Shown here: one piece after another, positions 1 to 64,000 of the stretch
Layout of the letters: every line of letters starts with the position of its first letter
Position numbering within the stretch: position 1 is the first letter of the stretch
Assembly: GCA_043800705.1 (NCBI GenBank)
Contig: JAZDMS010000010.1
Span: forward strand, 2,570-66,569
Length of the DNA: 64,000 nt
From: Candidatus Altiarchaeota archaeon
GTDB lineage: Archaea > Altiarchaeota > Altiarchaeia > IMC4 > SCGC-AAA252-I15
Reading direction: 5' to 3'
The notes under the pieces: generated by a model
Databases searched by the model: none
What the model was told of the DNA's origin: nothing
What the model saw: the letters and a program-made list of their open reading frames with translations, nothing else
Position numbers and translations under genes: made by a program

Positions 1-68
1 CAGGCGACGAAACAGGCTCAAAATGGTCTAAACCGCTGGTCATAGCCGCCGCGGCGGGCATACTCCTG

Positions 69-497
69 ATGCTTGCCTTCGCGGCATTGTTCATCGGCGT
101 CATCATGTGGCAGCTTGGGGTGTTCAACGTAGGGGCTGGGTCCGAGGCCACAGTAACGTCCATCGGCTTCGCGAAGATCAAGCCCATGCTCGCTGCTGCG
201 TCGTTCACGAGCGACGGGAAATTCAACGGAGTGTTCACCAACGGGGCGGGGGCGGAGATAGCTGTGAATAAGTCGGGCTTGACAGTTGAGAGCCCGGAAG
301 GTGTCCCTTGCCGTTCGGTCTCCGTCGACAATCCGAAGGTCGTCGCGGGGGACAACCTCAGGATCACGGCGTCCGGGTGCCCGCATGCGAGCGACTACAT
401 GTATACCCTCAAGGTGACGATACCCTATAGGGTGTCGTTCGCCAACGTCCAGACAAACCATGTTGAGATGGGCACCATCCGCGGCCCGGTAGAGTAA
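69..497 (+). CDS. Small secreted or membrane-anchored protein with a hydrophobic N-terminus. The frame is open to the window start, so the gene may be 5'-truncated here.
   Basis: There is no in-frame stop upstream of the ATG at 69. The N-terminus is a long hydrophobic segment (PLVIAAAAGILLMLAFAALFIGVIMW) followed by a Gly/Thr/Val-rich region, which looks like a pilin or S-layer-associated small protein. Confidence 0.35.
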   Translation: MLAFAALFIGVIMWQLGVFNVGAGSEATVTSIGFAKIKPMLAAASFTSDGKFNGVFTNGAGAEIAVNKSGLTVESPEGVPCRSVSVDNPKVVAGDNLRITASGCPHASDYMYTLKVTIPYRVSFANVQTNHVEMGTIRGPVE

Positions 498-527
498 TCT
501 TTTTAAGCGGACATATAATATTTCTAC

Positions 528-1127
528 ATGACTCTGACGCAAGATGAGGGCAGGGACCTCGTGGCATATGCGCGCGCGGTCCTCGAAGCAAATTTCGGCG
601 GGGGCAAGCCCCAGATCCCGCCGTCCCTGGAGGCAGTCTTCCAGGAGAGGCTCGGCGTCTTCGTCACCCTGCAGACAAAGGGCGAACTGAGGGGCTGCAT
701 CGGATTCCCTGAGCCGTCCCACCCCCTCGGGTACGCGCTCGAACATGCAGCCTTGTCCGCAGCGTTGGAGGATCCGAGGTTCCCCCCGGTTGGGGGGGAT
801 GAACTTTCCGACATAACTGTCGAAGTCTCGGTGCTCACGAGGCCAGAGCTCATGGAGGTCGCAGATCCGGGAGAATATGCGAAGAGGATACGCGTCGGCT
901 GCGACGGGCTCATAGCCGAGCTCGGATGGAGCCGCGGGCTCCTTCTTCCGCAGGTGCCGGTCGAATGGAAATGGGATGCGGAAGAATTCCTGATGCAGAC
1001 CTGCAACAAGGCCGACCTGCCGTTGACCGCATACATGGAGAAGGGATTCAAGCTGTACTCCTTTCAGGCGCAGATATTCCATGAGGAAAGGCCGCGCGGG
1101 AATGTCGTCGAACACAGGATTAGTTGA
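528..1127 (+). CDS. AMMECR1-domain protein
   Basis: Conserved LRGCIG motif and the overall AMMECR1 pattern. A TATA-like acatataatatt lies about 25 nt upstream of the ATG. Confidence 0.8.
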   Translation: MTLTQDEGRDLVAYARAVLEANFGGGKPQIPPSLEAVFQERLGVFVTLQTKGELRGCIGFPEPSHPLGYALEHAALSAALEDPRFPPVGGDELSDITVEVSVLTRPELMEVADPGEYAKRIRVGCDGLIAELGWSRGLLLPQVPVEWKWDAEEFLMQTCNKADLPLTAYMEKGFKLYSFQAQIFHEERPRGNVVEHRIS

Positions 1128-1767
1128 ATGTTATAACGGCCTCGTCGCCGTCTTTTAGCCTGTGTTTTTCCCTGAGGTTCTCGGCGGCTATAAGTTCTAT
1201 GTCCCTCCTGTGGTGGGTCCTCTCCGGGATGATGACATGGCATTCTATCGTCCTTGCTCTCACGTGCAGCCTCACGGGGGTGAGCCCAATCCTGCCGAAG
1301 CTTCTTGCGCCGGAGGCGAACCCGGATATGTCAATCGTCTTCTCGGTGTTCATGTCCGGTTTCTCGCCCTTGAACCTCACGTTCAACGTGCCCGGATAAG
1401 GCATGTAATGCAGCGCCTCCTCGATCCTTGAGGCGTATTCTTTGACATAGTATGCGCCTTCGCCGATGCCTGATGCGATAACGCCGTCGAACGACTGCTT
1501 CATCTCGGAATCTAGGAATCGACCGATGCCTGAGTGGATATTGCGCAGCACCTTCACCCCATCCGGGGTGAATGATAAGCTGAAGGCTCTGCCGGTTTTC
1601 AGCCTAATTATCCACCCCCTGTCTTCAAGATCTTTCAGATACCTGGACGCAGTCTGCTGTGAGCGTCCGAGCATCTGCCCCAACTCGCCTGTCGTCAGGT
1701 CGAAGCTCTTCGCAGAAGATCCGGCCTTCTGGGCCAACGCCACCAATACGGGCTCAAGCGATACCAT
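1120..1767 (-). CDS. ribK: Archaeal CTP-dependent riboflavin kinase with an N-terminal wHTH domain
   Basis: N-terminal HTH followed by an MJ0056-type riboflavin kinase domain (GTLNVRF...PVRLHV...IIPERTHH). Confidence 0.7.
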   Translation of the reverse strand: MVSLEPVLVALAQKAGSSAKSFDLTTGELGQMLGRSQQTASRYLKDLEDRGWIIRLKTGRAFSLSFTPDGVKVLRNIHSGIGRFLDSEMKQSFDGVIASGIGEGAYYVKEYASRIEEALHYMPYPGTLNVRFKGEKPDMNTEKTIDISGFASGARSFGRIGLTPVRLHVRARTIECHVIIPERTHHRRDIELIAAENLREKHRLKDGDEAVITFN

Positions 1768-1850
1768 TCCAACACCAACTGCCGGTAATACTCAAAATTA
1801 AGTAAAAGGTGGATAAATAGGGGTATGGGAAAAAGAGCATTGGGATAGAA

Positions 1851-2789
1851 TTATATCTCTATCCCCAGCTCCCTCGCGATCTCCTCGTACCGGTTGCGTA
1901 TCGTGACTTCCGTCACTCCCGCAAGACGGCCGGCGATGCCTTTCTGCGTCTGCTTGTCGTTCGTAATCTTTCCGGCAAGGTAAATCGCGGCCGCGGCGAC
2001 TCCTGTGGGTCCGCGGCCCGATGTGACTCCCTTCTCCCTCGCCTTCTCCAGGATCTCGATGGCCTTCGCCTCGGTCTCGCCTGAGAGTCCGAGCTCTGAG
2101 GCGAACCTTGGGACGTAGTCCATCGGCGTCGCGACAGGCATCCTGAGGCCGAGCCTCCTGCATGCGAACCTGTAGCTCCTTCCGATGTCCTTCTTTTTGA
2201 CTCCGCTGGCTTCTTCCAGTTCCTCCAGGGTCTTAGGGAGCTGATGCTTCCTCGAGATCAGGTAGATGATGGCGGCGACGACGGATTCGATGCTCCTTCC
2301 CCTCACAAGGCCCTTGTTGACGGCCTTTCGGTACCACATCGCGCATTCTTCCTTGATGTTGTTTGGGATGTTGAGGTATGCGCACATCCTGTCGAGCTCC
2401 GGCAGGGCGATGGACAGGTTCCTCTGGACGGAGTCGCTCATCCTGCTCCTCCTCTGCCATTTCCTTAGCCTGTACAGCTGCGCCTTCCTCTCAGGCTGGA
2501 TCGCGCCGCCGCGGATGTCCCGGTCGTATCTGTCGATTTCCGTCGTCAATCCCTTGTTGAGCTTGGCGAATTTGACTGGACCGCCGGTCCTTGCACGCTT
2601 GCTCTTCTGCTCCTCGTCGAAGGCCCTCCATTCGGGGCCGAAGTCGAACATCCCCTGCTCGAGGACGAATCCGCATTTTTTGCAGACGAGCTCTCCGTGC
2701 TTGTAGTCTGTGATTATGTTGGTTCCCTTGCATTCCGAGCAGACCATCTTGGGGTTGCCTCCGTCGGCGGGTTTCTTCTCTTCGCTCAT
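1851..2789 (-). CDS. tfb: Transcription initiation factor IIB
   Basis: N-terminal Zn ribbon (CSECKG...CKKCG) and two cyclin-like repeats. The Shine-Dalgarno-like GGAGGT sits before the ATG. Confidence 0.95.
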   Translation of the reverse strand: MSEEKKPADGGNPKMVCSECKGTNIITDYKHGELVCKKCGFVLEQGMFDFGPEWRAFDEEQKSKRARTGGPVKFAKLNKGLTTEIDRYDRDIRGGAIQPERKAQLYRLRKWQRRSRMSDSVQRNLSIALPELDRMCAYLNIPNNIKEECAMWYRKAVNKGLVRGRSIESVVAAIIYLISRKHQLPKTLEELEEASGVKKKDIGRSYRFACRRLGLRMPVATPMDYVPRFASELGLSGETEAKAIEILEKAREKGVTSGRGPTGVAAAAIYLAGKITNDKQTQKGIAGRLAGVTEVTIRNRYEEIARELGIEI

Positions 2790-2805
2790 TTTTACCTCCT
2801 CTAAA

Positions 2806-3060
2806 TCAATTGGACCTTATAGAGTCTCCGGGTTTGAGTGTGACGTTCGGTTTGGCTTTGACTACGATGTACGGTTTTTCAACGGGGCCTATGATGTCGG
2901 AGACCGTGCCTGCGGCTCCGCCCCGCTCATTATATACCGTGGAGCCGATGCCGGGCGGCTTCGGCGCAGACCTGACTACGACCTGGTCCCCCACAATAGA
3001 AATTACCTCGCCTGTATCCAATGTAGAACTCACCAAAACTAGGAATAATATAAGCAACAC
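2806..3060 (-). CDS. gar1: H/ACA ribonucleoprotein component Gar1
   Basis: LDTGEVISIVGDQVVVRS...GTVSDIIGPVEKPYIVVK matches the Gar1 core. The ORF starts with GTG; the true start may be the internal GTG at 3031-3033. The TFB-Gar1 synteny is typical of archaea. Confidence 0.7.
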   Translation of the reverse strand: MLLILFLVLVSSTLDTGEVISIVGDQVVVRSAPKPPGIGSTVYNERGGAAGTVSDIIGPVEKPYIVVKAKPNVTLKPGDSIRSN

Positions 3061-3117
3061 TCATTTAAATACCCGTGTGCAGGGCTTATTTGGCATATAT
3101 TCTGTCAATAAACGGTT

Positions 3118-4005
3118 TTATGGCTGGGAAGGACGTTTCTTTTTTATGACGGTTACTCCTGATGGAAGATAATGGTGGATTGTTTCATCCATCTTGGCCA
3201 TCCTCTCCTCGGGAGTTATCCCCAATTTTGTGTCCAGTTCATTCGGGACTTCCATAATGTGTATCCTCGTCAGGGCTTCTGTCGCCATGCGCAGGTGGTC
3301 TGTCCAGTCCTTCTCGGGCATGACCCTGATGTAGACTGCGTCTTTGCCCTTGGCAATCGCCACGATGTTGCTGACGTTGGATATGTGTCTCTCTGTCTCG
3401 AACTCGAGTTGTCCGTCTGCCATGCATCTGATTCCGACGCCGAATCGGTCCAGGTCCTCCCGGGCGACCGCCTCTGTCAGTTCTGCGGCACGCATAATCC
3501 TGGGGCTGCCTTCTTGGGTTTCCTCGCTTTTTTCACATAATTCAACAGTCAGGGAGGGGGCTATTCGGGCGGTGAGGCTAATATCGGCTGTTGGCTTCAA
3601 TGCAACAAGACCACTGTTATTTCTTTCGAAATCAAAATGCGCCCTTTCGATCCTGTCAATATCCTCGACCTCCAAACCGATGCTCTTAAGGTCTTTTGAG
3701 CCGAAAATCTCGTGCAGAACCAGTAATAGGTTCAATCCTAATTGTCTATCTCTTGTCTTGCCTCTATTGTCTGAGAGGAATTTTCCAACGGAGTTAACTC
3801 CTCTGGCACCGACCGCCTTCAGAATCGTTCGGGCCTCGTCAGGCTTTAAGGTCATGGCACCCTGGGCTATCTGCCCGATTTTCCCACTCAAGTCATCATT
3901 CAACTCTTTGGGGTCGATTCTGACGACGAGCCTTCCGGATCCATACCTGCCGGACATGTCGTAGAAAAGTTCCGCCATCGGTAATAACTTGGGGTGGGGA
4001 GGCAA
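3118..4005 (-). CDS. Conserved hypothetical protein of unknown function
   Basis: A 295-aa ORF in a coherent gene array between gar1 and thyX. No recognisable motif. The likely start is the internal MAELFYDM. Confidence 0.45.
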   Translation of the reverse strand: MPPHPKLLPMAELFYDMSGRYGSGRLVVRIDPKELNDDLSGKIGQIAQGAMTLKPDEARTILKAVGARGVNSVGKFLSDNRGKTRDRQLGLNLLLVLHEIFGSKDLKSIGLEVEDIDRIERAHFDFERNNSGLVALKPTADISLTARIAPSLTVELCEKSEETQEGSPRIMRAAELTEAVAREDLDRFGVGIRCMADGQLEFETERHISNVSNIVAIAKGKDAVYIRVMPEKDWTDHLRMATEALTRIHIMEVPNELDTKLGITPEERMAKMDETIHHYLPSGVTVIKKKRPSQP

Positions 4006-4043
4006 TAAGCTCGCATTTTTTACCCTATCTCCTATTATCTACC

Positions 4044-4631
4044 GTGAAAGTCACGCTTCTGAGGATCACGCAGGATCCTGAAGAACTCATCGCCTCCAGT
4101 GCGCGGATCTGCTACGCTTCGGAGCCGAAGGCCCAGGACGCGGACAAGAAACTCATCCGGAATCTCAGGGACTGGGGGCATTTCAGCGCATTCGAGCACT
4201 CCAGCGCGACATTCCAAGTGGAGGGGGTGTCGAGGGCATGCACCCACCAGCTGGTCCGGCACAGGATTGCGTCCTACAACCAGCAGAGCCAGCGGTACGT
4301 CAACGAGAAGGGCTTCGAATACGTGACGCCGGCCACCGTGGAGAAGGACCCGAAGGCGAAGAAAAAGTACGACCAGACAGTCGAAGCGGTGCGGAAAGCC
4401 TACGAGGAGCTCATTGCCCTCGGAATCCCCAAGGAGGACGCCAGGTTCCTTCTGCCGAACGCATGCGCCACGAAGATAGTGCTCACCATGAACTTCCGCG
4501 AGCTTAGGCACTTCATCAAGTTGCGGGGCGCAAAGGACGCCCAGTGGGAGATAAGGCAGCTGGCGCATGAGATGCTGGCGATCCTGAAGGAAAAGGCGCC
4601 GAACGTCTTCGACGACCTTATGCCCTCCTAA
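4044..4631 (+). CDS. thyX: Flavin-dependent thymidylate synthase ThyX
   Basis: ThyX motif RHRIASYNQQSQRY (RHRxxxxxS). Confidence 0.85.
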   Translation: MKVTLLRITQDPEELIASSARICYASEPKAQDADKKLIRNLRDWGHFSAFEHSSATFQVEGVSRACTHQLVRHRIASYNQQSQRYVNEKGFEYVTPATVEKDPKAKKKYDQTVEAVRKAYEELIALGIPKEDARFLLPNACATKIVLTMNFRELRHFIKLRGAKDAQWEIRQLAHEMLAILKEKAPNVFDDLMPS

Positions 4632-4712
4632 GGCCTAATCGGGCCATTTTAACCCTCCTTCAAGGTTAGGGGGCTTATAATAGCTATATACCATAATATC
4701 TTCGGTATCATC

Positions 4713-5738
4713 ATGGAACTACTGGAGCAGCTGTGCAGGGCCGATGGCATATCGGGTTACGAGGGGAATATAGCGGCGATAATGACGAAGGAGCTTAAGA
4801 AGTCGTGCGACGACGTCTTCACCGACAAGTTCGGCAATGTCATCGGGAAGAAGGGCAAAGGCGCCAAGAAGATCATGCTCGCCGCCCACATGGACGAAGT
4901 CGGCCTCCTCATAAAGCACGTCACCAAGGAGGGCTACCTGTATTTCGTGAAAGTCGGCGGCATAGATGACCGTCTGCTCGTCGACCAGCGGGTCGTCATC
5001 AAGACGAAGAATGGGGACGTCGTCGGGATAATCGGCTCGAAGCCGCCGCACCTGCAGAGGGACGATGAGCGGAAGAAGGTCATAAAATATGAGGACATGT
5101 TCATCGACATCGGAGCATCATCGAAGAAGGATGCGGAAAAGATCGTCGAACTCGGCGACCCCGTGATATTCGAACCGTCTTTCGGGAAGCTCGGGAAGGA
5201 CCTGCACTACGGGAAGGCTGTGGACAACCGCGCGGGATGCTACATACTACTCAAGGTGATGGAGAAGATACCCTCCAACATCAACGCCACAATCTACGCG
5301 GTCGGCTCATGCCAGGAGGAGGTCGGACTCAAGGGAGCAAGGGTCGCCGCATTCAGGATAGACCCAGACTATGCCCTGGCCCTGGACACGACGCTCGCAG
5401 GCGACACCCCCGGCATAAAGGAGACTGAAAGCAGCCTGAAAGTAGGAAAAGGCCCGGCCATCACCCTTCTGGAGGCTGCAGGCCGCGGAGTCATTACCCA
5501 CCCGAAGGTGAGGGACGTCCTGATGAAAACGGCGAAGAAGAAGAGGATACCTATCCAGATTGACGTCCTCGAAGGCGGCATGACGGACGCTGCTATAATC
5601 TATCTGACCCGTGAAGGGATACCCTCCGGGGTCATAAGCGTGGCGACCAGATATATCCATGGTTCGGCTGCGGTTTTCAGCATGGTGGACGTGAACAACG
5701 CCATAAAACTCACCGTCGAGGCTGTGAAGAATCTCTGA
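4713..5738 (+). CDS. M42 family aminopeptidase (TET/FrvX-like)
   Basis: M42 pattern: AHMDEVG, GKAVDNRAG, QEEVGLKGA. Confidence 0.85.
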   Translation: MELLEQLCRADGISGYEGNIAAIMTKELKKSCDDVFTDKFGNVIGKKGKGAKKIMLAAHMDEVGLLIKHVTKEGYLYFVKVGGIDDRLLVDQRVVIKTKNGDVVGIIGSKPPHLQRDDERKKVIKYEDMFIDIGASSKKDAEKIVELGDPVIFEPSFGKLGKDLHYGKAVDNRAGCYILLKVMEKIPSNINATIYAVGSCQEEVGLKGARVAAFRIDPDYALALDTTLAGDTPGIKETESSLKVGKGPAITLLEAAGRGVITHPKVRDVLMKTAKKKRIPIQIDVLEGGMTDAAIIYLTREGIPSGVISVATRYIHGSAAVFSMVDVNNAIKLTVEAVKNL

Positions 5739-5742
5739 GGAA

Positions 5743-6237
5743 ATGTCAGGCATAGAAAAAACGGCGAAGACTGTGTTCGCCGTCATTGTCGGCGCGGTTC
5801 TCTACTCAATCCTCAACTGGATACCCCTCTTGGGGGCCGCAGCGGCGGGAGCATATACCGGCTACGGCTCAGGCGGCGGGTTCAGGCGAGGGTTCAGGAA
5901 TGCGGCATATGCCGCAACCATCGGCGGCCTCCTAGTCATATGCTTGGCATATGTATACGCCCTGACGGACCTAACCGGTGCGAACAAAACGCTGATCATG
6001 TTCGTCGGATGGGTCCTCCTGGTCTGGCACATCGCCGGCGTACTTATCGCAGGATTAGCGGGGGGCCTCGGAGCCGTAGGCAACGACATCAACAAGCTGA
6101 TTCCGACCGGACTGAGGGAAGTGATCACCAAGCCCCGGAAGAAGTCCGCAGTCGACTATGCTATCTGCCCCGGATGCGGCCAGGGAAACGTCGTCTCAGC
6201 CAAGACGTGCATAGGCTGCGGAATCGGCCTCCCATGA
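5743..6237 (+). CDS. Membrane protein with a C-terminal zinc-ribbon
   Basis: Four predicted TM helices, then CPGCGQG...CIGCG. Confidence 0.5.
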   Translation: MSGIEKTAKTVFAVIVGAVLYSILNWIPLLGAAAAGAYTGYGSGGGFRRGFRNAAYAATIGGLLVICLAYVYALTDLTGANKTLIMFVGWVLLVWHIAGVLIAGLAGGLGAVGNDINKLIPTGLREVITKPRKKSAVDYAICPGCGQGNVVSAKTCIGCGIGLP

Positions 6238-6797
6238 AAAAGCTCCAAGAAATGGTGGAAAATAACCTGTGGCTGGCGTTGATCGCGGCCGCCTCGTTCA
6301 CGGCGGCGGTGCCTGTAGGCCTGCTGATTTACCCCCTGGTCAGCGACAGGCTCCCGTCTCTTCTACAGGACGCATTCGGCGGGATAATGGGCGGCCCCGA
6401 CTGGCTCGTGATATTCAATGTTTTCGCACGCAACACGACCGCGTCAATCGTCATGATGCTGCTTGGTGTGACGATCGTTCTGCCCCTTGCGGCGCTATTC
6501 GCGAACGGCCTGCTAGTGGGGCTCGTCTTCAGGTTCGCCTCCGACAGGGGATTGGACCCGGTAAAGATTGCCATTGGAATAATCCCTCACGGCATATTGG
6601 AGCTGCCTGCGATCTTCCTGTCTGCCGCGCTTGGGATGCGGGTAGGGCTGCAGCTTGCGACACAGCGGGGCCGGCGCCTGGCTGCGGGATGGGATGCCGC
6701 GAAGGAGGCCGCCGCAGTCTATTTATCCCTGGTTAGCCCGCTTCTTTTGATCGCCGCAGCGGTGGAGATACTCGTGTCAAAGAACCTCATAGGATAG
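6234..6797 (+). CDS. SpoIIM/DUF95-family membrane protein
   Basis: The internal ATG at 6234 is the likely start. The upstream part of the listed ORF is an Arg-rich shadow of the preceding gene. HGILELPAIFLSAALG motif. Confidence 0.55.
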   Translation: MKKLQEMVENNLWLALIAAASFTAAVPVGLLIYPLVSDRLPSLLQDAFGGIMGGPDWLVIFNVFARNTTASIVMMLLGVTIVLPLAALFANGLLVGLVFRFASDRGLDPVKIAIGIIPHGILELPAIFLSAALGMRVGLQLATQRGRRLAAGWDAAKEAAAVYLSLVSPLLLIAAAVEILVSKNLIG

Positions 6798-6824
6798 GAA
6801 ATTCAGATGCCGTAGATTGCCAGC

Positions 6825-8546
6825 ATGAAAAGAAGGGAAAAAAACGCCGAAGGAATCTTCGAAAAGCCGCATGGCAGGGCAGTGGCGTTAGTATTCGTCC
6901 TTGCCCTTCTTGCGCGCGGCGCCCCGGACGTGTTCTTCCACATGAATTACGGCTGGCATGCCACCAACCATGCGGAGGCCTGGTTCTATGCGGAGGTCAT
7001 GGACGGGCTCAGGACGCCGGCCAACGGGGCATCCGACCCGACGGTCTGGCTGCTTAGGGCTTTCGGCGTGTTATTCCCCGGCGGGAGCTCGTTCCATGCG
7101 GTGATAGCCGCCTCGGCCATCCTCTCATCCTTCACTGCAGTCGCATTATACTTTTTGGCGGATGAACTCTACGGCAGGAAGTCCGCACTCATCGCGGGCG
7201 TCGCATGGGCGACGATGTCGGAGCCCATAGCGCTCGGCATATCCGGTTTCACCCACGACCACCTGCAGCTGTTGCTCATCTCCTTGGCGATACTGTCCGC
7301 GATAAAATCACTCACCTCCTCTGGATGGGCGAGGCCCCTCTTCGCGGCGGCATTCGTGGCGGCGGTCTTCCTCGGCTCAAGGATCAACGACGGCATATGG
7401 GTCGGATTCGCAGTCGCCGCAATGGCGGTGTCCCACATCCTCCTGCAGCAGAGTCCCGCGCTTCGAAGGAGGATGAGTCCCGAGACGATCTACCTCGTCT
7501 GCATCTGCTTCCTCGTCATCGCCTCAATAGCATCCGGCTTCACCATACTCAAAGACATTCTCGAAGCGCAGCTTGAGGGCCTGCCGCAGGGGAGGCTCGG
7601 CAGCTTCGACGTCGTGCCGACGACGCCCGCCATCTTCTGGCTGCGCTACAACGTCCTCCTCTTCATGGTTCCGTACGGCCTGCTGGCTGCTTTCAGGCGG
7701 AAGGACGTGCCTGCGATAATGCTCACCGTCTTCGGCGTCATCTTTTCCCTGATGATGGACCGCGGCGGCAGGATAAGCGACCTAGGGATCGCACTCCTGT
7801 TCGCGGTTGCGGCATCGGATTGGGGTGTCGGACCCGTGAAAGGCATTTTCTCGCGGCGGAATACCCTGAAGGCGACGATCGTCATATCCGCTGTCACATT
7901 CATCCTCTTCGCATCATTCGCCTCCTCCGGCCCGAAGTACTCCGCGCTCTACCTGCTGACCGGCGCGGTGTTGGCGCATTCTCTGATGACCTTCAGGGGG
8001 GCGCATAGCCTCGCGGTCATATTGCTTGCCGCGTCCGCGGCAGGATTTGGGACCGCGGTGTTCTACGTCACGGACATCCCCAGGGAAAACCTCCTCACAG
8101 AAGCCGAATACGACGTCTTAAACTGGCTCGGAACCCAAGGCCGCGATGGGCGGATTCTCACAGGCTGGGACAGGGGCCACATGGCCGAATACATAACCCG
8201 CATGGGGTCGGTGTCGAACGCCGGAGTATACGACAAACCGATCCACGACCTCCTGTGGCTGGAACCCGGCGCATCGGCGGCTGGCCTGAGGGGTGCGGGA
8301 GTCACCCACATACTCATGAACAGCGCGAACTACAACGTCTACGAGGACGCCTCCGGAAGGACATATACACGCATCGTCGGCAGCCTAGTGCAATCTCCCG
8401 AGAAGCCGCTTTCGAAGCAGGCCCTCAACAGGACAGCGATCTATTCCATGAGATACCTCGACGGAGGGGGGCATTTCACCCTCATACGATCAAAGCAGGA
8501 CGCGGCCACAGGGATACGGGCATACATCTACGAAGTCAACCCCTGA
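6825..8546 (+). CDS. aglB: Polytopic GT-C membrane glycosyltransferase, probably a short AglB/STT3-type oligosaccharyltransferase with a degenerate WWDYG motif
   Basis: About 13 TM helices followed by a C-terminal soluble domain. ILTGWDRGHMAEYITRMG aligns with the STT3 WWDYGYWI region. Confidence 0.45.
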   Translation: MKRREKNAEGIFEKPHGRAVALVFVLALLARGAPDVFFHMNYGWHATNHAEAWFYAEVMDGLRTPANGASDPTVWLLRAFGVLFPGGSSFHAVIAASAILSSFTAVALYFLADELYGRKSALIAGVAWATMSEPIALGISGFTHDHLQLLLISLAILSAIKSLTSSGWARPLFAAAFVAAVFLGSRINDGIWVGFAVAAMAVSHILLQQSPALRRRMSPETIYLVCICFLVIASIASGFTILKDILEAQLEGLPQGRLGSFDVVPTTPAIFWLRYNVLLFMVPYGLLAAFRRKDVPAIMLTVFGVIFSLMMDRGGRISDLGIALLFAVAASDWGVGPVKGIFSRRNTLKATIVISAVTFILFASFASSGPKYSALYLLTGAVLAHSLMTFRGAHSLAVILLAASAAGFGTAVFYVTDIPRENLLTEAEYDVLNWLGTQGRDGRILTGWDRGHMAEYITRMGSVSNAGVYDKPIHDLLWLEPGASAAGLRGAGVTHILMNSANYNVYEDASGRTYTRIVGSLVQSPEKPLSKQALNRTAIYSMRYLDGGGHFTLIRSKQDAATGIRAYIYEVNP

Positions 8547-8607
8547 CCCTCCCTCCTTTTCCTGCCTTGCCTATCAGCCTCTAATACCTCGGCTACGACT
8601 GAGCCCC

Positions 8608-9909
8608 TCAGGAACCGGATCCGTTGAGCTTAGTCAGGCACATCTCCTCCTTTTCCGGCGCGTACGACGCGAAGACGCTGTCATACGGGAACCCGATGAG
8701 CTGCCTCTCCATCAGGAACGACAGCAACGCAGTCGCGACGATCGAGAACAGTATCGTCGCATAGACCAGCTCCTTTATAAAAATGCCCTTCTCCATTCCC
8801 GCCTGGGCGGGAAGCGTGGCAAGGACCGCGGCGGCCAGGCCGATGGGCATGATAACCGCAGCCAGCGACGCGTCCCTCTTCGGGATGGACCTGTCAAAGG
8901 ACAGCCTGACTGTGAGGATCCTAACGGAGAAGACGAGGACGGTCGCGATCAGGCCCAAGGCGAAGATGCCGAGGTTATGCAGGAGAATGGACATCCCCAG
9001 ATAGACGAAGAAGAACGTCTTGAGCAGGAATCCGACCTCTCCGACGAACTCCTTCTCCGTCTGGTTCAGGCTTATCGGCCTCAGCGCGATCCTCTTCCCG
9101 CCGAAGATGGGGATCCTCAGGTCGTGGTAGCCGTTCGGGACGATGTTCTTTATGTTCCCCAACGTCACGCCCATCGCAAGGGAGGAGATGGCGCCGCTGA
9201 AACCGAGCGCCTCGGTCAGGCCGTAGGTGATGAACACGAACGCGGGCGTCAGGAAGATGCTGTTCTCCAAGTGGCGGATCCCGGAAAGCGCCGAAGACCA
9301 TGCGAAGGCGAAAAGGCCCCCTATGACGGCGGCAAGGAAGAAGGATGCGATTATCTGGCCCACCACGGCACCGGGCCTCAGGTCGTGGTAGGTCACCGAC
9401 TGGATGAGCGCCAGGGTGACTACGATGCATAACACGTCGCTGAACGTGGACTCCAGGACGAGCATCGTCTTCGTGTCGCCTTGGAGGCGGACCTTCTCGA
9501 CCATCGGGATCACGATGGCGGAGGACGTGCCGCCGAGGATGGCGCCGAGGATCATCCCCTCCCGGAGGGACAGACCCATCCCGACGGATGCGAGCATCAT
9601 GATCCCGACGATGAAAAGGAAATTGCATACCGTGAGCTTCACCCCACCGCCTAGCGACTTGCGGATGGTCGTGAAATTCAGCCCTATCCCGCCTTCGAAT
9701 AGTATGATGACGAGGGTGATGCTTATGAAGACGTCGCCCACGTCGCCGAAGAAATCCGGGCTGACAAGGCCCGTCACAGGGCCCATCAGCAGGCCGATAA
9801 GCACGAGCGGGAGCACGTCCGGGATCCTGGTCTTCTCGAAGAGGCTGGCGAACAGGTGCGCGATGAATATCAGGAAACCCACCGAAAACACGATAGCCGA
9901 CACATCCAA
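8608..9909 (-). CDS. Na+/H+ (cation:proton) antiporter, NhaP/CPA1 type
   Basis: 12-TM sodium/hydrogen exchanger pattern. Confidence 0.8.
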   Translation of the reverse strand: MDVSAIVFSVGFLIFIAHLFASLFEKTRIPDVLPLVLIGLLMGPVTGLVSPDFFGDVGDVFISITLVIILFEGGIGLNFTTIRKSLGGGVKLTVCNFLFIVGIMMLASVGMGLSLREGMILGAILGGTSSAIVIPMVEKVRLQGDTKTMLVLESTFSDVLCIVVTLALIQSVTYHDLRPGAVVGQIIASFFLAAVIGGLFAFAWSSALSGIRHLENSIFLTPAFVFITYGLTEALGFSGAISSLAMGVTLGNIKNIVPNGYHDLRIPIFGGKRIALRPISLNQTEKEFVGEVGFLLKTFFFVYLGMSILLHNLGIFALGLIATVLVFSVRILTVRLSFDRSIPKRDASLAAVIMPIGLAAAVLATLPAQAGMEKGIFIKELVYATILFSIVATALLSFLMERQLIGFPYDSVFASYAPEKEEMCLTKLNGSGS

Positions 9910-9991
9910 GTCACAACACCTTCGAATATCCGGATTCTATTGCGACTGGGGAAATATAACATGCGTCGCTGACAAGGCTGAAAACGCCCTC

Positions 9992-10699
9992 CTACTTACC
10001 CATGGCCTTTGCCCTGAGATCCTTTGGCATGAGCTCGATCGCGTACCTCAAAGCGGTCCTCGGCATCCTGTCCTTATTCTTCATGACATACTCGAAGACC
10101 TCCGCCTGGTGCGTCCTGCTGCCCTCCTTCAGGAGCCACCCGTACCCCTTCCTGACCAGGTCTTCTTTGTCCATAAGGAGGATGTCCGATATCTCAAAGG
10201 CCTCCTCCAGGAACCTCCCCCCCTTCGCTGGGACTATCAATGATACGGCAGAGGCCCTCCTCAGCCACATATTGCGGGATTTCGCCCACCTCTTGAGGCC
10301 AACTATCCGGTCCGGGAACTTGTCGATGTAGGCTCCGACAGTATGGTTGCATAACGTGTCGCACGTGGCCCAGTTGCCGACGTATGCTCCGATCCACCTC
10401 TCGAACGTCGCGAAATCCCCCTCCACGAACCGGTGCCGAATGCCATAAGACCAGGTGCATGCGACGAAGGACTCCTCCATGTATCCGGACCCGAAGAGAA
10501 CTTCACAAAGGCGAAAGACATGTTCCTTGCCTGATCCTTCGACCTCTCTGAAGTATTTCTTGGCGATCCTTCCCACGGTCGCCGACTTGATCCCATAGAT
10601 CTTCACCTCCTGCTTGAAGAACCGCTGTGCGGAGGTCCTCGTCCTTTCGTCGGCGTTGTCCCTCAATTCCTCCCTTATCTCGTGCAATATGCTATCCAT
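9992..10699 (-). CDS. DNA alkylation repair protein (AlkD-like HEAT-repeat glycosylase family)
   Basis: Family-level similarity (...WVRKGYGWLLKE..., TALRYA). Confidence 0.65.
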   Translation of the reverse strand: MDSILHEIREELRDNADERTRTSAQRFFKQEVKIYGIKSATVGRIAKKYFREVEGSGKEHVFRLCEVLFGSGYMEESFVACTWSYGIRHRFVEGDFATFERWIGAYVGNWATCDTLCNHTVGAYIDKFPDRIVGLKRWAKSRNMWLRRASAVSLIVPAKGGRFLEEAFEISDILLMDKEDLVRKGYGWLLKEGSRTHQAEVFEYVMKNKDRMPRTALRYAIELMPKDLRAKAMGK

Positions 10700-10717
10700 G
10701 AACTGTCACGAAACGCA

Positions 10718-10909
10718 CTAAGCATAGGCGGGCGGGTTCTTCCCTGATCCCCGGACTTTCTTCATCCCTACGACCGCGAAGACGAGGCCCAGGACCGTAT
10801 AGGCCGGAGACCTCATCCCCCAGCCGAACACGTAATTGGCGGCGTTCAAAAGCAGCATGAAGAACCCCGCGCCCGCCATCACATATCCTCCGATTTCCTC
10901 CTTTTTCAT
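10718..10909 (-). CDS. Small membrane protein
   Basis: A 63-aa ORF with two hydrophobic helices. Confidence 0.3.
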   Translation of the reverse strand: MKKEEIGGYVMAGAGFFMLLLNAANYVFGWGMRSPAYTVLGLVFAVVGMKKVRGSGKNPPAYA

Positions 10910-10925
10910 GATATGCCCCTCCCCT

Positions 10926-11393
10926 CTATCCCACGTCCGCGACTATCACGACGTAGTTCTTGCCGTATGCTTTCGCGCACTTCGGACAGGTCGTATACCA
11001 CATGTACGTTTTTTTGACGGAAAAGCCCCTTCCTTTTGCGTACGACTCAAAGTCCTTGCACCACTTCCCCGTATCACTGAATGGGCCTTCGTAGGCCTTG
11101 CACAGGAATTTCCCGCTCAAGGCGGCGTTCTTCGCGCCCGGGATGTCCTTGTCGACTGCAAGGAGTAGGTCCATGTTCCACATCGACGTATGGTCTGACA
11201 GGCAGAGATTGTCCGGCATGGTCGCCCCAGCACCCTCCACCGCCTCAAGGAGCCTTTTGATCACTGTGCCGAAGTTCAACGGCATGTAAAACAGCGTGAA
11301 CACGCTGTCTTTTACGAACCGTTTATCCGTCCACTCAACTACCTTCCCGTCCCAGGAACCGTAGTCCGGCTTCGGACAACATCCTGTCTCCAT
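10926..11393 (-). CDS. Hypothetical Cys-containing protein
   Basis: A 155-aa ORF; not recognised. Confidence 0.4.
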   Translation of the reverse strand: METGCCPKPDYGSWDGKVVEWTDKRFVKDSVFTLFYMPLNFGTVIKRLLEAVEGAGATMPDNLCLSDHTSMWNMDLLLAVDKDIPGAKNAALSGKFLCKAYEGPFSDTGKWCKDFESYAKGRGFSVKKTYMWYTTCPKCAKAYGKNYVVIVADVG

Positions 11394-11452
11394 GGAATAA
11401 CATTCCCCTCATGGGGATAAAATACCAAGTCAGAGGGCTGGAATACTAATGT

Positions 11453-12166
11453 CTAGGCTTGGAACGACAGCACAAGGTAGTACGTCCCCGCAAGTATGAC
11501 GACTATTGCCGCCGTCTTCCGGGTCCATTGTTCAATCTGCCTTATCTTCCCCATGTACTGCCCCAGTTTGGCGAGGCTTCGGGAGAGTATGGCCGAGGAG
11601 ACGATGACCGGCAGGCCCGTCGCCAGGGCGAACGCCGACGGTATGGCCACTCCGTCGTGGGCTTTGAGTGCGAGGGGTATCATCATGCCGAAGTAGAGCA
11701 CCGCGCTGAACGGGCAGAATGCGAGGGCGAACAATACGCCAAGGAGAAATGCTCCGGCATACCCCAAGTCGGCGAGTGTTTTCCCAAGTCTGTCCATCCT
11801 GTCGCCCCCCACCATAAAGTCGAATTTTATCGCCTCCAGCATCACAAGGCCTGTGAATACCAAAACCGGCCCGATCATTTTTCCCCCATAAGATTGCAGG
11901 AACGAGGATATCTGCTGCGTGTTCAGCCCCATATACACGATAAGGCTCGCAAGAGCCGCGTAGGAGAACATGCGGCCTATGGTGTAGATTATGCCCAATA
12001 GCACCGTCTGCCTGCCGTCCCCGATCCTGCGGGATATGAACGCGATCGCAGTAATGTTCGTCGTCAGCGGACATGGGCTGATAGCCGTCATGAGGCCGAT
12101 GAAGAATGCCGCGATGACGGGTACGTTGCTTGAGCCCATCGTCTCCATGAAAGCCATCAATTCCAT
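11453..12166 (-). CDS. ccdA: Cytochrome c-type biogenesis/thiol-disulfide transporter CcdA (DsbD family)
   Basis: Six TM helices. Conserved Cys in TM1 (ISPCPL) and in the second half (AFCPFS). Confidence 0.8.
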   Translation of the reverse strand: MELMAFMETMGSSNVPVIAAFFIGLMTAISPCPLTTNITAIAFISRRIGDGRQTVLLGIIYTIGRMFSYAALASLIVYMGLNTQQISSFLQSYGGKMIGPVLVFTGLVMLEAIKFDFMVGGDRMDRLGKTLADLGYAGAFLLGVLFALAFCPFSAVLYFGMMIPLALKAHDGVAIPSAFALATGLPVIVSSAILSRSLAKLGQYMGKIRQIEQWTRKTAAIVVILAGTYYLVLSFQA

Positions 12167-12167
12167 C

Positions 12168-12701
12168 TTAGCTCAGGTCCCCTGCAAGCCTCCTTTCCAG
12201 AACTCCCTTAAGATAGCCCATATACTCCTTCTCGTCGTTGAGCTTGTACCATACCCTGGTGTCCTCCTCCATCGTGAACCTGCCGTCCTGGTATGTGCCG
12301 ATCATGAGTGAGGAACCTGCCGCGCCGTATCTTTCCGTTATCTCCGCGTTCTGCGCCAGCTCCACGTTGATGCGGCCGAATGTGAGTCTCCCGGATTCCA
12401 TCTCGTCCTTGAAGTGGGTGTTCACCGTCTTCTCTGCCAGGGCCCCCAGCGTCTTGCACGACCAGCACTGGCTCGTCCTGTGGAAATGATAAATCTCCAC
12501 CTTCACGTCGCCGACTGGCTTTTCGACCGCACGGATCGTCGTGGTTGTCGTCGCGGCAGCGGGTTCGCCACCTCTGGGTGTCATGGCGGCTGCGACAAGT
12601 ATCGCCACCAATGCCATGAAGGCGATGATTGGCAGGCTTCCCGGCCGTCTCCTATCGCCCGAGTTCTTCGACGAGTTTTCCGACCTTTTCCTCGATTTCA
12701 T
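12168..12701 (-). CDS. Membrane-anchored thioredoxin-fold protein with a CxxC motif
   Basis: N-terminal TM, a poly-Thr linker and a CWSC motif. It sits directly upstream of ccdA in the same operon. Confidence 0.55.
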   Translation of the reverse strand: MKSRKRSENSSKNSGDRRRPGSLPIIAFMALVAILVAAAMTPRGGEPAAATTTTTIRAVEKPVGDVKVEIYHFHRTSQCWSCKTLGALAEKTVNTHFKDEMESGRLTFGRINVELAQNAEITERYGAAGSSLMIGTYQDGRFTMEEDTRVWYKLNDEKEYMGYLKGVLERRLAGDLS

Positions 12702-13050
12702 CCCTTATCCTCCTATACGATTCGATAGGCTTCCCCGCCGGGTCAACAAGCATCCAATCGACGGTCTTTTCCGGCGGCGCGGCCGGGCAGCTTTTTACGC
12801 AGCCCATCGTGATGATCCTTTCGGCGGTTTCTACCATCTCGAAAGTCAGATTCTTGGGCTTCTGATTTGAGATTCCTATTCCTCTCTCCCCCATGACCTC
12901 TACTGCAAGGGGCTTTATCGAGTCCGCAGCCTTGAGGCCTGCGCTTAGACCGATATAGCCGGGATTTTTGTTGATGTGGTTGAAGAATCCCCCGGCCATC
13001 TGGCTTCTTGCAGAGTTCTCATGGCAGACGAAGAGGATGTATTTTTTCAC
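12652..13050 (-). CDS. arsC: Arsenate reductase, LMW-PTP type
   Basis: [12 protein letters not shown]-loop; about 130 aa. Confidence 0.8.
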
Positions 13051-13793
13051 GGCTTTTTCGCCTCCACCCTGATGCTCTCCACAGGCAGTCCTCCATATTG
13101 CCTGTCGCTTATGTCCCCGTCTTCTGAGCTGACTTTAACATCGAATCCCGCATTCTCGATCATCTTGAGGTAGTCGTCTCGGAGTTCGGCCCCGGCTACG
13201 CAGCCGACCAGGAGCCCCTTATCGTCCAAGAGTTCCTTCGGCAACCTCTTCAGAAGGACCATGTCGGAGACCACCAGCCTCCCGCCTTTCTTCAGGACCC
13301 TGTAGGCCTCCTTGAACACGCCGGGCTTGTCTGGGGAGAGGTTGATGACGCAGTTGCTTATGACATAGTCCACGGAATCGTCGTCCACAGGGAGCTTTTC
13401 GATGTCGCCAAGCCGGAATTCAACGTTCCTATACGCGTATTTTTCGGCGTTTTCCCTGGCTTTCGCAATCATCTCCTCTGTCATGTCGACTCCGATGACC
13501 TTCCCCGTTTTTCCGACCTTTCTGGCTGCGAGGAAGCAGTCGAATCCCGCCCCCGAACCCAGGTCCAATACCGTGCTCCCCTTCGTTATGGCCGCTATCG
13601 CGGTCGGATTGCCGCATCCGAGGCCGAGGTTCGCGTCAGGCACGGCCTTCACATCCTCTTCCGAGTATCCTATGGACTTAGCGATGTCCTCGTTCGATGA
13701 GCCGCCGCAGCTGCATCCGCATGAGCATCCCTTCGATTCCGCGATCTTCCCATAGCCTTCCTTCACGATCCTCTTCACATGGTCCTTCTTCAT
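13047..13793 (-). CDS. arsM: Arsenite S-adenosylmethionine methyltransferase
   Basis: SAM motif [11 protein letters not shown] and Cys-rich N-terminus (CSCGCSCGG). Confidence 0.8.
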
Positions 13794-13797
13794 TTCG

Positions 13798-14073
13798 TCA
13801 CCTCTTTCCCATACCCTGTGCGACCTTGATCATCCCCTTGACGGATTCGTCCGCCAGGCTGTAGTATACGCTCAATCCCTCCTTCCTCGACTTCAGGATC
13901 CCCGCCTCGTGCAGAATCTTCAGGTGTGCGCTCGTCGTCGGCTGGCTCTTCCCGGTCGCAGGAATTATCTCGCAGACGCACTTCTCGCAGCAGCTCAGCA
14001 TCTTCACAATCCCGAGGCGCGTCGGGTCTCCGAGCGCCTTGAATACCCTAGCCTGTCTCTCTATAGCTTCCAT
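13798..14073 (-). CDS. arsR: ArsR family metalloregulator
   Basis: wHTH with metal-site CCEKCVCE. Confidence 0.85.
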
Positions 14074-15092
14074 GTTCTCCTCGCATACAATGAGATATTC
14101 ACGAGCCCCATCATGGCCGGCACCTCGATCAGGGGGCCGATCACGGCTGCGAACGCCTGCCCCGAATTTATCCCGAAGACGGCTATCGCGACCGCTATCG
14201 CAAGCTCGAAGTTGTTGCTGGCGGCGGTGAATGCCAGCGTCGCAGTCCTCTCATATCCGACCCTGAGCCAGATGCCCATCAGGAACGACACCGCGAACAT
14301 TACGATAAAGTAGATCAGAAGCGGCAGCGCTATCCTGACGACGTCAAGCGGTATCCTTATGATGTACTCCCCTTTGAGGGAGAACATCACGACGATGGTG
14401 AAAAGGAGCGCAAGAAGCGTCATCGGGCTTATCTTCGGTATGAACTTGGAATAATACCAGTCTACGCCTTTGGCTCTCGTCAGCGCAAGCCACGTCAGGA
14501 AACCGCAGATGAACGGGATGCCGAGGTATATGAAGACGCTCTCTGCGATCTGCCAGACGGATATTTCCACTGCAAGCCCGCCCAGGCCGATCCAAGCCGG
14601 CAAGACCGTGATGAAGACGTACGCATAAGCCGAATAAAGGAACACCTGAAACAGGGAGTTGAACGCGACCAGCGTCGCCGCATACTCAGTGCTCCCCCCA
14701 GCCAGCTCGTTCCAGACTATAACCATCGCTATGCAGCGGGCGAGGCCGATGAGTGTCAGCCCCACCATATACTCCGGATAGTCCCTCAGGAAGACGGCTG
14801 CGAGTGCGAACATCAGGAGCGGGCCGATTATCCAGTTCTGGGCAAGGGACAGCAATAGCACCTTGTAGTCCTTGAAGACCCCCCCGAGCTTGTCGTATCG
14901 GACCTTCGCAAGCGGCGGATACATCATCAGGATCAGGCCCAATGCGATGGGGATCGAGGTCGTGCCGACCGAAAGTCCGGTGATGGCCTTCGGGACTTCC
15001 GGTGCCGCATATCCCAAAAGCACCCCGAACACGATTGCAGACCCTATCCATGCCGTCAGATACCTGTCAATGTAAGACAATCCGCCCTTCAT
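14061..15092 (-). CDS. acr3: Arsenite efflux transporter ACR3
   Basis: ACR3 family pattern across 10 TM helices. Confidence 0.85.
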
Positions 15093-15107
15093 ATGCTACC
15101 TCCATCC

Positions 15108-16187
15108 TCAAACCCGGAACATTCCATAAATCAACCCCGACACTGTAGTGAAGATTATGATCATAAGCACGTATGCCGCCGTCCTCCTGTCTCCGATGAA
15201 TCTTCTCACGACTAGGATGCTCGCCAATGAGATGACCGGGTCCGCCAATAGATACGCGAGGAGCGGCCCTTTGGCCATCCCTATGGAGAGGAACATCTTC
15301 GCCATCGGAACCTCGACGAGGGTCGGGAAATACATGAAGACGCCGAACAGGGAGGCGATCAGGTTGGCTGAGACGGTGTTGGAGCCCATGTGCTGCGCCA
15401 GGAAGTCCCCGGGAAGCGCCGCAGTAAGGACGCCTGCGATGAATATCCCCGCCAGAAGCAGCGGGAATATCTTCTTCGTGAAGATCCACGTCTCGGACAG
15501 CCACGCGGCCAGCTCGTCATTCGTGAAATACGCCCTTGCGAACGGGGCTAGCATGACGATCAGGAGGCCGATCGCGGCATACCTCAAAACACCGTCTACT
15601 CTCGTTCCGACTATGAGGATCGAGACCAATGCCGCGAAGAAGACCGAAAGCCTGTGCCTCCGGAGGAAATGCGGGCTCTTGTCCCCGTGCAGACCGACGC
15701 TTGCCGTTTGGGCTGTCTGCTTTCTGTCCTCATCGTCTTCGCCGAACATCTTCGAGATGATCAGCCCTATGATGATAGCGAACGTCACAGAGAGGATTAT
15801 GCGGGCGAGCGCGAAATCCCATCCGAGGACGCTGCCCGTGAACGTGATCGCCAGAATGTTCGTCGCGGGCGCGGTGTACAGGAACGCCAGCGCGGGTCCG
15901 ATTCCGGCCCCCTTCTTCTTGATGCCCGCGAAGAGCGGAAGGATCGTGCACGAGCAGACCGCAAGAAGTAGGCCCCCGGCGACGGCATAGGTGTAGGCCT
16001 TGTATTTCGGGACGTCCTCCCCCAAATAGGCAATGATCTTCTCCTTCGGCAGGAGCGCGGACATGGCGCCGGCGATGAAAAACGCGGGGACCAGGCAGGT
16101 GAGGACGTGGGCTGACAGATACTCCCCGACCGCATAGAAACCCGCAGACAATAGCACAGAAGCGTCCATCGCATTCAGCCGATCCAC
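15108..16187 (-). CDS. arsP: ArsP-type permease (DUF318; organoarsenical efflux)
   Basis: A CSC motif in a TM helix (LAVCSCTILP), matching the ArsP TPFcSCS signature. It is in an operon with arsM. Confidence 0.65.
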   Translation of the reverse strand: MDRLNAMDASVLLSAGFYAVGEYLSAHVLTCLVPAFFIAGAMSALLPKEKIIAYLGEDVPKYKAYTYAVAGGLLLAVCSCTILPLFAGIKKKGAGIGPALAFLYTAPATNILAITFTGSVLGWDFALARIILSVTFAIIIGLIISKMFGEDDEDRKQTAQTASVGLHGDKSPHFLRRHRLSVFFAALVSILIVGTRVDGVLRYAAIGLLIVMLAPFARAYFTNDELAAWLSETWIFTKKIFPLLLAGIFIAGVLTAALPGDFLAQHMGSNTVSANLIASLFGVFMYFPTLVEVPMAKMFLSIGMAKGPLLAYLLADPVISLASILVVRRFIGDRRTAAYVLMIIIFTTVSGLIYGMFRV

Positions 16188-16405
16188 TTCCTGATCTCCT
16201 CGACGGAGGCGATCTTTCCGGATGACATGACCTTTCCGTCCAAGACAAGGGCCGGAGTCATCATGACGCCGTAGGCCACGATCCTGTCCATGTCCTCGAC
16301 CTTCACTATGTCGGCCTCCGCCCCGGATTCCTCGACCGCCTTCTTGGCGTTCTCAAGGAGCCTCTTGCACTTCGGGCAACCCATGCCCAGGATCTCGATC
16401 CTCAT
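16175..16405 (-). CDS. Small thioredoxin-family protein (redox-active disulfide protein, MTH895/TM0996-like)
   Basis: CPKC motif; 76 aa. It is the first gene of the ars operon. A TATA-like atatataaatata lies upstream. Confidence 0.7.
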   Translation of the reverse strand: MRIEILGMGCPKCKRLLENAKKAVEESGAEADIVKVEDMDRIVAYGVMMTPALVLDGKVMSSGKIASVEEIRKWIG

Positions 16406-16472
16406 CGGAAGTATATAGAGACATTTGAATATATAAATATAGTTCTTGCCTGGTTTTTCACCCTTCTGTCCC

Positions 16473-16856
16473 CTAAGCCGTTATCAATTTCAGGTATTCC
16501 GCCCTTCCGCTCCTTCTGCACGCCCTGATTAGCTCGCCCACCTTAGCGGACTCTCCCTCCAAGATGAACAGCTCCAGGCATTTGCCCCCACCCACCTGGT
16601 TGTGTATGAGCGTCTTAATCAGGCCTTCGAATTCATGTCTCGCCTTGGAGAACGCATTTTCGTGTTTTTCGTCGTGTATCAACACCAGGATGCCGGATAC
16701 CCTCCCCTCAGACTTTTCTAGCAGATTCAGCTCCTTCGACAGGTAATGTACGGACGACTTGACCGCGTCCGAGCGGCCCTTGTACCCCCCGGAACCTACC
16801 ATCCTGTCGATCTCCCGTATCGTCTCTTCAGGCAGAGAAACGCTGATGACCGTCAT
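16473..16856 (-). CDS. Ribbon-helix-helix transcriptional regulator, NikR-like
   Basis: N-terminal RHH (MTVISVSLPEETIREIDRMV) and a C-terminal ACT-like domain with His/Cys residues. Confidence 0.55.
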   Translation of the reverse strand: MTVISVSLPEETIREIDRMVGSGGYKGRSDAVKSSVHYLSKELNLLEKSEGRVSGILVLIHDEKHENAFSKARHEFEGLIKTLIHNQVGGGKCLELFILEGESAKVGELIRACRRSGRAEYLKLITA

Positions 16857-16888
16857 TTTATTAAATTAACCGGCTAAACCCCGGAATA

Positions 16889-16916
16889 TTATTAACTTAC
16901 TTATAAATATTAATAA
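16889..16916. promoter_or_regulatory. Palindromic candidate operator TTATTAA-N14-TTAATAA in the divergent promoter region between the nikR-like gene and the ZIP transporter. It overlaps a TATA-like cttataaata.
   Basis: A perfect 7-bp inverted repeat read directly in the 72-bp AT-rich intergenic region. Confidence 0.35.
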
Positions 16917-16928
16917 CATCATCCTCTT

Positions 16929-17666
16929 ATGGTTTTACTGTCCATCCTATTGAGCGTCGCCCTGATAAGCGGCCTGTCCCTAGTCGGGGTCTTCAGCCTG
17001 TCGATCGGGCGAAAGAACCTTCATGAGCTTCTCTCCCTCTTTCTGGCGTTCGCATCGGGGACGATGCTCGCGACGGCCTTCGTCCACATGATCCCCGAGG
17101 CGTTCCACGAGGCGGGCGAGGACGCAGCAAAATACGTGCTCCTAGGGCTCATAGTGTTCTTCTTCCTGGAGCGGTTCATCCACTGGCACCACTGCGGCAA
17201 GGAGGAATGCCACATCAAACCGGCCGCCTACCTCAGCATCATCGGGGATGCGGTGCACAACTTCTTCGACGGGGCGATAATAGCATCGGCATACCTCGCG
17301 GACGTGAGGCTGGGTTTGGTCACGACCGCTGCGATAGCGATGCACGAGATCCCCCAGGAATTCGGCGACTTCACCGTCCTCATGCACTCCGGCATGAAGG
17401 TCCGCAAAGCCCTCACATACAACTTCATCTCCGCCCTCACGGCCTTCCTCGGAGCCATCATAGGATACGTGGCCCTAAGCCAGGTAGAGACTCTGATACC
17501 CTACGCGATAGCCATATCCGCAGGCGGCCTCATATATGTCTCGACTGCGGACCTGATACCCGAGCTCCACAAGGAAAAACGCAGAACGATGCTCGTGGCG
17601 CAGACCGTGGCGCTTCTACTCGGGCTCTTTATCATAGCCGCAGCCACGACCCTGATGGCGCACTGA
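16929..17666 (+). CDS. zupT: ZIP family metal transporter (ZupT-like)
   Basis: HEIPQEFGDF and His-rich TM motifs. Confidence 0.85.
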   Translation: MVLLSILLSVALISGLSLVGVFSLSIGRKNLHELLSLFLAFASGTMLATAFVHMIPEAFHEAGEDAAKYVLLGLIVFFFLERFIHWHHCGKEECHIKPAAYLSIIGDAVHNFFDGAIIASAYLADVRLGLVTTAAIAMHEIPQEFGDFTVLMHSGMKVRKALTYNFISALTAFLGAIIGYVALSQVETLIPYAIAISAGGLIYVSTADLIPELHKEKRRTMLVAQTVALLLGLFIIAAATTLMAH

Positions 17667-17672
17667 AGCATC

Positions 17673-18480
17673 TCACGTCTTCGTCGCATTGGCGTCGACG
17701 GCTTCGAACCTCTGCCTGCAGTATAAGCACGGTAGCATGTGGCTTTTCACAATCTTCCTGAGCCTCCGGTATTTGGCCCCGTTCCATATCTCATCCAAGC
17801 CCTGCGTGAATATGTTCCCGAAGCTTTCACCGATCTGGCGGCAGGGTATCGCTAGTTTTTTCTGCGATTGTCGCATCTGTTTCCACCCTCGATGGCTTTC
17901 TGGGCTTCGTCAACCATCCTCCTCCTCTGCAGGGCCTCCAGATCCAGCGGCGGAAATTTCATATAGTTTATGCTGTTGTCTTCCCCTACGTAGCCGGATT
18001 CGACCAGCCTGGAAAGCATCCGCCTGCCGGAGTCCTTCTGGGGGATGTTGGAGAAGTGGAAGCACTGGTGCTTTACGGCGTATACCGCCATCTCAAGCAA
18101 TAACGCCTGCATGGGCGACATCCCCCGGTGAGCTCGAAAAAATCCCTGTTTGAGGCCGTGTGGGGCGACACGACCAGCTCGACATCCAGTTCCCCTCTTG
18201 ATCTCTCTTGGCTGTGTTTTATGATGCCTAATGTAAGCGCCCTGGGGGACTTATCCTCCAGCAAACACCACCCAATACCCTCGTCGGCAACCCCGATAAT
18301 CCCCCCCAAATCCTTCTTCCCCACCCGTTTGGCAAGCCTGACGGCATCCTTCTTCTGGCGTAAAGACAAACCGCTCCAAGGCATCAACTCGTAGTAACCC
18401 ATCCCATAAAATATAGCCAATACAAAAATAAAACAAAAATCGGCGAGGCTAAAATCCCTTAAAATCCGGCATGCCACCAT
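17673..18480 (-). pseudogene. Disrupted radical-SAM/SPASM-domain protein gene, split over three frames
   Basis: Three consecutive minus-strand ORFs overlap in different frames. The C-terminus has a SPASM-like Cys pattern (NRCDN...PCRQIGESFGNI...DEIWN...PCLYC). The middle part has FFELTGG (GGEP-like). No CxxxCxxC motif is found. Frame breaks sit next to homopolymers (C7 at 18301-18307, T6 at 17856-17861). Confidence 0.35.
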
Positions 18481-18589
18481 CAGGGCTCCCTAATCGGCCT
18501 TTCAAGTATTTTAAAGAACAGTCCATATATATAGAATCTCAACAAAACCTCATTAGAATCGCCATAAACGCAAAATAAACAATTCATAT

Positions 18590-18672
18590 GCGGGGGTACC
18601 CGAGCGGCCAAAGGGGCAGGACTTAAGATCCTGTGACGCAGGTCTTCGAGGGTTCAAATCCCTTCCCCCGCA
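18590..18672 (+). tRNA. tRNA-Leu (anticodon TAA), class II with a long variable arm
   Basis: Acceptor stem GCGGGGG/CCCCCGC, anticodon stem CAGGA/TCCTG, loop CTTAAGA, T-arm GGGTTCAAATCCC. No encoded CCA. Confidence 0.85.
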
Positions 18673-18725
18673 ATCCTCGTAGGAGTCGTTTCCAGTATTT
18701 AACGAAAAAAGTAATGAATTAGAAG

Positions 18726-19220
18726 ATGAAACTAGGATTAGTAGGAAAGATAGTACTGGCTGTGTTGATTCTTATTATAGGATATTATGTATTGGGTAAG
18801 ATTCTCTTTGCTATCTTTTCCAGTAGTGTCGAATGTCATGATAAAAGCAATGGGTGGTATTGTAATGGAAACATGCCCGTGCCAATCTTCATGTTTTTCA
18901 TACAAGGTGAGTATGAGAAGAAGTGTGTCGCTGAAGGAGGGATTACTAACTGGGGCCATGGATTACTTTCAGTCGTATGCGAACTTCCATTAGACGATGC
19001 AGGAAAGACATGTACTAGTGCGTCACATTGCAAAGGCCCATGCTATGTTGAAGAAGAATATCTGAAATCTAAGTTCCCAGAGATAAAGCCTCATGAGTAT
19101 TTTGGGCTTGATTGTAGGGATTGCAAGGCACAATGCTATAAGTATAATGTGACCTGCAATGGATTTCCACCCTACACCTTAGATGACAATGGGAAAATAG
19201 CAGGGAAAATGATATGCTAG
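18726..19220 (+). CDS. Small cysteine-rich secreted or membrane-anchored protein (12 Cys)
   Basis: N-terminal TM/signal anchor and 12 Cys in about 130 extracellular residues. AT-rich codon usage unlike the flanking genes. Confidence 0.45.
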   Translation: MKLGLVGKIVLAVLILIIGYYVLGKILFAIFSSSVECHDKSNGWYCNGNMPVPIFMFFIQGEYEKKCVAEGGITNWGHGLLSVVCELPLDDAGKTCTSASHCKGPCYVEEEYLKSKFPEIKPHEYFGLDCRDCKAQCYKYNVTCNGFPPYTLDDNGKIAGKMIC

Positions 19221-19334
19221 TATTTGTAATGCCAATACTTGATACATCCTTGACTCTTTTTATTACCAGACTTGTATAAGACTATTACACGGGTTGTGTA
19301 ATCCGTTAGAGAAACGAGGCCTGTGCGGTGGACG

Positions 19335-19372
19335 CTTCCCCCGCAAACAAATAAAGGGTTCAAATCCTTTCC
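19335..19372 (+). repeat. att-like remnants: cttcccccgca plus agggttcaaatcctttcc, copies of the tRNA-Leu 3' region
   Basis: An 11-nt exact match and a 17/18-nt match to tRNA-Leu positions covering the T-arm and acceptor 3' strand. Confidence 0.5.
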
Positions 19373-19431
19373 TATCTGTTGTTAGCACGATACTTTATAG
19401 GTCTATAATGCTATAGTATTATGGTGATACT

Positions 19432-19638
19432 ATGAACACAACTATCCAAGTCAATATAGAAACCAAGAATGTTCTGGAGAGGGTCAAGGAAACGTATCAT
19501 GTAAAATCTTATGATGATGCCATCCGTAAGTTAATCAACACAAAAACGCAGAGCCTATATGGTAGCTTGGCCACAAAGAAGAACATGCAGATGAAGGACA
19601 TACTAGCGGGTTTGAGAGATAAAAATGACCGGGATTAG
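19432..19638 (+). CDS. vapB: Putative VapB-type antitoxin
   Basis: A 68-aa ORF overlapping the downstream PIN gene by 14 nt. Confidence 0.5.
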   Translation: MNTTIQVNIETKNVLERVKETYHVKSYDDAIRKLINTKTQSLYGSLATKKNMQMKDILAGLRDKNDRD

Positions 19639-20008
19639 GCTATTGATAGATTCCAGCATTTGGCTGGCCTACTTTCTCGCTTTAGAGGGGAAAGTTGCTA
19701 CCCTAATTGACTCTGAAGAAAATACACTTTACACATCAGTCATTAGCCTGCATGAAGTGCAAAAAAAATTGGCGAAGATGGGCCACACCAGCCATCAGAT
19801 TGCTAAAGCCATCGCTTTCATGAAACAGAACAGTGTGCTCGTACAAATAGACGCTAAGATAGCGGAGGCATCAGTCGCCCACTGCAGAGAACATGGACTG
19901 CACACAGTCGATGCCCTCATATATGAAACAGCAGTAGAAAACAAATGTACTCTACTGACTGGGGACTACGACTTCAAAAACCTCCCCAACACAGAGATAT
20001 TCAGGTAA
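19625..20008 (+). CDS. vapC: PIN-domain toxin VapC
   Basis: PIN acidic residues (LLIDSS, TVDALIYETA, LLTGDYDF). Confidence 0.8.
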   Translation: MTGIRLLIDSSIWLAYFLALEGKVATLIDSEENTLYTSVISLHEVQKKLAKMGHTSHQIAKAIAFMKQNSVLVQIDAKIAEASVAHCREHGLHTVDALIYETAVENKCTLLTGDYDFKNLPNTEIFR

Positions 20009-20053
20009 AGCCTGGGCCGGAAGACCGTAGACGGAGGACTGGAGACTTTCCCG

Positions 20054-20068
20054 ATCCCTTCCCCCGCA
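20054..20068 (+). repeat. att-like direct repeat atcccttcccccgca, identical to the 3' terminal 15 nt of tRNA-Leu
   Basis: Exact 15-nt match to 18658-18672. Confidence 0.55.
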
Positions 20069-20210
20069 TAGGTAAATACGCAACTGTCAACCTGATCGTT
20101 TAAAGGGTATTACTCTAAGCTGATACCTTAGGTAGAACCCATTCACCACGCTGGTTTGGTTGTTGGTCTGGCTTTCCTACGCTATTTTTCCATAATTTTT
20201 TTTAGGCCTT

Positions 20211-20341
20211 TTTTTTATTGGCTTCGATTATCCTTTTTCTTCTCTTGTCTAATTTATTCATCCTGCGCGTTTTTGCCATAATCCTTTCAACTTTATTTTT
20301 CATTGGCTTCAATTACCCTATTTCCCCTCTTGTTTAATATA
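20211..20341. repeat. Two imperfect ~40-nt direct repeats (attggcttcRattaYcct...ctcttgtYtaat) spaced ~87 nt apart, iteron-like
   Basis: Read directly: about 75% identity between the copies. Located between convergent genes. Confidence 0.3.
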
Positions 20342-20366
20342 TGCGGTTTTACTTGTATTGTGGCTG

Positions 20367-20762
20367 TCACATTTCGTGGTCGGCACCTTTCCCCGATTGG
20401 TAATCCCTGTGGTTTTGCACCAGTTCCATGAAGTGTCGCTTGTCATATACGATGCTATCCTCCATTTGGCCGTAGCTAACGGATATTTTACCCTGCTTGT
20501 TCACTCGGGCGTCGAAATGTTTCCACTTGCCGTCGCAGACGTACAGTAGCTCGCTGCCCAGGTCTTTGGCGAAGTGTAGGGTGATGCCTGCCTCATGGCT
20601 CCACTGGACCAGTTTCTCGACGCTGCGGGCCTGTTTGGGGGGCTGTAGATTCTTCTTGCAGCGGGGGCAGATCTCCTTGTCGCCAGTGTATTGGGCGACC
20701 TTGTATCTGGGTGTGAACTTTTTGCTGCATTTGGGGCAGAGATGGAACTTGTGCGTTGTCAT
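20367..20762 (-). CDS. Zn-ribbon protein with a possible PD-(D/E)xK/DUF559-like nuclease fold
   Basis: CPKC...CPRC at the N-terminus; ELLYVCDGKWKHFDAR resembles the DUF559 (Vsr-like) core. Confidence 0.4.
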   Translation of the reverse strand: MTTHKFHLCPKCSKKFTPRYKVAQYTGDKEICPRCKKNLQPPKQARSVEKLVQWSHEAGITLHFAKDLGSELLYVCDGKWKHFDARVNKQGKISVSYGQMEDSIVYDKRHFMELVQNHRDYQSGKGADHEM

Positions 20763-21572
20763 GGCGTATTCACTCCTTAGCTTAGTCTATTATTACTTCG
20801 CCCTTGGGGCCAATAAAGCAGGCGCAGACTCGACTATAAGGCTGTGAGGTGTTGGTCTACACGCTTTTTTTCACTGCCTCCATTTTACACACACATGCCA
20901 GCGCTCCAATTGATTTCATCGTTGATACCCCGCTGCTCTGCAGCGGGGACGTATGTGCACGTATCCTCTACGTATAGCTAATAAATAGGATATTGGATCA
21001 TTTTGGTTAATTTTTTTGTCTTGTGGCGCGTTTAACTGCCTTCTTGTAATTGTGTTTGTTTTTTGCTGTGTTGCACAATTAGTTGGGGTTTTTCGTTTTT
21101 TCCCTCTTATGCTCTTTGCATCTTTTGGTATGCCCCTATTTTACATGCTGCTTCTTGCAGCGTGCCTGTTTCGCTTGTTGCCCTAATTTGCTCTCCGAAA
21201 ATCCGTTTTATTATGCTTGTCGACTGAATACTGCGGGCTTTTGCCCGCAGATGAAGTGTGCCTCGTAAATCATTGGGTGCGGGGGTTTGAATCCCCTCTG
21301 CGTTTGTCCACTAGGTGCAGAAGCGGATGGGCAGGGTGTCTTCCGTGAGGGGGTTGTTTGACCCCCTTGGGATTGTTCATGGCCGGATTAAGTCGTGCGA
21401 CTTTATATCCTTCGCGGTTTTTGCGTGTTTTAAGGCGTTTGTGCTATAAGTTTGGGTGGAAACCAAGAGCGCTACGGAGCCAAGGACGACTAAGAAGAAG
21501 ACGGCCGCCAATAAGCGGTTTAACAAGATGAGGCATAATACCGAGGGCAAGCGGGGCCGCAGGTAAGCGTTT

Positions 21573-21860
21573 TTGTCTCTTGTTATGCGTTATCCTAAGC
21601 AGCTTGGGCGGATGGGGAGGTCGAGGCGGGGCAGCATATTTCTCACGAACCCTAGGGGTGAGTCCTTCAACGTCCACCAGACCGTGGCCTATATCTGGGA
21701 TAATGCGTCCGGTTCGAAGACGATCCAGGAGATATCCGACTCGCTGATGGAGGCCTTGCAGGTGAGGGAGGAGGACCGTGAGGGTGAGCGGGAGAATGTC
21801 CTCCTGGCGTTTAGGGATTTGGAGCGCAAGTCCCTGATAGAGTACAGGGTCGGGAAGTAG
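21573..21860 (+). CDS. PqqD-like peptide chaperone (RiPP recognition element)
   Basis: SFNVHQTVAYIWDNASGSKTIQEISDSLMEAL...VLLAFRDLERKSLIE matches the PqqD pattern. Confidence 0.6.
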   Translation: MSLVMRYPKQLGRMGRSRRGSIFLTNPRGESFNVHQTVAYIWDNASGSKTIQEISDSLMEALQVREEDREGERENVLLAFRDLERKSLIEYRVGK

Positions 21861-21893
21861 GCCGGTCCGGTCTGTCGAGGCCGCTGATATCGT

Positions 21894-23681
21894 TCACGGG
21901 GGTTTGCGCATTTTGTCTCTCATCTGGTATGCGTATTCTAGGTTTTCATTGGTGCTTGTGTCGTCGGGGTTGATCCTTTTGGCTGCCTCGTATTCTCTGA
22001 TGGCTTTTTCGGGCTCTCCACGTGCGAGGTAGGCGGTTCCCAGGTTGCTTCGGGCTTCGTAGTAGTATGGGTTGGATACTATCGCCAGGCCGTATTCTTC
22101 GGCAGCCTCGGCGGTCCTGTTTGTCCTGATGTATGTGTTTCCCAGGTTTAGGTGGGCGTAGGGCCTCAGGGAGTCGATTCGGACCGCTTCCTTGAGCGCT
22201 TTTTCTGCTTTGGCGTATTCTCCGGCGCTGTTGTATGCTTCGCCGAGGTTGTTGTGGGCTTCGTAGTGGTTCGGGCTGTGTTCGACCGCCTTCAGATAAT
22301 ACTCGAGCGCCTTTTGGCTCTGTCCCAGGCTGGCGTATTCCCTGCCGAGGTTGTTGTATGGGTTGTACATCCCCGTGCCTTCTATGTCCGCCCTGTAGCC
22401 CCCGTTGTTGACAAGTAGCATGAGAACCGCCAATGCGATTGCTGGTTTTATCAGGGTTTTGCCGCTTCGCCATATGTCCCAGAGGCGCCATATGGCGTGG
22501 GCGCAAAAGAGGATCACGGCAAGGATGAGGGTTATCCTGAATCTGCCCTTGACGAAGAACAATATGAACGAGGCTGCGTAGGCGATCATGAATATGCCGG
22601 TCGGCCGGGCTTTTCTGTTGCCGATGCTATAGGCCGCGCCGAGGATGCCAAGGGGCGCTATCAGCGCCATGGTCGGTATCATGTATCCGAGTATTCCTTG
22701 GTCTTTCTCGAACCAGTAGTCCTCCATGTCCGGTATCTCGTAGGCGTTGACGTATAGCATCGCCTTACGCAGCATCAGGGCGGCCCACCCGGCGGGGTCT
22801 GAGGTCATGTATGTTATCGCCTTGTCCCGAAGCAGTGCGTCCGCTTCGAGGATGCTTCGGCCGCGTGGGGTATATTCGTCCTGTTCGATGTAGTATGCGT
22901 TCCCTGAAGAGTGTATCAGTTCGTTCAGGGGCGTGAATGTCCCCGTCGCCTTCGGGTTGTTGCCTATGTAGAGGTTGACGCCGAAGTTGCCCGTCACGGG
23001 GGCTATGCCCCCTGCCATCATGTTCCTGGCGGTGATCGGGGCGACTGCCACCAATGCGCCGACAAGCAGCCAGGCTGCGGCGTGCCTTGATTTTTTTCGT
23101 GTCGGGTAGAGCCAGTTCATTGCGAGAATCAGCGGCAGGATCACGAGTATGTTCGATTTGCCCCAAGCGCTGATGCCCAATACTACCCCCGCCAGCGCCC
23201 AGGTTTGGGGCTTCCCTTCATCGTAGGCTTTGGTAAGGAGGTATATGAGGGCGGCATTGACGAATATCAGGACCGGCTCGGATAGGATGGTCCCCGTATA
23301 GAATACTAGCGGCCCGTATACCGCCGCCATGAGCCCGGCCGTGAGGCCGGTCCTCGCATCGTAGACTCGTTCCCCGAGGAGTTGGATGATTGTGCACGCC
23401 AGCGCCTCCATTATCGCCTGGACGATAAATACCGCCGCGATGTCGTGGCCGAATACAACGTGGATTGCGGCAAGGAAGTATGTGTACAGCGGCCCAAGCT
23501 GGTAGACGCCTCCCTGAATCGGCCCCTGTTCGATGATGGCATGGGCTGCCAGGTCGTATGTCTTGGAGTCGAACATCAGCGTCGTATGGAAAGGGCTTGA
23601 GAGCGCCTGGGAGACATAGACGAGCCTGATGGAAAGCGCAAGGAAGAAGACGAAGGCTCTGGCGTACGAAGTCGAGTTCAT
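21894..23681 (-). CDS. PMT/ArnT-like (GT39/PMT_2) polytopic glycosyltransferase with C-terminal TPR repeats
   Basis: About 11 TM helices, then about 5 TPR repeats. Confidence 0.6.
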   Translation of the reverse strand: MNSTSYARAFVFFLALSIRLVYVSQALSSPFHTTLMFDSKTYDLAAHAIIEQGPIQGGVYQLGPLYTYFLAAIHVVFGHDIAAVFIVQAIMEALACTIIQLLGERVYDARTGLTAGLMAAVYGPLVFYTGTILSEPVLIFVNAALIYLLTKAYDEGKPQTWALAGVVLGISAWGKSNILVILPLILAMNWLYPTRKKSRHAAAWLLVGALVAVAPITARNMMAGGIAPVTGNFGVNLYIGNNPKATGTFTPLNELIHSSGNAYYIEQDEYTPRGRSILEADALLRDKAITYMTSDPAGWAALMLRKAMLYVNAYEIPDMEDYWFEKDQGILGYMIPTMALIAPLGILGAAYSIGNRKARPTGIFMIAYAASFILFFVKGRFRITLILAVILFCAHAIWRLWDIWRSGKTLIKPAIALAVLMLLVNNGGYRADIEGTGMYNPYNNLGREYASLGQSQKALEYYLKAVEHSPNHYEAHNNLGEAYNSAGEYAKAEKALKEAVRIDSLRPYAHLNLGNTYIRTNRTAEAAEEYGLAIVSNPYYYEARSNLGTAYLARGEPEKAIREYEAAKRINPDDTSTNENLEYAYQMRDKMRKPP

Positions 23682-23750
23682 GTGAGAGGAAGAATGAAAT
23701 ATAAAAATAAAAGAAGGGAGAGGGGGGGTGATCCCCTCTTTGCGTCAGAT

Positions 23751-24341
23751 CTATGGCCAGAGGTTTATCCGCTGGTCGGTCATGACGTCGGGTGTCGTGA
23801 ATTCGACGATCGTTGGCTGTCCTACCCTGGGTATGACCTTCAGCCTGACCTTCTGGTTCTCGGAGATGTTCTCTGCAGACGCGAACGTCACTTTGATGAC
23901 GTCCCCCCTGCTGAGGTATCCCACCTCATAGTCCGGCCCCTGCTTGACGTAGGCGACCGCGAAGTTTACCGTAGATGATGTTCCCCCATTCCCTGAGTAG
24001 TCCAGGTTCTGTGTGGTTTCAGCGGTGTCGACCGTTACGACGGTGTTGTTCAGGTTCATGGACTCGCTGCCTGCCTGAAGCCTCATGAGGAACTCGATGT
24101 CCTCCAGGTTGTGGCCGCTTCTGGCGTCGGTTCCCATGACTGAGACCGCTTCGGCTCCTGTCGAGACGCCTTCCTCGGCCTGTCCGCCTGTCACCAATGC
24201 CCTCTGTTGTAGGCTGCCTGCAGTCGATATCAAGACCGCCGCCGCCACTGCTGCTACCAGAATCACTGCGATAAAAATAATCAGTGTTCCGACTCCCGTA
24301 CTTCCCTTGTTTTTTGTCCTCATATTTTCCCCCTCAATCAA
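23751..24341 (-). CDS. flaB: Archaellin (FlaB/ArlB-type flagellin), a class III signal-peptide protein
   Basis: KGSTGVGTLIIFIAVILVAAVAAAVLISTAGSLQQRA is the signature archaellin N-terminus. Confidence 0.75.
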   Translation of the reverse strand: MIEGENMRTKNKGSTGVGTLIIFIAVILVAAVAAAVLISTAGSLQQRALVTGGQAEEGVSTGAEAVSVMGTDARSGHNLEDIEFLMRLQAGSESMNLNNTVVTVDTAETTQNLDYSGNGGTSSTVNFAVAYVKQGPDYEVGYLSRGDVIKVTFASAENISENQKVRLKVIPRVGQPTIVEFTTPDVMTDQRINLWP

Positions 24342-24480
24342 TTATCATATAGCTGGATAGCTTTGTTATGAATTTCCCTTTTTAGTTTAAAAACCATCCG
24401 GTTCGGATTTTGTCCCTAATATGGCACTGTAGCCGGTTGAGGCTAATCTATTTTTGGTGAACTGGGTGGTATTTAGCAGT

Positions 24481-25026
24481 TTATGGGATTATTGCATTAT
24501 ATTTGTGGACGAGTTCGACGGTCTTTTCCGCGGCCTTTTTTATGTCTTTCACGTTTTTCACGCCTGTTATGATTATCTTCCCGGACCTGAAGACGAGCAT
24601 TACGCTTTTAGGCTCGTCGAGCCGGTAGACTAGTCCCGGGAACTGTTCGGGCTCGTATTCGGCGTTGTAGCATTCTATTGCGAGCTGGTCCAGGTTGACC
24701 TTGACGCCAACGCTCGAGCTGGCGACGATGTTTTGGACTACGACATTCGGCTTACCCTTGGCTTTGATACCGCCTTCGGAAAGCTTCTTCAGAAGCTGCT
24801 TCACCGCGGAGTCGATGTCTTCCATCGTCCGCGCGCCTGTGCAGATGACTTTCCCGCTTGAGAAGATCAGCATGGCGAGCTTCGGATCGTGTATCCGGAA
24901 GACCGCTCCGGGGAAGTTTTCGGGGTTGTACTCTATGCCCTTGACCCTTCCTACGAACTTTTTCAGGTCTATTTTTACTTCGAGCGTGATCGCGGAAACC
25001 ATGTTTTCGATCTTGATCTCGGGCAT
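24481..25026 (-). CDS. tbp: TATA-box binding protein
   Basis: Two TBP repeats. The start is taken at the internal MPEIKIENMV; the longer listed ORF adds a non-conserved extension. Confidence 0.9.
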   Translation of the reverse strand: MPEIKIENMVSAITLEVKIDLKKFVGRVKGIEYNPENFPGAVFRIHDPKLAMLIFSSGKVICTGARTMEDIDSAVKQLLKKLSEGGIKAKGKPNVVVQNIVASSSVGVKVNLDQLAIECYNAEYEPEQFPGLVYRLDEPKSVMLVFRSGKIIITGVKNVKDIKKAAEKTVELVHKYNAIIP

Positions 25027-25052
25027 TTTCAGTGTATATTTAATGCCCCCCA

Positions 25053-25060
25053 TTATATAA
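25053..25060 (-). promoter_or_regulatory. TATA box TTATATAA about 27 nt upstream of the tbp ATG (leaderless-type promoter)
   Basis: The reverse complement of 25027-25070 reads cgcTTATATAAtggggggcattaaatatacactgaaaATG. Confidence 0.4.
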
Positions 25061-25063
25061 GCG

Positions 25064-25717
25064 ATGATCGTCGTGGACTCGAGCAGCGTGATTTCGCTCG
25101 CAGTAAACTGTCTTTGTTCCGTCCTTGAGCAGTTCGGGACCGGTTTCACAATCACACCGAAGGTCTATGAGGAGATAATCACAAGGCCTTCCGGAAACCG
25201 GCGTTTCTCCCTGGAGTCCATGCGCATCAGGCGGCTCGTCTCATCGGGAGCCGTTATTGTGCAGTCGCCCAAGACCGGGCTCTGCGACGATGTCATTTCC
25301 GCAGCCAACAGGATATACTCCATCAGGGGGCGGGACCTGAAGATCATCCACCCCGCCGAGTCCGAGGCGATCGGCTTGGCTGGGGAGATCGGGGCGAAGG
25401 CCCTCCTGATAGACGAGCGCACTACGAGGCTCCTCGTCGAGGACCCGATCGAGCTCAGGGACCTCCTCTCGTACCGCAACAGGGCCGAGGTGAGGATAAA
25501 CGAGGCATGGCTTCGGAAGCTGAAGGACGTCATGCCGAAGATGCCGATTATCCGATCAGCTGAGATAGTGGCCATAGCCTATGAGAAGGGGTATCTGACG
25601 AGGCTGCACGACGTCGAGGACAAGGGCGTCCTCACCGCCGCGCTCTCAGCCTTGAAGTATTCCGGCTGCGCGATAACGTGGGAAGAGATAGAGGAGTACC
25701 AGAAGGCCGTCATCTAG
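25064..25717 (+). CDS. PIN-domain-like protein with a C-terminal extension
   Basis: MIVVDSSSVISL start and ALLIDERTTRL acidic motif. Confidence 0.45.
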   Translation: MIVVDSSSVISLAVNCLCSVLEQFGTGFTITPKVYEEIITRPSGNRRFSLESMRIRRLVSSGAVIVQSPKTGLCDDVISAANRIYSIRGRDLKIIHPAESEAIGLAGEIGAKALLIDERTTRLLVEDPIELRDLLSYRNRAEVRINEAWLRKLKDVMPKMPIIRSAEIVAIAYEKGYLTRLHDVEDKGVLTAALSALKYSGCAITWEEIEEYQKAVI

Positions 25718-25719
25718 GC

Positions 25720-26709
25720 TTATACTTCAAGCCTGCTGAATTCTCGCAGACTACATGGCAATCCTTGGGAGGTTATCCGGAAATACGTTTCGGGGGGTGT
25801 TTTTCCGGGGACCACTTCCGTCACGTATCCCTGCGAACCAAGCGTCGCAACGAGCTTGGAGGCGTACGTTTCCTTATGCAATTGGACATGGGCCTCATCT
25901 ATCGCTTTCCTCTCATCCCTCGTGAAAGCCGCGCATGCCAGGTCGAAGCAGTCGATGAGCGCTTTTCCTCCCGGTTTGAGGCTGTTTAGTACGTTCTCCA
26001 GGGCTCGGGGAGTGTCGGCTGCATCGTATAGGACAAATGTGGACTGGACTATGTCCACCTGGGCTGGAAGCGTGAAATCCTCGATGGACCTGAGGATGAA
26101 GTGGTCGAAGCCGGGGATTGTGCTTTTTGTTTTGGCTCGCCTTGTCCATTCTCGGACGAGGTCATCCCTTATGCTGCCGTCTTCGGATTTGGATTCAGGG
26201 ACTTTCCAGGCGGAAAGCCCTATGGCGTCGTGCCTTAGGGTGCTGCCAAGATCCCTGCGAAGGGTGCCCAGGAGCGGCAGGAACCCCCAGCGGCTGCTCA
26301 GCCTTTCCGCGATCTCGCGCCTTCGCCTCACTTGGGGATATTCCTCGATGTCTGCTCCGATAAGTAGGATTCGTTCTGCGAAGAGGAACTTTGCAGTGAA
26401 ACTGTCATCCGCGTTTCCGGGGCCGATGACTAGCAGAACCGGCCGTTCGCCTGATGATGCCTTCTTCTTAAGGGTTTCGTAGACCTCTTGGCGCTGGCTT
26501 CTGAAGCCGCCTTCATAGCGTAGGTAACCGTCTTCTTCCGTCGATATTCTTCGGTATCGGAGAAGCTTAGGCAGCAGTGCGGGCTCTATCTCAGCTGACA
26601 GGGGGCGTTCGACGATGTTCAATTCTGGCGGGCGCATTTTATCCGCATCAGCGTTTTTCTGCGGCATATTCCCCCTCATGGTTCGCGTAATCCCTTCTAT
26701 TGATGTCAA
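25720..26709 (-). CDS. Hypothetical protein, possibly a class I methyltransferase-like fold
   Basis: VLLVIGPGNAD and LKPGGKALID motifs; weak. Confidence 0.35.
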   Translation of the reverse strand: MTSIEGITRTMRGNMPQKNADADKMRPPELNIVERPLSAEIEPALLPKLLRYRRISTEEDGYLRYEGGFRSQRQEVYETLKKKASSGERPVLLVIGPGNADDSFTAKFLFAERILLIGADIEEYPQVRRRREIAERLSSRWGFLPLLGTLRRDLGSTLRHDAIGLSAWKVPESKSEDGSIRDDLVREWTRRAKTKSTIPGFDHFILRSIEDFTLPAQVDIVQSTFVLYDAADTPRALENVLNSLKPGGKALIDCFDLACAAFTRDERKAIDEAHVQLHKETYASKLVATLGSQGYVTEVVPGKTPPETYFRITSQGLPCSLREFSRLEV

Positions 26710-27238
26710 CCCAGTGGCTGAATTCCTCCAGTTGGACTTTCATCTTCGACGGAATGGCCCTCCCGTATTCCGACAGCCAGCCGTTGTCGGCGAACTCCTT
26801 CGGCAGCGTGTCGTCTTGGACCTTGGCCCGCCTGATGAACTCGGCCAGGCCAGAGCACCTGATTATGCTGTGACGAGGCTGCAGGACTCCGCTCCATGTT
26901 GCCCAGACCTTGAATACGGTGTCTGGGAAGCGGCCTCCTCCGAGGTCGACTGCGAGGACGTCGCATCTTGGAGCGTGTTTTCTGACGAGACTGAGGGTGT
27001 CGAATCCCCTGGCGTCGCCGCAGACGTAGACTACGTTGTCATGTTTTTCGGCGATTTCCGACAGGGCCTTCACGCAGTCCTTCCCCTTGTCGATGAGGAT
27101 GGCGCGCCCTGCTTTGGCAAGGTATGTGTCGGTCGAGCGCCCGACGTGTGGGCCGATCTCGACGACGGTGTCGGCCTCCCTGACGGTCTTTGCAAGGAGG
27201 TTCCTGTATGCTACTACGTCGTAGACGACTGATATCAT
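26648..27238 (-). CDS. SAM-dependent methyltransferase (class I Rossmann)
   Basis: Motif I VVEIGPHVGRST. Confidence 0.5.
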   Translation of the reverse strand: MISVVYDVVAYRNLLAKTVREADTVVEIGPHVGRSTDTYLAKAGRAILIDKGKDCVKALSEIAEKHDNVVYVCGDARGFDTLSLVRKHAPRCDVLAVDLGGGRFPDTVFKVWATWSGVLQPRHSIIRCSGLAEFIRRAKVQDDTLPKEFADNGWLSEYGRAIPSKMKVQLEEFSHWVDINRRDYANHEGEYAAEKR

Positions 27239-27333
27239 TGTTAATTTTAAAGCAGTACATCTATAATATAGGGACGTTTATGGCATTTTTTGGATCGGCT
27301 GATGTTTCGTTTTTTGGCTTCGGAGGCATTTGA

Positions 27334-30300
27334 ATGCGGTTGACCCGGTTGGAGTTGAAGGGGTTCAAGTCTTTCAGGGAAAAGACCGTCCTGGAGTACC
27401 CGGACAAGTTCATGGGCATCGTCGGCCCCAACGGCTCCGGCAAGAGCAACATCACCGAGGCCATATGCTTTGTCTTGGGGAAGTCCAGGGGCCTGAGGGC
27501 CGCTAACCTGCAGGAGCTCATCTTCAACGGCGGCATAGGCGGGCAGCCCGCCCAGAAGGCCGTTGTTGCGATCACTTTGAAGGACAACAGCGGCCAGAGG
27601 CACAGGATCTGCCGCATCGTCGACCGCGACGGGAATTCTCAGTACAAGCTGGATGACAAGAGGACGACCCGCCAGCACGTGATGGAGATCGTCGGCGACT
27701 CCGAGTACAACATCATCCTCCAAGACGACATAACGAAGGTCGTCGAGATGAAGCCGAAGGACAGGCGAAGGATAATCGACGACCTGTGCGGCATCGGCAT
27801 CTATGACGAGAAGAGGGACAAGGCCCTCGGGGAGCTGGAGAAGGTCGAGGAGCGGATCTCCCAGACTCACATCATACTCGGCGAGAAGCAGGGCTACATG
27901 CACGAGCTGAGGAAGGAGCGCGACGAAGCCCTCAAGTACCTCAAGGTCAGGGACGAGCTTAGGAGCTCGAAGGCGACCATCCTTTACAAGGACATAACGA
28001 GTTTCGAGCGAAGGAGCGAGAAGATAGAAGCGGAGTCCGCAGAGCTGAAGAAGGGGCGCGAGGAGGCGTTAAAGAGGATTTCGGACGTTAAGTCAGATAT
28101 CGGGCAGCAGACGGACAGGCTCAAGGCGGTCAATTCGGAGATTATTCGCCTCGAGGAGGAGAAGAAGGGAACGAAGATCACCGAGGTCAGGGGCGAAATC
28201 GCCAGGCACGAGGACCGGGTCGGCCTGTTCACGAAGCAGCTTGAGGCTCTCGTATCGGAGGAGTCGGACAAGAAGGATAACCTCAGCCTCGTTTTGGCGC
28301 AGAACCGGGAGAACGAGGCCCTTTTGAACGAATGTGGCGTGCGGCATTCCGCGTTCGTCAAAGAGGTCGAGTCCGAGGCGAAGAAGACCGTCGACTCCGC
28401 GCTCGAATCCGAGCTGGACGTCGCAAAGAACAGGGTCTTCGAGGCGCGTTCCTCGATCAAGGCAATCCGGGAGCTGAACCAGAAGAAGCTCCAGGAGGCT
28501 GCGGCCCTCAAGGGCGAGAGGGAGAGCATCGAGGCGAAGATGAAGGCCTGCATAAGCGAGGAGCAGGGAGTCCTCAAGGATGCCGAGAAATATCAGCTCG
28601 AAAACGACCAGTCCCTGGCGGACTTCAAGAGGTTCGAAGGCGAATACGATCTTTCAAACAACTCGGTAAACGACGTGCACCAGAGGCTGGAGGGGCAGAG
28701 GATCCTTCTAACGAGGAAGCAGAGCGAGCTTTCCACGATCCTCCGGGCTTCGGGGGGTATGCAGCATGCGGTCCGCGCCGTGGTCGGGCTGAAGAAGGTC
28801 ATACCCGGCATATTCGGCCCTGTATCGCAGCTTGGGCAGGTGAAGGACAGGTCGTACGAGCTAGCCCTGCAGGTTGCGGCGGGCTCAAGGATGCAGTACG
28901 TGGTCGTGTCATCCGTCAACGACGCTGCGAAGTGCATAGACTACCTCCGGCAGAAGAAGATCGGCAGGTGCACGTTCCTCCCCCTGGACAAGGTCAAGTC
29001 CAAGACGACCGACAAGGCCCCCAAGGATTCCCTAGGCTTTGCGAGAGACCATGTCCAATACTCTAGCAAGTTTTCAACAGTCTTCGAATACGTCTTCGGG
29101 GATACTATCCTGGTCAAGGACATAGAGACCGCGAAGAGGATCGGCATAGGCGAATGGAGGATGGCCACGCTGGACGGCGACCTCCTGGAGCTGTCGGGCG
29201 CGATGACCGGAGGCCACGTCGGCGAACGCTACGAGATAACGTTCTCCAACATCGAGGAGCTGGAGCGGGAGACGGCGGCGCTGGAATCGTCAGTCGCATC
29301 GCTGGAGGCAGAATACGAGGAGAAGGTCGCATCGAGGAAGAAGCTCGACGCCTCCCTGATGATGCTGAGGGAGCGGATACGCAAGAGCAAGGAGGGCCTG
29401 GACGCGTCGGGGTATCAGAACAACCTCTCCTCGGAGCGCAGGAGCGCGTTCAGGGCGAGCCTCAACAAGGCCGTCGACAGCCTTTCCGCGCTGGAGCGGG
29501 AGATGCAGGACAACGCAGTCGAGATAACGAAGCTGGAGCGGACCGCAAGCGCCGAGGAGAAGAGTATCAACGAGCTGGCGGAGCGCAGAAACCGGGGAGC
29601 GGTCACGAAGGTCGACTCGCTGAAGGACGCACTCCGCGACCTGGAGGTCCAGAAGACGAAGCTCACAGAGAAGGCAGGCTTCCTCAAACAGCAGGCGGAG
29701 CAGCTTAAGGCCAGGCTGGCCGAGATCGCGCCATCCCGGGACATGATAGAGGGCGAGATCAAGTCGCTTGAGGGAAACATCCACAAGCTCCGATTCGAAC
29801 TCGACGGCCTGGAGAAGGCCCACCACTCCGTGCACGGAGAGATCGCGAAGCTCATCGAGGAGAGGGGAAATGTCGAGGTCCAGATCACGGAGCTCTCATC
29901 CAGGATAGGCGAGACCGAACGGGGAATGGAGGGCGCTGCCCAGAGGCTCCAGGACTATATGGTCGAAAAGGCGACGATAAACACCCGCCTGGACGACCTG
30001 CGTAGGGAATACGGCAAATATGAGGGCGTGGCGCTCATAGAGAAGGCCGTAAAGGAGCTGACGGACCTTGCCGAGAAGCTGGAGCGGGACCTGACTGCGT
30101 TCGGCTCCGTCAACCTGAGGTCTGTGGAGACGTATGAGGTCATCAAGAAGGAGTTCGATGAGATCAACGCCAAGCTCGACACCCTCAAGAGCGAAAGGCA
30201 GAGCATATTCGATTTCATGGACAAGATAGAGTCCAAGAAGCGGGACACGTTCATGGAGGCCTTCGACAAGGTGAAGGCCAACTTCGAACGCATCTACGCG

Positions 30301-30801
30301 CAGCTCGCAGACGGAAAGGGCACGCTCATACTCGACAACCCGATGAACATATCCGAAAGCGGGCTCATAATCACCGCATCCCCGGGCGGCAAGAGGGTGA
30401 TGTCCCTCGACGCGATGAGCGGGGGCGAGAAGGTCCTCACATCCAGCGCGTTCCTCCTCGGCCTACAGCAGTACAAGCCGGCGTACTTCTACATCGTGGA
30501 TGAACTGGACGCCGCCTTGGACAAGAGGAACTCTTCGAGGCTCGCCGAGATGCTTGCCGCATCATCGAGCCAGTTCCTGATGGTCACCCACAACATGAAC
30601 ATGCTCAAGTACATGGACTCCGCGATCGGGGTCTCCATGACTAATGGGTCCAGCCAGATAGTCGGGGTCAGGTTCTCGGCGGAGAAGCAGGCCCCAATCG
30701 AGACCGCCCTGCCGAAGGAGGAGGCCGGCGGGGACGTCGACGCCGACGAGCTGGAGCCCGTAATACCGGAAGCGCCGACGGACGGGAAGACTGCGGGCTG
30801 A
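27334..30801 (+). CDS. smc: Chromosome segregation protein SMC
   Basis: Walker A GPNGSGKSN, long coiled coils, hinge, signature LSGGEK and Walker B. A GGAGG Shine-Dalgarno sits 8 nt upstream. Confidence 0.95.
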   Translation: MRLTRLELKGFKSFREKTVLEYPDKFMGIVGPNGSGKSNITEAICFVLGKSRGLRAANLQELIFNGGIGGQPAQKAVVAITLKDNSGQRHRICRIVDRDGNSQYKLDDKRTTRQHVMEIVGDSEYNIILQDDITKVVEMKPKDRRRIIDDLCGIGIYDEKRDKALGELEKVEERISQTHIILGEKQGYMHELRKERDEALKYLKVRDELRSSKATILYKDITSFERRSEKIEAESAELKKGREEALKRISDVKSDIGQQTDRLKAVNSEIIRLEEEKKGTKITEVRGEIARHEDRVGLFTKQLEALVSEESDKKDNLSLVLAQNRENEALLNECGVRHSAFVKEVESEAKKTVDSALESELDVAKNRVFEARSSIKAIRELNQKKLQEAAALKGERESIEAKMKACISEEQGVLKDAEKYQLENDQSLADFKRFEGEYDLSNNSVNDVHQRLEGQRILLTRKQSELSTILRASGGMQHAVRAVVGLKKVIPGIFGPVSQLGQVKDRSYELALQVAAGSRMQYVVVSSVNDAAKCIDYLRQKKIGRCTFLPLDKVKSKTTDKAPKDSLGFARDHVQYSSKFSTVFEYVFGDTILVKDIETAKRIGIGEWRMATLDGDLLELSGAMTGGHVGERYEITFSNIEELERETAALESSVASLEAEYEEKVASRKKLDASLMMLRERIRKSKEGLDASGYQNNLSSERRSAFRASLNKAVDSLSALEREMQDNAVEITKLERTASAEEKSINELAERRNRGAVTKVDSLKDALRDLEVQKTKLTEKAGFLKQQAEQLKARLAEIAPSRDMIEGEIKSLEGNIHKLRFELDGLEKAHHSVHGEIAKLIEERGNVEVQITELSSRIGETERGMEGAAQRLQDYMVEKATINTRLDDLRREYGKYEGVALIEKAVKELTDLAEKLERDLTAFGSVNLRSVETYEVIKKEFDEINAKLDTLKSERQSIFDFMDKIESKKRDTFMEAFDKVKANFERIYAQLADGKGTLILDNPMNISESGLIITASPGGKRVMSLDAMSGGEKVLTSSAFLLGLQQYKPAYFYIVDELDAALDKRNSSRLAEMLAASSSQFLMVTHNMNMLKYMDSAIGVSMTNGSSQIVGVRFSAEKQAPIETALPKEEAGGDVDADELEPVIPEAPTDGKTAG

Positions 30802-30880
30802 ACCTGATTGACCTCTATCTGTGATCCCGTAAGCGCGGCATACTTGATTTAAAAACCTGGGCTCATTATCCTTTGGAAGG

Positions 30881-31336
30881 ATGGATGTCAGGAAAGCTTC
30901 GGTTAGGGACGTCGATGCGATCAGGGCTCTGATAGACGTCTATTCCAGGCAGGGCAAGATGCTATCCCGCAGCCTCAGCTACCTCTACGACAACATCAGG
31001 GACTATTTCGTCGTCGAGGAAGGCGGCAGGGTGATCGGCTGCGTCGGCCTCCACATCACATGGAGCGACCTTGCGGAGATCAAGAGCCTAGCAGTCGACC
31101 CGGTCCACCAGCAGAAGGGCGTGGGGAGAGCCCTCCTTGAGGCGACGTTCAGGGAGGCTAAGGAATTCGGCATATCCCGGCTATTCACCCTGACCCTGGA
31201 GCCTGATTTCTTCACCAGGCACGGTTTCAGGGTGATTCCGCGGGAGTCGCTGCCGATGAAGATCTGGGGCGAATGCATACAGTGCCCGAAATACCCAGAA
31301 TGCGACGAGGTCGCCTTGGAATACCCCCTCAAATGA
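30881..31336 (+). CDS. GNAT family N-acetyltransferase (short ArgA-like)
   Basis: Q/RxxGxG/A motif (QQKGVGRALL). Confidence 0.7.
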   Translation: MDVRKASVRDVDAIRALIDVYSRQGKMLSRSLSYLYDNIRDYFVVEEGGRVIGCVGLHITWSDLAEIKSLAVDPVHQQKGVGRALLEATFREAKEFGISRLFTLTLEPDFFTRHGFRVIPRESLPMKIWGECIQCPKYPECDEVALEYPLK

Positions 31337-31342
31337 GTTGGC

Positions 31343-32047
31343 TCAGGCCATATCGTGGAAGACCCTCTCGTTCGGGTACAGGTTGATGCCGGTGTCCTCT
31401 ATGCGGTAGACAGTCTCGGTCGTCTTGTGTTTCGTACCCCTCATCTTCAGGACCTCGAGGGTCCTGACCCGCTCCTGCCCGACCTTCTTGTAGTAGAGCT
31501 TGATCCAGCCGTCGACGATGTATGTGAGGCCGAAGGGTGTGTAGTCCTGAGACGATTCAGAGACTATCAGCGTCGTCACGTTCCAGCTCTTCAGCTTTTC
31601 GAAAAGGCGCTGGACAGCGGTCCGCTGTTTTGATTCGTTCTCGTAGTTGAGGACGAAGGCGGAGATGCTGTCGAGGACTATGCGCTTCGCCTGCATCTGG
31701 ATTATCTCCTGCTCGATGCCGAGGGATCCCTTGTCGAGGAAGTCCTTCATCTTCTGCGACGTGCATTCGAAGAACAGGAAGTTGCCGGCGTTCTCGTACT
31801 CCTCGATGTTGTATCCGAACCTGGCCATGTTATGGGTGAAGCTCTTCTTGGTCTCCTCGACGCTGATGTACACCCCCCTCTCGCCGGCCTTGACGCCGGC
31901 CAGGAGATACTGCAGCGCGAACGTCGATTTGCCGCTTCCGGGATCCCCCTCCAGGAGGTTGACGCTGTCCTCCTTGAATCCTCCCTCCATGAGCTCGTCG
32001 AGTTTACCGACGCCCGTAGACTTCCTTCCCGTCTCTGTCCTGTCCAT
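31343..32047 (-). CDS. KaiC-like RecA-superfamily ATPase (single domain; ArlH/FlaH-like)
   Basis: Walker A GDPGSGKST and a KaiC-type core; about 230 aa. Confidence 0.75.
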   Translation of the reverse strand: MDRTETGRKSTGVGKLDELMEGGFKEDSVNLLEGDPGSGKSTFALQYLLAGVKAGERGVYISVEETKKSFTHNMARFGYNIEEYENAGNFLFFECTSQKMKDFLDKGSLGIEQEIIQMQAKRIVLDSISAFVLNYENESKQRTAVQRLFEKLKSWNVTTLIVSESSQDYTPFGLTYIVDGWIKLYYKKVGQERVRTLEVLKMRGTKHKTTETVYRIEDTGINLYPNERVFHDMA

Positions 32048-32049
32048 GT

Positions 32050-32742
32050 TTAATCAGTCCCGAAGACCCTCTCGTTCGGGTACAGGTTGATGCCTTTGTC
32101 CTCTATCCTGTAGACGACCTCGGTCGCATCGTGCTTCGTACCCCTCATCTTCAGCACCTCGATCGTGCGTATCCTCTCGCGGCCGCTCTTTTTGTAGTAG
32201 AGGCGTATCCATCCGTCGACGAGGTATGATGCCCAGTTGTTGTTGTGCTGGGTGTGTGCCGCCTCGGCGATGACGAGCGTGGTCAGCCCCCAGCTTCTGA
32301 GCTTCTCGAAGAGCCGGTGGACCGCAGCCCTCTGTTTGGCTTCGGTCTCATAGAGCGTTACGAAGGCGGATATGCTGTCCAGGACGAGCCTTTTCGCATG
32401 TATCTCCGTTATCTTGTCCTCTATCCCTATCGTTCCCTTGTCGAGGGATTCCTTCAGCTTCTGGGGGTTGCATTCGTAGAAGAACAGGCTGCCTTCCTTC
32501 TCGTATTTTGCGAGGTCGAAGCCGTAGTAGCCCATGTTCTCGAAGAAGTTCTCCCTGCTCTCCTCGACGCTGATGTATATCCCGTTCTCGCCTGCGTTTA
32601 TGCCTGCGACGACATAGGACACAGAGAGCGTGGATTTGCCGCTGCCTGCGTCGCCTTCCACCAGCGTTATGCTCTTCTCCTTCAGGCCCCCCTGTATGAG
32701 GCTGTCGAGGTTTGGGATGCCAGTGGGTCGGCGTGCGTTCAT
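32050..32742 (-). CDS. KaiC-like RecA-superfamily ATPase, a paralogue of the preceding gene
   Basis: Walker A GDAGSGKST. Collinear similarity to 31343-32047 (…KMRGTKH…INLYPNERVF in both). Confidence 0.75.
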   Translation of the reverse strand: MNARRPTGIPNLDSLIQGGLKEKSITLVEGDAGSGKSTLSVSYVVAGINAGENGIYISVEESRENFFENMGYYGFDLAKYEKEGSLFFYECNPQKLKESLDKGTIGIEDKITEIHAKRLVLDSISAFVTLYETEAKQRAAVHRLFEKLRSWGLTTLVIAEAAHTQHNNNWASYLVDGWIRLYYKKSGRERIRTIEVLKMRGTKHDATEVVYRIEDKGINLYPNERVFGTD

Positions 32743-32774
32743 CTTTCAACTATTGGCCTTTCCACATAATAAGG

Positions 32775-33512
32775 CTAATACCAGCCGTACTTCCTTTTTT
32801 GCCTACGCTGCTGGGTGCCCCAGGATTTCACTGTAAGGCCTCGCAGGATCACGTCCGGATCGCTTCTGTCCTTGGCCCTTCCGGCGTATTCCTCCGTATT
32901 CTTCCCAACTGCCGCCTTGGACTGCGCCTCCGTGAGCCCCAGCATCATCCCCCCGTCCGCCAAGTCGTGCGGGCTTCTCACGTCTAGGTCCGTGCGGGCG
33001 CCGCAGCCCAAAACGACATTTACGCCGTACTTTCTTGCGACCCTGATGTTCTGGCCGATGCGCCCAAGCAGCCTGGCACGCCTCATCCCGTTCGCGTGTA
33101 GGACGTTGCCTGCGTTGACTAGGTATCCGACTCTCCTCTCCGCCATGAAGGCAGCCATCACGTGGTCGATGCCCCCGCTCCACTGGTCTACGAGGTCGCG
33201 CTCCTCGTTCATTTCGGGGTTCACGATGAGGTCGACCTCCCAGGACTCGGAAGCCGCCCTTGCCGCGTCCTCGTTGCGGCCGTCCACGACTACGAGGTCC
33301 GCACCCAGGTCGAGGGCCTTATGTGCTGCCTTCTCAGGGGCTTCCGAGATTATGGCGCCGACGAGGACATTTCTCCCCCTCTTCCTCGCTGATTCCGCGA
33401 ATCCCCTGAAGTCTGCGCCGAATTCGCACGCTGCGAGGATGCCGTCCCATCCGAGCCGGATGTGGGCCTCAAGGGTCGCAGGGTCCGTGAGTAGGTCATA
33501 GCATTTCATCAA
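32775..33512 (-). CDS. rnp3: RNase P protein component 3 (Rpp30/p30, TIM-barrel)
   Basis: Family-level pattern (VDLIVNPE...); about 240 aa. Confidence 0.5.
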   Translation of the reverse strand: MMKCYDLLTDPATLEAHIRLGWDGILAACEFGADFRGFAESARKRGRNVLVGAIISEAPEKAAHKALDLGADLVVVDGRNEDAARAASESWEVDLIVNPEMNEERDLVDQWSGGIDHVMAAFMAERRVGYLVNAGNVLHANGMRRARLLGRIGQNIRVARKYGVNVVLGCGARTDLDVRSPHDLADGGMMLGLTEAQSKAAVGKNTEEYAGRAKDRSDPDVILRGLTVKSWGTQQRRQKRKYGWY

Positions 33513-33999
33513 GCAGCTCCGCCGCGGACCTCAGCGCGTTCTCCCTGCTGGCGGGGTAGGCCGCCAGCTTGAATGTCACATGGATTGGGTCCTTATGTTC
33601 CAGGACCATCTTGCCGCCTTTGGCTTCGGCCTTGCTCAGGCGCAGGTACATGTTGCAGTCGTCGTCGACATGGTCTTCGAGCCTCTCCCTCAGGAGCCTC
33701 TTGTCGTATTCGTCCAGTCCGCGCAGGACCTTGGATGCGAACTCCCTCACCTCCTTCTGTCTTGTGAGCCTGGCCGTAAGCTCGACGATCTCGCTTTTGA
33801 ACACACCCCCGTCGGCCTCAGGCTCGAGGACCGTTTCATCGACCTTCGTGTCCGCAGGCAAGAGGCCCTTCAGGATCTCGCGAAGGGCTTCCGAGGCCTC
33901 CTTCGGCGAGAATGCGCGGACAGTGATGTGGTGGGCTTTCACGGTAAAATAGAAGACGGATTGGATTATTAAGGGATGTATTTCTTCAAGAGATTCCAA
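33496..33999 (-). CDS. Hypothetical protein, possibly RNA-processing associated given its neighbourhood
   Basis: A 167-aa ORF overlapping the rnp3 start; not recognised. Confidence 0.35.
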   Translation of the reverse strand: MESLEEIHPLIIQSVFYFTVKAHHITVRAFSPKEASEALREILKGLLPADTKVDETVLEPEADGGVFKSEIVELTARLTRQKEVREFASKVLRGLDEYDKRLLRERLEDHVDDDCNMYLRLSKAEAKGGKMVLEHKDPIHVTFKLAAYPASRENALRSAAELLDEML

Positions 34000-34009
34000 C
34001 TATCTTACC

Positions 34010-35593
34010 GTGGAAGCCGAGGTGCATGGAAAACAGTTCAGAAAGGCTGCTTTAGTCAGCCAGTTTCGGCAGGGTAAGCCGGCGGAGGAGGCATTGGCCT
34101 ACATGGTGAAGAAATTCCACCAGGATATGCCCCCCGAGGAAGTCAGACGGCTATATTCGCACATGAACCCGTCCCCCCTGAAGTTTTCGAGGCTACCCCC
34201 AGAGCAGGTATCAGAGGCATACCGAAGACAAAGGCAGAGGCAGAAGGAGAGGGCAGATAGGATCGGGCAGAAGAAGCTTGGCAGATCGCTTACGCCCGCC
34301 ACTCGTAAAAAAATCGCCGAGGCGGGTATGGGCAGGGTGATGTCGGAGGAATCGAAAAAGAAGATAAGCGCCGCCAATACCGGGAAAATTGTCAGCCCAG
34401 AGACTAGGGAGAAGCTTCGGAAGGCGAAACTTGGCACAACCCAAAGCGAAGAGACCAAGGAGAAGAAACGCAAGGCCAGCCTTGGCAGAGTCGTCACCCC
34501 CCAAACCCGGGGGAGATTGAGCAAGGCATTAATGGGCCATAGCGTAAGTCCTGAAGCTAGGGAGAAGATTGCCGATGCCGCTAGAATGAGGACCGGCAGA
34601 AAAAATTCATTCTTCGGGAGGCATCATACGCCGGAGACAAAAAAAAGGCTGAGTGAACGGATGTCTGGCGAAATGCACCCGATGTTTGGCAAACACCTAT
34701 CTGAAGAGGCAAGGCGAAAAATAAGCGAGTCTAAAAAAGGACCTAAGAATCCGATGTTTGGCGTGCATAAACCTCATAGCCCTGAAACAAAAAAAAGCAT
34801 AAGCGAGTCTCTGTTAAGCTTCAATAAGGTGTTCTCTGCCAAGGGCGGTGGCGAGACAATTGACGTGCCTGCCATCGACGACGAGGACATGTCACTGATA
34901 TCTGATGCATTGTCGAGGCACAGGGATTTGGGCATCCTCTACTGTGTGGCGAAAATTGACAGAAATAAGGCTGACCGCCTTGTCTCCTCGCACAAGTTGG
35001 ACGTGCGTCGCATGGTGGAGGAGAGACTTACACCCTACAAACTCGCACCGGATAGCGGGATAATGCTCGCCTGGGTTTACCTCATGGCTAAAGAACTAGG
35101 GGTGGATATTTCCCCGTCCGAGGAACATGCCATCATCATAGGGGGAGAGGCAAAGCGGCTTATGGCGAACGTTAAGGGGTCTGACGTAGTCGACTACATC
35201 GATGTAATCGACTTTGCAGAGCTCTCCTCAACGATGCCACAGATCGGCATCAGAGCGGATTATAAAGAAGTCGAGGAACCTATGAGGACACACCTCATCT
35301 GTTTTTTGGCTGATGCCAGGCATAGGGCAAAAAAGTTATGGAAGGATTTGCGAACTGCCAGGACAGAAAATGAGTTGGATGAATCGAACCGTAACCTGGG
35401 CAGCATGACGGCTTCGATACTCCTCAACATGGGGCGCATGGGCTTCGGGGCGGATGTCACAGGCGATGATTGGGATATAATGGCCTCCCGGCTGGAGTCC
35501 TTCAGGGAATCAAATAACGCCTCAGGAATCGCATGGATGCATTATGCCCTGAGGGAAATCTCCAAATACTATCCTCTTAAGGCCAGACCTTGA
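34010..35593 (+). CDS. NUMOD3 tandem-repeat DNA-binding protein (8-9 repeats) with a C-terminal domain of unknown function and no nuclease domain
   Basis: Repeats of [ST]xE[AT][RK]xK[IL]SxAxxG with a ~22-aa period between residues 90 and 260. GTG start. Confidence 0.65.
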   Translation: MEAEVHGKQFRKAALVSQFRQGKPAEEALAYMVKKFHQDMPPEEVRRLYSHMNPSPLKFSRLPPEQVSEAYRRQRQRQKERADRIGQKKLGRSLTPATRKKIAEAGMGRVMSEESKKKISAANTGKIVSPETREKLRKAKLGTTQSEETKEKKRKASLGRVVTPQTRGRLSKALMGHSVSPEAREKIADAARMRTGRKNSFFGRHHTPETKKRLSERMSGEMHPMFGKHLSEEARRKISESKKGPKNPMFGVHKPHSPETKKSISESLLSFNKVFSAKGGGETIDVPAIDDEDMSLISDALSRHRDLGILYCVAKIDRNKADRLVSSHKLDVRRMVEERLTPYKLAPDSGIMLAWVYLMAKELGVDISPSEEHAIIIGGEAKRLMANVKGSDVVDYIDVIDFAELSSTMPQIGIRADYKEVEEPMRTHLICFLADARHRAKKLWKDLRTARTENELDESNRNLGSMTASILLNMGRMGFGADVTGDDWDIMASRLESFRESNNASGIAWMHYALREISKYYPLKARP

Positions 35594-35697
35594 GTGGCCC
35601 TATCTGCTTGACGGTTAATGCTCTCTTTTCCCGGATTCCCCCCTCCCGGCCTCCATCTCCTACAGCCTCAACCTGGGGGGATGACGACTCAGGGTTA

Positions 35698-36369
35698 TTA
35701 ACCGGTCTTTGGTATCAGGTCGCAGAAGAAGAACCTCCCGTCCTTTGACGTGATCTCTCCCCTTTCGAATCGGACCGGTTTCCCGAACCCTGGCCCGTCG
35801 TATGCGAACGTGTGGAATTCCCCGTTCTCGCCGCATGGGTCCGCGTCGGAGGGAAGGCTTTTCAGGAATTCCCCGTCGTATTCCCTCCCCGCCAGGTCCT
35901 CGTCCAGCTCGCAGCCGTCGACGCACGTCACTATCGCCTTGTACCCCCGTGCGATGAAATCTCTCGCAAGGGCTGCGGTATCCTCCTTCCACAGCGGGAA
36001 GACAGCTTCCATCCCGGCTCTGGCGAGCCTGTCGGTCCTGTACGCCCTGAGGTCCTCGAGGAAGATGTCGCCGAACGCGACTGCGGAGATCCCCTCTCCC
36101 TTTTTCCCCTCCAGGATGGCGCCCATCGCGCCCTCGTAGTCCGTGTTGGTGTGGTCCTTGCCGAGTCCGACCTCGGTCAGCGGCAGGCCCAAGGATTCCG
36201 CCTGCATCCTCAGTAGCTCGATCCTGACCCCGTGCATGAAGACGCGGCCGAAGTCGGAATTGTATGTGCTCAGAAGCGCGGCGACATCGTATTTTCCCTC
36301 GCGTCTCAGGCGTTCCAGCGCTAGTAGGCTGTCTTTTCCGCCGCTCCAGGAAAGTATGGCATTCGGCAT
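35698..36369 (-). CDS. dph6: Diphthine-ammonia ligase (Dph6-like PP-loop ATPase)
   Basis: PP-loop SWSGGKDS at the N-terminus. Confidence 0.7.
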   Translation of the reverse strand: MPNAILSWSGGKDSLLALERLRREGKYDVAALLSTYNSDFGRVFMHGVRIELLRMQAESLGLPLTEVGLGKDHTNTDYEGAMGAILEGKKGEGISAVAFGDIFLEDLRAYRTDRLARAGMEAVFPLWKEDTAALARDFIARGYKAIVTCVDGCELDEDLAGREYDGEFLKSLPSDADPCGENGEFHTFAYDGPGFGKPVRFERGEITSKDGRFFFCDLIPKTG

Positions 36370-36371
36370 GT

Positions 36372-38501
36372 CTACTTGATCTTCGATCCCGCCTTGGCGC
36401 TCTTCTCAGGCTGCAAAAGAACGGGCGCGCCTTTTTCGTCGGAGGCCGCAAGCAGCATCCCCTGGCTTTCCACTCCCCGGAGCTTGGCAGGCTGGAGGTT
36501 CGCGACCACTATTATCTGTTTCCCCACCATCTCCTCCTTCGGGTAGCTGGCCTTTATCCCTGCAACTATCGTTCTGTCCCCGAGTTCGCCCAGGTCGACC
36601 TTCAGCACCATCAGCTTGTCAGCGTTCGGGTGGTCGCTGGCCTCCTTCACCACACCCACCCTCAGGTCCACCCTGTTGAACTCTTCGTAATCTACCATAG
36701 GCTTCACCTCTTTATCGGCCTTCGATTTTCGGTCCTCGGCTTTCTGTTCTCGGTTTTCAGTTTTCGGTTTTCCGTCTTCTGCATTTTTCTTCTTAGGGCC
36801 GTGGGCTGAAGACTGGAAACTGAGAACTGCAGACTGCGAACTTCCCTCAGGAAGGTATTTCCCCCTGAATTCATCCATCTTCTTGTCCTCGAGCTTCACG
36901 TACAGGGCCTTCGCCTTGCCTATCATGTGCCCGCCTTTTACTCCGAGTTTCTTGGCTTCATCCCATCTTTGGCCGTGGGCGGAGCCTTCGAGGGCGAGCA
37001 TCTTCCAAATCCTATCTGCTGTAGATGGCAGAAGCGGCGCGGCGGTTATCGCCAGTGAACGGATGAGGTTCGCGCAGAGGTATAGTGTGTTGCCGCCTTT
37101 GTTCTTCCAAGGCTCCCTCGCCTGGAAGTATTTGTTGCCTTCCTGTGCGAGCGTCATTAGCGCGCTCGTCGCGTTTATGAAGTCGAGGCGGTCGATCCTC
37201 GATGCGACCTCGTCCTGCTGCTTCGAGACGAACTCGGTGAGCCTTTTGTCCTCCTCGTCGAACTCCACGGGATTAGGCACTACGCCCCCCTCCCTCTCTA
37301 TGAACGTCAATACCCTGTTGACGAGGTTCCCGAGGGTTGCGATGAGCTCGTTGTTGACCCTCTCCTTGAAGTCCGCGAGCGAGAAATCGCTGTCCGACGT
37401 CTGCGGCGTGATAGTCAGAAGATAGTACCTCACCTGGTCGGGGTCGAACTCCCGTACGCAGTCGTGCAGCCATAGGACCCACTTCCTCGACGTGCTCATC
37501 TTCCTGCCCTCCAGGTTCAGGAACTCGTTGGAGGCTATCTGCCACGGGAGGTTGTATTTCCCGTTGGCCATGATGACTGCAGGCCAGATTATCGTATGGA
37601 AGGGGATGTTGTCCTTTCCTATGAAATGGATTATCTTCGATTTCGGGTCGAGCCAGTACTTCTCCCACTCATCAGGCTTCCCCATCTTTTGCGCCCACTC
37701 CATCGTCGAACTTATGTATCCGATGGGCGCGTCGAACCAGACGTAGAGGACCTTGCCTTCCGCGCCTTCGACAGGCACCGGTATCCCCCAGTTGAGGTCC
37801 CTCGTTATGGAGCGGTCCTGCAGACCCTCCCTTATCCAGCCCAGCGCGAAGTTCCTGGCGTTCGCAGGCCAGTGCCTGTTGCCCTCGACCCATGTCCTCA
37901 GGGGCTCGCTCATCTCGCTCAGCTTGAAGAACCAATGCGACGTCTCCCTCATCTCCGGCGTGTCCCTGCAGATGACGCAGTAGGGGTCCTTCAGCTCCTG
38001 GGGCTCAAGCTGCGCAGAACACTTCTCGCACTGGTCCCCGCGCTCGTCCTGGGCCCCGCACTTTGGGCAGACGCCCTTGACATAGCGGTCCGGGAGGAAC
38101 CTTCTGCAATTGGGGCAATACGGCCGCAGGACAGTCTTCTTCTCTATCAGCCCCTTCTTCATTATGGTGGCGAATATGTCCTGGGATACCTCGTAGTGTA
38201 TGGGTCTGCTCGTTCCGCTGAAGTTGTCAAACATGACTCCTATGGCGTCGAACGCGGCGACGTGCATGTCGTGGTACTTGTCCACGAGCTCCTTCGGGCT
38301 CACGCCCTCCTGCTCCGCCGCCACAGATATCGCGGTTCCGTGCTCGTCGGTGCCGCAGATGTACAGGACGTCGTCGCCGATCATCCTGTGGTATCTGACG
38401 TAGACGTCGGCGGGCACATAGCAGCCTATGGCGTGGCCTATATGGATGGGGCCGTTGGCGTAAGGCAGGGCCGCGGTCACGAGGATGCGTTCTTTCGCCA
38501 T
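36372..38501 (-). CDS. metG: Methionyl-tRNA synthetase with a C-terminal tRNA-binding domain
   Basis: HIGH and KMSTS motifs, Zn knuckles CPNC...CPKC, and a C-terminal EMAP-like domain. Confidence 0.95.
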   Translation of the reverse strand: MAKERILVTAALPYANGPIHIGHAIGCYVPADVYVRYHRMIGDDVLYICGTDEHGTAISVAAEQEGVSPKELVDKYHDMHVAAFDAIGVMFDNFSGTSRPIHYEVSQDIFATIMKKGLIEKKTVLRPYCPNCRRFLPDRYVKGVCPKCGAQDERGDQCEKCSAQLEPQELKDPYCVICRDTPEMRETSHWFFKLSEMSEPLRTWVEGNRHWPANARNFALGWIREGLQDRSITRDLNWGIPVPVEGAEGKVLYVWFDAPIGYISSTMEWAQKMGKPDEWEKYWLDPKSKIIHFIGKDNIPFHTIIWPAVIMANGKYNLPWQIASNEFLNLEGRKMSTSRKWVLWLHDCVREFDPDQVRYYLLTITPQTSDSDFSLADFKERVNNELIATLGNLVNRVLTFIEREGGVVPNPVEFDEEDKRLTEFVSKQQDEVASRIDRLDFINATSALMTLAQEGNKYFQAREPWKNKGGNTLYLCANLIRSLAITAAPLLPSTADRIWKMLALEGSAHGQRWDEAKKLGVKGGHMIGKAKALYVKLEDKKMDEFRGKYLPEGSSQSAVLSFQSSAHGPKKKNAEDGKPKTENREQKAEDRKSKADKEVKPMVDYEEFNRVDLRVGVVKEASDHPNADKLMVLKVDLGELGDRTIVAGIKASYPKEEMVGKQIIVVANLQPAKLRGVESQGMLLAASDEKGAPVLLQPEKSAKAGSKIK

Positions 38502-38577
38502 GGTAGAAACGTTGGAGCTTGAGATAATAAATTATGGGGCGGCGTATTTATCGGTGGTCCTACAGACCGCCCCGCAC

Positions 38578-38892
38578 CTAGAGGTGCTTCTGCAGCTTGG
38601 CCAGCATCTTATCCTTTGGTAGCGCTCCGACGATCCTGTCCACGAGCTTGCCATCCTTGAATACGAGCAGGGTGGGTATGCTCATGACCTGGTATTTCAC
38701 CGCAGGCCCCTTGTGTTCGTCGATGTTGACCCTGTAGAAGGAGGCCTTGCCCTGAAGCTGGCCGGACAACTCCTCCATTAAGGGGGCTATCATCATGCAC
38801 GGCCCGCACCAGGGCGCCCAGAAGTCCACGACGACCAAGCCGCTTGATGCGGCTTGGTCGAACTCGGACTCCGTCAGCTCTCGTACTGCCAT
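38578..38892 (-). CDS. trxA: Thioredoxin
   Basis: WCGPC active site. Its start overlaps the upstream gene's stop by ATGA. Confidence 0.85.
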   Translation of the reverse strand: MAVRELTESEFDQAASSGLVVVDFWAPWCGPCMMIAPLMEELSGQLQGKASFYRVNIDEHKGPAVKYQVMSIPTLLVFKDGKLVDRIVGALPKDKMLAKLQKHL

Positions 38893-40661
38893 CAGCATCC
38901 GCCCGTGGCTGCAACTCCTCCGGTTGAGCCGCTGAGTGTCTTCTCGCAGCCTGCCCATCCCTGGTTGTACAGGCAGAGGTTGGTCTTGATCGCGTCCGCT
39001 GCGATGCCCTGGAACTTGTATTTGTTGTTCGCAAGCCATGTCGGGCTGCCGGTCACGGAAAGCTGCTCTGTTAAGGCGAAGCTCTCCTTGAGGAGGTTCT
39101 TGCCTTCTTCGCCTTCGGCGCATGTCTTGAGCTTGGCTGCGTCCATTCCGTTGTCTGTCGCGCACTTTTGCCAGTCGCCCTTCATGTCGGCGTTTCTGCA
39201 CCATATGTAGTCCATATAATCGAAGTTGTTGGGGTAGTTCTTGATGGCGCATATCTCCCTAAGATCCTCGTCGACTTCCGGCTGTCCGTGGAGGCTGGTA
39301 AACGTGCCTTTCGCCTCGTTGTATGTGCCTATGAAGTGGATGTCGAATTTCAGGTCATTGAAGGTGGCTATGACCTCCTTCATCGAGTTCAGGGCCTGCA
39401 ACCCGTACGGGCACTGGCTCATCACGAACACGTCGAGTTTCTTCGGTATCTCCTGCCTGCAGCTCATCCTGCCCTTGCACAGGTCCTCGCTGCAGTGTTC
39501 GTTCGTGGCGTCGCAGTACGGGTCCCATGTGGCGCCGATCTTCAGGCTCATGTAGTTCCCCGCCTCAAAGAGGTAGTTCTTTACGTCTGCGTAGCCCGGG
39601 TCCTGCGTGACCTTCTTCTCGAAAAGGAACGCTGGCAGGAGTTTGACCTGTGTGGCGTCATAGAGCGACTTGCCCTCCGGGCTGGAATAGTCCAGGTTCT
39701 TTATCTGGACCCCCGGGAACATCGTCTTGAGCCTGCCTTCGAACATCGTCGTGTCACAGCTCTTGCAGAGCTTGTCGCTCAATACGGTGACCTGGAAATC
39801 CAGGGGCTTGGGAATTTTATCGCATGCTTCGGGCTTGACTGCGAGGACCCCGCATATTGCCCTTATGAAATCCGCCTCCTTTCTGCCGCCGTTATATGCG
39901 TTCCCGTTGAGGAACATCGTCGGGCTGCCTCTTGCGCCCGCACTCGTGGCAGCCTCCAGGGAGGCCTTGAGGAGCTGCTTGCCTTCGTCGCCCGTGGAGC
40001 AGGCCGTCATCTTAGCGACGTCCATGCCGCTGCCTGTTGCGCATGATTCCCATGCGGTGCTTCTGATGTTCTTATCCCTGCATACTACGTAGTCCATCCA
40101 TTTGTAATCCTGCGGGTAGTATTTCATCGCGCACAGCTCGCGGATGTTCTCGTCGACTTCCGTCTGGCCGTGTAGGCTCTCGAACTTGCCGTCGCCTGCG
40201 TCGTCGGCTATGTAGTTTACTGTGAGGTCTATTGAGCCGCCCATCTTCTTCAGCACGGGGGCTATCGCATCCAAGACCTGCACCCCGTATGGGCACTGGC
40301 TCATTATGTAGAAATCCAGTTTTGCCTTGTCGCCGGTCGCGCGCGCCGGTTGGGTCGTGCCCGGTATGCTCGTTGTCGTCGATACCGTTGCATCGTCGCC
40401 AAGGTTTGTTAGAAGCAAGTATCCGATGGCGAGCACTGCGATGACGAGTAAGGCTGCTAACGCCTTTTCAAGGGGGAATGCGTATCCGGCGCCAGCGTCC
40501 TTTGCGGCCTTAGCGTGCGTGGGTGCCGCTTCGACCTTGTGTTTGGCTGGGGTTTTCCTTGGTGCGCGCCTTTTTTTGGCTTCCGCCTTGCGCGTCGTCT
40601 TCGCTTTTATCTCGACTACTGGGCTGGGTGTTCCAATATCTGTATTCTCTTCATCCGCCAT
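38892..40661 (-). CDS. Membrane-anchored protein with two tandem GILT/DsbA-like thioredoxin-fold domains
   Basis: Lys-rich cytoplasmic N-tail, one TM, then duplicated domains each with MSQCPYG, LHGQxEVDExxRExC (GILT-like CQHGxxECxxN) and a GSPTxFxNG cis-Pro region. Confidence 0.5.
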   Translation of the reverse strand: MADEENTDIGTPSPVVEIKAKTTRKAEAKKRRAPRKTPAKHKVEAAPTHAKAAKDAGAGYAFPLEKALAALLVIAVLAIGYLLLTNLGDDATVSTTTSIPGTTQPARATGDKAKLDFYIMSQCPYGVQVLDAIAPVLKKMGGSIDLTVNYIADDAGDGKFESLHGQTEVDENIRELCAMKYYPQDYKWMDYVVCRDKNIRSTAWESCATGSGMDVAKMTACSTGDEGKQLLKASLEAATSAGARGSPTMFLNGNAYNGGRKEADFIRAICGVLAVKPEACDKIPKPLDFQVTVLSDKLCKSCDTTMFEGRLKTMFPGVQIKNLDYSSPEGKSLYDATQVKLLPAFLFEKKVTQDPGYADVKNYLFEAGNYMSLKIGATWDPYCDATNEHCSEDLCKGRMSCRQEIPKKLDVFVMSQCPYGLQALNSMKEVIATFNDLKFDIHFIGTYNEAKGTFTSLHGQPEVDEDLREICAIKNYPNNFDYMDYIWCRNADMKGDWQKCATDNGMDAAKLKTCAEGEEGKNLLKESFALTEQLSVTGSPTWLANNKYKFQGIAADAIKTNLCLYNQGWAGCEKTLSGSTGGVAATGGC

Positions 40662-40843
40662 TTTTCAAACCTCGCAAAAATGCAATAATAAAAATCGTGT
40701 CATATACTACGAAAATGCGGTATAAAAAGAGCGCGACATGCGATCCAGGGCTTTAAGGGATGTCCAAGTCAGCAACCGAACCTTTATCCCATTATATTTA
40801 TTCCCAGTGTATCTATTAATCAAAAACTTCAAAGGATAAGATA

Positions 40844-42754
40844 ATGATCGGTCCCTTCTATGCGGATTCGCTGGTTTTTCTGGTATTTTTCCCGGTTATA
40901 GCGGGTTCGATATTGATGTTTCTACCCACTGAGAGGGTTCGTAAGTCGTTTGGCTACATCTCCTCGTTGGGCATTCTGCTCATGTCGTTCTATGTGATCT
41001 ACTCGTCATTCGACGCCCCAGCGACGCACTATCTGATAGCCGATAGCCCCCTGAATGAGGCGATGCTAGCGATCGAGGCATTGATCGCACTATATATCAT
41101 ATTCCGGAGCGCCAGATGCGGGAAGGCGCTCCCCATAGTGTTGGTGCTTTTGCAGTCCGCATGCGTGATATGGTCAGAACTCGGGTACCCCGCCGCCCAA
41201 GCCTCAGGGAACAGTCTCTTCCTGGACAGCCTGTCCGTCATCATGGTTTCAATAATCGGGATCATAGGAAGCCTGATATGCGTCTATTCGTTCGGCTACA
41301 TGGGCAATTACCACGCCCGAAACCGTGAGCTGAAGGATCGCAGAGGCGTATTCTACTACGTTATGTTTGCGTTCCTTTCGGCGATGTTTGGGCTGGTCCT
41401 TTCCGACAGCCTCAAATGGGTCTACTTCTTCTGGGAGGTTACGACCCTATGCTCCTTCATACTAATCGGATACACCAGAACCAATGATTCCATAAAAAAC
41501 TCGTTCAATGCACTGACAATGAACCTGCTGGGGGGCATAGCATTCGCATTCGCGATCCTATACCTGAGTTCACTGGCGGAGCCGAACCTCACGATCGACG
41601 GCATCCTCCGGGCGAACAAGGCAATAGTCCTCGTTCCAGTAGTCCTCGTGGGTTTCGCAGCCCTCACGAAATCCGCCCAGCTGCCATTCTCATCCTGGCT
41701 TGTCGGGGCCATGGTCGCACCCACTCCCGTATCCGCCCTCCTGCACTCCAGTACGATGGTCAAGGCGGGCGTCTACCTCCTCGTCAGGTTCGCACCCGTG
41801 TTCGAAGGAACGGTATCGGGGACCATGCTCTCCCTGCTGGGGGGCGTCACGTTCCTCGTAACCTCCATGATCTCGGTATCCCAGAAAAATGCGAAAAAGG
41901 TCCTGGCATACTCCACCATCGCAAACCTCGGACTCATCGTCGCCTGCGCTGGGGTCGGCACATATGAGGCCGTATGGGCCGCCGTCCTTCTGATAATATT
42001 CCATGCACTGGCGAAGTCCCTCATGTTCCTGGCGGTCGGGACCGTGGAGCAGAAGATAAGCAGCAAGGACATAGAGGACATGGAGGGCCTCATCATCCGG
42101 ATGCCGAAGATATCCGTGATGATGATAATCGGGATCGCCGGGATGTTCCTCGCGCCTTTCGGGATGCTGATCAGCAAATGGGCGACGCTGAAGGCATTCA
42201 TCGACTCGAACCCGGTCCTGGTCGGCATCGTCGCGTTCGGCAGCGGCGTCACGGTCTTCTTCTGGTCAAAGTGGCTCGGCAAGATAATCGTCGTCAACAG
42301 GGCATACAAGCAGGTCGAAGGCAGTATCAGCGCCGAGGAATGGACTGCCCTCTACAGTCTCATGATGCTGACCATCGGCATATGCGTCCTCTTCCCGCTG
42401 GTGTCTCAGCATTTCGTCGAACCTTATGTCTATCAGGTCTACGGCAGGACCACGCACCTCAGCCAGGACAACCTAATGATCATGCTTTTCATGCTCGCTG
42501 TGATACTCCTGACTCCATTCTGCCTCCTGTACTACAAAGGCGAAAGGAGGCATATCTCCCCGTACATGGGCGGCAGGACCGTGGCGGATTCGAAATTCCT
42601 CGGCACCTTCGGCATCCGGCGGGAGATGTCCCTGAAGAACTACTACCTGGAGTCGGTCTTTGGCGAGGCGAAACTCATGAAACTCGCCCTTCCACTGTGC
42701 ATCATGCTCATCGCGGCAATGCTTATCTTCAGCATGACGGGAGTGGCGCTATGA
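40844..42754 (+). CDS. echA: Energy-converting hydrogenase antiporter-like membrane subunit EchA (NuoL/MrpA-like)
   Basis: About 16 TM helices with a NuoL-like pattern. First gene of a six-gene cluster. Confidence 0.75.
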   Translation: MIGPFYADSLVFLVFFPVIAGSILMFLPTERVRKSFGYISSLGILLMSFYVIYSSFDAPATHYLIADSPLNEAMLAIEALIALYIIFRSARCGKALPIVLVLLQSACVIWSELGYPAAQASGNSLFLDSLSVIMVSIIGIIGSLICVYSFGYMGNYHARNRELKDRRGVFYYVMFAFLSAMFGLVLSDSLKWVYFFWEVTTLCSFILIGYTRTNDSIKNSFNALTMNLLGGIAFAFAILYLSSLAEPNLTIDGILRANKAIVLVPVVLVGFAALTKSAQLPFSSWLVGAMVAPTPVSALLHSSTMVKAGVYLLVRFAPVFEGTVSGTMLSLLGGVTFLVTSMISVSQKNAKKVLAYSTIANLGLIVACAGVGTYEAVWAAVLLIIFHALAKSLMFLAVGTVEQKISSKDIEDMEGLIIRMPKISVMMIIGIAGMFLAPFGMLISKWATLKAFIDSNPVLVGIVAFGSGVTVFFWSKWLGKIIVVNRAYKQVEGSISAEEWTALYSLMMLTIGICVLFPLVSQHFVEPYVYQVYGRTTHLSQDNLMIMLFMLAVILLTPFCLLYYKGERRHISPYMGGRTVADSKFLGTFGIRREMSLKNYYLESVFGEAKLMKLALPLCIMLIAAMLIFSMTGVAL

Positions 42755-43611
42755 ACATCCTCTACGGCATCCTATACCTCGTGGCGGCACCCCTAATGGG
42801 GGGCCTCGTCGTCGGAGCTGACAGGATCATCACCGCCAGGATGCAAGGGAGGGTCGGCCCGCCGCTTCTGCAGCCTTTCTACGACGTGCTTAAGCTTATG
42901 GAGAAGGAGAAGGTCGTCGTCACCAGGGCGCAGAACCTGTTCATATTCGCTTATATCGTGTTCATGGCGCTGACAGGCGCACTCTTCTTCGCCGGAGGCG
43001 ACTTCCTCCTCGTGATCTTCGCCATGACCCTCGCGCACATATTCATCGTCCTCGGCGCATACTCCGCCAACTCCCCCTATAGCTTCATCGGCGCGGAAAG
43101 GGAGCTGATACAGATAATGGCGTTCGAGCCCATGATAATACTCGTCGCGACCGGCATGTATCTGGTCGCCAAGAGCTTCTACATCAGCGACCTCGTAAGG
43201 ACTGATGCGCCTCTCATAGCATACCTTCCGGGGCTGTTCCTGGGCTTCGTATATGTCCTCAACATCAAGCTTAGGAAGTCCCCCTTCGACCTTTCCTCCT
43301 CCCATCATGCGCACCAGGAGATCGTCAAAGGCATAACCACCGAATTCTCCGGGTCGAGCCTCGGGCGGATCGAGATAGCCCACTGGTACGAGACAATCCT
43401 GCTTATGGGCTTCATATACCTGTTCTTCGGATTCAACCCTGTCATCGCGATCTTCGCGGTGATGCTGGTCTACCTCATCGAGCTTCTGGTCGACAACTCA
43501 TTCCCCAGATACAAATGGGAACTTGCATTCCAGAACTCCTGGGCAGCCGCATTCTTCCTGGGCATGGGCAACATAATAATGCTATGGTACTACCTCCGGG
43601 GTGGTATGTGA
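42751..43611 (+). CDS. echB: Ech hydrogenase membrane subunit EchB (NuoH/HycD-like)
   Basis: ATGA overlap with echA and a NuoH-like pattern. Confidence 0.75.
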   Translation: MNILYGILYLVAAPLMGGLVVGADRIITARMQGRVGPPLLQPFYDVLKLMEKEKVVVTRAQNLFIFAYIVFMALTGALFFAGGDFLLVIFAMTLAHIFIVLGAYSANSPYSFIGAERELIQIMAFEPMIILVATGMYLVAKSFYISDLVRTDAPLIAYLPGLFLGFVYVLNIKLRKSPFDLSSSHHAHQEIVKGITTEFSGSSLGRIEIAHWYETILLMGFIYLFFGFNPVIAIFAVMLVYLIELLVDNSFPRYKWELAFQNSWAAAFFLGMGNIIMLWYYLRGGM

Positions 43612-44054
43612 TGACGTTCCTCAGAAAGTCCCCGTGGATAATCCACTACAACGCGACCAGCTGCAACGGCTGCGACATAGAGGTTATCGCCTCCTTCGGC
43701 CCCACATACGACCTGGAGAGGTTCGGGATAGTGAACACCGGCAACCCGAAGCACGCGGACATCCTCATCATAACCGGCTCCGTGAACGAGCAGAGCGTCG
43801 AAGTCGTAAAAAACCTGTACTCCCAGATGCCTGAGCCTAAGGTCGTCGTCGCAGTCGGCATATGCGCCACCTCCGGAGGCGTGTTCAGGGAATGCTACAA
43901 CGTAATGGGCGGCATCGACAAGGTCCTGCCTGTCGACGTGTACGTGCCGGGATGCGCCGCAAGGCCGGAATCGATAATAGACGGCATCTTGAAGTCCCTG
44001 GAAATACTCGAGGGAAAAAAACGCAAGATCCAGGAAAAGAGGATGAAAAAATGA
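43611..44054 (+). CDS. echC: Ech hydrogenase small subunit EchC (NuoB-like, [4Fe-4S])
   Basis: CNGCDIE...GICATSGG...PGCAARP cysteine ligand pattern. Confidence 0.85.
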   Translation: MTFLRKSPWIIHYNATSCNGCDIEVIASFGPTYDLERFGIVNTGNPKHADILIITGSVNEQSVEVVKNLYSQMPEPKVVVAVGICATSGGVFRECYNVMGGIDKVLPVDVYVPGCAARPESIIDGILKSLEILEGKKRKIQEKRMKK

Positions 44055-44410
44055 CGTACGAGAACCAGCCCGTAAGGGCCATCGAAGACAACCAGCTACT
44101 GGCGTCCGTCGAAGAGCACAAACGGCTCGGATACCGGCTCGTCCAGATATCATGCACAGCCCTCGACCCCGACAGGTTAGAAGTCACCTACTCATTCGAC
44201 AAGGACCTCAGCTTCGAGAACCTGCGCGTCACGGCCTCCAAGGGTACGATCCTCCCGAGCATAAGCGGCATATTCAAAGGCTCATTCCTCTACGAGAACG
44301 AGATAAAGGAGCTATTCGGGCTCGGATTCAAGGATATCAGCGTCGACTACAACGGGACCCTGTACAAGAAGCGGAAGGAAACGCCGTTCGCCATCGAGGA
44401 GAAAAAATAA
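44051..44410 (+). CDS. echD: Ech hydrogenase subunit EchD (NuoC-like)
   Basis: ATGA overlap with echC; 119 aa; assigned by position in the conserved echABCDEF order. Confidence 0.6.
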   Translation: MTYENQPVRAIEDNQLLASVEEHKRLGYRLVQISCTALDPDRLEVTYSFDKDLSFENLRVTASKGTILPSISGIFKGSFLYENEIKELFGLGFKDISVDYNGTLYKKRKETPFAIEEKK

Positions 44411-44411
44411 A

Positions 44412-45491
44412 ATGCCAAAAAAGACCGTAATACCGTTCGGGCCACAGCACCCCATACTCCCCGAACCCATACACCTGGACCTCGTAATGGACGACGAAAA
44501 GGTGATAGACGCGCTACCGTCGATAGGATACATACACCGCGGCCTAGAGAAGCTCGTCGAAAAGAGGGAATACCAGGAATACGTCTATGTGGTCGAGAGG
44601 ACTTGCGGCATATGCAGCTACATCCACGGACTCTCATACTGCCAGGCCGTAGAGGGGATAATGAACGTGGAAGTCCCCGAACGCGCCCTATTCCTCAGAA
44701 CCATCGGCTCGGAGTATTCGAGGATGCACAGCCACCTCTTGATACTCGGCTGCATCGCCGACGCGATGGGCTTCGAGAACCTCTTCATGGGCTTCCTCAA
44801 GGCAAGGGAACGCGTCCTGGACCGGATGGAGGAAAGCCTCGGCGGAAGGGTCATACAGGGCACGTGCAAGATAGGGGGCGTCAGACGGGACATCGACGGG
44901 GAAACCCTAGACCGGATGGCCGAAGAGCTGCAGGAAACAGAGCTGGAGATAAAGGAGCTCACAAAAGTCCTCCTAAAAGACGACGCAGTGAAGCACAGGA
45001 TGAGGGCGGTGGGGCCATTGAGCAAGGAAGACGCATACCTGCTAGGAGCGGTCGGCCCCGTGGGTAAGGGAAGCGGCCTGAAGATCGACATGCGGCAGCG
45101 CGGATACGCGGCCTATGGGCGGATAAGGTTCGAGCCGATCACGGAATCCCAAGGCGACTGCTACGCCCGGAACTCCGTCCGCGCCAGGGAGATAATCCAG
45201 TCCGCGGACATAATCAGGCAGTGCATCAAGAAGATCCCCGACGGCCCGATAGAGGCAAAGGTTGCGGGGAACCCGGACGGGGAGCACTTCTCCAGAGTCG
45301 AGCAGCCCAGGGGCGAAGCCATACACTACGCCAAAGGAAACGGCACGAAATTCCTCCAGCGGTTTCGTATCAGGACCCCCACCTTCGCCAACGTCCCACC
45401 GCTCGTGCACATGCTCAAGGGCGCAGACCTCGCGGACGTGCCGGTGATAATACTATCCATCGACCCGTGCATCAGCTGCACTGAGAGGTAA
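44412..45491 (+). CDS. echE: Ech [NiFe] hydrogenase large subunit EchE
   Basis: N-terminal RTCGIC and C-terminal DPCISC Ni-binding motifs. Confidence 0.9.
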   Translation: MPKKTVIPFGPQHPILPEPIHLDLVMDDEKVIDALPSIGYIHRGLEKLVEKREYQEYVYVVERTCGICSYIHGLSYCQAVEGIMNVEVPERALFLRTIGSEYSRMHSHLLILGCIADAMGFENLFMGFLKARERVLDRMEESLGGRVIQGTCKIGGVRRDIDGETLDRMAEELQETELEIKELTKVLLKDDAVKHRMRAVGPLSKEDAYLLGAVGPVGKGSGLKIDMRQRGYAAYGRIRFEPITESQGDCYARNSVRAREIIQSADIIRQCIKKIPDGPIEAKVAGNPDGEHFSRVEQPRGEAIHYAKGNGTKFLQRFRIRTPTFANVPPLVHMLKGADLADVPVIILSIDPCISCTER

Positions 45492-45495
45492 GACG

Positions 45496-45882
45496 ATGAC
45501 ACACATGCAAATGGCGAAAAACACGATAAAGGCCCTATTCAGCAGGCCCTCAACCCTCATGTACCCGAAAAAGCCGGCGAAGAAGAAGGATATAACGCGG
45601 GGCCGCCTCGAAAACGACATCGCTAAATGCGTATTCTGCGGCATGTGCCAGAGGATATGCCCCGCCGACGCCATAACCGTAGAGCGGCCGAACAAGTCAT
45701 GGGAAGTGGACCGCTACCGCTGCGTCGTATGCGGCGCATGCGTCGGAGTCTGCCCCGTAAAATCCCTGCGGATGGACACGGACTACACGAAACCCTCATC
45801 GACCAAGGAATTGAAAGACAGGCTCCACTACGAACCCCCCCAAAAAACCGCAGACATCGGCGGAAAAAACAACCCGGCATAA
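45496..45882 (+). CDS. echF: Ech hydrogenase 2x[4Fe-4S] ferredoxin subunit EchF (NuoI-like)
   Basis: CVFCGMCQRICP and CVVCGACVGVCP. Confidence 0.85.
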   Translation: MTHMQMAKNTIKALFSRPSTLMYPKKPAKKKDITRGRLENDIAKCVFCGMCQRICPADAITVERPNKSWEVDRYRCVVCGACVGVCPVKSLRMDTDYTKPSSTKELKDRLHYEPPQKTADIGGKNNPA

Positions 45883-45909
45883 ATGCAGCCAAAATGAATC
45901 GCAACCCCC

Positions 45910-47058
45910 CTAACAATGCTTTGCGTCGGCATCTGCCAAGTACCCCCTCGACGCCATATACCACAGGACGATGATCAAGGGTAAGGCATACTTCTCCCAT
46001 ATGATGAACGAGAAAGCCACGACCAGACAGTTGAAACAGACCATGAGCGATGGAAGGCCGAGCCGCTGAAACCTTAGGACGGCCAAGGCAGCCAACATGT
46101 AATATGCCGCGATGCGCAGAGGCTCTCCAGCGAAGCCAGCCAAGAACGTATCGAATATCCCCATCGTCTTGATGGGATAAACCCCCGGGTTCCCGTAAGG
46201 GGGGAATGACACGAACAACGCAAAGAGCACAACCATAACCGGCACCACAGACTTGCGAGGGCGTCTCAACCACCCGAAGCCGAACAACAATGACTCTACC
46301 AAGACATAATACAACCCGACCATCGAAAGAAGGAAAAGGCTGTATTCCGGATGCAACCCCAACATGGACGGCTTCGGAGAAAGGCCCGGAGGCCCGAATC
46401 CGCCGAAGAGAAGATACCACCCTAAAAGGGACATCGAAGCCATCACATGGGGTGCGGCAGAAGCCAACCGCCTCCTGGAACCTGAAAACAACTCCCATGC
46501 CGCGATGGCAGCGGGGAAGCAGACCATGAACTGCCTTGACGAGACCGCCAGGACGAAGAATAACCCGCTGACCCATCCCTTACCCCGCTCGTAAGCCAGG
46601 AACCCGCACAGCACAAAGAACGACGCCACCATGTCCGTGTATGCGTAGGCGGAAGCCAGCCAGAAATACGGGAACAAGAACAGGCCCACCAAAGGCCGGA
46701 ACCTGCATCCCCTGGCCACGATACAGGCAACCGCGAAGGAGACGAGGAAATTGGTCGCCCTGGCGCCGGAGACACCGAACCCGAAGGTCCGCTCAAGAAG
46801 GGAAAACAGATAAAACACCAGCGGCGTAGGATAGACCCCAGACACCTTCCCGGAATATCCGCGAAGCGCCTCGATATCCGGCATGACCCCCCCTGAAGAG
46901 AAAGCCAAAACGGACGGCCAGAAGAACCGCTCATCGTTTCGCGCATCGAACATTAGCGCCGGCGCGAGGAGGAACGCAATAAGATAAACGGCCATGACGG
47001 CGAACAGGCATCCGTTCTTACAGGAAACCCCCCCCAATACCCGCATAATCCCCTCCAT
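45910..47058 (-). CDS. Polytopic membrane protein, possibly a GT-C glycosyltransferase
   Basis: About 11 TM helices. TATA-like ATATAAATAA about 35 nt upstream. Confidence 0.45.
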   Translation of the reverse strand: MEGIMRVLGGVSCKNGCLFAVMAVYLIAFLLAPALMFDARNDERFFWPSVLAFSSGGVMPDIEALRGYSGKVSGVYPTPLVFYLFSLLERTFGFGVSGARATNFLVSFAVACIVARGCRFRPLVGLFLFPYFWLASAYAYTDMVASFFVLCGFLAYERGKGWVSGLFFVLAVSSRQFMVCFPAAIAAWELFSGSRRRLASAAPHVMASMSLLGWYLLFGGFGPPGLSPKPSMLGLHPEYSLFLLSMVGLYYVLVESLLFGFGWLRRPRKSVVPVMVVLFALFVSFPPYGNPGVYPIKTMGIFDTFLAGFAGEPLRIAAYYMLAALAVLRFQRLGLPSLMVCFNCLVVAFSFIIWEKYALPLIIVLWYMASRGYLADADAKHC

Positions 47059-47116
47059 AACGCATCAGTTTCACATAACCATTGCCGCTAGAATTATTTA
47101 TATCCCGCCAAAAATC

Positions 47117-47205
47117 GGAAGTCTTCTGTCTACTGTTTCCAGTCTTCTGTCTTTGGTTTCCGCTCTTCGGTCTACCGTCTTCAGTTTCCGGTCTTCGGTC
47201 TAGTT
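47117..47205. repeat. Four tandem copies of a 21-nt unit tttccRStcttcKgtctWNNg in the 5' region of the membrane-protein gene
   Basis: Read directly. Units at 47117-47135, 47136-47156, 47157-47177 and 47185-47205. Confidence 0.5.
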
Positions 47206-47242
47206 GAAACTCAGGACAGAGGACTGTGGACTTGATAATAAT

Positions 47243-47420
47243 AATGGGCCCGCCCGGATTCTTGAAAAAGCCTTCGGCTTTTTACATCCAGGCGGGTGCG
47301 TGAGACGAGACGCCAGTGGGAAGATAAGAAATGGGCCCGCCCGGATTTTTCCAAAAAAGCGCCTCGCGCTTTTTACATCCGTGCGGGTTCGCGAGACGAA
47401 TTCGCTTCGGAAAGATACTA
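47243..47420 (-). repeat. Two tandem ~89-nt units, each carrying a copy of the 3'-terminal 17 nt of tRNA-Val plus an A-tract/hairpin/T-tract terminator-like element
   Basis: atgggcccgcccggatt occurs at 47243, 47330 and 47421 (the real tRNA end). The hairpins are gccttcggc and gcgcctcgcgc, each flanked by A5-6 and T5-6. Confidence 0.6.
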
Positions 47421-47421
47421 A

Positions 47422-47496
47422 TGGGCCCGCCCGGATTTGAACCGGGGACCTCCGCCATGTCAAGGCGACGTCATAGCCGGACTAGACCACGAGCCC
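47422..47496 (-). tRNA. tRNA-Val (anticodon GAC)
   Basis: Cloverleaf on the minus strand: acceptor GGGCTCG/CGGGCCC, anticodon stem TCGCC/GGCGG, loop TTGACAT, T-arm CCCGG-TTCAAAT-CCGGG. Confidence 0.8.
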
Positions 47497-47717
47497 TTTT
47501 TTTTGTTGGTTGTTTGTTGTTCTTTTTCCAGAGGGGCTGGAGCGGAGCGGAATGCCCTCCTTCGCCAGCCTTAGTAAGGCTGCCATGAGGCCTTTTTGTG
47601 GGTATTAATAAGTGCTTCAGGGTTTATTAGCGTTAGTTTTTGTTTGTAGCGTGCGTTGTTTTTATCATCAACAACATATTCGCATCGGATTTAAGGCTGT
47701 GATTCGCAGAATTATCC

Positions 47718-49130
47718 ATGGTATCGAGGCAGGCTAGGCGGCGGGGAAACGGAGAGAATCCTCCAAGCCCCGAGGTAAGAGACCTGCCGACGATGCGTTT
47801 CAAAGGCGAGGATTCAAAAAGCAGCCGCGGCTCAGGCAAGCAGGATATGTTACCTGGGATGACGCCCGCCGAAATATTCGCCGTAGGCACGTCTGTTCTG
47901 GGAGCGAAACGCAGGTTATATGGATCAATCCGCCAGGTCGACGGTCGATTGAGGGGCCTCAGCTCCGCGAATGCGGAGGAGGCCCATGCGGCTCGCCAAT
48001 TTCTAGCGGAAACGATGAGCCGGATCACTGGGAGGTCTGTCGAAGCCGATGCATTCCAAAGCGCCGTTTGGCATGATGGTACGGTTTCTTTCAAAGGAGC
48101 AGGGGCATCCAGAGGATTCGCTCGCATGTCAAAAAATGGGGCGTCAGAAGAATACGACGCGGTTTCAGAAAAGCTGGGTTTTCAGGGCACAGGAGGCGTC
48201 TGTTTCAGGGGGGCGGGCAGGAGCGTCGGCGAGGAGGGGGGTGTCACTTTCGTCCGCTCCATCCGTCGAAAAGATGTGATCTCACATGAGGCTGAGCACA
48301 GAGCGGACTTACTGGTCAGGGAGAGGTATCTGGCCAATCGTGCAATCACCGAATTAAAATCGTTTTCCAGAAACGTTCAGGCAGGGACTTGGAGCTGGGA
48401 GCAGGTTAAAAGGAGTTTTTTCGATTATTATATGAAGAAGAATTGGGGCACCCATCGGTTGTCGGCGGAAGAGCTGAGGGATGCAAGGAAGCAGATAGTG
48501 CGGGCGGTCGATAACGCGGAGAAGCTGGTCGAAAAGGTGGCCGATGAGCATCTGAAAAAAGGTTACTCGCCGGAAGACTCCCGCAAGCGCGGATACCAGC
48601 GGCTGAGGAACATACTCGAAGGCTCCCTGATGCTCGGTCAATTCAACGAAGTCGCGGAAGACGTCCTCTCGGGGAGGATAGGCAGCAGGGAGGCCGTCAA
48701 CTCGAACCTGCGAAAATCTCAGCGGATGCTTTCGGAGACGAGGCCGGCTCCGTGGATGCCAAGCCGGGAGACTGGAACCAAGGCCGTCCCCCCTTCAGTC
48801 AACCTGGGGCGGCGTGTCGGCCTCCTGGAGCGGGTTGTCGATGCCCCTTTCCCTGCTGGTGGGGGGAGGATTGCTGGCAGGGTTCGCCTCATTGGTCCTG
48901 CCGAGGATGTGGTGGACGACCTGCTTCAAGAGCGGTTTCGGCTGTCATCGGACCGTTTCCGGCGGGTCGTCGAATCTCAAAGCGCAGAGCGTAGCATGGG
49001 GGCTGTCAAAGAAGATCGTGTGAGGCCCGCGAAGGAGGATCTGGTAGCGGACGGTCGGTCGGAGGATGACGAACGGGAGGCATCAGATCCGGAAGCTAAA
49101 CCGAAGCGTCACAAGGGTTCTGATCAATGA
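47718..49130 (+). CDS. Hypothetical hydrophilic 470-aa protein with no recognisable domains
   Basis: Long ORF with host-like GC, next to the tRNA-Val repeat cluster. Confidence 0.45.
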   Translation: MVSRQARRRGNGENPPSPEVRDLPTMRFKGEDSKSSRGSGKQDMLPGMTPAEIFAVGTSVLGAKRRLYGSIRQVDGRLRGLSSANAEEAHAARQFLAETMSRITGRSVEADAFQSAVWHDGTVSFKGAGASRGFARMSKNGASEEYDAVSEKLGFQGTGGVCFRGAGRSVGEEGGVTFVRSIRRKDVISHEAEHRADLLVRERYLANRAITELKSFSRNVQAGTWSWEQVKRSFFDYYMKKNWGTHRLSAEELRDARKQIVRAVDNAEKLVEKVADEHLKKGYSPEDSRKRGYQRLRNILEGSLMLGQFNEVAEDVLSGRIGSREAVNSNLRKSQRMLSETRPAPWMPSRETGTKAVPPSVNLGRRVGLLERVVDAPFPAGGGRIAGRVRLIGPAEDVVDDLLQERFRLSSDRFRRVVESQSAERSMGAVKEDRVRPAKEDLVADGRSEDDEREASDPEAKPKRHKGSDQ

Positions 49131-49175
49131 GATAAAAAAACAATTTGGGGGATTCTATCCCCATCCTTTGTTGGT

Positions 49176-49367
49176 TTATCGCTTCCTCTTCGTCACCCTC
49201 TTCTTCGAGTGTGCTTGGGGCTTGTGTTTGATCCTGGGGCCTCTTCCGAATCCGCATGCCGCGCATTCCTTCTTCCTCTGGTGGTAGCTTTTCTTTCCGC
49301 AGCGGGGGCATGTGACGTGGGTCTTCCTCTTTCCCCTTTTCCCGTGGCTTGTCGTTCCTTTCGTCAT
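49176..49367 (-). CDS. rpl37e: 50S ribosomal protein L37e
   Basis: Zn ribbon [21 protein letters not shown]. Confidence 0.9.
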
Positions 49368-49380
49368 TTTGGGGCTCCCT

Positions 49381-49587
49381 TTAGCTTATGAAGAGGATCA
49401 TGTCTCCGCGCAGGAACACTCTCCTGAACTTCTTCCCTACGTCGCCGTCCTGGAATTCTGCATCCTCCAGTACGAGGTTTATGTGTATGTCAAAGGCTTT
49501 TAGTTTGCCCCTGATCTCCATGCCGTTCTTCAGTCTCACGAGGATTTGGTTGTCCAATAGTTCGCCCAATGCGTCCAATGGTTTCAT
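49381..49587 (-). CDS. Sm-like (LSm/SmAP) protein
   Basis: Sm1 and Sm2 motifs ([20 protein letters not shown]...RGDMILFIS). Confidence 0.9.
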
Positions 49588-49656
49588 AGAAACACCTTTA
49601 AAATAATAATTTAGTTGTTTGTTTTAGATTATGTTCGCAGCCTTTAAAAATGTGTT

Positions 49657-50739
49657 TTGTCCCGTGTTCAGGATGTTCATATAGGTCCGCACTCATATCT
49701 TATCATGTCTTTTTGCCGTGAGCTGCGCCTTCACATCGGAAAGGTCCGCTCCGAGATGGGGAAGGTGGGCGCAGGCGCGTATTTCGGTTCGGGGGAGGTC
49801 GATGCCCTGTATCTCACTGGCAGGGAGACGGGTCGGGTGCTGGTGACTCAGTCGTCTGCAGTCCTCTGGGTCAAGGACGTTTATTTAGACCTGTATCACG
49901 ACCTTTACTCCTCTGGCGGGTATCCCCTGGAGGTGAGGGTCCACGACAAGGGCGATGTCGAGTCTTTCCTTAGGGGGATGCGTTCGAAGAGTGTATGCGT
50001 GTCTTCCGCGGACCAGAAGGAGGCCATGGGGAAGGCCTCCAATAAGCCGGTGTTCGTCGGCGACTTGGTCAAGGTCGCCCGGTCGGTGAAGACAAGGTGG
50101 GAGATCGGGTGTATAAGGAAGTCTTGCAGGATAGCTAAGGCAGGGATGCGGAAGGCGCGTGAGGTCATTGGCGTGGGCGTGCGGGAGTTGGATGCTGTTG
50201 CGGAGATAGAGGGCGAGATCCGAAGGAGGGGGTCGGAGGCGCCTCCGTTCAAGGGCGGCATGCTTCTTGCATCGGGCAGGCGTTCGGCTGACATCCATGC
50301 GAAGGCGTCTCTCAGGCGGATCGGCGACGGTCCGGTCGTTGTCGACCTGGGCGCCGTCTGCCGCGGATATTTCTCTGACATGACCCGGACATTTGCAGCC
50401 GGCCGCGTCTCCTCAGATGAACGATCTGTGATGTCGTTCGTGAAGGGCCTGCGCGACGAGGCCATAGACATGATCCGGCCTGGGATGTATGCGTCTTCGG
50501 TGCATCGGTTCGTGGACGGGCGGATCGAGGCTAAAGGCTATAAGTTCCATCATTTGAGCGGCCACGGCGTCGGCTTGGAGATACATGAGAATCCGAGCTT
50601 CAACCCCGACAATAGAATGCGTCTGAAGGCTGGGATGGTGTTCACAGTCGAGCCCGGGGTCTATCTGCCCGGCAGGTTCGGCGTCAGGTTCGAGGATACG
50701 GTCATATTGGCTAAGGGCGGCTGCGTCAAGCTCACTTAG
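49657..50739 (+). CDS. M24 family Xaa-Pro dipeptidase/aminopeptidase
   Basis: HGVGLEIHE and FTVEPG metal-ligand motifs. The start may be the downstream MSFCRELR. Confidence 0.8.
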   Translation: MSRVQDVHIGPHSYLIMSFCRELRLHIGKVRSEMGKVGAGAYFGSGEVDALYLTGRETGRVLVTQSSAVLWVKDVYLDLYHDLYSSGGYPLEVRVHDKGDVESFLRGMRSKSVCVSSADQKEAMGKASNKPVFVGDLVKVARSVKTRWEIGCIRKSCRIAKAGMRKAREVIGVGVRELDAVAEIEGEIRRRGSEAPPFKGGMLLASGRRSADIHAKASLRRIGDGPVVVDLGAVCRGYFSDMTRTFAAGRVSSDERSVMSFVKGLRDEAIDMIRPGMYASSVHRFVDGRIEAKGYKFHHLSGHGVGLEIHENPSFNPDNRMRLKAGMVFTVEPGVYLPGRFGVRFEDTVILAKGGCVKLT

Positions 50740-51004
50740 CCTTCATCTTCAGGTATTTGTGCGTCAGCCTCATCGCGTACGGCGTCTGGTCCGGAATCTT
50801 ATCCCTGGTTGTCCTATGGTCCTCAGCCACCATTTCGGCTGTGTGCTCGAGGATGGCCTTCCTCTCCTCCTTCGTCAGTGCGTTCCATATGTCTTTTGTG
50901 AGTTGGGCCTCCTCCTGGGAGGGTATGCCTTCGTCGGTGAATGGGAGGGATGCGATTCTTCTTTCAAACATTTCCCCGACCCCGATGAGCATCTCCCCGC
51001 TCAT
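50732..51004 (-). CDS. Small hypothetical protein
   Basis: A 90-aa ORF; not recognised. Confidence 0.3.
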   Translation of the reverse strand: MSGEMLIGVGEMFERRIASLPFTDEGIPSQEEAQLTKDIWNALTKEERKAILEHTAEMVAEDHRTTRDKIPDQTPYAMRLTHKYLKMKAK

Positions 51005-51205
51005 CGTTTGCCCTCTACAGCCCTTGAGGCCTTTTTGGGGGTGTATCTTGCAGCATGGTCGTTTAGGAGGTTGAAACGAGTGGGTATGGGGCCGATCATG
51101 TCGTCTTCTTTCAGCGGATTTGGCAGGTCGGTTTCCGATGTCGCCACCTTTCGCGCCTCTTTCGAAGCCATGGTTATTATCTTCCTGTTCTGCTATAAAT
51201 AATCC

Positions 51206-51526
51206 ATGGGCCGCTCGAGGGATAAGGGGGAGCAGAGGGATATTGCGCTCGAACGCGTCATGTTGCTTCTTGCCCAGGCCGAGTCTTTGGCGTCTGGGGG
51301 CGATCCGGGTTCAGCGTCTTCGAGGGTGAGGCTGGCGAACAGGATATGTCTCCGTTTCAATCTGCGCCTTCCGCCTGTTTTGAGGCTGCGGTACTGCCGC
51401 GGGTGCCTGTCGTATTTCACGTTATCGAATTCCCGCCGCAGGCTGGATCCGAGGAATCGGAGGCTTGTGGTCAGATGCCTCGCCTGTGGTAGATGCGCAT
51501 ACCGCCCGTATTTCAAGAAGGCTTAG
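51206..51526 (+). CDS. rnp4: RNase P protein component 4 (Rpp21/Rpr2)
   Basis: Zn ribbon CRGC...CLAC and about 105 aa. Confidence 0.65.
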   Translation: MGRSRDKGEQRDIALERVMLLLAQAESLASGGDPGSASSRVRLANRICLRFNLRLPPVLRLRYCRGCLSYFTLSNSRRRLDPRNRRLVVRCLACGRCAYRPYFKKA

Positions 51527-54500
51527 TCTTCTTCTTCACGAAACTTGTGATGTTGAGCATCAGCTTCTCGGCTGGTGACGGGGTCTTTGGCTGATTCGGC
51601 TCTGCGGCCTGCGGGGGTTTTGTTGTCTGTGCGGGAGGCTCCTGAGGCGGCGTTTTCACTGGCTCTTGCGGTTTCTTTTCATCCTTAGGTATGAGGGTTA
51701 TCCTGTGGCGTATGCCCTTCTTGCCTGAGCCGGCCGACGGCTGCGGTATTTGAGGCTTCGGCTGCTGGGGTATTGTCTGCGGGGCTTTTGGCGGTATTGT
51801 CTGGGGTTTGGGTTGTTGGGGCGGCGTCTGTTGCATCGGCTGTGTTGTCTGCTGTTTGGGTTGTTGGGGTATTGTCTGCGGGGCTTTTGGCGGTATTGTC
51901 TGGGGTTTGGGTTGTTGGGGCGGCGTCTGTTGCATCGGCTGTGTTGTCTGCGGCTTAGGCTGCATCGGTCTCATGGGGCCCGACTGCGTTGTGGCCGGCC
52001 TGGCCACCGGTTGTGTAAGTGGTCTCTGCATCTGCGGCATCGGGAATTTACCTGGAGGCTGCGGCTTGTATCCAGGCTGCGGCATCGGCGGCCTCTGAGG
52101 CTGGCCTGGCATCCTCGGCGGCAGCTGCCCCGGCGGAATCGGCCTGTACTGTCCCTGCGGCATCTGCTTGTATTGCATTGATACTGTCGACGGCTGTTTC
52201 TTGAGTATGATCGCTGCTGCGAGGATGAGGAGCGCGATGGTGACTACTACCGTAGAATTCATCCATCCCGAGGATGAGGTCGTCGGGGTCTGGGCTTTGT
52301 TCGAGTTGTCGATGATCTTCCTCGCCTTGGCATATCCGGCATAGTCTCCGCTTTCGTTGAACTTCCTTGACGCGTTCTCCGCGTATTCGGCGGCCTTCTT
52401 GAAATACGCCCCCCTCCAGTACAATTCCGCGTCGTTGTAGAGCATATTGGCCTCATACATATTGTTGGCTTTCTGGTAGAGCTTCAGCGATTTTTCGAAT
52501 CCCTCCGCGCTCGTGTTCTCGAACCATTTCATGGCCTCCTTCGCGTTCTCTGTCGCGTTTTCGAAGCTGCTCCTGTTGAGGGCTGCGGCCGCGGCGGCAT
52601 ATGATTCATCGCCTTTTATGGTGTCTACGGTCCTGTCAATCTTCGCCATATCCTCGGTCCTTCCCGCAAGTTCGAACGATTTTTTCGCGAATCCGAGGAG
52701 CATCTTGGCGGTATCGAGCCTGCCTTCCTTCAGCGCGCTCATCCCGTCCTCGTAGTACGTCTGCGCATTGTCCTGGTTTTTGGTGATTACTGTGAGATTC
52801 TGGCATTTAATGATGCCTTCGGTGTCGTTCAGGCTCCTGAAGAACGTCTTTGCGGCTTCGATGTATACCGACGCGTTGGAGTGCAGTCCGCTGTCGAAGT
52901 AGTATTTTCCTTCGAGGTAGTATTTTTCGGCCTCGATCCTGCGGAAGAGTATGTCGCTCCTGTCCATCCCCCCCGTGTCGTTTACCTGCCTGTAAGTTTC
53001 GGCCGCCCTCTGCAGCTGCTGCCCTGCGTCTTCGAAGTCGCCTTGCTCGTAGAGTCTCTGCGCGTCCTGGAGGATCCTGTCCGAGTCGATGCTCTCCAGG
53101 AGGTCGTCGCATTTGTCTATGCCCCTGATGTACTTGACCTTCGCGTATATCTCGCGGGCCTGGTTGATGAGGGGTATGGCTTCCGCGAAGTTGCCGACTC
53201 CCTTTTGTTCGAGGGCTTTGAGGTAGAGTGCGTCGCCTACCCCTATGCTCCTGCCCCTTCTGTCCCCGAATAGGTAGACTTTTCCGTTATCTGAGCCGAT
53301 GGCTATCTCCGGGGACCCGTCGCCTGTGAGGTCCGCGACCGCCGGCGATGACCTGACCGCGGACCCGGTATCGTGGCTGAACCTCCGGACGCCGGGGTAG
53401 TCGACGATGTAGAAGCTGCCTTCGTTGCTGCCGAATATGACCTCGATCGTGCCGTCGCCGTCGAGGTCGGCTAGCGCAGGGGAGGATTCGATCGGCTTGC
53501 TGAGCGTATACGTCCTGTTGTCCGTCCCGTCGGAGTTGACGAAATGGAGGTTTTTATCGCCGGCTCCGACTGCCAGCCCGTATCCTCCTTCGGGGAACAC
53601 GTCCCCGACCGCCGTGGATGATCTGATCGGACTGTCGATCGTGTGATTCCACAGGAGTCCGAGGCCGCTCAGGCTGATCGTGTCGGTGCCCCACACATCG
53701 TCTACCCGGACCCTCCTCGTCTCGGCAGTGCCCATCCACTGTATCTCCAGCCTGTATATCACTCCGTCCTCGGAGCCGACGATTATCCTCCCGGATTCGT
53801 CTATGGTCGGGGTCGCGCTAATGTCCCCCTTCGTAAGGTACTGCCAGACCTTGTAGGGGGGGTATTTCAGGACATAGATGATGTTGTCCGCTGAACCGAT
53901 GATGATCTCGTCTTTCCCGTCGATGTCGATGTCGTATATGGCTGGCGAGGAGTCGATCTTGTCCAGCGTCTTGTACGACCAGTCCTCGACTCCCTTGGAG
54001 TTGAGGGCGTATATCCTTCCATCCTCGGATCCGAACACTATCTTGTTGTCGGACTGCGGGTCGGTCTCGATGAGTGCGGGCGAAGACCTGACAGGCCCCC
54101 CCGTGGAGAAGTTCCATATGTGCCTTCCGCGGCTGTCCAAGAGGTAGAGCCTGCCGTCGTCGGAGCCGATGAGTATTTCGGTCTTTTGGTCTTTGAAGAC
54201 GTCAGCCGCGGTCGGCGACGACCTGACCGGCCCGCCGGTCTTGAACCTCCATTCAACCTCGCCCTGATAATCCAGGGCATAGACGTATCCGTCGGCGGAT
54301 CCGAACACGATCTCCTTGATGCCGTCCATGTCTATGTCTGATATCACCGGCGAGGACTCGACCTGGCCCCCCGTCTGGTAGTCCCAGAGGGCTCCGAAGT
54401 CGCTCATGTTGCACCAGGTTTCCGCGTCGCTCTCCCCGGTCCGCAGGAAATTCCCCCTGAACGTGGGCCAGTCTGCGGCCGCGGCGTTCTGTGCCAGGAT

Positions 54501-54533
54501 TAGTAGGATCGCGAGGTATGGGGCGCTTCTCAT
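51513..54533 (-). CDS. Large surface protein (signal peptide, PQQ-like beta-propeller repeats, a helical/TPR-like region, one TM helix and a Pro/Gln-rich repetitive tail)
   Basis: N-terminal signal MRSAPYLAILLILAQNAAAA. Repeats of the BamB/PQQ type (DGxxYALD...W). TM VVVTIALLILAAAIIL. The tail consists of QPKPQT-like repeats. Confidence 0.7.
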   Translation of the reverse strand: MRSAPYLAILLILAQNAAAADWPTFRGNFLRTGESDAETWCNMSDFGALWDYQTGGQVESSPVISDIDMDGIKEIVFGSADGYVYALDYQGEVEWRFKTGGPVRSSPTAADVFKDQKTEILIGSDDGRLYLLDSRGRHIWNFSTGGPVRSSPALIETDPQSDNKIVFGSEDGRIYALNSKGVEDWSYKTLDKIDSSPAIYDIDIDGKDEIIIGSADNIIYVLKYPPYKVWQYLTKGDISATPTIDESGRIIVGSEDGVIYRLEIQWMGTAETRRVRVDDVWGTDTISLSGLGLLWNHTIDSPIRSSTAVGDVFPEGGYGLAVGAGDKNLHFVNSDGTDNRTYTLSKPIESSPALADLDGDGTIEVIFGSNEGSFYIVDYPGVRRFSHDTGSAVRSSPAVADLTGDGSPEIAIGSDNGKVYLFGDRRGRSIGVGDALYLKALEQKGVGNFAEAIPLINQAREIYAKVKYIRGIDKCDDLLESIDSDRILQDAQRLYEQGDFEDAGQQLQRAAETYRQVNDTGGMDRSDILFRRIEAEKYYLEGKYYFDSGLHSNASVYIEAAKTFFRSLNDTEGIIKCQNLTVITKNQDNAQTYYEDGMSALKEGRLDTAKMLLGFAKKSFELAGRTEDMAKIDRTVDTIKGDESYAAAAAALNRSSFENATENAKEAMKWFENTSAEGFEKSLKLYQKANNMYEANMLYNDAELYWRGAYFKKAAEYAENASRKFNESGDYAGYAKARKIIDNSNKAQTPTTSSSGWMNSTVVVTIALLILAAAIILKKQPSTVSMQYKQMPQGQYRPIPPGQLPPRMPGQPQRPPMPQPGYKPQPPGKFPMPQMQRPLTQPVARPATTQSGPMRPMQPKPQTTQPMQQTPPQQPKPQTIPPKAPQTIPQQPKQQTTQPMQQTPPQQPKPQTIPPKAPQTIPQQPKPQIPQPSAGSGKKGIRHRITLIPKDEKKPQEPVKTPPQEPPAQTTKPPQAAEPNQPKTPSPAEKLMLNITSFVKKKTKPS
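51767..51964 (-). repeat. Near-perfect 99-bp (33-aa) in-frame tandem duplication inside the PQ-rich tail
   Basis: ggggtattgtctgcggggcttttggcggtattgtctggggtttgggttgttggggcggcgtctgttgcatcggctgtgttgtctgc occurs twice consecutively. It encodes QTTQPMQQTPPQQPKPQTIPPKAPQTIPQQPKx twice. Confidence 0.7.
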
Positions 54534-54569
54534 AGGGTTAATTAATGATGCGACTAAATCATATTAATA

Positions 54570-55283
54570 GTGAAGATGAGAAGCGTCAGCGGTCGGGGGC
54601 AGAGCGGCATCGAGCTCATCGTCGGCGTGGCACTCATCCTGGTGGTCTTTTTAATCGTGGTCCTGATGGTCATGGACAAGACCGCAGAGACCTCGAGGGT
54701 AAAAAGTCTCATCGACGCGCAGAGGGTCGGTGTCAGCATGAGGGACAACATCAACATGATAAACGATGAGGGTCCGGGATACTATGCCTACGTCTCGATT
54801 CCCGAGCGCATCCATGGCGGATACGAGTACGACATCATTGCGAGGAACAATGTCCTGGAGATCGTCTGGGAGGACAACGCGTGGACGACGAAGGTCATTC
54901 CCACGAACGTGACCATATACTGCCTCGACAAGGGTTACACCCTTAAAAACAGGATATTCTACGGCTCTGAAGGCATCGAGGTGACCTGCAACCGCCCGAA
55001 TCTGAGAGTCGTTCCTCACACCGTCGTCAGAACCCCTGGCAAGACCACAATCGACGTAGTGAACGACGCGCACGTCGACGCAGGTATTTTCAGGACGAGA
55101 TTCCAGACCAACTCCACGCCCTCGACATCATTCGCTGTCACGGCGGGGCTTGCTGCGGGCGATACTACAACCCTGGAATTCAACCTGCAAGCCAACAACT
55201 TCACATATTTCGCCGTCGACTATCTCGGCGACGTAAACGAGAGCATCGAATCCGACAACGGGATGAACGAGACCCTATCATGA
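54570..55283 (+). CDS. Type IV pilin-like protein with a class III signal peptide
   Basis: RG|QSGIELIVGVALILVVFLIVVL has Q at +1, E at +5 and a hydrophobic helix. There are many N-x-S/T sequons. TATA-like ttaattaat about 28 nt upstream. Confidence 0.6.
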   Translation: MKMRSVSGRGQSGIELIVGVALILVVFLIVVLMVMDKTAETSRVKSLIDAQRVGVSMRDNINMINDEGPGYYAYVSIPERIHGGYEYDIIARNNVLEIVWEDNAWTTKVIPTNVTIYCLDKGYTLKNRIFYGSEGIEVTCNRPNLRVVPHTVVRTPGKTTIDVVNDAHVDAGIFRTRFQTNSTPSTSFAVTAGLAAGDTTTLEFNLQANNFTYFAVDYLGDVNESIESDNGMNETLS

Positions 55284-55822
55284 AGCCAAATTCGGATCAA
55301 GGGCAGATGTTCAGCGGCGAGTTCATCCTCGGATTCATCCTGTTTGCCGTTGCGTTCGCCATGATGATCTCCCTCTGGGACACGACGACACGGGACGTCC
55401 TGCGGGCCGAAAGCATCAGGGAGATGAACGACGCAGCAGTCAACGCAGCGGAGACGCTCGTCAGGACGCCGGGCGTGCCTTCGGATTGGAACCGGTCGAA
55501 TGTCGCCTCCCTCGGCCTGGCCAACCAAAGCAGGATACTACACCCACTGAAGGTGAAGGAATTCGTCCATTACATGAGCACGAACGAGACCGGCCTCTGC
55601 GGCTCCGAGAAAAACTATCAATGCAACCTGCATATGCTCGGCCTCGGCGGATACGATTTCATGATGAACATATCGTACGTCAACGGGACGACCGTGAACG
55701 TGAACGGGACGCCCGCCTACGTCGGCCGCCCGCCCGTCAACGAGACCGAGCGGATCACGGTGCTTCGGACGACGATATTAAACGATGAAATAACAAGACT
55801 ATACCTGACGGTGTGGAAATGA
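55280..55822 (+). CDS. Type IV pilin-like protein with a class III signal peptide
   Basis: DQG|QMFSGEFILGFILFAVAFAMMISL. ATGA-coupled to the upstream gene. Confidence 0.55.
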   Translation: MKPNSDQGQMFSGEFILGFILFAVAFAMMISLWDTTTRDVLRAESIREMNDAAVNAAETLVRTPGVPSDWNRSNVASLGLANQSRILHPLKVKEFVHYMSTNETGLCGSEKNYQCNLHMLGLGGYDFMMNISYVNGTTVNVNGTPAYVGRPPVNETERITVLRTTILNDEITRLYLTVWK

Positions 55823-58800
55823 AAAGGGGGTATGCCATTATCCTGGACGCCGTGGTGGCGCTGACCTTCGTCCTGGTTATCATGGCGTCATTTCTCGGGA
55901 TCGTAAAGACGTCGTCAATCGTCTCCGAATCCAGCATGGTGCGGCTCCACTACGTATCCGAGGACGCGCTGGACGTGCTGAACAAGAAGGGCGTCCTAGA
56001 CTATGTCGGCGAGGAGTGGGCTGCGGCGGACGGCAACCGATCGAGCGGCCATTTCGCGAACGCCAACCTAACGTTATCGTCCTACCTGGAGCGCATCCTC
56101 CCCCCCAACGTCGGCTACCGGATCACGATAGACGACGATGTCGTCGCGGAGAACATCAGCCGGATCCCCCTGGATTCGTCGACTTCCCTGACCCACTCCA
56201 CCCGCCTGCTCGTCGGATACGGCAAAGGCCTTCCAACCCGGGGGAACGTCGCCAGGGCGGCATTGAACAACATCAAGGAGAAGGAAACCTCATCGTATAC
56301 GTACTTCGGGGGCTTCGTGGGGGAGGGCAATATAACAGTCTACGTCCGCGACATACCAGCAGACGCTGACATACTCAGCTGCTGCCTTGAGGTGAACACG
56401 CCATCGGACTACGACCTGTACATCAACGACCAGCTCGCAGGATCTTTCTCCCCCGTTTCATCGAGCGACATGTCTGCTACATTGAGGGACCGCTCCCAGA
56501 CCGGATGTCCCGTGCCTTCCGGCACCGGCAGCGGCTGCGTTGCGGGATGCTCACCCCTCATCTCCCCCGGCGAGGACAACGAGTTCGAGATCAGGTTTAC
56601 TGGCTCCGACATCAGCGAACAGTACGTCGGAGGGGGATACATCCACGTCCTGTACAACACAAACACCATGGACACCGACGAGGCTGTGAAGATGTCGAGG
56701 TACTATTTCCCGGGAATCGACGGCATCATCAACCTCTACGACTCCTTCTACGTGCCAGGGAGGCTTCAGTCCATGGATGCTAGGATACGGTACAAGAGCA
56801 ACTACTCCACATTCCTGGACATCGGCGACATCACCGTATTCAACTCAAGCGGAGGGGACCCCGACTGGCAGGAGGTCAACATATCCGACAGCAACTTCTT
56901 GACCATGGGGTTCATCTACTCGTCCGGCGGATTCCCCCAGGACCTGACATCGCTGAGCATGAACACCGTGCCGCTGAGGTTCGGCTCCAAGAACATCAGC
57001 CAGGTCATAGCGTCGGGGAACGCCGACGTCGTACTGATAACCGACGTCTCCGGCAGCATGGCCTGGCGCATCGGATACACGGACAGCACTTCGGGCACGA
57101 CCCGCGACTGCAACAGCCCGAACCTTTACGACGCCGACACCAGACGGATCAGCCTCGCGAAATGCCTCGACAAGCAGTTCATCAACACCGTCATGAACAG
57201 GAGCGGCAACAGGATGGCGCTCATATCCTTCGACGACCTCGCGGAAGCCGACGGCAGAAACCCGTACCACCTGACCGACGCGCAGAACAACGCGAGCCTC
57301 ATCGCCCAGATAAACAGCTACTCCAACAGCCCCTCCGGGGGGACATGCATATGCTGCGCCATAAATCTGGCATACGAAATCCTGCAGGCCGAACGCGACC
57401 CCGGAAAGGACGCATACATCATCGTCATGACCGACGGCATCGCGGGGAAGAACTGCGGCGGGTGCAGCTACGGCAGGGGCCCGATATTCACATCGAGCTT
57501 CGAGGACGCATCGGAAGCGTCAAGCTGGATGGTTGACCCTGTCAGGACGACGGCGTCCACGGGCTATTATTTCGGCATGTCCGACAACGGCTCAATCGGC
57601 GCGCATACGGGGGACAGCTACCTCGGAATCTGGGGCAACTTCACGGGATATCTCGTCCTAAACAGGACCAAGATCGACATATCCAACTATACCGACGTAA
57701 ATGTGAGCGTCTGGTACAGCTACGAGAGCACGGAATCGACCGACCGGTTGGCGTTCCTGTACTGGAACGGGACGCGCTGGAGGACGGTCTTCAACATAAC
57801 GAACCCAAACATCGGCAACGGGAACCAGGCCGCATGGCGCAACGCCTGGGCCCTCATCCCCTCGACCGTCGAGAACCTGACCCTCCAGTTCATGGGCAGG
57901 ACCGACAACACCTCCGAGAGGGAGCATGTGATGATAGACGACCTAGAGGTTCAGGGGCACGGCCTGTACACATGCGACAGCTGCGGCGGCAATTGCTCGA
58001 GCAAGACGGGGACGGACAGCTGCGGCGGAAACCCGTCGGACTGCTACAACAACGCATGCTATCCCGCCATATACGACACCATATGCTCCGCCAAGCGGGC
58101 GCACAACGACCTCGGCGCGGAGATCCGGTCAATCGGCTTCGGCCCAGCGACGGTGGGATGCCTGACCGCGGAAACCACGCTAATGGGCGTCGCAACATGC
58201 GGCGAGGGCGATTACTGCCCCGGCGGGAACGCCACAGCCGCGGCGTCATGCTATCTGAACTTCTCCACCCAGATATTTGACTCCTCAACGAGGAGCCAGT
58301 CCATCGTGTTCGGCGGCGCCTTCGAGGAGAGCGTCCTGGACCCGATCTCCTACATAGAGTTCACATTCGAGCCGGAGAACAGGTCCTCATACGGGGAAGT
58401 GTCGCTCAAGCGCTCCACATGCAGGTTCGCAGATACCGTCTCCTGCACCGGTGACATCGCAGTCCCGTCAGGGGCCGTCGTCTCGGACGCCAAGGTCACC
58501 TCATACTCCGGCCCCCAATGGACGGATTACGTGACCCTCGCATCGAGCGGCTCCCCCGACACGGTATACAACCTCGGAGCATGGGGCTCGGGATATCAGG
58601 TTCTCGGCGACCCTTTTATCGTCAACATCCCGGTCGAATACGTGGAATCCGACGTCAACAACGAGATATACGTGCGGACAGGCAACAGCTCAAGCTCCCC
58701 TACGGGATGCTCTCCCGACGACAAGGCGATATACACCCTCCGGATGCACACGATGGCGGGATACGGGGACGTCTTCCAGGACAACATCGGCTGCAACTGG

Positions 58801-59079
58801 ACGATACAGTTCGAGGACGACACATCGTTCACCTCCCCGCTGCCGTCGTCCTACAACGGCTCGGAATCATGCTACTTCACGAACGCCAGCATAGACTACG
58901 CCGACGACGACGCGATGAACGACGCCATCTACCGACTTCTCGTCCAGCTCGACCTGGACCGCAACGGGAAGGTCGACCTCCTCTTCGACCCGGCGATGAT
59001 AGAATTCGAACTCAGCCAGGCCAGCGGGATACAGTCCCTTTGGGGGCCGGCGAAATTCAAGCTCATAGTGTGGATGTGA
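55813..59079 (+). CDS. Large secreted adhesin-like protein: a pilin-like N-terminal anchor, a von Willebrand factor A domain with MIDAS motif, and lectin/MAM-like jellyroll domain(s)
   Basis: VLITDVSGSM...IIVMTDG (DxSxS...T...D). The N-terminus is KRGYAIILDAVVALTFVLVIM. There is a WxxxDDLEV-type jellyroll region. Its start overlaps the upstream pilin gene. Confidence 0.7.
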   Translation: MEMKRGYAIILDAVVALTFVLVIMASFLGIVKTSSIVSESSMVRLHYVSEDALDVLNKKGVLDYVGEEWAAADGNRSSGHFANANLTLSSYLERILPPNVGYRITIDDDVVAENISRIPLDSSTSLTHSTRLLVGYGKGLPTRGNVARAALNNIKEKETSSYTYFGGFVGEGNITVYVRDIPADADILSCCLEVNTPSDYDLYINDQLAGSFSPVSSSDMSATLRDRSQTGCPVPSGTGSGCVAGCSPLISPGEDNEFEIRFTGSDISEQYVGGGYIHVLYNTNTMDTDEAVKMSRYYFPGIDGIINLYDSFYVPGRLQSMDARIRYKSNYSTFLDIGDITVFNSSGGDPDWQEVNISDSNFLTMGFIYSSGGFPQDLTSLSMNTVPLRFGSKNISQVIASGNADVVLITDVSGSMAWRIGYTDSTSGTTRDCNSPNLYDADTRRISLAKCLDKQFINTVMNRSGNRMALISFDDLAEADGRNPYHLTDAQNNASLIAQINSYSNSPSGGTCICCAINLAYEILQAERDPGKDAYIIVMTDGIAGKNCGGCSYGRGPIFTSSFEDASEASSWMVDPVRTTASTGYYFGMSDNGSIGAHTGDSYLGIWGNFTGYLVLNRTKIDISNYTDVNVSVWYSYESTESTDRLAFLYWNGTRWRTVFNITNPNIGNGNQAAWRNAWALIPSTVENLTLQFMGRTDNTSEREHVMIDDLEVQGHGLYTCDSCGGNCSSKTGTDSCGGNPSDCYNNACYPAIYDTICSAKRAHNDLGAEIRSIGFGPATVGCLTAETTLMGVATCGEGDYCPGGNATAAASCYLNFSTQIFDSSTRSQSIVFGGAFEESVLDPISYIEFTFEPENRSSYGEVSLKRSTCRFADTVSCTGDIAVPSGAVVSDAKVTSYSGPQWTDYVTLASSGSPDTVYNLGAWGSGYQVLGDPFIVNIPVEYVESDVNNEIYVRTGNSSSSPTGCSPDDKAIYTLRMHTMAGYGDVFQDNIGCNWTIQFEDDTSFTSPLPSSYNGSESCYFTNASIDYADDDAMNDAIYRLLVQLDLDRNGKVDLLFDPAMIEFELSQASGIQSLWGPAKFKLIVWM

Positions 59080-59084
59080 TATAT

Positions 59085-61733
59085 ATGAAACGGAAAGGGA
59101 TGTTTTTCACGATATCGATAGTCCTGCTGGTAGTCCCGCTCATACTCTTCGTCGCATACTACTACACGTCCACGCAGACCAAGGTCCAGGACACGATATC
59201 AAAGGTCCGCTGCGACGAACTCCACTACTTCGTCGAAGACGTCAGGGAGGACATGGAACGGGCGCTCGTCATATTCGGCCGCAGGGCAGCCATCTATGCC
59301 CTAAGCGATGTCGTGGAAAAGGGCAGCTCCCTTGGCGGGTACGTCTTCAACTGCACCTCCACCTGCCGACTCGACTGCTCGAAGTTCGCCTTCGCAGTCA
59401 ACGGATCGGAGGCGGCGATCGCGGAGCTCTCCGTCTGCGGCACCCTCTACGGCAGGAACGTCTCGTACATGGCCAACCACACCCTCTCCCAGTGGATAAC
59501 CCGCATCGAAACCCACGGCTCGGACATGCACTTCAACGTCAGCATAGACCTGAAGAGCGTCGAGCTGGCGATGAGCGACCCGTGGACCTTCCACTCGTTC
59601 ACCAACAGCACGTTCAAGGTATACGACGAGGCCAAAGTCTGCTACTTTGTCGGCGACAGCGTGACGACGTCGTCGGCTACGTCCATCCTCGGCCTCGAAG
59701 ACCCCCTCTTCCCGCTTTACACAGGCGGCCAGATGGACAAATACATGCTGAATTGCACCGTCCCGATCATCCTCCAGCTCAAGGCCGGATGCAGCGCTGA
59801 CCCCGATTCGCCGGGCAACGGGACCGCCTCCGGCTACGTCGTCTTCGACTCCGATATCGGGGACGCTGACACATACTGCCAGAACACCCCCGGCATCAAT
59901 GGCCAGATCCTCGTCCTGGACGGCGGCTTCGGCAGCTGCAACGCATACGAGGGCGACTGCTTCAACGCAAGCAGCCCCAACCACTTCGCAGGCGTCTTGG
60001 ATTACGGGCCCAACAATCCTCAGAGCTTCATCAACAAATGCGATGTCACCATACCATGGCTCATGGACACCGGAGACATAGACGACGAGGCTCCAAGGAG
60101 CCCGCCAAGGAGGGTGCCGTCATGCGCCGGCGGCGACATAGCGGACGGCGAATGCATACAGCTGAGGAACAGCGGCCTTTGCGGCATACACGACATCCTG
60201 CTGGGGTGCCCGTCCGACAGGGTCAACACCACCTGCTACCAGGCAAGCAACGCAAGCCTCATGGGCGGCTTCGACGGGCCGAGCTTCTTCGACAGGCTCG
60301 ACGGGAGCCTTAGACTTGGAGAAAAATACCTCAACCAGAGCATGCTACATTTCAACACGACCCTGATAGGCGTCGAGACGCTCGTCAACCCCTACGTCCT
60401 CGACGACCACGACGTCAAGGTGAAATCAAACGCATCCTGGGTCGACTACCTTTACTGGAACGGAACGTACGGCTGCGCTGCCATCGGCACCTGCTCACTC
60501 GACGAATACAACTTCCGCTTCGACGACCCGCACGCGAGCATATACTCCGTAGACACCTCATGCGTGAACGTCACCGGCTGCGGAATATCGGAATCCTGCG
60601 TGGACGACGTCGACGAGGACCTCGACGGCCTGCCGGACTGGCTCGACCCATCATGCGCCGGCAGCTTCGCGGAATGCGGGACCATAATATCGTGCGACCC
60701 GACCGACAGCGACTACTGCGGGACATGCGACTACCAAAGCCCCAAGCCGATAGCGGAAAACACCCAGGCAACGTGCCTCAACTACGGATACAACGACACC
60801 GAATGGCACTTCTACTCGGTGACGCCGACCCAGGACGGCCTCTTAACCGTGAGATTCAACGGCACAGCCACCCCGACCGGGAACAAGAAAACAGACATGG
60901 TCGTATACAACTACACCGAAAGGGGCTGTTCGATCCCGGTCGAGCACGATTTCGACATGGAACGCAACTACGAGAATGCATTCTGCGTCGGCGCAGGCCA
61001 GACGTACGTCGTCGCCCTCGACTCGGACAGCGTATACGGCGAAAACGGCGCATACAACCTCTCCGTAACGCTGACGCCTGGCAGCCCCTCATGCCCCGCC
61101 GCTCCCTCGACCATGGAGTCGACATCCTCATCGTCGATCGCCGGCTCGTCGTCCTACTCCTCCAGCAGCATATTCAGCACCTCAAGCTACAGCTCAAGCT
61201 CCGCCAGCAGCTCAAGCAGCGTGCCATGCGGCTTCTTCGACGACATGGAAGACTCAGACAACGGCTGGACCCACGACGGAGCCAACGAGGACTGGGAGCG
61301 CGGAACCCCAACATGGCTGTCGGCAGACGGCAAATACGCATACTCCGGGACAGACTGCTGGGCCACAAACCTCAACGGCAACTACGCCAACAACATGAAC
61401 GGGACCCTCCTAAGCCCCCCCATATACATCCCCGCATCATCCTCCCCCCTCCTCCTGTTCCACGTCAAATACAGCATAGAATACTACAACTCCGGAACCG
61501 GGAAGGGGGACCGCGGATTCGTGGAAGCATCGTCTGACGGGATCAACTGGGACCGGCTGGGCGTCTACTCCAACACCGTATCCGACCAGTCACAGAACGG
61601 CTGGATACAGAAAACATACTCCCTCGACCCCTACCGGGGGGGCAATGTCCGGTTACGATACCGGCTCAGGTCCGACGGGAATATACGCCGAGCCGGCCTC
61701 TACATAGATGACGTAAACGTCACCTGCTCATAG
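59085..61733 (+). CDS. Large Cys-rich secreted protein with a Ser-rich linker and a C-terminal MAM/choice-of-anchor-J-like jellyroll domain
   Basis: The start is taken at MKRKGMFFTISIVLL; the upstream part of the listed ORF is a shadow frame of the preceding gene. About 50 Cys. Poly-Ser linker, then ...DCWATN...LLSPPIYI...RLRY...YIDDVNVTC. Confidence 0.6.
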   Translation: MKRKGMFFTISIVLLVVPLILFVAYYYTSTQTKVQDTISKVRCDELHYFVEDVREDMERALVIFGRRAAIYALSDVVEKGSSLGGYVFNCTSTCRLDCSKFAFAVNGSEAAIAELSVCGTLYGRNVSYMANHTLSQWITRIETHGSDMHFNVSIDLKSVELAMSDPWTFHSFTNSTFKVYDEAKVCYFVGDSVTTSSATSILGLEDPLFPLYTGGQMDKYMLNCTVPIILQLKAGCSADPDSPGNGTASGYVVFDSDIGDADTYCQNTPGINGQILVLDGGFGSCNAYEGDCFNASSPNHFAGVLDYGPNNPQSFINKCDVTIPWLMDTGDIDDEAPRSPPRRVPSCAGGDIADGECIQLRNSGLCGIHDILLGCPSDRVNTTCYQASNASLMGGFDGPSFFDRLDGSLRLGEKYLNQSMLHFNTTLIGVETLVNPYVLDDHDVKVKSNASWVDYLYWNGTYGCAAIGTCSLDEYNFRFDDPHASIYSVDTSCVNVTGCGISESCVDDVDEDLDGLPDWLDPSCAGSFAECGTIISCDPTDSDYCGTCDYQSPKPIAENTQATCLNYGYNDTEWHFYSVTPTQDGLLTVRFNGTATPTGNKKTDMVVYNYTERGCSIPVEHDFDMERNYENAFCVGAGQTYVVALDSDSVYGENGAYNLSVTLTPGSPSCPAAPSTMESTSSSSIAGSSSYSSSSIFSTSSYSSSSASSSSSVPCGFFDDMEDSDNGWTHDGANEDWERGTPTWLSADGKYAYSGTDCWATNLNGNYANNMNGTLLSPPIYIPASSSPLLLFHVKYSIEYYNSGTGKGDRGFVEASSDGINWDRLGVYSNTVSDQSQNGWIQKTYSLDPYRGGNVRLRYRLRSDGNIRRAGLYIDDVNVTCS

Positions 61734-61777
61734 TACTCGGATTTTAACCCGTCCGGGTAATCATTAAACTCCTTAGG

Positions 61778-63319
61778 ATGACAGAAATCAAGGCCAGACT
61801 TCTGGGGGGTGTACAGGAAAAAAAGAAGACCGGCGCCGAGAGGCTAAAGTCTATCCTGGAGGAGATAAAAACCAGAGGCACCGTCACGGAAAGCGAACTT
61901 GCCAAAGCCACAGAAATTGACAAGGCCGCCCTGAAAAAATACATCAAATACCTCAGCGACAACGGCCTGATAACCATACAACGGCGGTTCTTCAGGGCGG
62001 CTGAAATATCCGCCGCCGGGGGCAGAACCATGAAAACCCCCCCAAAACAGGAGGAACGCCCCCCGGAACCCTCCACGGAGGAAACAGCCGCAGAAGAACC
62101 CGACAGGGAGGAAAAACCTCCGCCTGCCCCGCCACAAAAAACGGGGGAAAATCAGGCACCTGCATCTGAGCCATTGCCTGAAAAGGAGCCGCCCGCCGAA
62201 CAGCCCCCCAAGGAGACGGAATCCCAGAAAACCGACCTGGAACCGAAAAGCCCCCCGATACAGGGAGGCGAGAAGGTCATACCCGCCACCGAAGCCGAAC
62301 TGAAGGAAGTGTGCGAGAGCCTCGTAACCGACTTCTTAGGCGTCATACGCCTCTTCGGAGAGATCCAGGGCAAATCGTACACCGCAGGCCTGCTCATAGA
62401 CAAGGGAGACATCATAGCATCCTCATTCGAGCACATGGACACGGTCGAGATCCTCTACGGAGACGAAGCCCTCAGACAGATGCAGGAGAAATTCTGCGGC
62501 ACCAGGGGAGACCTCGAGATCTACGAGCTGTCCGAGGAAGACCTCAACGAGTCCCTCATCAAGAACATCAACTACCTCCTCACCACCCCGATAAAGCTCT
62601 CGACCCTAAAGATAAAGATAAAGACGACAACCCCCCCTCCCGAGGAGAGACGATACATGTTCTCGAACCTCGCGTGCATGTTCAACCGCCCGGACCCCAA
62701 AGCCAAGGAAGAAAGGATGACGGTGCTGAAGGAGATGAAAAAGCGGAGGGTCGAGAAACTCAGCGGAGGACTCAACCTCGTCGACTTCGCAAGAAACCTC
62801 GTATTCGACCCTGCGAAGGCGAAACGGTTCGAGGAGCTGAGAAAGGCCATGCAGAAGACCGCGCCGGAACAAGGCCGCGAAGACCCCCGCAAGGCCGCAA
62901 GGTTCGAGGAATTGAAAAACCAGCGGATGCTGCTTAAGGGCATCATCCCCCAGCAGGGCGGTCCCATGTCCAAGGAAGAACGGATCGAAAAATTCAAACA
63001 GGAGCACAAACCAATACAGGCCCTGCCGGAGAAGCTGGACAAGATCCCTGTAAAAGCCGTCAAGGAGGGGAAAAAGATAGAGACGAACATCGACAGATTC
63101 TACGATTACGTCAAAAGCAATGGCAAGCTGAAGCTCAACGACGCACTGTCGCTAAAATTGAAGGTCAGCAAGACCCAGCTCGAAGCCTGGGCGATGATAC
63201 TGGAGGAGCACAGCCTCCTGGAACTCCGATACCCGACGATCGGGGAGCCTGAAGTCGCATACAACGCCCCGGAAAAACCGGTAAAAACGGATGATGCAGA
63301 TGGCAGAAAAAAAAGATAA
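61778..63319 (+). CDS. wHTH-domain protein with a Pro/Glu-rich linker and a C-terminal helical domain
   Basis: TVTESELAKATEIDKAALKKYIKYLSDNGLI wHTH at the N-terminus; a second HTH-like segment near the C-terminus. Confidence 0.5.
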   Translation: MTEIKARLLGGVQEKKKTGAERLKSILEEIKTRGTVTESELAKATEIDKAALKKYIKYLSDNGLITIQRRFFRAAEISAAGGRTMKTPPKQEERPPEPSTEETAAEEPDREEKPPPAPPQKTGENQAPASEPLPEKEPPAEQPPKETESQKTDLEPKSPPIQGGEKVIPATEAELKEVCESLVTDFLGVIRLFGEIQGKSYTAGLLIDKGDIIASSFEHMDTVEILYGDEALRQMQEKFCGTRGDLEIYELSEEDLNESLIKNINYLLTTPIKLSTLKIKIKTTTPPPEERRYMFSNLACMFNRPDPKAKEERMTVLKEMKKRRVEKLSGGLNLVDFARNLVFDPAKAKRFEELRKAMQKTAPEQGREDPRKAARFEELKNQRMLLKGIIPQQGGPMSKEERIEKFKQEHKPIQALPEKLDKIPVKAVKEGKKIETNIDRFYDYVKSNGKLKLNDALSLKLKVSKTQLEAWAMILEEHSLLELRYPTIGEPEVAYNAPEKPVKTDDADGRKKR

Positions 63320-64000
63320 GGAAGCGAAGGAGGCCGAAGTGCTGGACAGCTATGAGCTGGAGGCCGATGGGATAAAGACCCCCGTCCAGATAGTAATGAA
63401 GGACTTCGTCCCCCATTACAAGCTCATACTCCCCGAACTCGACGTCGCTACGATCGCGCTCATGGACGACATAAAGGACCGGCTCATATCCGGGGTTGAG
63501 ATGAGCACCAGCGAAATACTCGACCCCAAACAGCTCGGCCAGCTGACGAAGGAATTCTCTAACAGCGCCGACACCATCATAAACGAGGAACTGGGCAGCC
63601 TCAACGAAGACGTCAAAAAACACCTGGTCCACCGCATGCTCCACGAGCTCCTAGGACTCGACGAGATAGAATACTTCCTCTCCGACCCCAACCTCGAAGA
63701 GATCATCGTAAACTCCGCGTCGGAGCCGATAAGGGTCTACCACAAGAAGTGGGGCTGGCTCCTGACCAACATCACCCCTGTCAGCGAGATGCGGATACAG
63801 AACTACGCCAACACGATAGCGCGGCGCGTAGGGCGGGAAATAACGACATTGAACCCCCTCCTGGACGCCCACCTTGTCAGCAAGGACAGGGCGAACGCGA
63901 TACTCACGCCGATCGCCACCAAGGGAAACACCATCACCATCAGGAAATTCGCCCGCGACCCCTGGACAGCGACGGACTTCATTAACTCAGGCACCGCGTC
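63300..64000 (+). CDS. Type IV pilus/archaellum-family secretion ATPase (FlaI/ArlI/PilB-like), N-terminal part, 3'-truncated by the window end
   Basis: The ORF is open to the window end. EPIRVYHKKWGWLLTNI...DRANAILTPIATKGNTITIRKFARDPW aligns with the FlaI N-terminal domain (GHVYIVHKVFGPMRTSI...GSNLTVRKFSRVP). Confidence 0.8.
   Translation, partial: MAEKKDKEAKEAEVLDSYELEADGIKTPVQIVMKDFVPHYKLILPELDVATIALMDDIKDRLISGVEMSTSEILDPKQLGQLTKEFSNSADTIINEELGSLNEDVKKHLVHRMLHELLGLDEIEYFLSDPNLEEIIVNSASEPIRVYHKKWGWLLTNITPVSEMRIQNYANTIARRVGREITTLNPLLDAHLVSKDRANAILTPIATKGNTITIRKFARDPWTATDFINSGTA

Follow-up and report, generated by a model that had tools for sequence, protein, structure and literature searches.

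A small integrase-less island at a tRNA-Leu gene of Altiarchaeota, probably an eroded remnant of tandemly integrated mobile elements

Archaeal proviruses that reside in tRNA genes include the SSV type, which splits its integrase gene on integration, and the pNOB8/pTN3 type, which leaves that gene intact. Integrated elements of archaea target the 3' part of the tRNA gene, have direct repeats of the tRNA end at their borders and leave remnants that accumulate nearby, and in these respects they resemble the locus described here, which lies in a 64-kb stretch of an Altiarchaeota genome (the whole of which we call the window). Islands at the ssrA gene of Dehalococcoides have copies of the 3' end of that gene as their markers. 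The horizontally acquired vcrABC island is reported to be integrated at the single-copy ssrA (tmRNA) gene (PMC3146451). Site-specific integration at a small stable-RNA gene is common to these islands and the Altiarchaeota locus, but the former are kilobases long, carry metabolic operons and are bacterial. Tandem accretion at such sites, together with att-flanked remnants that lack an integrase (CIMEs), is an established pattern (Pavlovic et al. 2004, Bellanger et al. 2011, summarised in PMC5704250), a CIME being defined by the retention of attL and attR and the loss of the integration and transfer genes (PMC5704250). Like the island, CIMEs are found integrated at tRNA 3' ends with the tRNA intact, with several direct att copies and with a toxin-antitoxin module kept; the island is unlike them in its archaeal host, in the extremely small size of its pieces (~0.7 kb, each with a single gene or operon), in its att remnants of only 12–18 nt (two of them permuted) and in having no integrase-bearing partner. 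A 2026 survey found 0 proviruses in 92 Altiarchaeota genomes (PMC13573593).

Between ~18400 and 21400 of the window the GC content falls from ~0.56 to 0.39–0.47, so the sharp drop after the tRNA gene that an earlier, sequence-only reading of this DNA had noticed is plainly visible in the measurements. The foreign stretch proper is 18673–20068 (~1.4 kb), with a GC content of 0.40–0.43 and GC3 values of 0.38–0.51 (the host median is 0.73); it begins at 18673, directly after the end of tRNA-Leu at 18672, and ends at the 15/15 repeat of the tRNA end (Table 1). A GC content of 0.45 or less is found in only two of the 66 ORFs of the window, the 12-Cys gene (0.40) and vapC (0.45), and the genes just outside 18673–20068 have GC3 values of 0.73 and 0.77. 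Beyond 20068 low GC is confined to non-coding DNA and the genes are host-typical in codon composition; the intergenic DNA of the host genome is AT-rich too (for example, GC 0.34 upstream of tRNA-Leu). The island had been taken to extend over 18590–21440 (2.85 kb), and about half of this, 1.4 kb, is left to it, since coding composition is host-like past 20068. Several of the features by which a tRNA-targeted integrated element is recognised are present in what remains: it adjoins an intact tRNA gene, has a distal direct repeat and an atypical composition, and carries cargo that is att-linked elsewhere as well.

Table 1. Features of the tRNA-Leu island (positions in the window)
Feature	Position	Strand	Evidence or remark
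tRNA-Leu(UAA), intact	about 18590-18672 (ARAGORN 18589/18590-18672/18673)	+	ARAGORN; Rfam RF00005, 56.8 bits
Proximal att (attL), T arm + 3' acceptor strand of tRNA-Leu	18649-18672	+	homology with L011 begins at the T arm
Segment A, foreign, GC 0.40	18673-19334	+	conserved AT-rich upstream region + 12-Cys gene
12-Cys gene, intact, 164 aa, N-terminal membrane helix + 12-Cys extracytoplasmic domain	18726-19220	+	predicted from sequence
att copy 1, CTTCCCCCGCAA	19335-19346	+	last 11 nt of the tRNA + first flanking base, 12/12
att copy 2, AGGGTTCAAATCCTTTCC	19355-19372	+	T arm and two acceptor-strand nt, 17/18
vapB-like antitoxin gene, 68 aa	19432-19638	+	PF02697, weak, E = 0.009; 14-nt overlap with vapC
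vapC toxin gene, PIN domain, 127 aa	19625-20008	+	PF01850, 1.4e-15; phrog_9972, 4.7e-19
att copy 3, ATCCCTTCCCCCGCA, distal boundary (attR)	20054-20068	+	15/15

Three copies of the tRNA-Leu end, all in direct orientation, lie within 1.4 kb downstream of the gene, and nothing comparable occurs elsewhere in the 64-kb window. Copy 1, CTTCCCCCGCA(A), is identical to the tRNA end and its first flanking base (0.01 exact copies expected by chance in 64 kb); copy 2, which breaks off sharply right after TTCC, has a chance expectation of 0.07 at ≤3 mismatches, and its alignment to the tRNA was equalled in 0/300 shuffles; copy 3 has a chance expectation of 0.24 at ≤2 mismatches and may have a degenerate extension reaching as far back as ~20020, although the extended alignment (33/48) is not significant by itself. 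The partial copies of the tRNA 3' end that had been noted at 19335–19372 and 20054–20068 are therefore real, each being far above chance. Their number, three, also stands, with the complication that the two middle pieces are permuted, the 3'-end piece being followed by 8 nt and then by the T-arm piece. This arrangement is predicted neither by simple serial integration nor by plain two-step accretion, and like the shortness of the identities (12–18 nt) it speaks against an accretion reading. The breakpoints in the copies are sharp, show no graded decay and fall together in one short stretch. All of the recombination breakpoints lie in ATCC/CTTCC, where the T stem meets the acceptor stem, and this sequence is probably the crossover core. 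A fourth, T-arm-like copy had been placed at 21283–21298. This motif, whose true position is 21281–21296, does not rise above chance (6/100 shuffles give as many matches at ≤3 mismatches, and 12–15/300 shuffles align locally to the tRNA as well as it does), and a fourth att copy is not supported. The distal repeat also bears on the idea that the contig is an assembly artefact which joins DNA of another population at a shared tRNA sequence. The window does derive from a MAG, and tRNA genes are known in general as chimera points, but the foreign piece lies inside a 211-kb contig, with host-like sequence to either side, and the distal join would need the 15-nt repeat, which is below the usual assembly k-mers; such an artefact is extremely improbable.

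The 12-Cys protein gave no match in Pfam, PHROG or PADLOC and belongs to a rare family that has no Pfam entry, with one close homologue (88% identity) among 5.8 billion proteins and 28 remote relatives that have the same Cys scaffold. The sole close homologue is encoded on a metagenome contig from Loki's Castle sediment (L011, SDBU01023579.1). Between the two genes dN/dS is 0.12 at a dS of 0.46, with 12/12 cysteines kept, and by this measure the gene is evidently under purifying selection. The L011 gene sits in a low-GC patch (GC 0.39–0.40 against 0.46–0.54; GC3 0.35 against 0.56–0.63 in its neighbours), and directly before it is a decayed tRNA-Leu 3' fragment, (A)GGTTCAGATCTTATACCCCGCAAT, whose alignment was equalled in 0/300 shuffles; no tRNA is present there. 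The island and L011 align from 18651, in the T arm, to ~19227, ~8 nt past the stop codon, and the unit that they have in common consists of att and the 12-Cys gene only, stopping before 19335, without vapBC. A candidate second flanking repeat in L011 (174–197/750–773) matches at 17/24 positions, which is too weak to count. The foreign GC3 and this att-linked recurrence in an unrelated contig agree with the earlier assignment of the 12-Cys gene to the cargo. They also bear on the idea that no mobile element was ever involved, and that the stretch is native, fast-evolving "dark matter" in which local duplication or slippage of the tRNA gene region produced the copies of the tRNA end. The absence of an integrase and of recognisable mobile-element hallmark genes would suit a native origin, as would the AT-rich character of the genome's intergenic DNA (above). 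However, the GC3 of the intact, selected genes is far under the host range, the same gene with an att-like leader is present in a compositionally different genome and is atypical there too, and the breakpoints of the copies are clustered and sharp rather than graded, so a native origin appears very unlikely.

The second piece of the island carries the vapBC pair. The vapB-like match to PF02697 falls below the Pfam cut-off; the acidic residues D9, E44, D96 and D114 of VapC are present, as read from the translation. The PIN/VapC match and the small overlapping antitoxin-like ORF upstream of it uphold the VapBC module proposed by the sequence-only reading, and the 19432–20008 region may be classed as a predicted VapBC type II toxin-antitoxin module with intact genes. 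Its nearest relative, at locus L012, is 53% identical and has the same two-gene arrangement; it stands by itself next to an MFS gene and has no att. It could be supposed that both pieces arrived together, by a single integration of one element with 12-Cys and vapBC genes, with the tRNA end as attL and 20054–20068 as attR, and that 19335–19372 is the scar of a nested element in a CTTCC pseudo-core that was later deleted to 8 nt. Nested insertion leaves permuted pieces with both breakpoints at (C/T)TTCC, and the segments on either side of the middle att pair are similarly low in GC (0.40 and 0.43). On the other hand, an almost perfect internal deletion of the nested element is required, the unit shared with L011 ends before the middle att pieces, the L012 vapBC pair occurs by itself, and GC3 is unequal (0.38 in the 12-Cys gene, 0.51 in both vapB and vapC). 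On balance we consider a single integration unlikely.

No Pfam match to an integrase or recombinase was found in the island ORFs (≥40 aa) or in ~30 other ORFs of the window, a Pfam scan of the larger island ORFs gave no integrase either, and tblastn of the window with the integrase of the viral contig L014 (below) gave E ≥ 0.27. There are no int(N)/int(C) frames across the att copies, the ORFs that cross them being of 40–52 aa and low-complexity, and the island has no recognisable hallmark genes of viruses or plasmids; in both respects it is unlike the integrated elements of archaea. Pfam scans and tblastn thus agree with the earlier observation that the island has no integrase, and this lack marks it as a remnant and not a functional element. 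With att copies flanking both segments and no recombinase, the locus may be described as a decayed, integrase-less, CIME-like tandem remnant, which would be of a known kind and a new example for Altiarchaeota.

In the viral collection we found no att 25-mer and no relatives of the Zn-ribbon, 12-Cys or VapC proteins. Two IMG/VR viral contigs, L014 and L015 (IMGVR_UViG_3300009838_000142 and IMGVR_UViG_3300010429_001222; GC 0.39), have a 53-nt tRNA-Leu 3' fragment, without a full tRNA, that is 79% identical to 18620–18672 and matches it at every one of the last 20 nt. A Phage_integrase protein (tyrosine integrase, E = 1.3e-24) is encoded 49 nt downstream of this fragment. A search for viruses with the same att core, suggested by the sequence-only reading, has turned up the module of tRNA end and integrase, though not the 25-mer itself. 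The presence of the same last 20 nt beside an integrase argues that integrases do target this tRNA end. These contigs are like segment A in GC content and in having the att directly upstream of the element's first gene; they differ from the island in that their att fits a tRNA-Leu with a CAA anticodon and is adjoined by the integrase, not by a 12-Cys gene, and their proteins show no similarity to the island cargo. The different target and the lack of common genes make L014 an analogue rather than the parent of the island. The island cargo was found on no virus or plasmid, which, like the lack of an integrase or a fragment of one in the island and in the scanned ORFs of the 64 kb, counts against an accretion reading. 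The collections searched contained no close relatives of the host genome. A scan of genome contigs with the tRNA-Leu 3' 32-mer recovered three tRNA-Leu genes from unrelated MAGs (Methanofastidiosia, Thermoplasmata; 87% identical, GC 0.31–0.41), and the 5' 44-mer is absent from metagenome contigs. Exact look-ups of the ZIP protein of the window gave no contig on record; the loci of its orthologues (L004–L006, 59–62% identical) have no tRNA, and their synteny is limited to the nikR–ZIP pair.

The DNA beyond 20068 had also been counted as cargo. The Zn-ribbon gene there had been read as "Zn-ribbon/PD-(D/E)xK-like", but its GC3 is host-like (0.73) and no nuclease fold or motif was detected: Pfam gave only weak zinc-ribbon matches, a Foldseek search of the PDB with an AF2 model (pLDDT 75.8) gave no match at E < 0.05 and no nuclease, and a PDB profile search gave nothing. 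The supposed iteron-like repeats at 20211–20341 are actually a two-copy tandem duplication of a ~85-nt unit (20175–20257 and 20261–20342, 76% identical) with no predicted structure and no rep gene nearby, whereas iterons are at least three short (~17–22 bp) direct repeats adjoining a replication initiator gene; the single viral match to the repeat core (L013, 23 nt) is due to chance. Of the AT-rich non-coding stretch with strong hairpins, the hairpins are real (20928–20948 and 21231–21250, both perfect), and the assignment of the 811-bp gap to the cargo finds no support, nor does that of the 85-nt tandem duplication; the hairpin at 20928 has no copy in the viral collection. Two other candidate identities for the gap were rejected, a decayed copy of the RsgA-like GTPase gene that adjoins the Zn-ribbon gene at loci L007 and L009, of which tblastn found no trace, and a replication origin, as the cumulative GC skew has several equal minima. 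Orc1/Cdc6 is not among the best 25 of the 135 Pfam families listed for the whole-window scan, and a concatenate of the rSAM/SPASM pseudogene has no PDB relative by sequence.

The real att copies, the atypical composition that ends at the outermost repeat, the recurrence in L011 and the viral att-integrase module together argue for integration at 18673–20068, which is probably the eroded remnant of at least two mobile elements that integrated at the 3' end of tRNA-Leu(UAA). In such a history an element whose attP resembles the T arm and 3' acceptor strand would have recombined with the tRNA gene by means of a tyrosine integrase; the element's copy would rebuild the tRNA, and the displaced tRNA end would mark the far border with a direct repeat. 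Later arrivals would reuse the intact tRNA and push the older remnants outward (tandem accretion), and subsequent deletions would strip away the integrases and nearly all other genes. The survivors would be two att-bounded pieces of ~0.7 kb each, one with the 12-Cys gene and one with the VapBC pair; toxin-antitoxin pairs are a type of module known to resist loss. The order and number of the integration events, the type of integrase and the function of the cargo are what we infer. Serial integration at tRNA-Leu followed by erosion, as first proposed, thus fits 18673–20068 and is not supported for 20068–21440 or for the fourth att copy.

The att-linked copy in L011 is only suggestive of CIME mobilisation by an incoming integrase. 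Taken further, the unit of att and 12-Cys gene, perhaps like that of vapBC, could be a minimal integrase-less cassette of ~0.6–0.7 kb with its own copy of the tRNA-Leu end, repeatedly captured at tRNA-Leu by L014-type viral integrases acting in trans; we think this rather improbable, but if true it would represent an archaeal equivalent, anchored at tRNA genes, of the traffic in CIMEs or integron-like cassettes, and the first trace that site-specific integrative elements have left in Altiarchaeota. The locus is otherwise a case of textbook island decay, in a group in which integrated elements have hardly been reported. It draws attention to a rare, selectively maintained, membrane-anchored Cys-rich family that travels with an att site. 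The concrete att sequence, (A)GGGTTCAAATCCCTTCCCCCGCA, with its core near the ATCC/CTTCC of tRNA-Leu, is a handle for seeking the missing viruses or plasmids, whose hosts would be uncultured subsurface archaea. Despite the provirus-free survey (PMC13573593), tRNA genes of Altiarchaeota have in all likelihood served as landing sites for integrating elements.

The DNA immediately 3' of an intact tRNA-Leu(UAA) gene (recognized by ARAGORN and Rfam) is the only place in the 64 kb where GC drops deeply; the window has an overall GC content of 0.56, and values downstream of the tRNA are 0.39–0.47 to about position 21400. The sequence-only reading had proposed an island spanning 18590–21440, and the drop after the tRNA stands, but the foreign composition does not extend that far. 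Among 66 non-overlapping window ORFs for which GC and third-codon-position GC (GC3) were computed, only a gene for a 12-cysteine ("12-Cys") protein (0.40) and vapC (0.45) have a GC of 0.45 or less. GC3 is 0.38 in the 12-Cys gene and 0.51 in both vapB and vapC, against a host median of 0.73, and the Zn-ribbon and PqqD-like genes farther right are host-typical (0.73 and 0.77, respectively). By composition, the island therefore spans 18673–20068: it starts exactly where the tRNA stops and ends exactly with the 15/15 copy of the tRNA 3' end. Past 20068 low GC is found in non-coding DNA only, and AT-rich non-coding DNA occurs elsewhere in this genome as well (e.g., GC 0.34 upstream of the tRNA). 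The foreign piece is internal and its distal repeat is just 15 nt long, so that joining of unrelated DNA during assembly is a very improbable source of it. The island proteins carry the accessions MFH0861816.1 and MFH0861819.1, and the ZIP transporter of the window is 100% identical to MFH0861812.1 (on a 211-kb contig of a Candidatus Altiarchaeota MAG).

Features at and around the tRNA-Leu locus and elsewhere in the window (chance expectations are for 64 kb, both strands)
Feature	Position	Strand	Match to tRNA 3' end	Expected by chance
Radical-SAM/SPASM gene, three frames	17673-18480 (18073-18480, 17852-18121, 17673-17876)	-		
tRNA-Leu(UAA)	18590-18672	+		
Segment A (12-Cys gene)	18673-19334			
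att copy 1, CTTCCCCCGCAA	19335-19346		12/12, including first base after tRNA	0.01 (exact)
att copy 2, AGGGTTCAAATCCTTTCC	19355-19372		17/18	0.07 (<=3 mismatches)
Segment B (vapBC)	19373-20053			
att copy 3, ATCCCTTCCCCCGCA	20054-20068		15/15	0.24 (<=2 mismatches)
Spacer, 298 bp	20069-20366			
Two tandem ~85-nt units	20175-20342			
Zn-ribbon gene	20367-20762	-		
Gene-free stretch, 811 bp	20763-21572			
Perfect GC-rich hairpins	20928-20948; 21231-21250			
PqqD-like gene	21573-21860			
NUMOD3 ORF, 527 aa	34010-35593	+		
A5-stem-T5 perfect hairpins (AAAAAGCC..GGCTTTTT and AAAAAGCGC..GCGCTTTTT)	47265-47283; 47354-47374			
tRNA-Val	47422-47496	-		

A repeat search of the window recovered the three copies of the tRNA 3' end that had been claimed, all in direct orientation, and no further comparable match in the 64 kb; a supposed fourth, "T-arm-like" copy lies at 21281–21296 (two nucleotides from where it had been placed) and does not rise above chance. 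The breakpoints of the copies are sharp and clustered (CTTCC starts copy 1, TTTCC ends copy 2 and ATCCCTTCC starts copy 3), and for this reason the crossover region was probably where the T stem meets the acceptor stem.

No integrase accompanies these repeats, as had been noted. The island ORFs of at least 40 amino acids give no recombinase signal, no reading frame of the SSV int(N)/int(C) type crosses the att copies, and about 30 other window ORFs scanned singly, like the best 25 of 135 families in a whole-window scan, have housekeeping or unknown functions. The 3'-terminal 20 nt of the tRNA recur in two IMG/VR viral contigs (L014 and L015), which are 99.8% identical and represent one virus with a GC of 0.39. 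This virus carries a 53-nt tRNA-Leu fragment (L014 3184–3236) that is 79% identical to window 18620–18672 and consists of the anticodon arm (CAA), variable arm, T arm and acceptor 3' strand; it lacks the 5' half and is not called as a tRNA. A tyrosine integrase of the Phage_integrase family, 258 amino acids long (E = 1.3e-24; L014 2338–3114), starts 49 nt downstream. This is a standard attP-int module with the fragment as its putative attP, and it is evidence that the tRNA-Leu 3' end is a target of integrases. The virus and the island have no proteins in common, so the virus is an analogue rather than the parent element. It also encodes an N6/N4 DNA methylase.

The ORF in segment A encodes 164 amino acids, 12 of them cysteines, with a membrane helix at the N-terminus, and matches nothing in Pfam, PHROG or PADLOC. 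Among 5.8 billion proteins it has one close relative (88% identity), on contig SDBU01023579.1 (L011), whose accession prefix is that of the Loki's Castle deep-sea sediment metagenome. Between the two genes dS is 0.46, dN 0.057 and dN/dS 0.12, and 12 of 12 cysteines are conserved, so this cargo gene, proposed earlier and foreign by its GC3, is real and under selection. When 1.84 billion cluster representatives were scanned in full with HMMER, 28 remote relatives (E 1e-9 to 1e-3) of the same size and cysteine scaffold emerged, none with a Pfam family; these proteins are a rare uncharacterised family.

Homology between the window and L011 begins within the tRNA at the T arm, spans a 52-nt leader and the gene, and ends about 8 nt past the stop codon. 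L011 has no tRNA; at the equivalent site is (A)GGTTCAGATCTTATACCCCGCAAT, a decayed T arm and 3' end of tRNA-Leu (score 38, reached by 0 of 300 shuffles). GC is 0.39–0.40 over the initial 1.2 kb of L011 and 0.46–0.54 over the remainder, and GC3 is 0.35 in its 12-Cys gene and 0.56–0.63 in the neighbours. In both loci, whose genomic contexts are unrelated, the att plus 12-Cys unit is thus foreign by composition. This locus and the codon-position composition both speak against an origin with no mobile element involved, which we consider improbable. The unit adjoins the live tRNA in the window and sits behind a decaying att copy in L011, as would be expected of an element that joined a tandem array earlier and was then displaced outward. 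Inside the low-GC patch of L011, 3' of the 12-Cys gene, there is also a 78-amino-acid ORF (841–1077) with two predicted membrane helices and no counterpart in the window.

Segment B holds an intact vapBC pair, in agreement with the sequence-only reading: the PIN domain of VapC (E = 1.4e-15) has its acidic residues, and the vapB-like ORF upstream overlaps it by 14 nt. The closest metagenome relative among those found is 53% identical and adjoins an MFS transporter gene, without an att sequence.

The most likely history of the island is tandem integration at tRNA-Leu followed by decay. Integrase-bearing elements whose attP mimicked the T arm and 3' end of the tRNA would have integrated at least two times, each integration remaking the tRNA while the displaced end stayed behind as a directly repeated copy. 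Later deletions would have spared only att-proximal pieces, the survivors perhaps being beneficial (the selected 12-Cys gene) or resistant to loss (the vapBC addiction module). The same accretion-and-decay pathway has been described for tandems of bacterial ICEs and IMEs, and the products here match the definition of cis-mobilizable elements given there (PMC5704250). The middle att pieces are permuted (3'-end piece, 8 nt, T-arm piece), which does not fit the simplest version of accretion and requires either a third element that was almost wholly deleted or a nested insertion. Insertion at a CTTCC pseudo-core within a single older island would account for the permuted order, though we think it rather unlikely as the history of the whole.

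The Zn-ribbon gene had been taken for cargo and its product for PD-(D/E)xK-like, and neither assignment is supported. Its 13 homologues (70–86% identity) occupy four or more distinct gene contexts (next to an RsgA-like GTPase in L007 and L008–L010, next to a flavodoxin-like gene in L016, and two others), with no tRNA or att-like sequence close by; DNA homology is restricted to the coding region, and GC3 follows that of each host. The AF2 model (pLDDT 75.8; 84–91 in the alpha/beta C-terminal domain) has no significant neighbour in the PDB and no nuclease among its top matches, and Pfam and PDB profile searches gave weak zinc-ribbon matches only. We therefore treat the gene as native and of unknown function. 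In the metagenome contigs L008/L009 (1300–3900), Fic, NUDIX and ParE-like toxin genes come after it, in what looks like a variable or defence-type region.

The repeats once described as iteron-like, just downstream of the Zn-ribbon stop codon, are two T-rich units 76% identical to one another, with no predicted RNA structure and no iteron features, and they do not recur in the rest of the window. The gene-free stretch on the other side of that gene exceeds every other such gap in the window, is strongly T-rich on the + strand and is not counted as part of the island. Of the nine perfect hairpins of at least 8 bp in the 64 kb, two lie in it (local fold z-scores -2.4 to -2.8), and its sole Rfam match is a weak one to CsrC (E = 0.54), far under the family threshold. 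In relatives a divergent gene lies just 60–160 bp from the Zn-ribbon gene at this place; no remnant of a decayed RsgA-like GTPase, the neighbour in relatives, was found in the gap.

The radical-SAM/SPASM gene 5' of the tRNA is split in three frames, with a Pfam match in the final fragment only (SPASM, 2.7e-08). It lacks the N-terminal part with the CxxxCxxC cluster motif, and an intact gene would reach the tRNA position, which suggests a rearrangement or deletion 5' of the tRNA. The PqqD-like gene, of the usual partner type, is on the opposite side of the tRNA and island, another hint that the locus has been rearranged. Elsewhere in the window, an ORF of GC 0.52 that adjoins RNase P subunit genes carries the NUMOD3 motif four times (Pfam 7e-30), a DNA-binding repeat characteristic of homing endonucleases, with no recognized nuclease domain, and two A5-stem-T5 hairpins lie beside tRNA-Val.

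It is already well known that islands at tRNA genes decay and that elements accrete there in tandem. Notable here are the setting in a phylum without reported proviruses (among 92 Altiarchaeota genomes, a survey from 2026 detected none; PMC13573593), the extremely small size of the att-bounded units, and a rare att-linked family of cysteine-rich proteins.

Follow-up and report, generated by a model that had tools for sequence, protein, structure and literature searches.

We identified in the window (the whole 64,000-nucleotide stretch of Candidatus Altiarchaeota DNA analyzed here) a gene for a protein that carries a long array of NUMOD3 DNA-binding units, ends in an alpha-helical repeat domain and has no detectable nuclease. 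We consider it somewhat probable (roughly 55%) that this protein descends from a free-standing homing endonuclease but is catalytically inactive, recently acquired and acting as a minor-groove DNA-binding adaptor. The oddity is one of architecture, a nuclease-less NUMOD3 array joined to an alpha-repeat domain in a single copy, and is a domain swap rather than a new system. The gene spans positions 34010 to 35593 of the + strand, exactly where an earlier note on this DNA had placed it, begins with a GTG start in the list of open reading frames and encodes 527 amino acids without interruption. The product is 100% identical to MFH0861833.1 (P0001 in our set), an NCBI protein from a Candidatus Altiarchaeota MAG already named 'NUMOD3 domain-containing DNA-binding protein'.

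The array occupies aa 93-275 (34286 to 34834, + strand), as defined by Pfam, a unit HMM and inspection. The Pfam NUMOD3 model (PF07460) matches the protein with 103 bits (E=7.3e-30) against a gathering score of 20.4, in six stretches of the 37-position model, and this match supports the origin in homing-endonuclease DNA-binding modules that had been proposed. By inspection, nine core units start at aa 93, 111, 129, 146, 163, 180, 207, 231 and 257, in line with the eight to nine repeats first counted, and follow the pattern S/T-x-E-T/A-R/K-x-K-I/L-S-x-A-x-x-G. An independent HMM trained on 687 NUMOD3 units, all from other proteins, recovers the identical nine units (seven at 5 bits or more, two weak); only 1 of 200 shuffled versions of the protein contained any unit scoring at least 5 bits. 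The period is not the uniform one of about 22 aa described earlier, but 17-18 aa in the first five units, lengthening to 24-27 aa in units 6-8; four units in all are longer. With a pI of 10.8 and a net charge of +25, the array is strongly basic. I-TevI, I-HmuI and I-BmoI are described as binding the minor groove through a NUMOD3 alpha-helix (PMC3664794), and unit 7 can be aligned to the part of 1i3j around the I-TevI minor-groove helix, HSDITKSKISEKMKG. At the DNA level the units are old and diverged, non-adjacent copies being at most 76-78% identical.

Upstream of the array, aa 1-40 (34010 to 34129, + strand) form a short basic segment with two predicted helices and a faint HTH_48 match (E=0.09), otherwise without a family. 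The adjoining aa 41-92 (34130 to 34285, + strand) may comprise two degenerate NUMOD3-like units, PPEEVRRLYSHMN and PPEQVSEAYRRQR, with a very basic helix after them. In BLASTP, NUMOD3 units of P0057 aligned with aa 40-94, and the unit HMM built from units of other proteins scored no unit in aa 41-92. We tentatively suggest that this region may hold two more, degenerate NUMOD3 units, in which case about 40 aa would be left without assignment.

A homologue search with the protein returned 505 matches, all through the array only, with a query coverage of 46% or less among the 120 listed. Nearly all of the best 119 homologues have a GIY-YIG, HNH or Vsr-like nuclease. When scored with the unbiased unit HMM, these 119 proteins (GIY-YIG enzymes included) mostly carry 7-9 NUMOD3 units and as many as 16; several of the nearest also have 7-9 Pfam NUMOD3 stretches. 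By these counts, 7-16 units are usual among the nearest homologues. The array is therefore not expanded, contrary to the view that NUMOD3 modules normally come in one to three copies.

The earlier note had also likened the array to TALE logic. TALE repeats are near-identical, 33-35 aa long, read the major groove and have a hypervariable residue pair. The units described here are of the minor-groove type, measure 17-27 aa and vary across many positions with no hypervariable pair; the mean pairwise identity between their 15-aa cores is only 0.36 (range 0.13-0.67) and, therefore, they do not resemble TALE logic. The sole likeness to TAL effectors is a tandem repeat array along DNA, and no homology was found. 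A programmable reader, in which the variable positions of every NUMOD3 unit would recognize a few base pairs, one unit to one subsite, and the array would bind a long or periodic DNA target as a host regulator, is for us very unlikely. The tandem, regular arrangement of the units would suit such a reader, as would the variable core positions (6, 10, 12, 13 and 15) amid conserved ones (1-5, 7-8, 11 and 14) and the proposal that the first NUMOD3 of I-BmoI contacts a specific G (PMC3664794). Yet the units are too dissimilar for TALE repeats, and the title of a reference cited in PMC2988022 describes I-TevI-type minor-groove binding as sequence-tolerant. Further, neither the locus nor its surroundings yielded a periodic DNA motif, no connection is evident between the gene and the tandem repeats in other parts of the window, and there are no orthologues in which to look for co-variation.

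Searches for a nuclease were negative in both flanks of the array, as had been anticipated. No nuclease family in Pfam, NCBIfam, PHROGs or PADLOC matched the protein, and homing-endonuclease matches were confined to the NUMOD3 part. The GIY-YIG domain (PF01541) had no Pfam match, a local GIY-YIG HMM built from the first 95 aa only did not match the 527-aa protein, and hhalign gave the N-terminus a probability of 0.1% against a GIY-YIG profile. The score for TIGR01453 (40.4 versus a cut-off of 56.05) came only from model positions 94-158, which are the DNA-binding part. Similarly, no match came from the HNH families in Pfam, whose beta-beta-alpha-metal motif has conserved His/Asn and usually Cys pairs, a hit to phrog_21964 (HNH, E=0.15) covered aa 72-148 in the basic/NUMOD3 region, and the HH..Y...C..CH motif of the homologues P0005 and P0010 was absent from the protein. 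We also compared the PD-(D/E)xK nucleases known to be fused to NUMOD3 arrays (Vsr/DUF559, MTES_1575 and TnsA-like); their alpha/beta core, with the catalytic residues on a central beta-sheet, is absent from the C-terminal domain, which is predicted to have 11 helices and no strands. No metal-binding His/Cys motif or acidic catalytic motif was recognized in this domain, which has two Cys in 252 aa. Nor does a nuclease gene adjoin the locus, where the neighbors encode a Dph6-like protein, MetRS, a PF01877 protein and RNase P p30. By every sequence and fold test applied, the protein has no detectable nuclease domain; a new catalytic function of aa 1-40 or of the alpha-repeat domain, which homology methods could miss, is conceivable.

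The C-terminal domain (aa 276-527; 34835 to 35590, + strand) is about 250 aa long rather than the 280 first estimated, acidic (pI 5.5) and modeled by AF2 as an all-alpha repeat fold (pLDDT 78.8, pTM 0.78); a full-length AF2 model run without an alignment was too poor for use (pLDDT 42). Fold and sequence comparisons yielded weak matches to helical repeats only, neither Pfam nor PADLOC had a match to the domain, and a word-index search found nothing. A phmmer search of 1.8 billion representatives returned four weak matches (P0121-P0124, E=1.6e-6 to 9e-4), and a profile search with an alignment of the domain returned P0124 alone. The HMM of the corresponding family of ~245-aa proteins, built with the query left out, scored 49.9 bits over aa 348-517 (envelope 280-524). 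These scores identify the domain as a member or relative of a rare, unannotated family with a 38-aa repeat. The repeat signature (VT-x-x-D-x-x-x-M ... A-x-M-H-Y-x-x-R-E-L-G) spans the whole C-terminal 250 aa, up to the protein end. However, the family head K-x-L-R/K-E-x-P-L-L-N-P-P ('LREQPLLNPP') is absent, with the NUMOD3 array in its place, and the tail P-P-L-K-K-F ('PPLKKF') is degenerate, only YPLKARP being left. Family members are stand-alone proteins, whereas the domain described here is fused behind the array; elsewhere their genes form tandem arrays of 8-10 paralogs (loci L009 and L010) without nucleases nearby. Viral contigs contained no relatives of P0122 or of the N-terminal 92 aa, and matched the full protein through the array only.

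The closest parallels in architecture are metagenomic and viral proteins (such as P0005, P0010, P0012, P0069, P0051 and P0087) that likewise start with an array of 7-12 NUMOD3 units, short units of 17-aa period among them, and continue with a C-terminal globular domain. The latter is an HNH, Vsr/DUF559, TnsA-like or Endo I-like nuclease, in contrast to the alpha-helical repeat domain without a nuclease signature of the Altiarchaeota protein. An origin by domain replacement would account for this arrangement. The matching position of the domain could also mean that the protein still belongs to an endonuclease system, with the alpha-repeat domain or the N-terminus acting as a new nuclease, or the alpha-repeat domain recruiting one in trans, while the array continues to target cleavage and gene mobility. 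The intergenic insertion of the gene, which resembles that of free-standing homing endonuclease genes, is consistent with this possibility as well. We regard it as quite unlikely given the all-alpha, solenoid-like fold with few cysteines and no recognized catalytic motif, the lack of an adjoining nuclease gene and the occurrence of the ~245-aa proteins as stand-alone, multi-copy members away from nucleases. Of similarly low probability is a further reading, in which the fusion reflects a real functional link: the alpha-repeat family, with its diversified paralogs, would supply effectors or recognition modules associated with DNA or chromatin, and in this archaeon one copy would have been coupled to a long minor-groove array of homing-endonuclease origin to make a new kind of nuclease-independent DNA-targeting protein, such as a roadblock or silencer in conflicts between mobile elements and their host.

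Enzymes of the I-TevI type combine a nuclease domain with 1-3 NUMOD3 units and either a zinc finger or an HTH, while this protein has at least nine units and no zinc finger, NUMOD1 HTH or nuclease. The NUMOD3 motif is common to both, and the extended, minor-groove binding mode is presumed to be the same. NUMOD3 repeats without a recognizable nuclease domain have been described in the plant protein ClNUM1 (PMC11201747), and we found about 14 NUMOD3 units, also without a recognizable nuclease, in P0004 from Prorocentrum cordatum. Yet the flanking sequences of these two eukaryotic proteins are unrelated, and neither has the alpha-repeat domain.

The gene lies in a 2.43-kb segment (33943 to 36371) that is missing between the MetRS and PF01877 genes of relatives. 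In three related Altiarchaeota (L001, L002 and L003), MetRS is directly followed by PF01877, the NUMOD3 gene is missing together with its convergent neighbor, a Dph6-like (Diphthami_syn_2) gene (35698 to 36369, - strand), and synteny resumes on either side of the segment. Alignment to these relatives shows that the PF01877 gene in fact starts with the GTG at 33942 on the - strand; this start is intact, and the Dph6-like ATG follows the MetRS stop by 2 nt. The divergent intergenic region between the NUMOD3 and PF01877 genes, as read from the sequence, is 67 nt long (33943 to 34009). Positions 33963-33974 in it form an AT-rich, near-palindromic element, GGATTATTAAGG, that might serve both genes as an archaeal TATA box, a candidate promoter role. 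A scan for sigma-70 and terminator consensus sequences did not exceed shuffles, a bacterial-type consensus being uninformative for an archaeon. Neither Rfam nor tRNA scans gave a match close to the locus and, therefore, there is no intron context.

Composition also sets the gene apart. In GC content (0.518) and GC3 (0.61; the median for the window is 0.757, sd 0.073) it differs from its neighbors, although about six other open reading frames in the window have a GC3 as low. Searches of 5.8 billion clusters and of 1.8 billion representatives revealed no orthologue of the 527-aa protein. With no orthologue, no copy at the syntenic site of the relatives and an atypical GC3, the gene looks like a recent accessory acquisition in one Altiarchaeota lineage, not a conserved host factor, and the term 'domesticated' used earlier does not fit it. 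Free-standing homing endonuclease genes are typically intergenic, between conserved genes (PMC2988022), and the insertion of the NUMOD3 gene between conserved genes and its sporadic presence match this pattern. Such genes also encode an active, site-specific endonuclease that furthers its own inheritance, whereas no nuclease domain was detected in this protein. The segment had no target-site duplication and no terminal direct or inverted repeats. Metagenome loci with homologues of the Dph6-like protein (identity of 57% or less) did not have NUMOD3, MetRS or PF01877 neighbors. Without element boundaries and with a Dph6-like gene of host-like GC3 (0.79) inside the segment, a genome rearrangement is possible as its origin instead of a homing-type invasion.

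The deviating composition and the confinement of the sequence to one contig might also be expected if the 2.4-kb segment had been mis-joined into the Altiarchaeota contig during assembly or binning. This is extremely improbable, because the segment sits exactly between two intact genes, with the PF01877 start preserved and the Dph6-like ATG just 2 nt past the MetRS stop, conserved synteny on both sides and a host-like GC3 in its Dph6-like part. More weight, though still in the range of the unlikely, goes to a functionless remnant: a free-standing homing endonuclease gene that recombined with an unrelated gene, lost its nuclease in the process and is drifting to loss, its intact reading frame being transient. 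The singleton status of the gene, its absence from the three relatives, its codon composition and the weak or degenerate state of units 5 and 9 and of aa 41-92 would be expected of such a remnant. On the other hand, the 527-aa frame is uninterrupted, the C-terminal domain is confidently predicted to fold and keeps its family repeat signature to the protein end, and most NUMOD3 cores retain the conserved S/T-x-E-T-K/R-x-K-I-S pattern. As a protein with no orthologues in which purifying selection could show, it may be non-functional.

Our preferred reading, that of an inactive homing endonuclease derivative, predicts that nine (possibly eleven) basic NUMOD3 helices would lie in the minor groove along an extended stretch of DNA. 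The footprint would cover several helical turns (roughly 40-60 bp) in a sequence-tolerant mode, as in I-TevI. The acidic alpha-repeat domain, sitting where relatives carry an HNH or PD-(D/E)xK nuclease, most likely would bind a protein partner, and the protein, tethered to DNA, would serve as an adaptor, a roadblock or a repressor rather than as a cutter. Its arrival in one Altiarchaeota lineage, at an intergenic site between conserved genes, would be recent.

In practice, this is a domain shuffle in a single genome, in a protein whose array was already named in NCBI. The main value of the finding is a correction, as NUMOD3 arrays of 7-16 units are common in metagenomic homing endonucleases. 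The locus also shows a conserved Altiarchaeota operon that has taken up an accessory gene. If functional, the protein would show that archaea can reuse long NUMOD3 arrays from homing endonucleases as stand-alone DNA-tethering modules, and it would offer the first lead on what an unannotated family of helical-repeat genes does.

The NUMOD3 gene is an uninterrupted plus-strand ORF with a GTG start (34010-35593), and its 527-aa product is identical to MFH0861833.1, an NCBI record from a 211-kb contig titled 'MAG: NUMOD3 domain-containing DNA-binding protein [Candidatus Altiarchaeota archaeon]'. The tandem NUMOD3 repeats claimed in an earlier note were confirmed by the Pfam model PF07460, which matched the protein with 103 bits (E=7.3e-30; gathering score, 20.4) in six stretches of its 37 positions. 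Nine core units with the pattern S/T-x-E-T/A-R/K-x-K-I/L-S-x-A-x-x-G could be read directly, starting at aa 93, 111, 129, 146, 163, 180, 207, 231 and 257. Further, a query-independent HMM of 687 NUMOD3 units, all from other proteins, placed 9/9 units in register (-0.2 to 23.8 bits), and any unit scored at least 5 bits in 1/200 shuffles of the protein. The claimed ~22-aa period proved to be the average of two classes, with units 1-5 spaced at 17-18 aa and units 6-8 at 24-27 aa, the latter with a longer 'NPMFGKH'-type linker. The units are old at the DNA level: Tandem Repeats Finder detected no DNA repeat with the unit period, and identity between non-adjacent copies reaches 76-78% at best. The 90-aa N-terminus described as non-nuclease showed no nuclease, and its aa 40-94 align by BLASTP to further NUMOD3 units of the homologue P0057. 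Therefore, another two units, both degenerate, are probably present in this region, and ~40 aa remain unassigned. The array is strongly basic (pI 10.8, net +25) and the C-terminal helical-repeat domain is acidic (pI 5.5).

An array of this length had seemed expanded, because NUMOD3 was thought to occur normally in 1-3 copies. Such numbers hold for model enzymes such as I-BmoI, with three predicted repeats (PMC3664794), but not for the nearest homologues. Among the best 120 of 505 database matches, the 119 proteins other than the query's own record carry mostly 7-9 units by the unbiased unit HMM, with the largest arrays in P0021 (16, the maximum), P0076, P0037 and P0004 (14 each). Pfam's own count also gives 7-9 stretches in P0005, P0010, P0012, P0007 and P0087, and long arrays are present in clear GIY-YIG enzymes (e.g., P0017 and P0076). 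By this comparison, therefore, the array is of ordinary size. With a local GIY-YIG HMM, Pfam and the inspection of motifs taken together, a nuclease was identified in all but ~7 of the 119 homologues. The domain is GIY-YIG or HNH where it is N-terminal; in a common 'array-first' type it is C-terminal and of the HNH, Vsr/DUF559, TnsA-like or Endo I-like kind. What stands out in the Altiarchaeota protein is the missing nuclease and not the array. It shares this absence with the dinoflagellate protein P0004 and the plant protein ClNUM1 (PMC11201747), and the known nuclease-free NUMOD3 proteins are mainly eukaryotic.

Searches of Pfam, NCBIfam, PHROGs and PADLOC identified no nuclease domain in the protein, and the homing-endonuclease matches (TIGR01453, under its cut-off; phrog_314; PDLC03701) were all confined to the NUMOD3 region. 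When the flanks were scanned singly against Pfam, neither matched any nuclease family; the N-terminal flank had sub-threshold matches only, among them HTH_48 (E=0.09), and the C-terminal domain had none at all. The local GIY-YIG HMM, derived from the N-terminal 95 aa of 30 Pfam-positive matches, was positive in 67/120 of the proteins listed and negative in the protein under study, and hhalign gave either flank a probability of 0.1% against the GIY-YIG profile. Modeled from a five-sequence alignment, the 252-aa C-terminal domain (pLDDT 78.8, pTM 0.78) comprises eleven helices and zero strands. Foldseek returned no match with E<0.3 in the PDB and BFVD, and the top matches (E>=0.3) were designed helical repeats, 14-3-3, TPR/ARM proteins and alpha/alpha toroids. 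The sole match of a 20-sequence family profile among PDB sequences was a designed helical repeat (E=1.4e-4). The all-helical model and the restriction of fold and sequence matches to helical repeats therefore predict that the modellable part of the protein has no PD-(D/E)xK (alpha/beta), GIY-YIG or HNH fold. Thus, the proposal of a nuclease-free protein survived all of the tests run.

The C-terminal domain belongs to no Pfam or PADLOC family, and a word-index search was also empty. When 1.8 billion representatives were searched exhaustively with phmmer, only four proteins were retrieved (E=1.6e-6 to 9e-4), all of 240-284 aa and built of a ~38-aa two-helix repeat, several copies of which are matched by the domain as it aligns along its entire length. 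Two of the four sit on Logan contigs (SRR31558115_49789, L009, 1-9332; SRR13394437_215494, L010, 1-7963) with 8-10 consecutive paralogous genes whose stop and start codons overlap, in many cases by 4 nt. Each of the paralogues, ~245 aa long, combines a 'MTVKIKKLREQPLLNPP' head with a body of 38-aa helical repeats and a 'PPLKKF' tail and lacks a Pfam family. Also encoded on L009 are an ATPase (AAA_14/DUF4143) and an HTH transposase. Against an HMM of the L009 and L010 paralogues, with the query left out, aa 348-517 of the NUMOD3 protein scored 49.9 bits. Together with the phmmer relatives, this match thus indicates that the NUMOD3 array is fused to a single copy of an unannotated alpha-repeat family; the fused copy has lost the head motif and retains only a degenerate tail. 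The region coding for the domain also contains a 26-nt near-perfect palindrome (AGTCGACTACATCGATGTAATCGACT, 35188-35213; 94% complementary), which encodes VVDYIDVIDF and may be due to chance.

The earlier note had also drawn an analogy to the recognition logic of TALE proteins. TALE repeats are near-identical, whereas the 15-aa NUMOD3 cores share a mean identity of 36% (range, 13-67%) and their variation is dispersed over positions 6, 10, 12, 13, 15 and beyond. Nor did we find a periodic motif or tandem repeat within or beside the gene that could be the cognate DNA. Therefore, the sequences do not support the analogy. The tandem repeats of the window (e.g., 47.1-47.4 kb and 51.8 kb) are not evidently linked to the NUMOD3 gene; they include a 91-bp repeat (2.2 copies, 47243-47438) abutting tRNA-Val(gac) at 47422-47496 and a perfect 99-bp duplication (51766-51953) within a long ORF (51516-54533).

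The neighbors of the NUMOD3 gene are Altiarchaeota housekeeping genes (SMC, GNAT, two KaiC-like ATPases, RNase P p30, a PF01877 RNA-binding protein, Dph6-like, MetRS and thioredoxins). We compared the locus with those of three related MAGs (L001, L002 and L003; MetRS 60-75% identical), in which PF01877 is followed in order by RNase P p30, one KaiC, GNAT and SMC. The MetRS stop and the PF01877 GTG start are 2-5 nt apart in L001 and L002 and ~120 nt apart in L003, and are separated in the window by 2,429 bp (33943-36371). This segment, which has no direct or inverted terminal repeats, holds the Dph6-like gene, with its ATG 2 nt past the MetRS stop, and, after a convergent spacer of 104 nt, the NUMOD3 gene, which lies on the strand opposite to PF01877 across a divergent spacer of 67 nt. 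A tblastn search of the three loci was negative for NUMOD3 relatives, and neither a further NUMOD3 gene nor an alpha-repeat paralogue occurs in the window. GC3 is 0.61 in the NUMOD3 gene, as low as in ~6 other ORFs of the window, compared to 0.77-0.85 in its neighbors and a median of 0.757 across the window (sd 0.073); at 0.79, the value of the Dph6-like gene is host-like. Metagenome homologues of the Dph6-like gene (<=57% identity) have no neighbors in common with the window and do not indicate the origin of the segment. The NUMOD3 gene lies in an intergenic site flanked by conserved genes, occurs sporadically and has a foreign composition, as has been described for homing endonuclease genes of the free-standing type (PMC2988022). 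We saw no sign of the proposed domestication, as the gene was found in one genome only, without a relative at the syntenic loci and with atypical GC3. Elsewhere in the window, a low-GC islet (18589-21900; GC 0.44-0.49 vs. 0.56) begins immediately after tRNA-Leu(taa) (18589-18673) and carries a PIN-domain (VapC-like) gene (19625-20008), a zinc-ribbon ORF and family-less ORFs; it may represent an accessory element of small size that became integrated.

Alignment to the three relatives moved the start of PF01877, a minus-strand mechanical ORF (33496-33999) with a TTG start at 33999, to a GTG at 33942 (VKAHHITV...). With only 2-5 nt between the MetRS stop and PF01877 in L001 and L002, the insertion must have supplied a new promoter. 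Because it separated PF01877 from the MetRS transcript, a near-palindromic AT-rich element (GGATTATTAAGG, 33963-33974) centered ~27 nt from the PF01877 start could be a TATA box common to both divergent genes. Beside the insertion, the two adjoining KaiC-like ATPase genes (31343-32742, minus strand; 234 and 230 aa), single copy in L002 and L003, look like a lineage-specific tandem duplication.

NUMOD3 has been described as the alpha-helix module with which I-TevI, I-HmuI and I-BmoI bind the minor groove (PMC3664794), and unit 7 could be aligned to the part of I-TevI containing the minor-groove helix (1i3j, E=0.023). The array would stretch along the minor groove across several helical turns, as tolerant of sequence as I-TevI, while the alpha-repeat domain would bind a partner. 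Because it has no catalytic domain, the protein may act as a DNA-tethered adaptor, roadblock or repressor. A precedent for a nuclease-independent role is I-TevI, whose DNA-binding domain also serves as a transcriptional autorepressor without cleavage. Most economically, the protein would have originated when an array-first homing endonuclease had its C-terminal nuclease swapped for an alpha-repeat gene. Found in one genome only and with an array already named in NCBI, it is a new domain combination of a known type, the NUMOD3 DNA-binding proteins that descend from homing endonucleases. The alpha-repeat family, rare, unannotated and multi-copy, may merit its own study.

Follow-up and report, generated by a model that had tools for sequence, protein, structure and literature searches.

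Downstream of the tRNA-Val(GAC) gene in a 64,000-nt stretch of DNA from a Candidatus Altiarchaeota archaeon (the window), two short modules are lined up in tandem, each of which is closed by an exact copy of the tRNA's own 3' end. This array is real, noncoding, and not a CRISPR. We hold with moderate confidence that it represents a miniature stack of att-type insertion scars, or mini-cassettes, behind the tRNA gene. Among the observations that argue for this reading are these: the tRNA-Leu gene of the same genome carries inserts and has a rare motif in common with the tRNA-Val flank; comparable arrays of Woesearchaeota vary from one to three units, keep the native flank last, and have a unit-free sister; and the units behind tyrV of Escherichia coli show a like architecture.

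On the minus strand, both ARAGORN and Rfam call a tRNA-Val(GAC) gene (47496→47422; Rfam tRNA score of 59.2 bits). The 17-mer ATGGGCCCGCCCGGATT from its 3' end occurs exactly three times, starting on the plus strand at 47244, 47331, and 47421, where 0.06 occurrences are expected and three or more matches were reached in 0 of 100 shuffles. The original prediction of a threefold tRNA 3' end is thereby borne out; of its positions for the 17-mer, the first two were off by one and the third was right. The exact block common to all copies is in fact 18 nt long (AATGGGCCCGCCCGGATT on the plus strand, AATCCGGGCGGGCCCATT on the tRNA strand) and lies at 47243–47260, 47330–47347, and 47420–47437. On the tRNA strand, AATCCGGGCGGGCCCATT hence recurs downstream at 47347→47330 and 47260→47243, and the two units follow tRNA-Val in the direction of the gene, as had been predicted. 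This 18-nt core comprises 16 nt of the tRNA—two T-loop nucleotides, the 3' strand of the T-stem, the 3' strand of the acceptor, and the discriminator—and 2 nt of the trailer. The tRNA-Val gene itself is intact beside these direct repeats of its own 3' part (59 bits; three exact 18-mers). TRF describes the array as 2.2 copies of a period of 91 with 80% matches. In the direction of the tRNA, the order is tRNA(S1) – X_A (72 nt) – S2 – X_B (69 nt) – S3 – flank, with the following elements:

47422–47496, minus strand: tRNA-Val(GAC) gene, without encoded CCA (ARAGORN; Rfam)
47420–47437, minus strand: core copy 1 (S1), the genuine tRNA 3' end plus 2 trailer nt, AATCCGGGCGGGCCCATT (exact 18-mer)
47348–47419, minus strand: module X_A, 72 nt, with T-rich trailer, small hairpin, anti-core, and inner hairpin with T6
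47377–47387, minus strand: anti-core A, CCCGCACGGAT, an inverted 10/11 copy of the tRNA 3' end that pairs with core copy 2
47353–47374, minus strand: inner hairpin A, A5-GCGC-GAG-GCGC-T6
47330–47347, minus strand: core copy 2 (S2), exact 18-mer (sequence match)
47261–47329, minus strand: module X_B, 69 nt, laid out as X_A
47286–47296, minus strand: anti-core B, CCCGCCTGGAT, with 11 bp of pairing to core copy 3
47265–47283, minus strand: inner hairpin B, A5-GCC-GAA-GGC-T5
47243–47260, minus strand: core copy 3 (S3), exact 18-mer (sequence match), abutting an unrelated distal flank

The modules X_A and X_B are homologous to each other: their alignment contains 54 matches, 11 mismatches, and 11 gap columns, which corresponds to 71% gapped and 83% ungapped identity, and the longest identical run outside the cores measures 13 nt. 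At this divergence, cores that agree at 18 of 18 positions have a chance probability of about 0.002–0.04. Because the units differ at about 17–29% of their positions, the collapse or expansion of a repeat during assembly—the alternative that the original prediction had named—is unlikely. Analogous arrays do break contigs elsewhere (L129, L131, and L135); here, however, the differences between the units include indels in addition, and the array sits inside a 211-kb contig, which makes an artefact of this metagenome-assembled genome (MAG) extremely improbable. The prediction was also right that this is not a CRISPR array, which we rejected on the grounds that there are three repeats, that the "spacers" are 71–83% identical to each other, and that the repeat is a tRNA end.

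Both units follow one order: a T-rich trailer (AGTATCTTTCC / TCTTATCTTCC), a small hairpin, an 11-nt anti-core, the inner hairpin, 5–6 nt, and the core copy. The anti-cores CCCGCACGGAT and CCCGCCTGGAT match the reverse complement of the tRNA end at 10 of their 11 positions—an inverted copy in each unit on which the original prediction was silent, as it was on the tyrT/rtT precedent in E. coli. In a duplex test of core versus module interior, anti-core A reaches −18.7 kcal/mol (shuffle fraction 0.087) and anti-core B −23.6 kcal/mol, with an equally good duplex in 0 of 300 shuffles. Folded as RNA or ssDNA, each unit is predicted to pair its anti-core with the following core copy around the inner hairpin, at minimum free energies of −33 to −34 kcal/mol and with z-scores of −1.9 and −3.5. 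The inner stems of A and B differ by a matched indel on both arms. Two convergent tRNA genes with a common terminator were rejected as an explanation, because anti-core and core point away from the hairpin. It is also very improbable that the units are decayed tandem copies of the tRNA-Val gene. Their length of 87–90 nt is about that of a tRNA plus a spacer, and tRNA-Met genes with degenerate tRNA-like copies exist in two of the loci compared below (L081 and L089); the module interiors, however, do not resemble the 5'-terminal 59 nt of the tRNA (shuffle fraction 0.77–0.99), and within them ARAGORN makes no call and Rfam finds no match at E ≤ 10.

Archaeal transcription termination is signaled by oligo-T runs, for which lengths such as T6 and T5 are sufficient. 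On the tRNA strand, the hairpins provide exactly such runs, T6 at 47358→47353 and T5 at 47269→47265, and the only other run of at least five Ts between tRNA-Val and the next gene lies at 47114. The array is probably the terminator region of tRNA-Val, with the modules supplying its oligo-T terminators. The predicted hairpin next to each copy is present, but its proposed ability to terminate transcription in either direction follows bacterial logic and found no support: a scan with a bacterial terminator consensus (a GC-rich stem of at least 5 bp, then a T-run) gave 0 calls on these hairpins, because their A and T runs pair together. The GC stems measure 3–4 bp, with the T-run paired to the A-run. 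For an archaeal polymerase, the signal is likely to lie in the T-runs by themselves.

A central observation concerns the DNA beyond the last core. The 93 nt after S3 show no similarity to X_A or X_B, with local alignment scores at the shuffle mean (fraction 0.74–0.79). Since this flank is unrelated to the modules, a plain tandem duplication of native DNA is insufficient, and the arrangement S-X-S-X-S-F, with F unrelated to X, implies a minimum of one insertion by which the tRNA end was duplicated. Judged by the order of its parts, this arrangement has the geometry of site-specific integration. A local tandem duplication of the native 3' end together with its trailer and terminator—by slippage or unequal crossing-over, with conversion keeping the cores identical—has several points on its side: the 2.2 copies seen by TRF, the homology of the units, a stem of core and anti-core plus inner hairpin that would join the unit boundaries in a known slippage context, and copy-number changes of near-identical units in Woesearchaeota that fit unequal exchange. 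Yet it would give S-X-S-X-(X)-flank, so that an extra precise deletion is needed, whereas the flank after the third core is unlike X; the Woesearchaeota module is likewise unrelated to the native flank of a unit-free sister species. We regard this origin as rather unlikely.

The second tRNA of the window, and the only other one, is tRNA-Leu(TAA), whose surroundings form a parallel locus:

18589–18673, plus strand: tRNA-Leu(TAA) (ARAGORN)
18589–20068, plus strand: the parallel locus as a whole, including the low-GC inserts
19335–19345: partial copy of the tRNA-Leu 3' end, with an inverted copy directly before it (TGCGGTGGACG/CTTCCCCCGCA)
19355–19372: tRNA-Leu T-arm fragment
20054–20068: exact 15-nt copy of the tRNA-Leu 3' end

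The DNA after tRNA-Leu is low in GC (0.44) and contains two inserts of ∼0.67 and ∼0.72 kb. At the first distal copy, 19320–19345 forms a palindrome of the tRNA end. The cargo of the inserts consists of a small Cys-rich membrane protein and a pair in which a VapB-like protein (a weak match) accompanies a PIN-domain protein (PIN E = 1e-15). Because these inserts are bounded by the gene's own 3' end, the genome has undergone integration at tRNA 3' ends. In the AT-rich stretch past the inserts, two 47-nt direct repeats (20211–20342) are 83% identical and lie 85 nt apart.

The distal flank of tRNA-Val holds a further set of repeats before the next gene:

47210–47234: one inverted copy of the AGACNGAAGACNGGAAAC-type repeat
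47120–47202, within 47120–47234 on the minus strand: four ∼21-nt direct repeats of the AGACNGAAGACNGGAAAC type
45910–47058, minus strand: downstream gene for a 382-aa membrane protein, co-oriented with tRNA-Val, with a weak DIE2/ALG10 match

The motif AGACNGA[AG]GAC (the AGACNGAAGAC motif) has four matches in the window, all of them at the tRNA-Val flank or the tRNA-Leu locus: three in the four ∼21-nt repeats past S3 and one immediately before the distal tRNA-Leu copy. Its background amounts to 0.27 per 64 kb, as counted over 1.4 Mb of other loci. Moreover, the tRNA-Val flank aligns to 20018–20046 of the tRNA-Leu locus over 29 nt with 23 identities (p about 0.001). The repeats at both loci may be arm-type sites of one recombination system; they could instead be iteron-like or regulatory sites. 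On the minus strand at 47100–47115, ATTTTTGGCGGGATAT comes after "...GACTTCCG", and at the tRNA-Leu locus the exact core copy comes after "...GACTTTCCCG". The sequence ATTTTTGGCGGGATAT may be a decayed fourth copy of the tRNA-Val core, or just part of the promoter of the downstream gene, as a TATA-like GATATAAATAA overlaps it.

That the host is an archaeon is shown by window genes for TFB, TBP, archaellin, RNase P p30, and KaiC-like ATPases. Two other proteins of the window may be mentioned. A 496-aa protein (34103–35593) bears four NUMOD3 motifs, a DNA-binding motif of homing endonucleases, and is placed between methionyl-tRNA synthetase/diphthamide synthase genes on one side and the RNase P p30 gene on the other. 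A 1006-aa PQQ/FG-GAP β-propeller protein (51513–54533) ends in a long P/Q-rich tandem-repeat tail of the PQQPKPQT type.

Several results count against att-type scars, among them that no recombinase is found among the window ORFs scanned and that no virus or plasmid searched carries the core or the array. A Pfam scan for an integrase, Cas1, or transposase was negative for 41 window ORFs of at least 180 aa plus the tRNA-Leu neighbors, several of the scanned ORFs being without any Pfam match. As regards viruses and plasmids, where the original prediction had suggested looking for the core, the 18-mer is absent from IMG/VR in an exact scan, a 20-mer exact scan of IMG/VR has matches in phage tRNA-Met genes only, and the array is without a match in PLSDB or INPHARED (plasmids and phages). 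The motif of the ∼21-nt repeats was set aside: its 27 single matches in IMG/VR are, by a rough estimate, close to what chance would produce for 16 specified bases. The proposal of stacked att scars or tRNA-end duplication is partly supported, by the insertion geometry, the tRNA-Leu inserts, and the 0–3 units of Woesearchaeota; no recombinase was found within the 64 kb.

This MAG is singly sampled, with no close relative in the collections searched. An exact-protein search with two window proteins gave no match, and a scan of genome contigs with the flanking 382-aa protein gave no relative; this protein is 100% identical to a protein of an NCBI Candidatus Altiarchaeota MAG, with the next homologue at 41%. 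A scan with the hydrogenase large subunit returned 80 loci, mostly of Methanomicrobiales, at 61–75% identity. In 0 of 60 scanned loci was tRNA-Val located beside the hydrogenase, and no synteny with the window was found.

Other tRNA genes of archaea show the same design. When metagenomes were scanned for a pair of TCCGGGCGGGCCCA copies spaced 55–85 nt apart, 15 contigs were obtained (given here by L numbers, as are the other loci compared). In several of them, an archaeal-type tRNA is followed by one to three short units with a hairpin and T-run just upstream of the tRNA-end copy. The tRNAs concerned are tRNA-Val(CAC), tRNA-Val(GAC), a probable intron-bearing tRNA-Val(GAC), and tRNA-Pro. A GC-rich family (L085, L090, and L092) has a strong anti-core like the window, and the AT-rich families have none in the duplex test. 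In every lineage examined, the copy starts at the boundary of T-loop and T-stem. In the genome of L090, a tRNA-Gly(GCC) gene divergent from tRNA-Pro (L136/L137, 1967–2240) has one downstream unit of 87 nt that ends in a 13/14 copy of its own 3' end, different from the Val core. As this unit carries its own, different end, the phenomenon is not tied to one core sequence. After the tRNA-Gly unit, its first 54 nt are repeated. Units are absent at six unselected tRNAs of the fetched loci, and the pattern is sporadic. Strains with an identical GNAT protein beside the tRNA-Pro array of L090 carry an identical array; in relatives of L085, homology ends exactly at the GNAT stop codon and no core is present. 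Literature searches returned no earlier description of such archaeal arrays.

Some further contigs deviate from this layout. In L081 (7966–8140) and L089 (3603–3850), a tRNA-Met(CAT) gene with encoded CCA is followed by tandem degenerate tRNA-like copies, in which the D arm, T arm, and 3' end are kept and the anticodon arm is replaced; ARAGORN makes no call on them. Core repeats without a nearby tRNA call are seen in L084, L087, L094, and L095, with two identical 70–86-nt units after "...GGTTAATATAATCCGGGCGGGCCCACCC", and L082 holds a cluster of closely spaced core copies, again with no tRNA called nearby.

Variation between strains can be followed in the AT-rich family, which belongs to the Woesearchaeota by the names on its AlaRS homologues. 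Contigs with an AlaRS at least 90% identical have the locus alaX – tRNA-Val(CAC) – array – alaS in common. The array has one unit in L128, L132, and L133, two in L134, three in L127, L130, and L091, and at least three in L129; in L129, L131, and L135, the contig breaks inside it. All these arrays end in one common unit and one common native flank after the last core, and every array of two to three units has one degenerate internal core in common (TCAGAACGGGCCCA). The units are mosaics of differently combined left and right halves. At tRNA-Val(CAC), L130 has a first unit that is identical over 72 nt to the unit of L088, at tRNA-Val(GAC). In the sister species (AlaRS 75% identical), the tRNA is joined straight to the common flank, with zero units; this state could be ancestral or the result of a core-by-core deletion. 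In either case, the Woesearchaeota modules are not derived from the native flank, vary in number, and occur at different tRNA genes that share an end. Upstream of the tRNA, at 74–2295 of L132/L133, a MazG-like gene and a SLFN-type helicase pair take the place of hisS/alaX of L127/L130. The region upstream of the Woesearchaeota tRNA-Val being variable as well, the locus appears as a rearrangement hotspot on both sides.

A bacterial counterpart has reportedly been known since the work of Egan and Landy in 1978 and of Rossi in 1981, in which E. coli tyrT was said to be followed by 178-bp repeats, each containing the tRNA-Tyr 3' end. The tyrT/tyrV repeats are the RtT/rttR element (Rfam RF00391; Bosl and Kersten 1991, cited in PMC3318445). 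On NC_000913.3, the E. coli tyrV gene has 3.1 units of 178 bp behind it, which are 95% identical. Each of them ends in AATCCTTCCCCCACCACCA, the last 19 nt of the tRNA, and contains an inverted copy, GGGGAAGGAT, that pairs with the core copy (duplex p = 0.013). The end of the annotated small RNA rttR coincides with the final base of the first core copy (NC_000913.3), and the sequence after the last core copy diverges, as in the window. A bioRxiv preprint on the E. coli mobilome (10.1101/2024.07.17.603846) describes an increase of coverage over tyrT-rttR. Both systems hence consist of tandem units downstream of a tRNA with exact copies of its 3' end (19 nt in E. coli, 18 nt in the window) and an inverted repeat of this end inside each unit, base-paired to the core around internal hairpins. 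The E. coli units, however, are bacterial, 178 bp long, and 95% identical, they include the CCA, and one is an annotated sRNA overlapped by the tpr ORF, whereas the window units are archaeal, half that size, and 71–83% identical, with T-runs before each copy. The RtT covariance model has no match in 47000–47600 of the window at E ≤ 10, while the positive control gave four E. coli matches at 133–137 bits. In architecture, the window array resembles the tyrT repeats, yet it does not belong to the RtT family.

This precedent raises the question of whether the units exist for the sake of RNA—as rtT-like trailer RNAs or tRNA-like minihelices cut by tRNA 3'/5' processing enzymes from a read-through tRNA-Val transcript and serving in regulation or processing, the repeats being a by-product of selection on this RNA. 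In the predicted fold, the tRNA-end copy of each unit pairs with the anti-core and leaves a CCCA 3' tail, and the inner stems differ by a matched indel. An anti-core reaches significance in E. coli and in L085/L090/L092 as well as in the window; the E. coli annotation places rttR on such a unit, with its end at the core copy; and the common start of the copies at the T-loop/T-stem boundary points the same way. On the other hand, the T6 and T5 runs lie upstream of each core copy, so that most transcripts should stop before reaching it; the AT-rich families are without an anti-core; and an internal core is degenerate in all Woesearchaeota arrays of two to three units. Rfam, including RtT, has no match at E ≤ 10, and two units are too few for covariation. 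An RNA purpose appears doubtful to us, even if the readings as att scars, as local duplication, and as RNA units are partly compatible.

Among known mobile systems, CIME-type elements (Streptococcus ICESt) have att sites that flank noncoding DNA and are mobilized in trans; they are of kilobase scale and bacterial. They resemble the window array in that attL and attR surround a short DNA without recombination genes, and in that remnants can accrete with other elements. What sets CIMEs apart is their demonstrated trans-mobilization. Integron attC sites share with the array an imperfectly palindromic build, in which core and inverse core enclose a variable inner stem-loop, and the stacking beside a primary site. 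Here, by contrast, the core is the tRNA's own sequence and differs between tRNAs, and no IntI was found. An attC identity was rejected, as the boxes GTTRRRY / RYYYAAC are found on neither strand of 47243–47437.

The habits of archaeal integrases come closer. These enzymes favor tRNA 3' ends with variable 5' limits, tRNA-Val(CAC) is among their most used targets, and archaeal elements integrate in tandem and frequently lose the integrase (PMC8371274). The identity block of the window, running from the T-loop to 2 nt beyond the gene, fits these habits (PMC8371274). As in archaeal attL/attR pairs of tyrosine recombinases (PMC8371274, PMC9897764), the gene is restored by a directly repeated 3' part of the tRNA, several copies are stacked at one tRNA, and the native flank comes last. 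Such elements often lose their integrase, and tRNA-Val is frequently targeted; the tRNA-Leu locus of the window is a textbook case. What differs from attL/attR is that the window inserts are ∼70 nt long, gene-less, and homologous to each other, with no integrase nearby and no attP-bearing element found. A crossover in the T-loop should also leave a 5' T-stem half-site, and such a half-site is not conserved in the core copies of the window. With 89 bp, a unit is too short to circularize as an autonomous element.

Casposons likewise target tRNA 3' ends, with duplications of 14–15 bp and tandem stacking; these duplications start at the last 4 nt of the tRNA, run into an AT-rich trailer, and adjoin terminal inverted repeats (PMC4779613). 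Miniature elements could accordingly have left casposase (Cas1)-type target-site duplications at the tRNA 3' end, and the cores here, at 14–18 nt, are within the range of casposon duplications (PMC4779613). The documented duplications, however, consist of CGCA plus trailer, whereas the window core lies inside the tRNA; inspection of the modules reveals no terminal inverted repeats, and no Cas1 is found among the window ORFs scanned. We judge such an origin highly improbable.

For the preferred reading as att-type scars, a possible course of events can be outlined. Recombination at the tRNA end would have inserted a module and duplicated the core, by a tyrosine-type integrase acting in trans on a remnant or nonautonomous element or by re-insertion of a core-flanked cassette. 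The second module would have arisen in a repeat of this event, or else by unequal exchange of core copies with later divergence; because X_A and X_B are homologous, unequal exchange may account for the second unit in place of a second integration. Exchange between cores would add, remove, and reshuffle units, and recombination or conversion against the tRNA might keep the cores identical. The modules would now serve as the 3' flank of the tRNA, whose T6 and T5 runs might halt the archaeal RNA polymerase ahead of the membrane-protein gene that follows in the same orientation. In a read-through transcript, the stem of anti-core and core would offer a tRNA-like 3' strand, which could be trimmed like E. 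coli rtT.

A broader view, which we put forward as speculative and quite unlikely, is that of an unrecognized, widespread class of miniature noncoding cassettes that are mobile or amplifying on archaeal tRNA 3' ends, with E. coli rtT as the bacterial counterpart. Such a cassette would run from a trailer through an inverted tRNA end (optional) and a hairpin to the tRNA end. Recombination would use the tRNA end itself, perhaps folded into an attC-like palindrome, or perhaps by way of small circles that core-by-core exchange excises, and the cassettes would deliver ready-made terminators or processing signals to tRNA genes.

If the reading as insertion scars is true, archaeal tRNA 3' ends collect tiny, gene-less, terminator-bearing modules besides large integrated elements, and these modules vary in number between strains and may appear at different tRNA genes with the same end. 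A 45-year-old curiosity of E. coli, the tyrT/rtT repeats, would be linked to a general process, and some contig breaks and "partial tRNA" calls in archaeal MAGs would find an explanation. The modules would also provide a simple marker for recombination activity at tRNA genes. The array itself is an archaeal variant of a known design, and its main value lies in pointing to recurrent, little-described mini-modules at tRNA ends.
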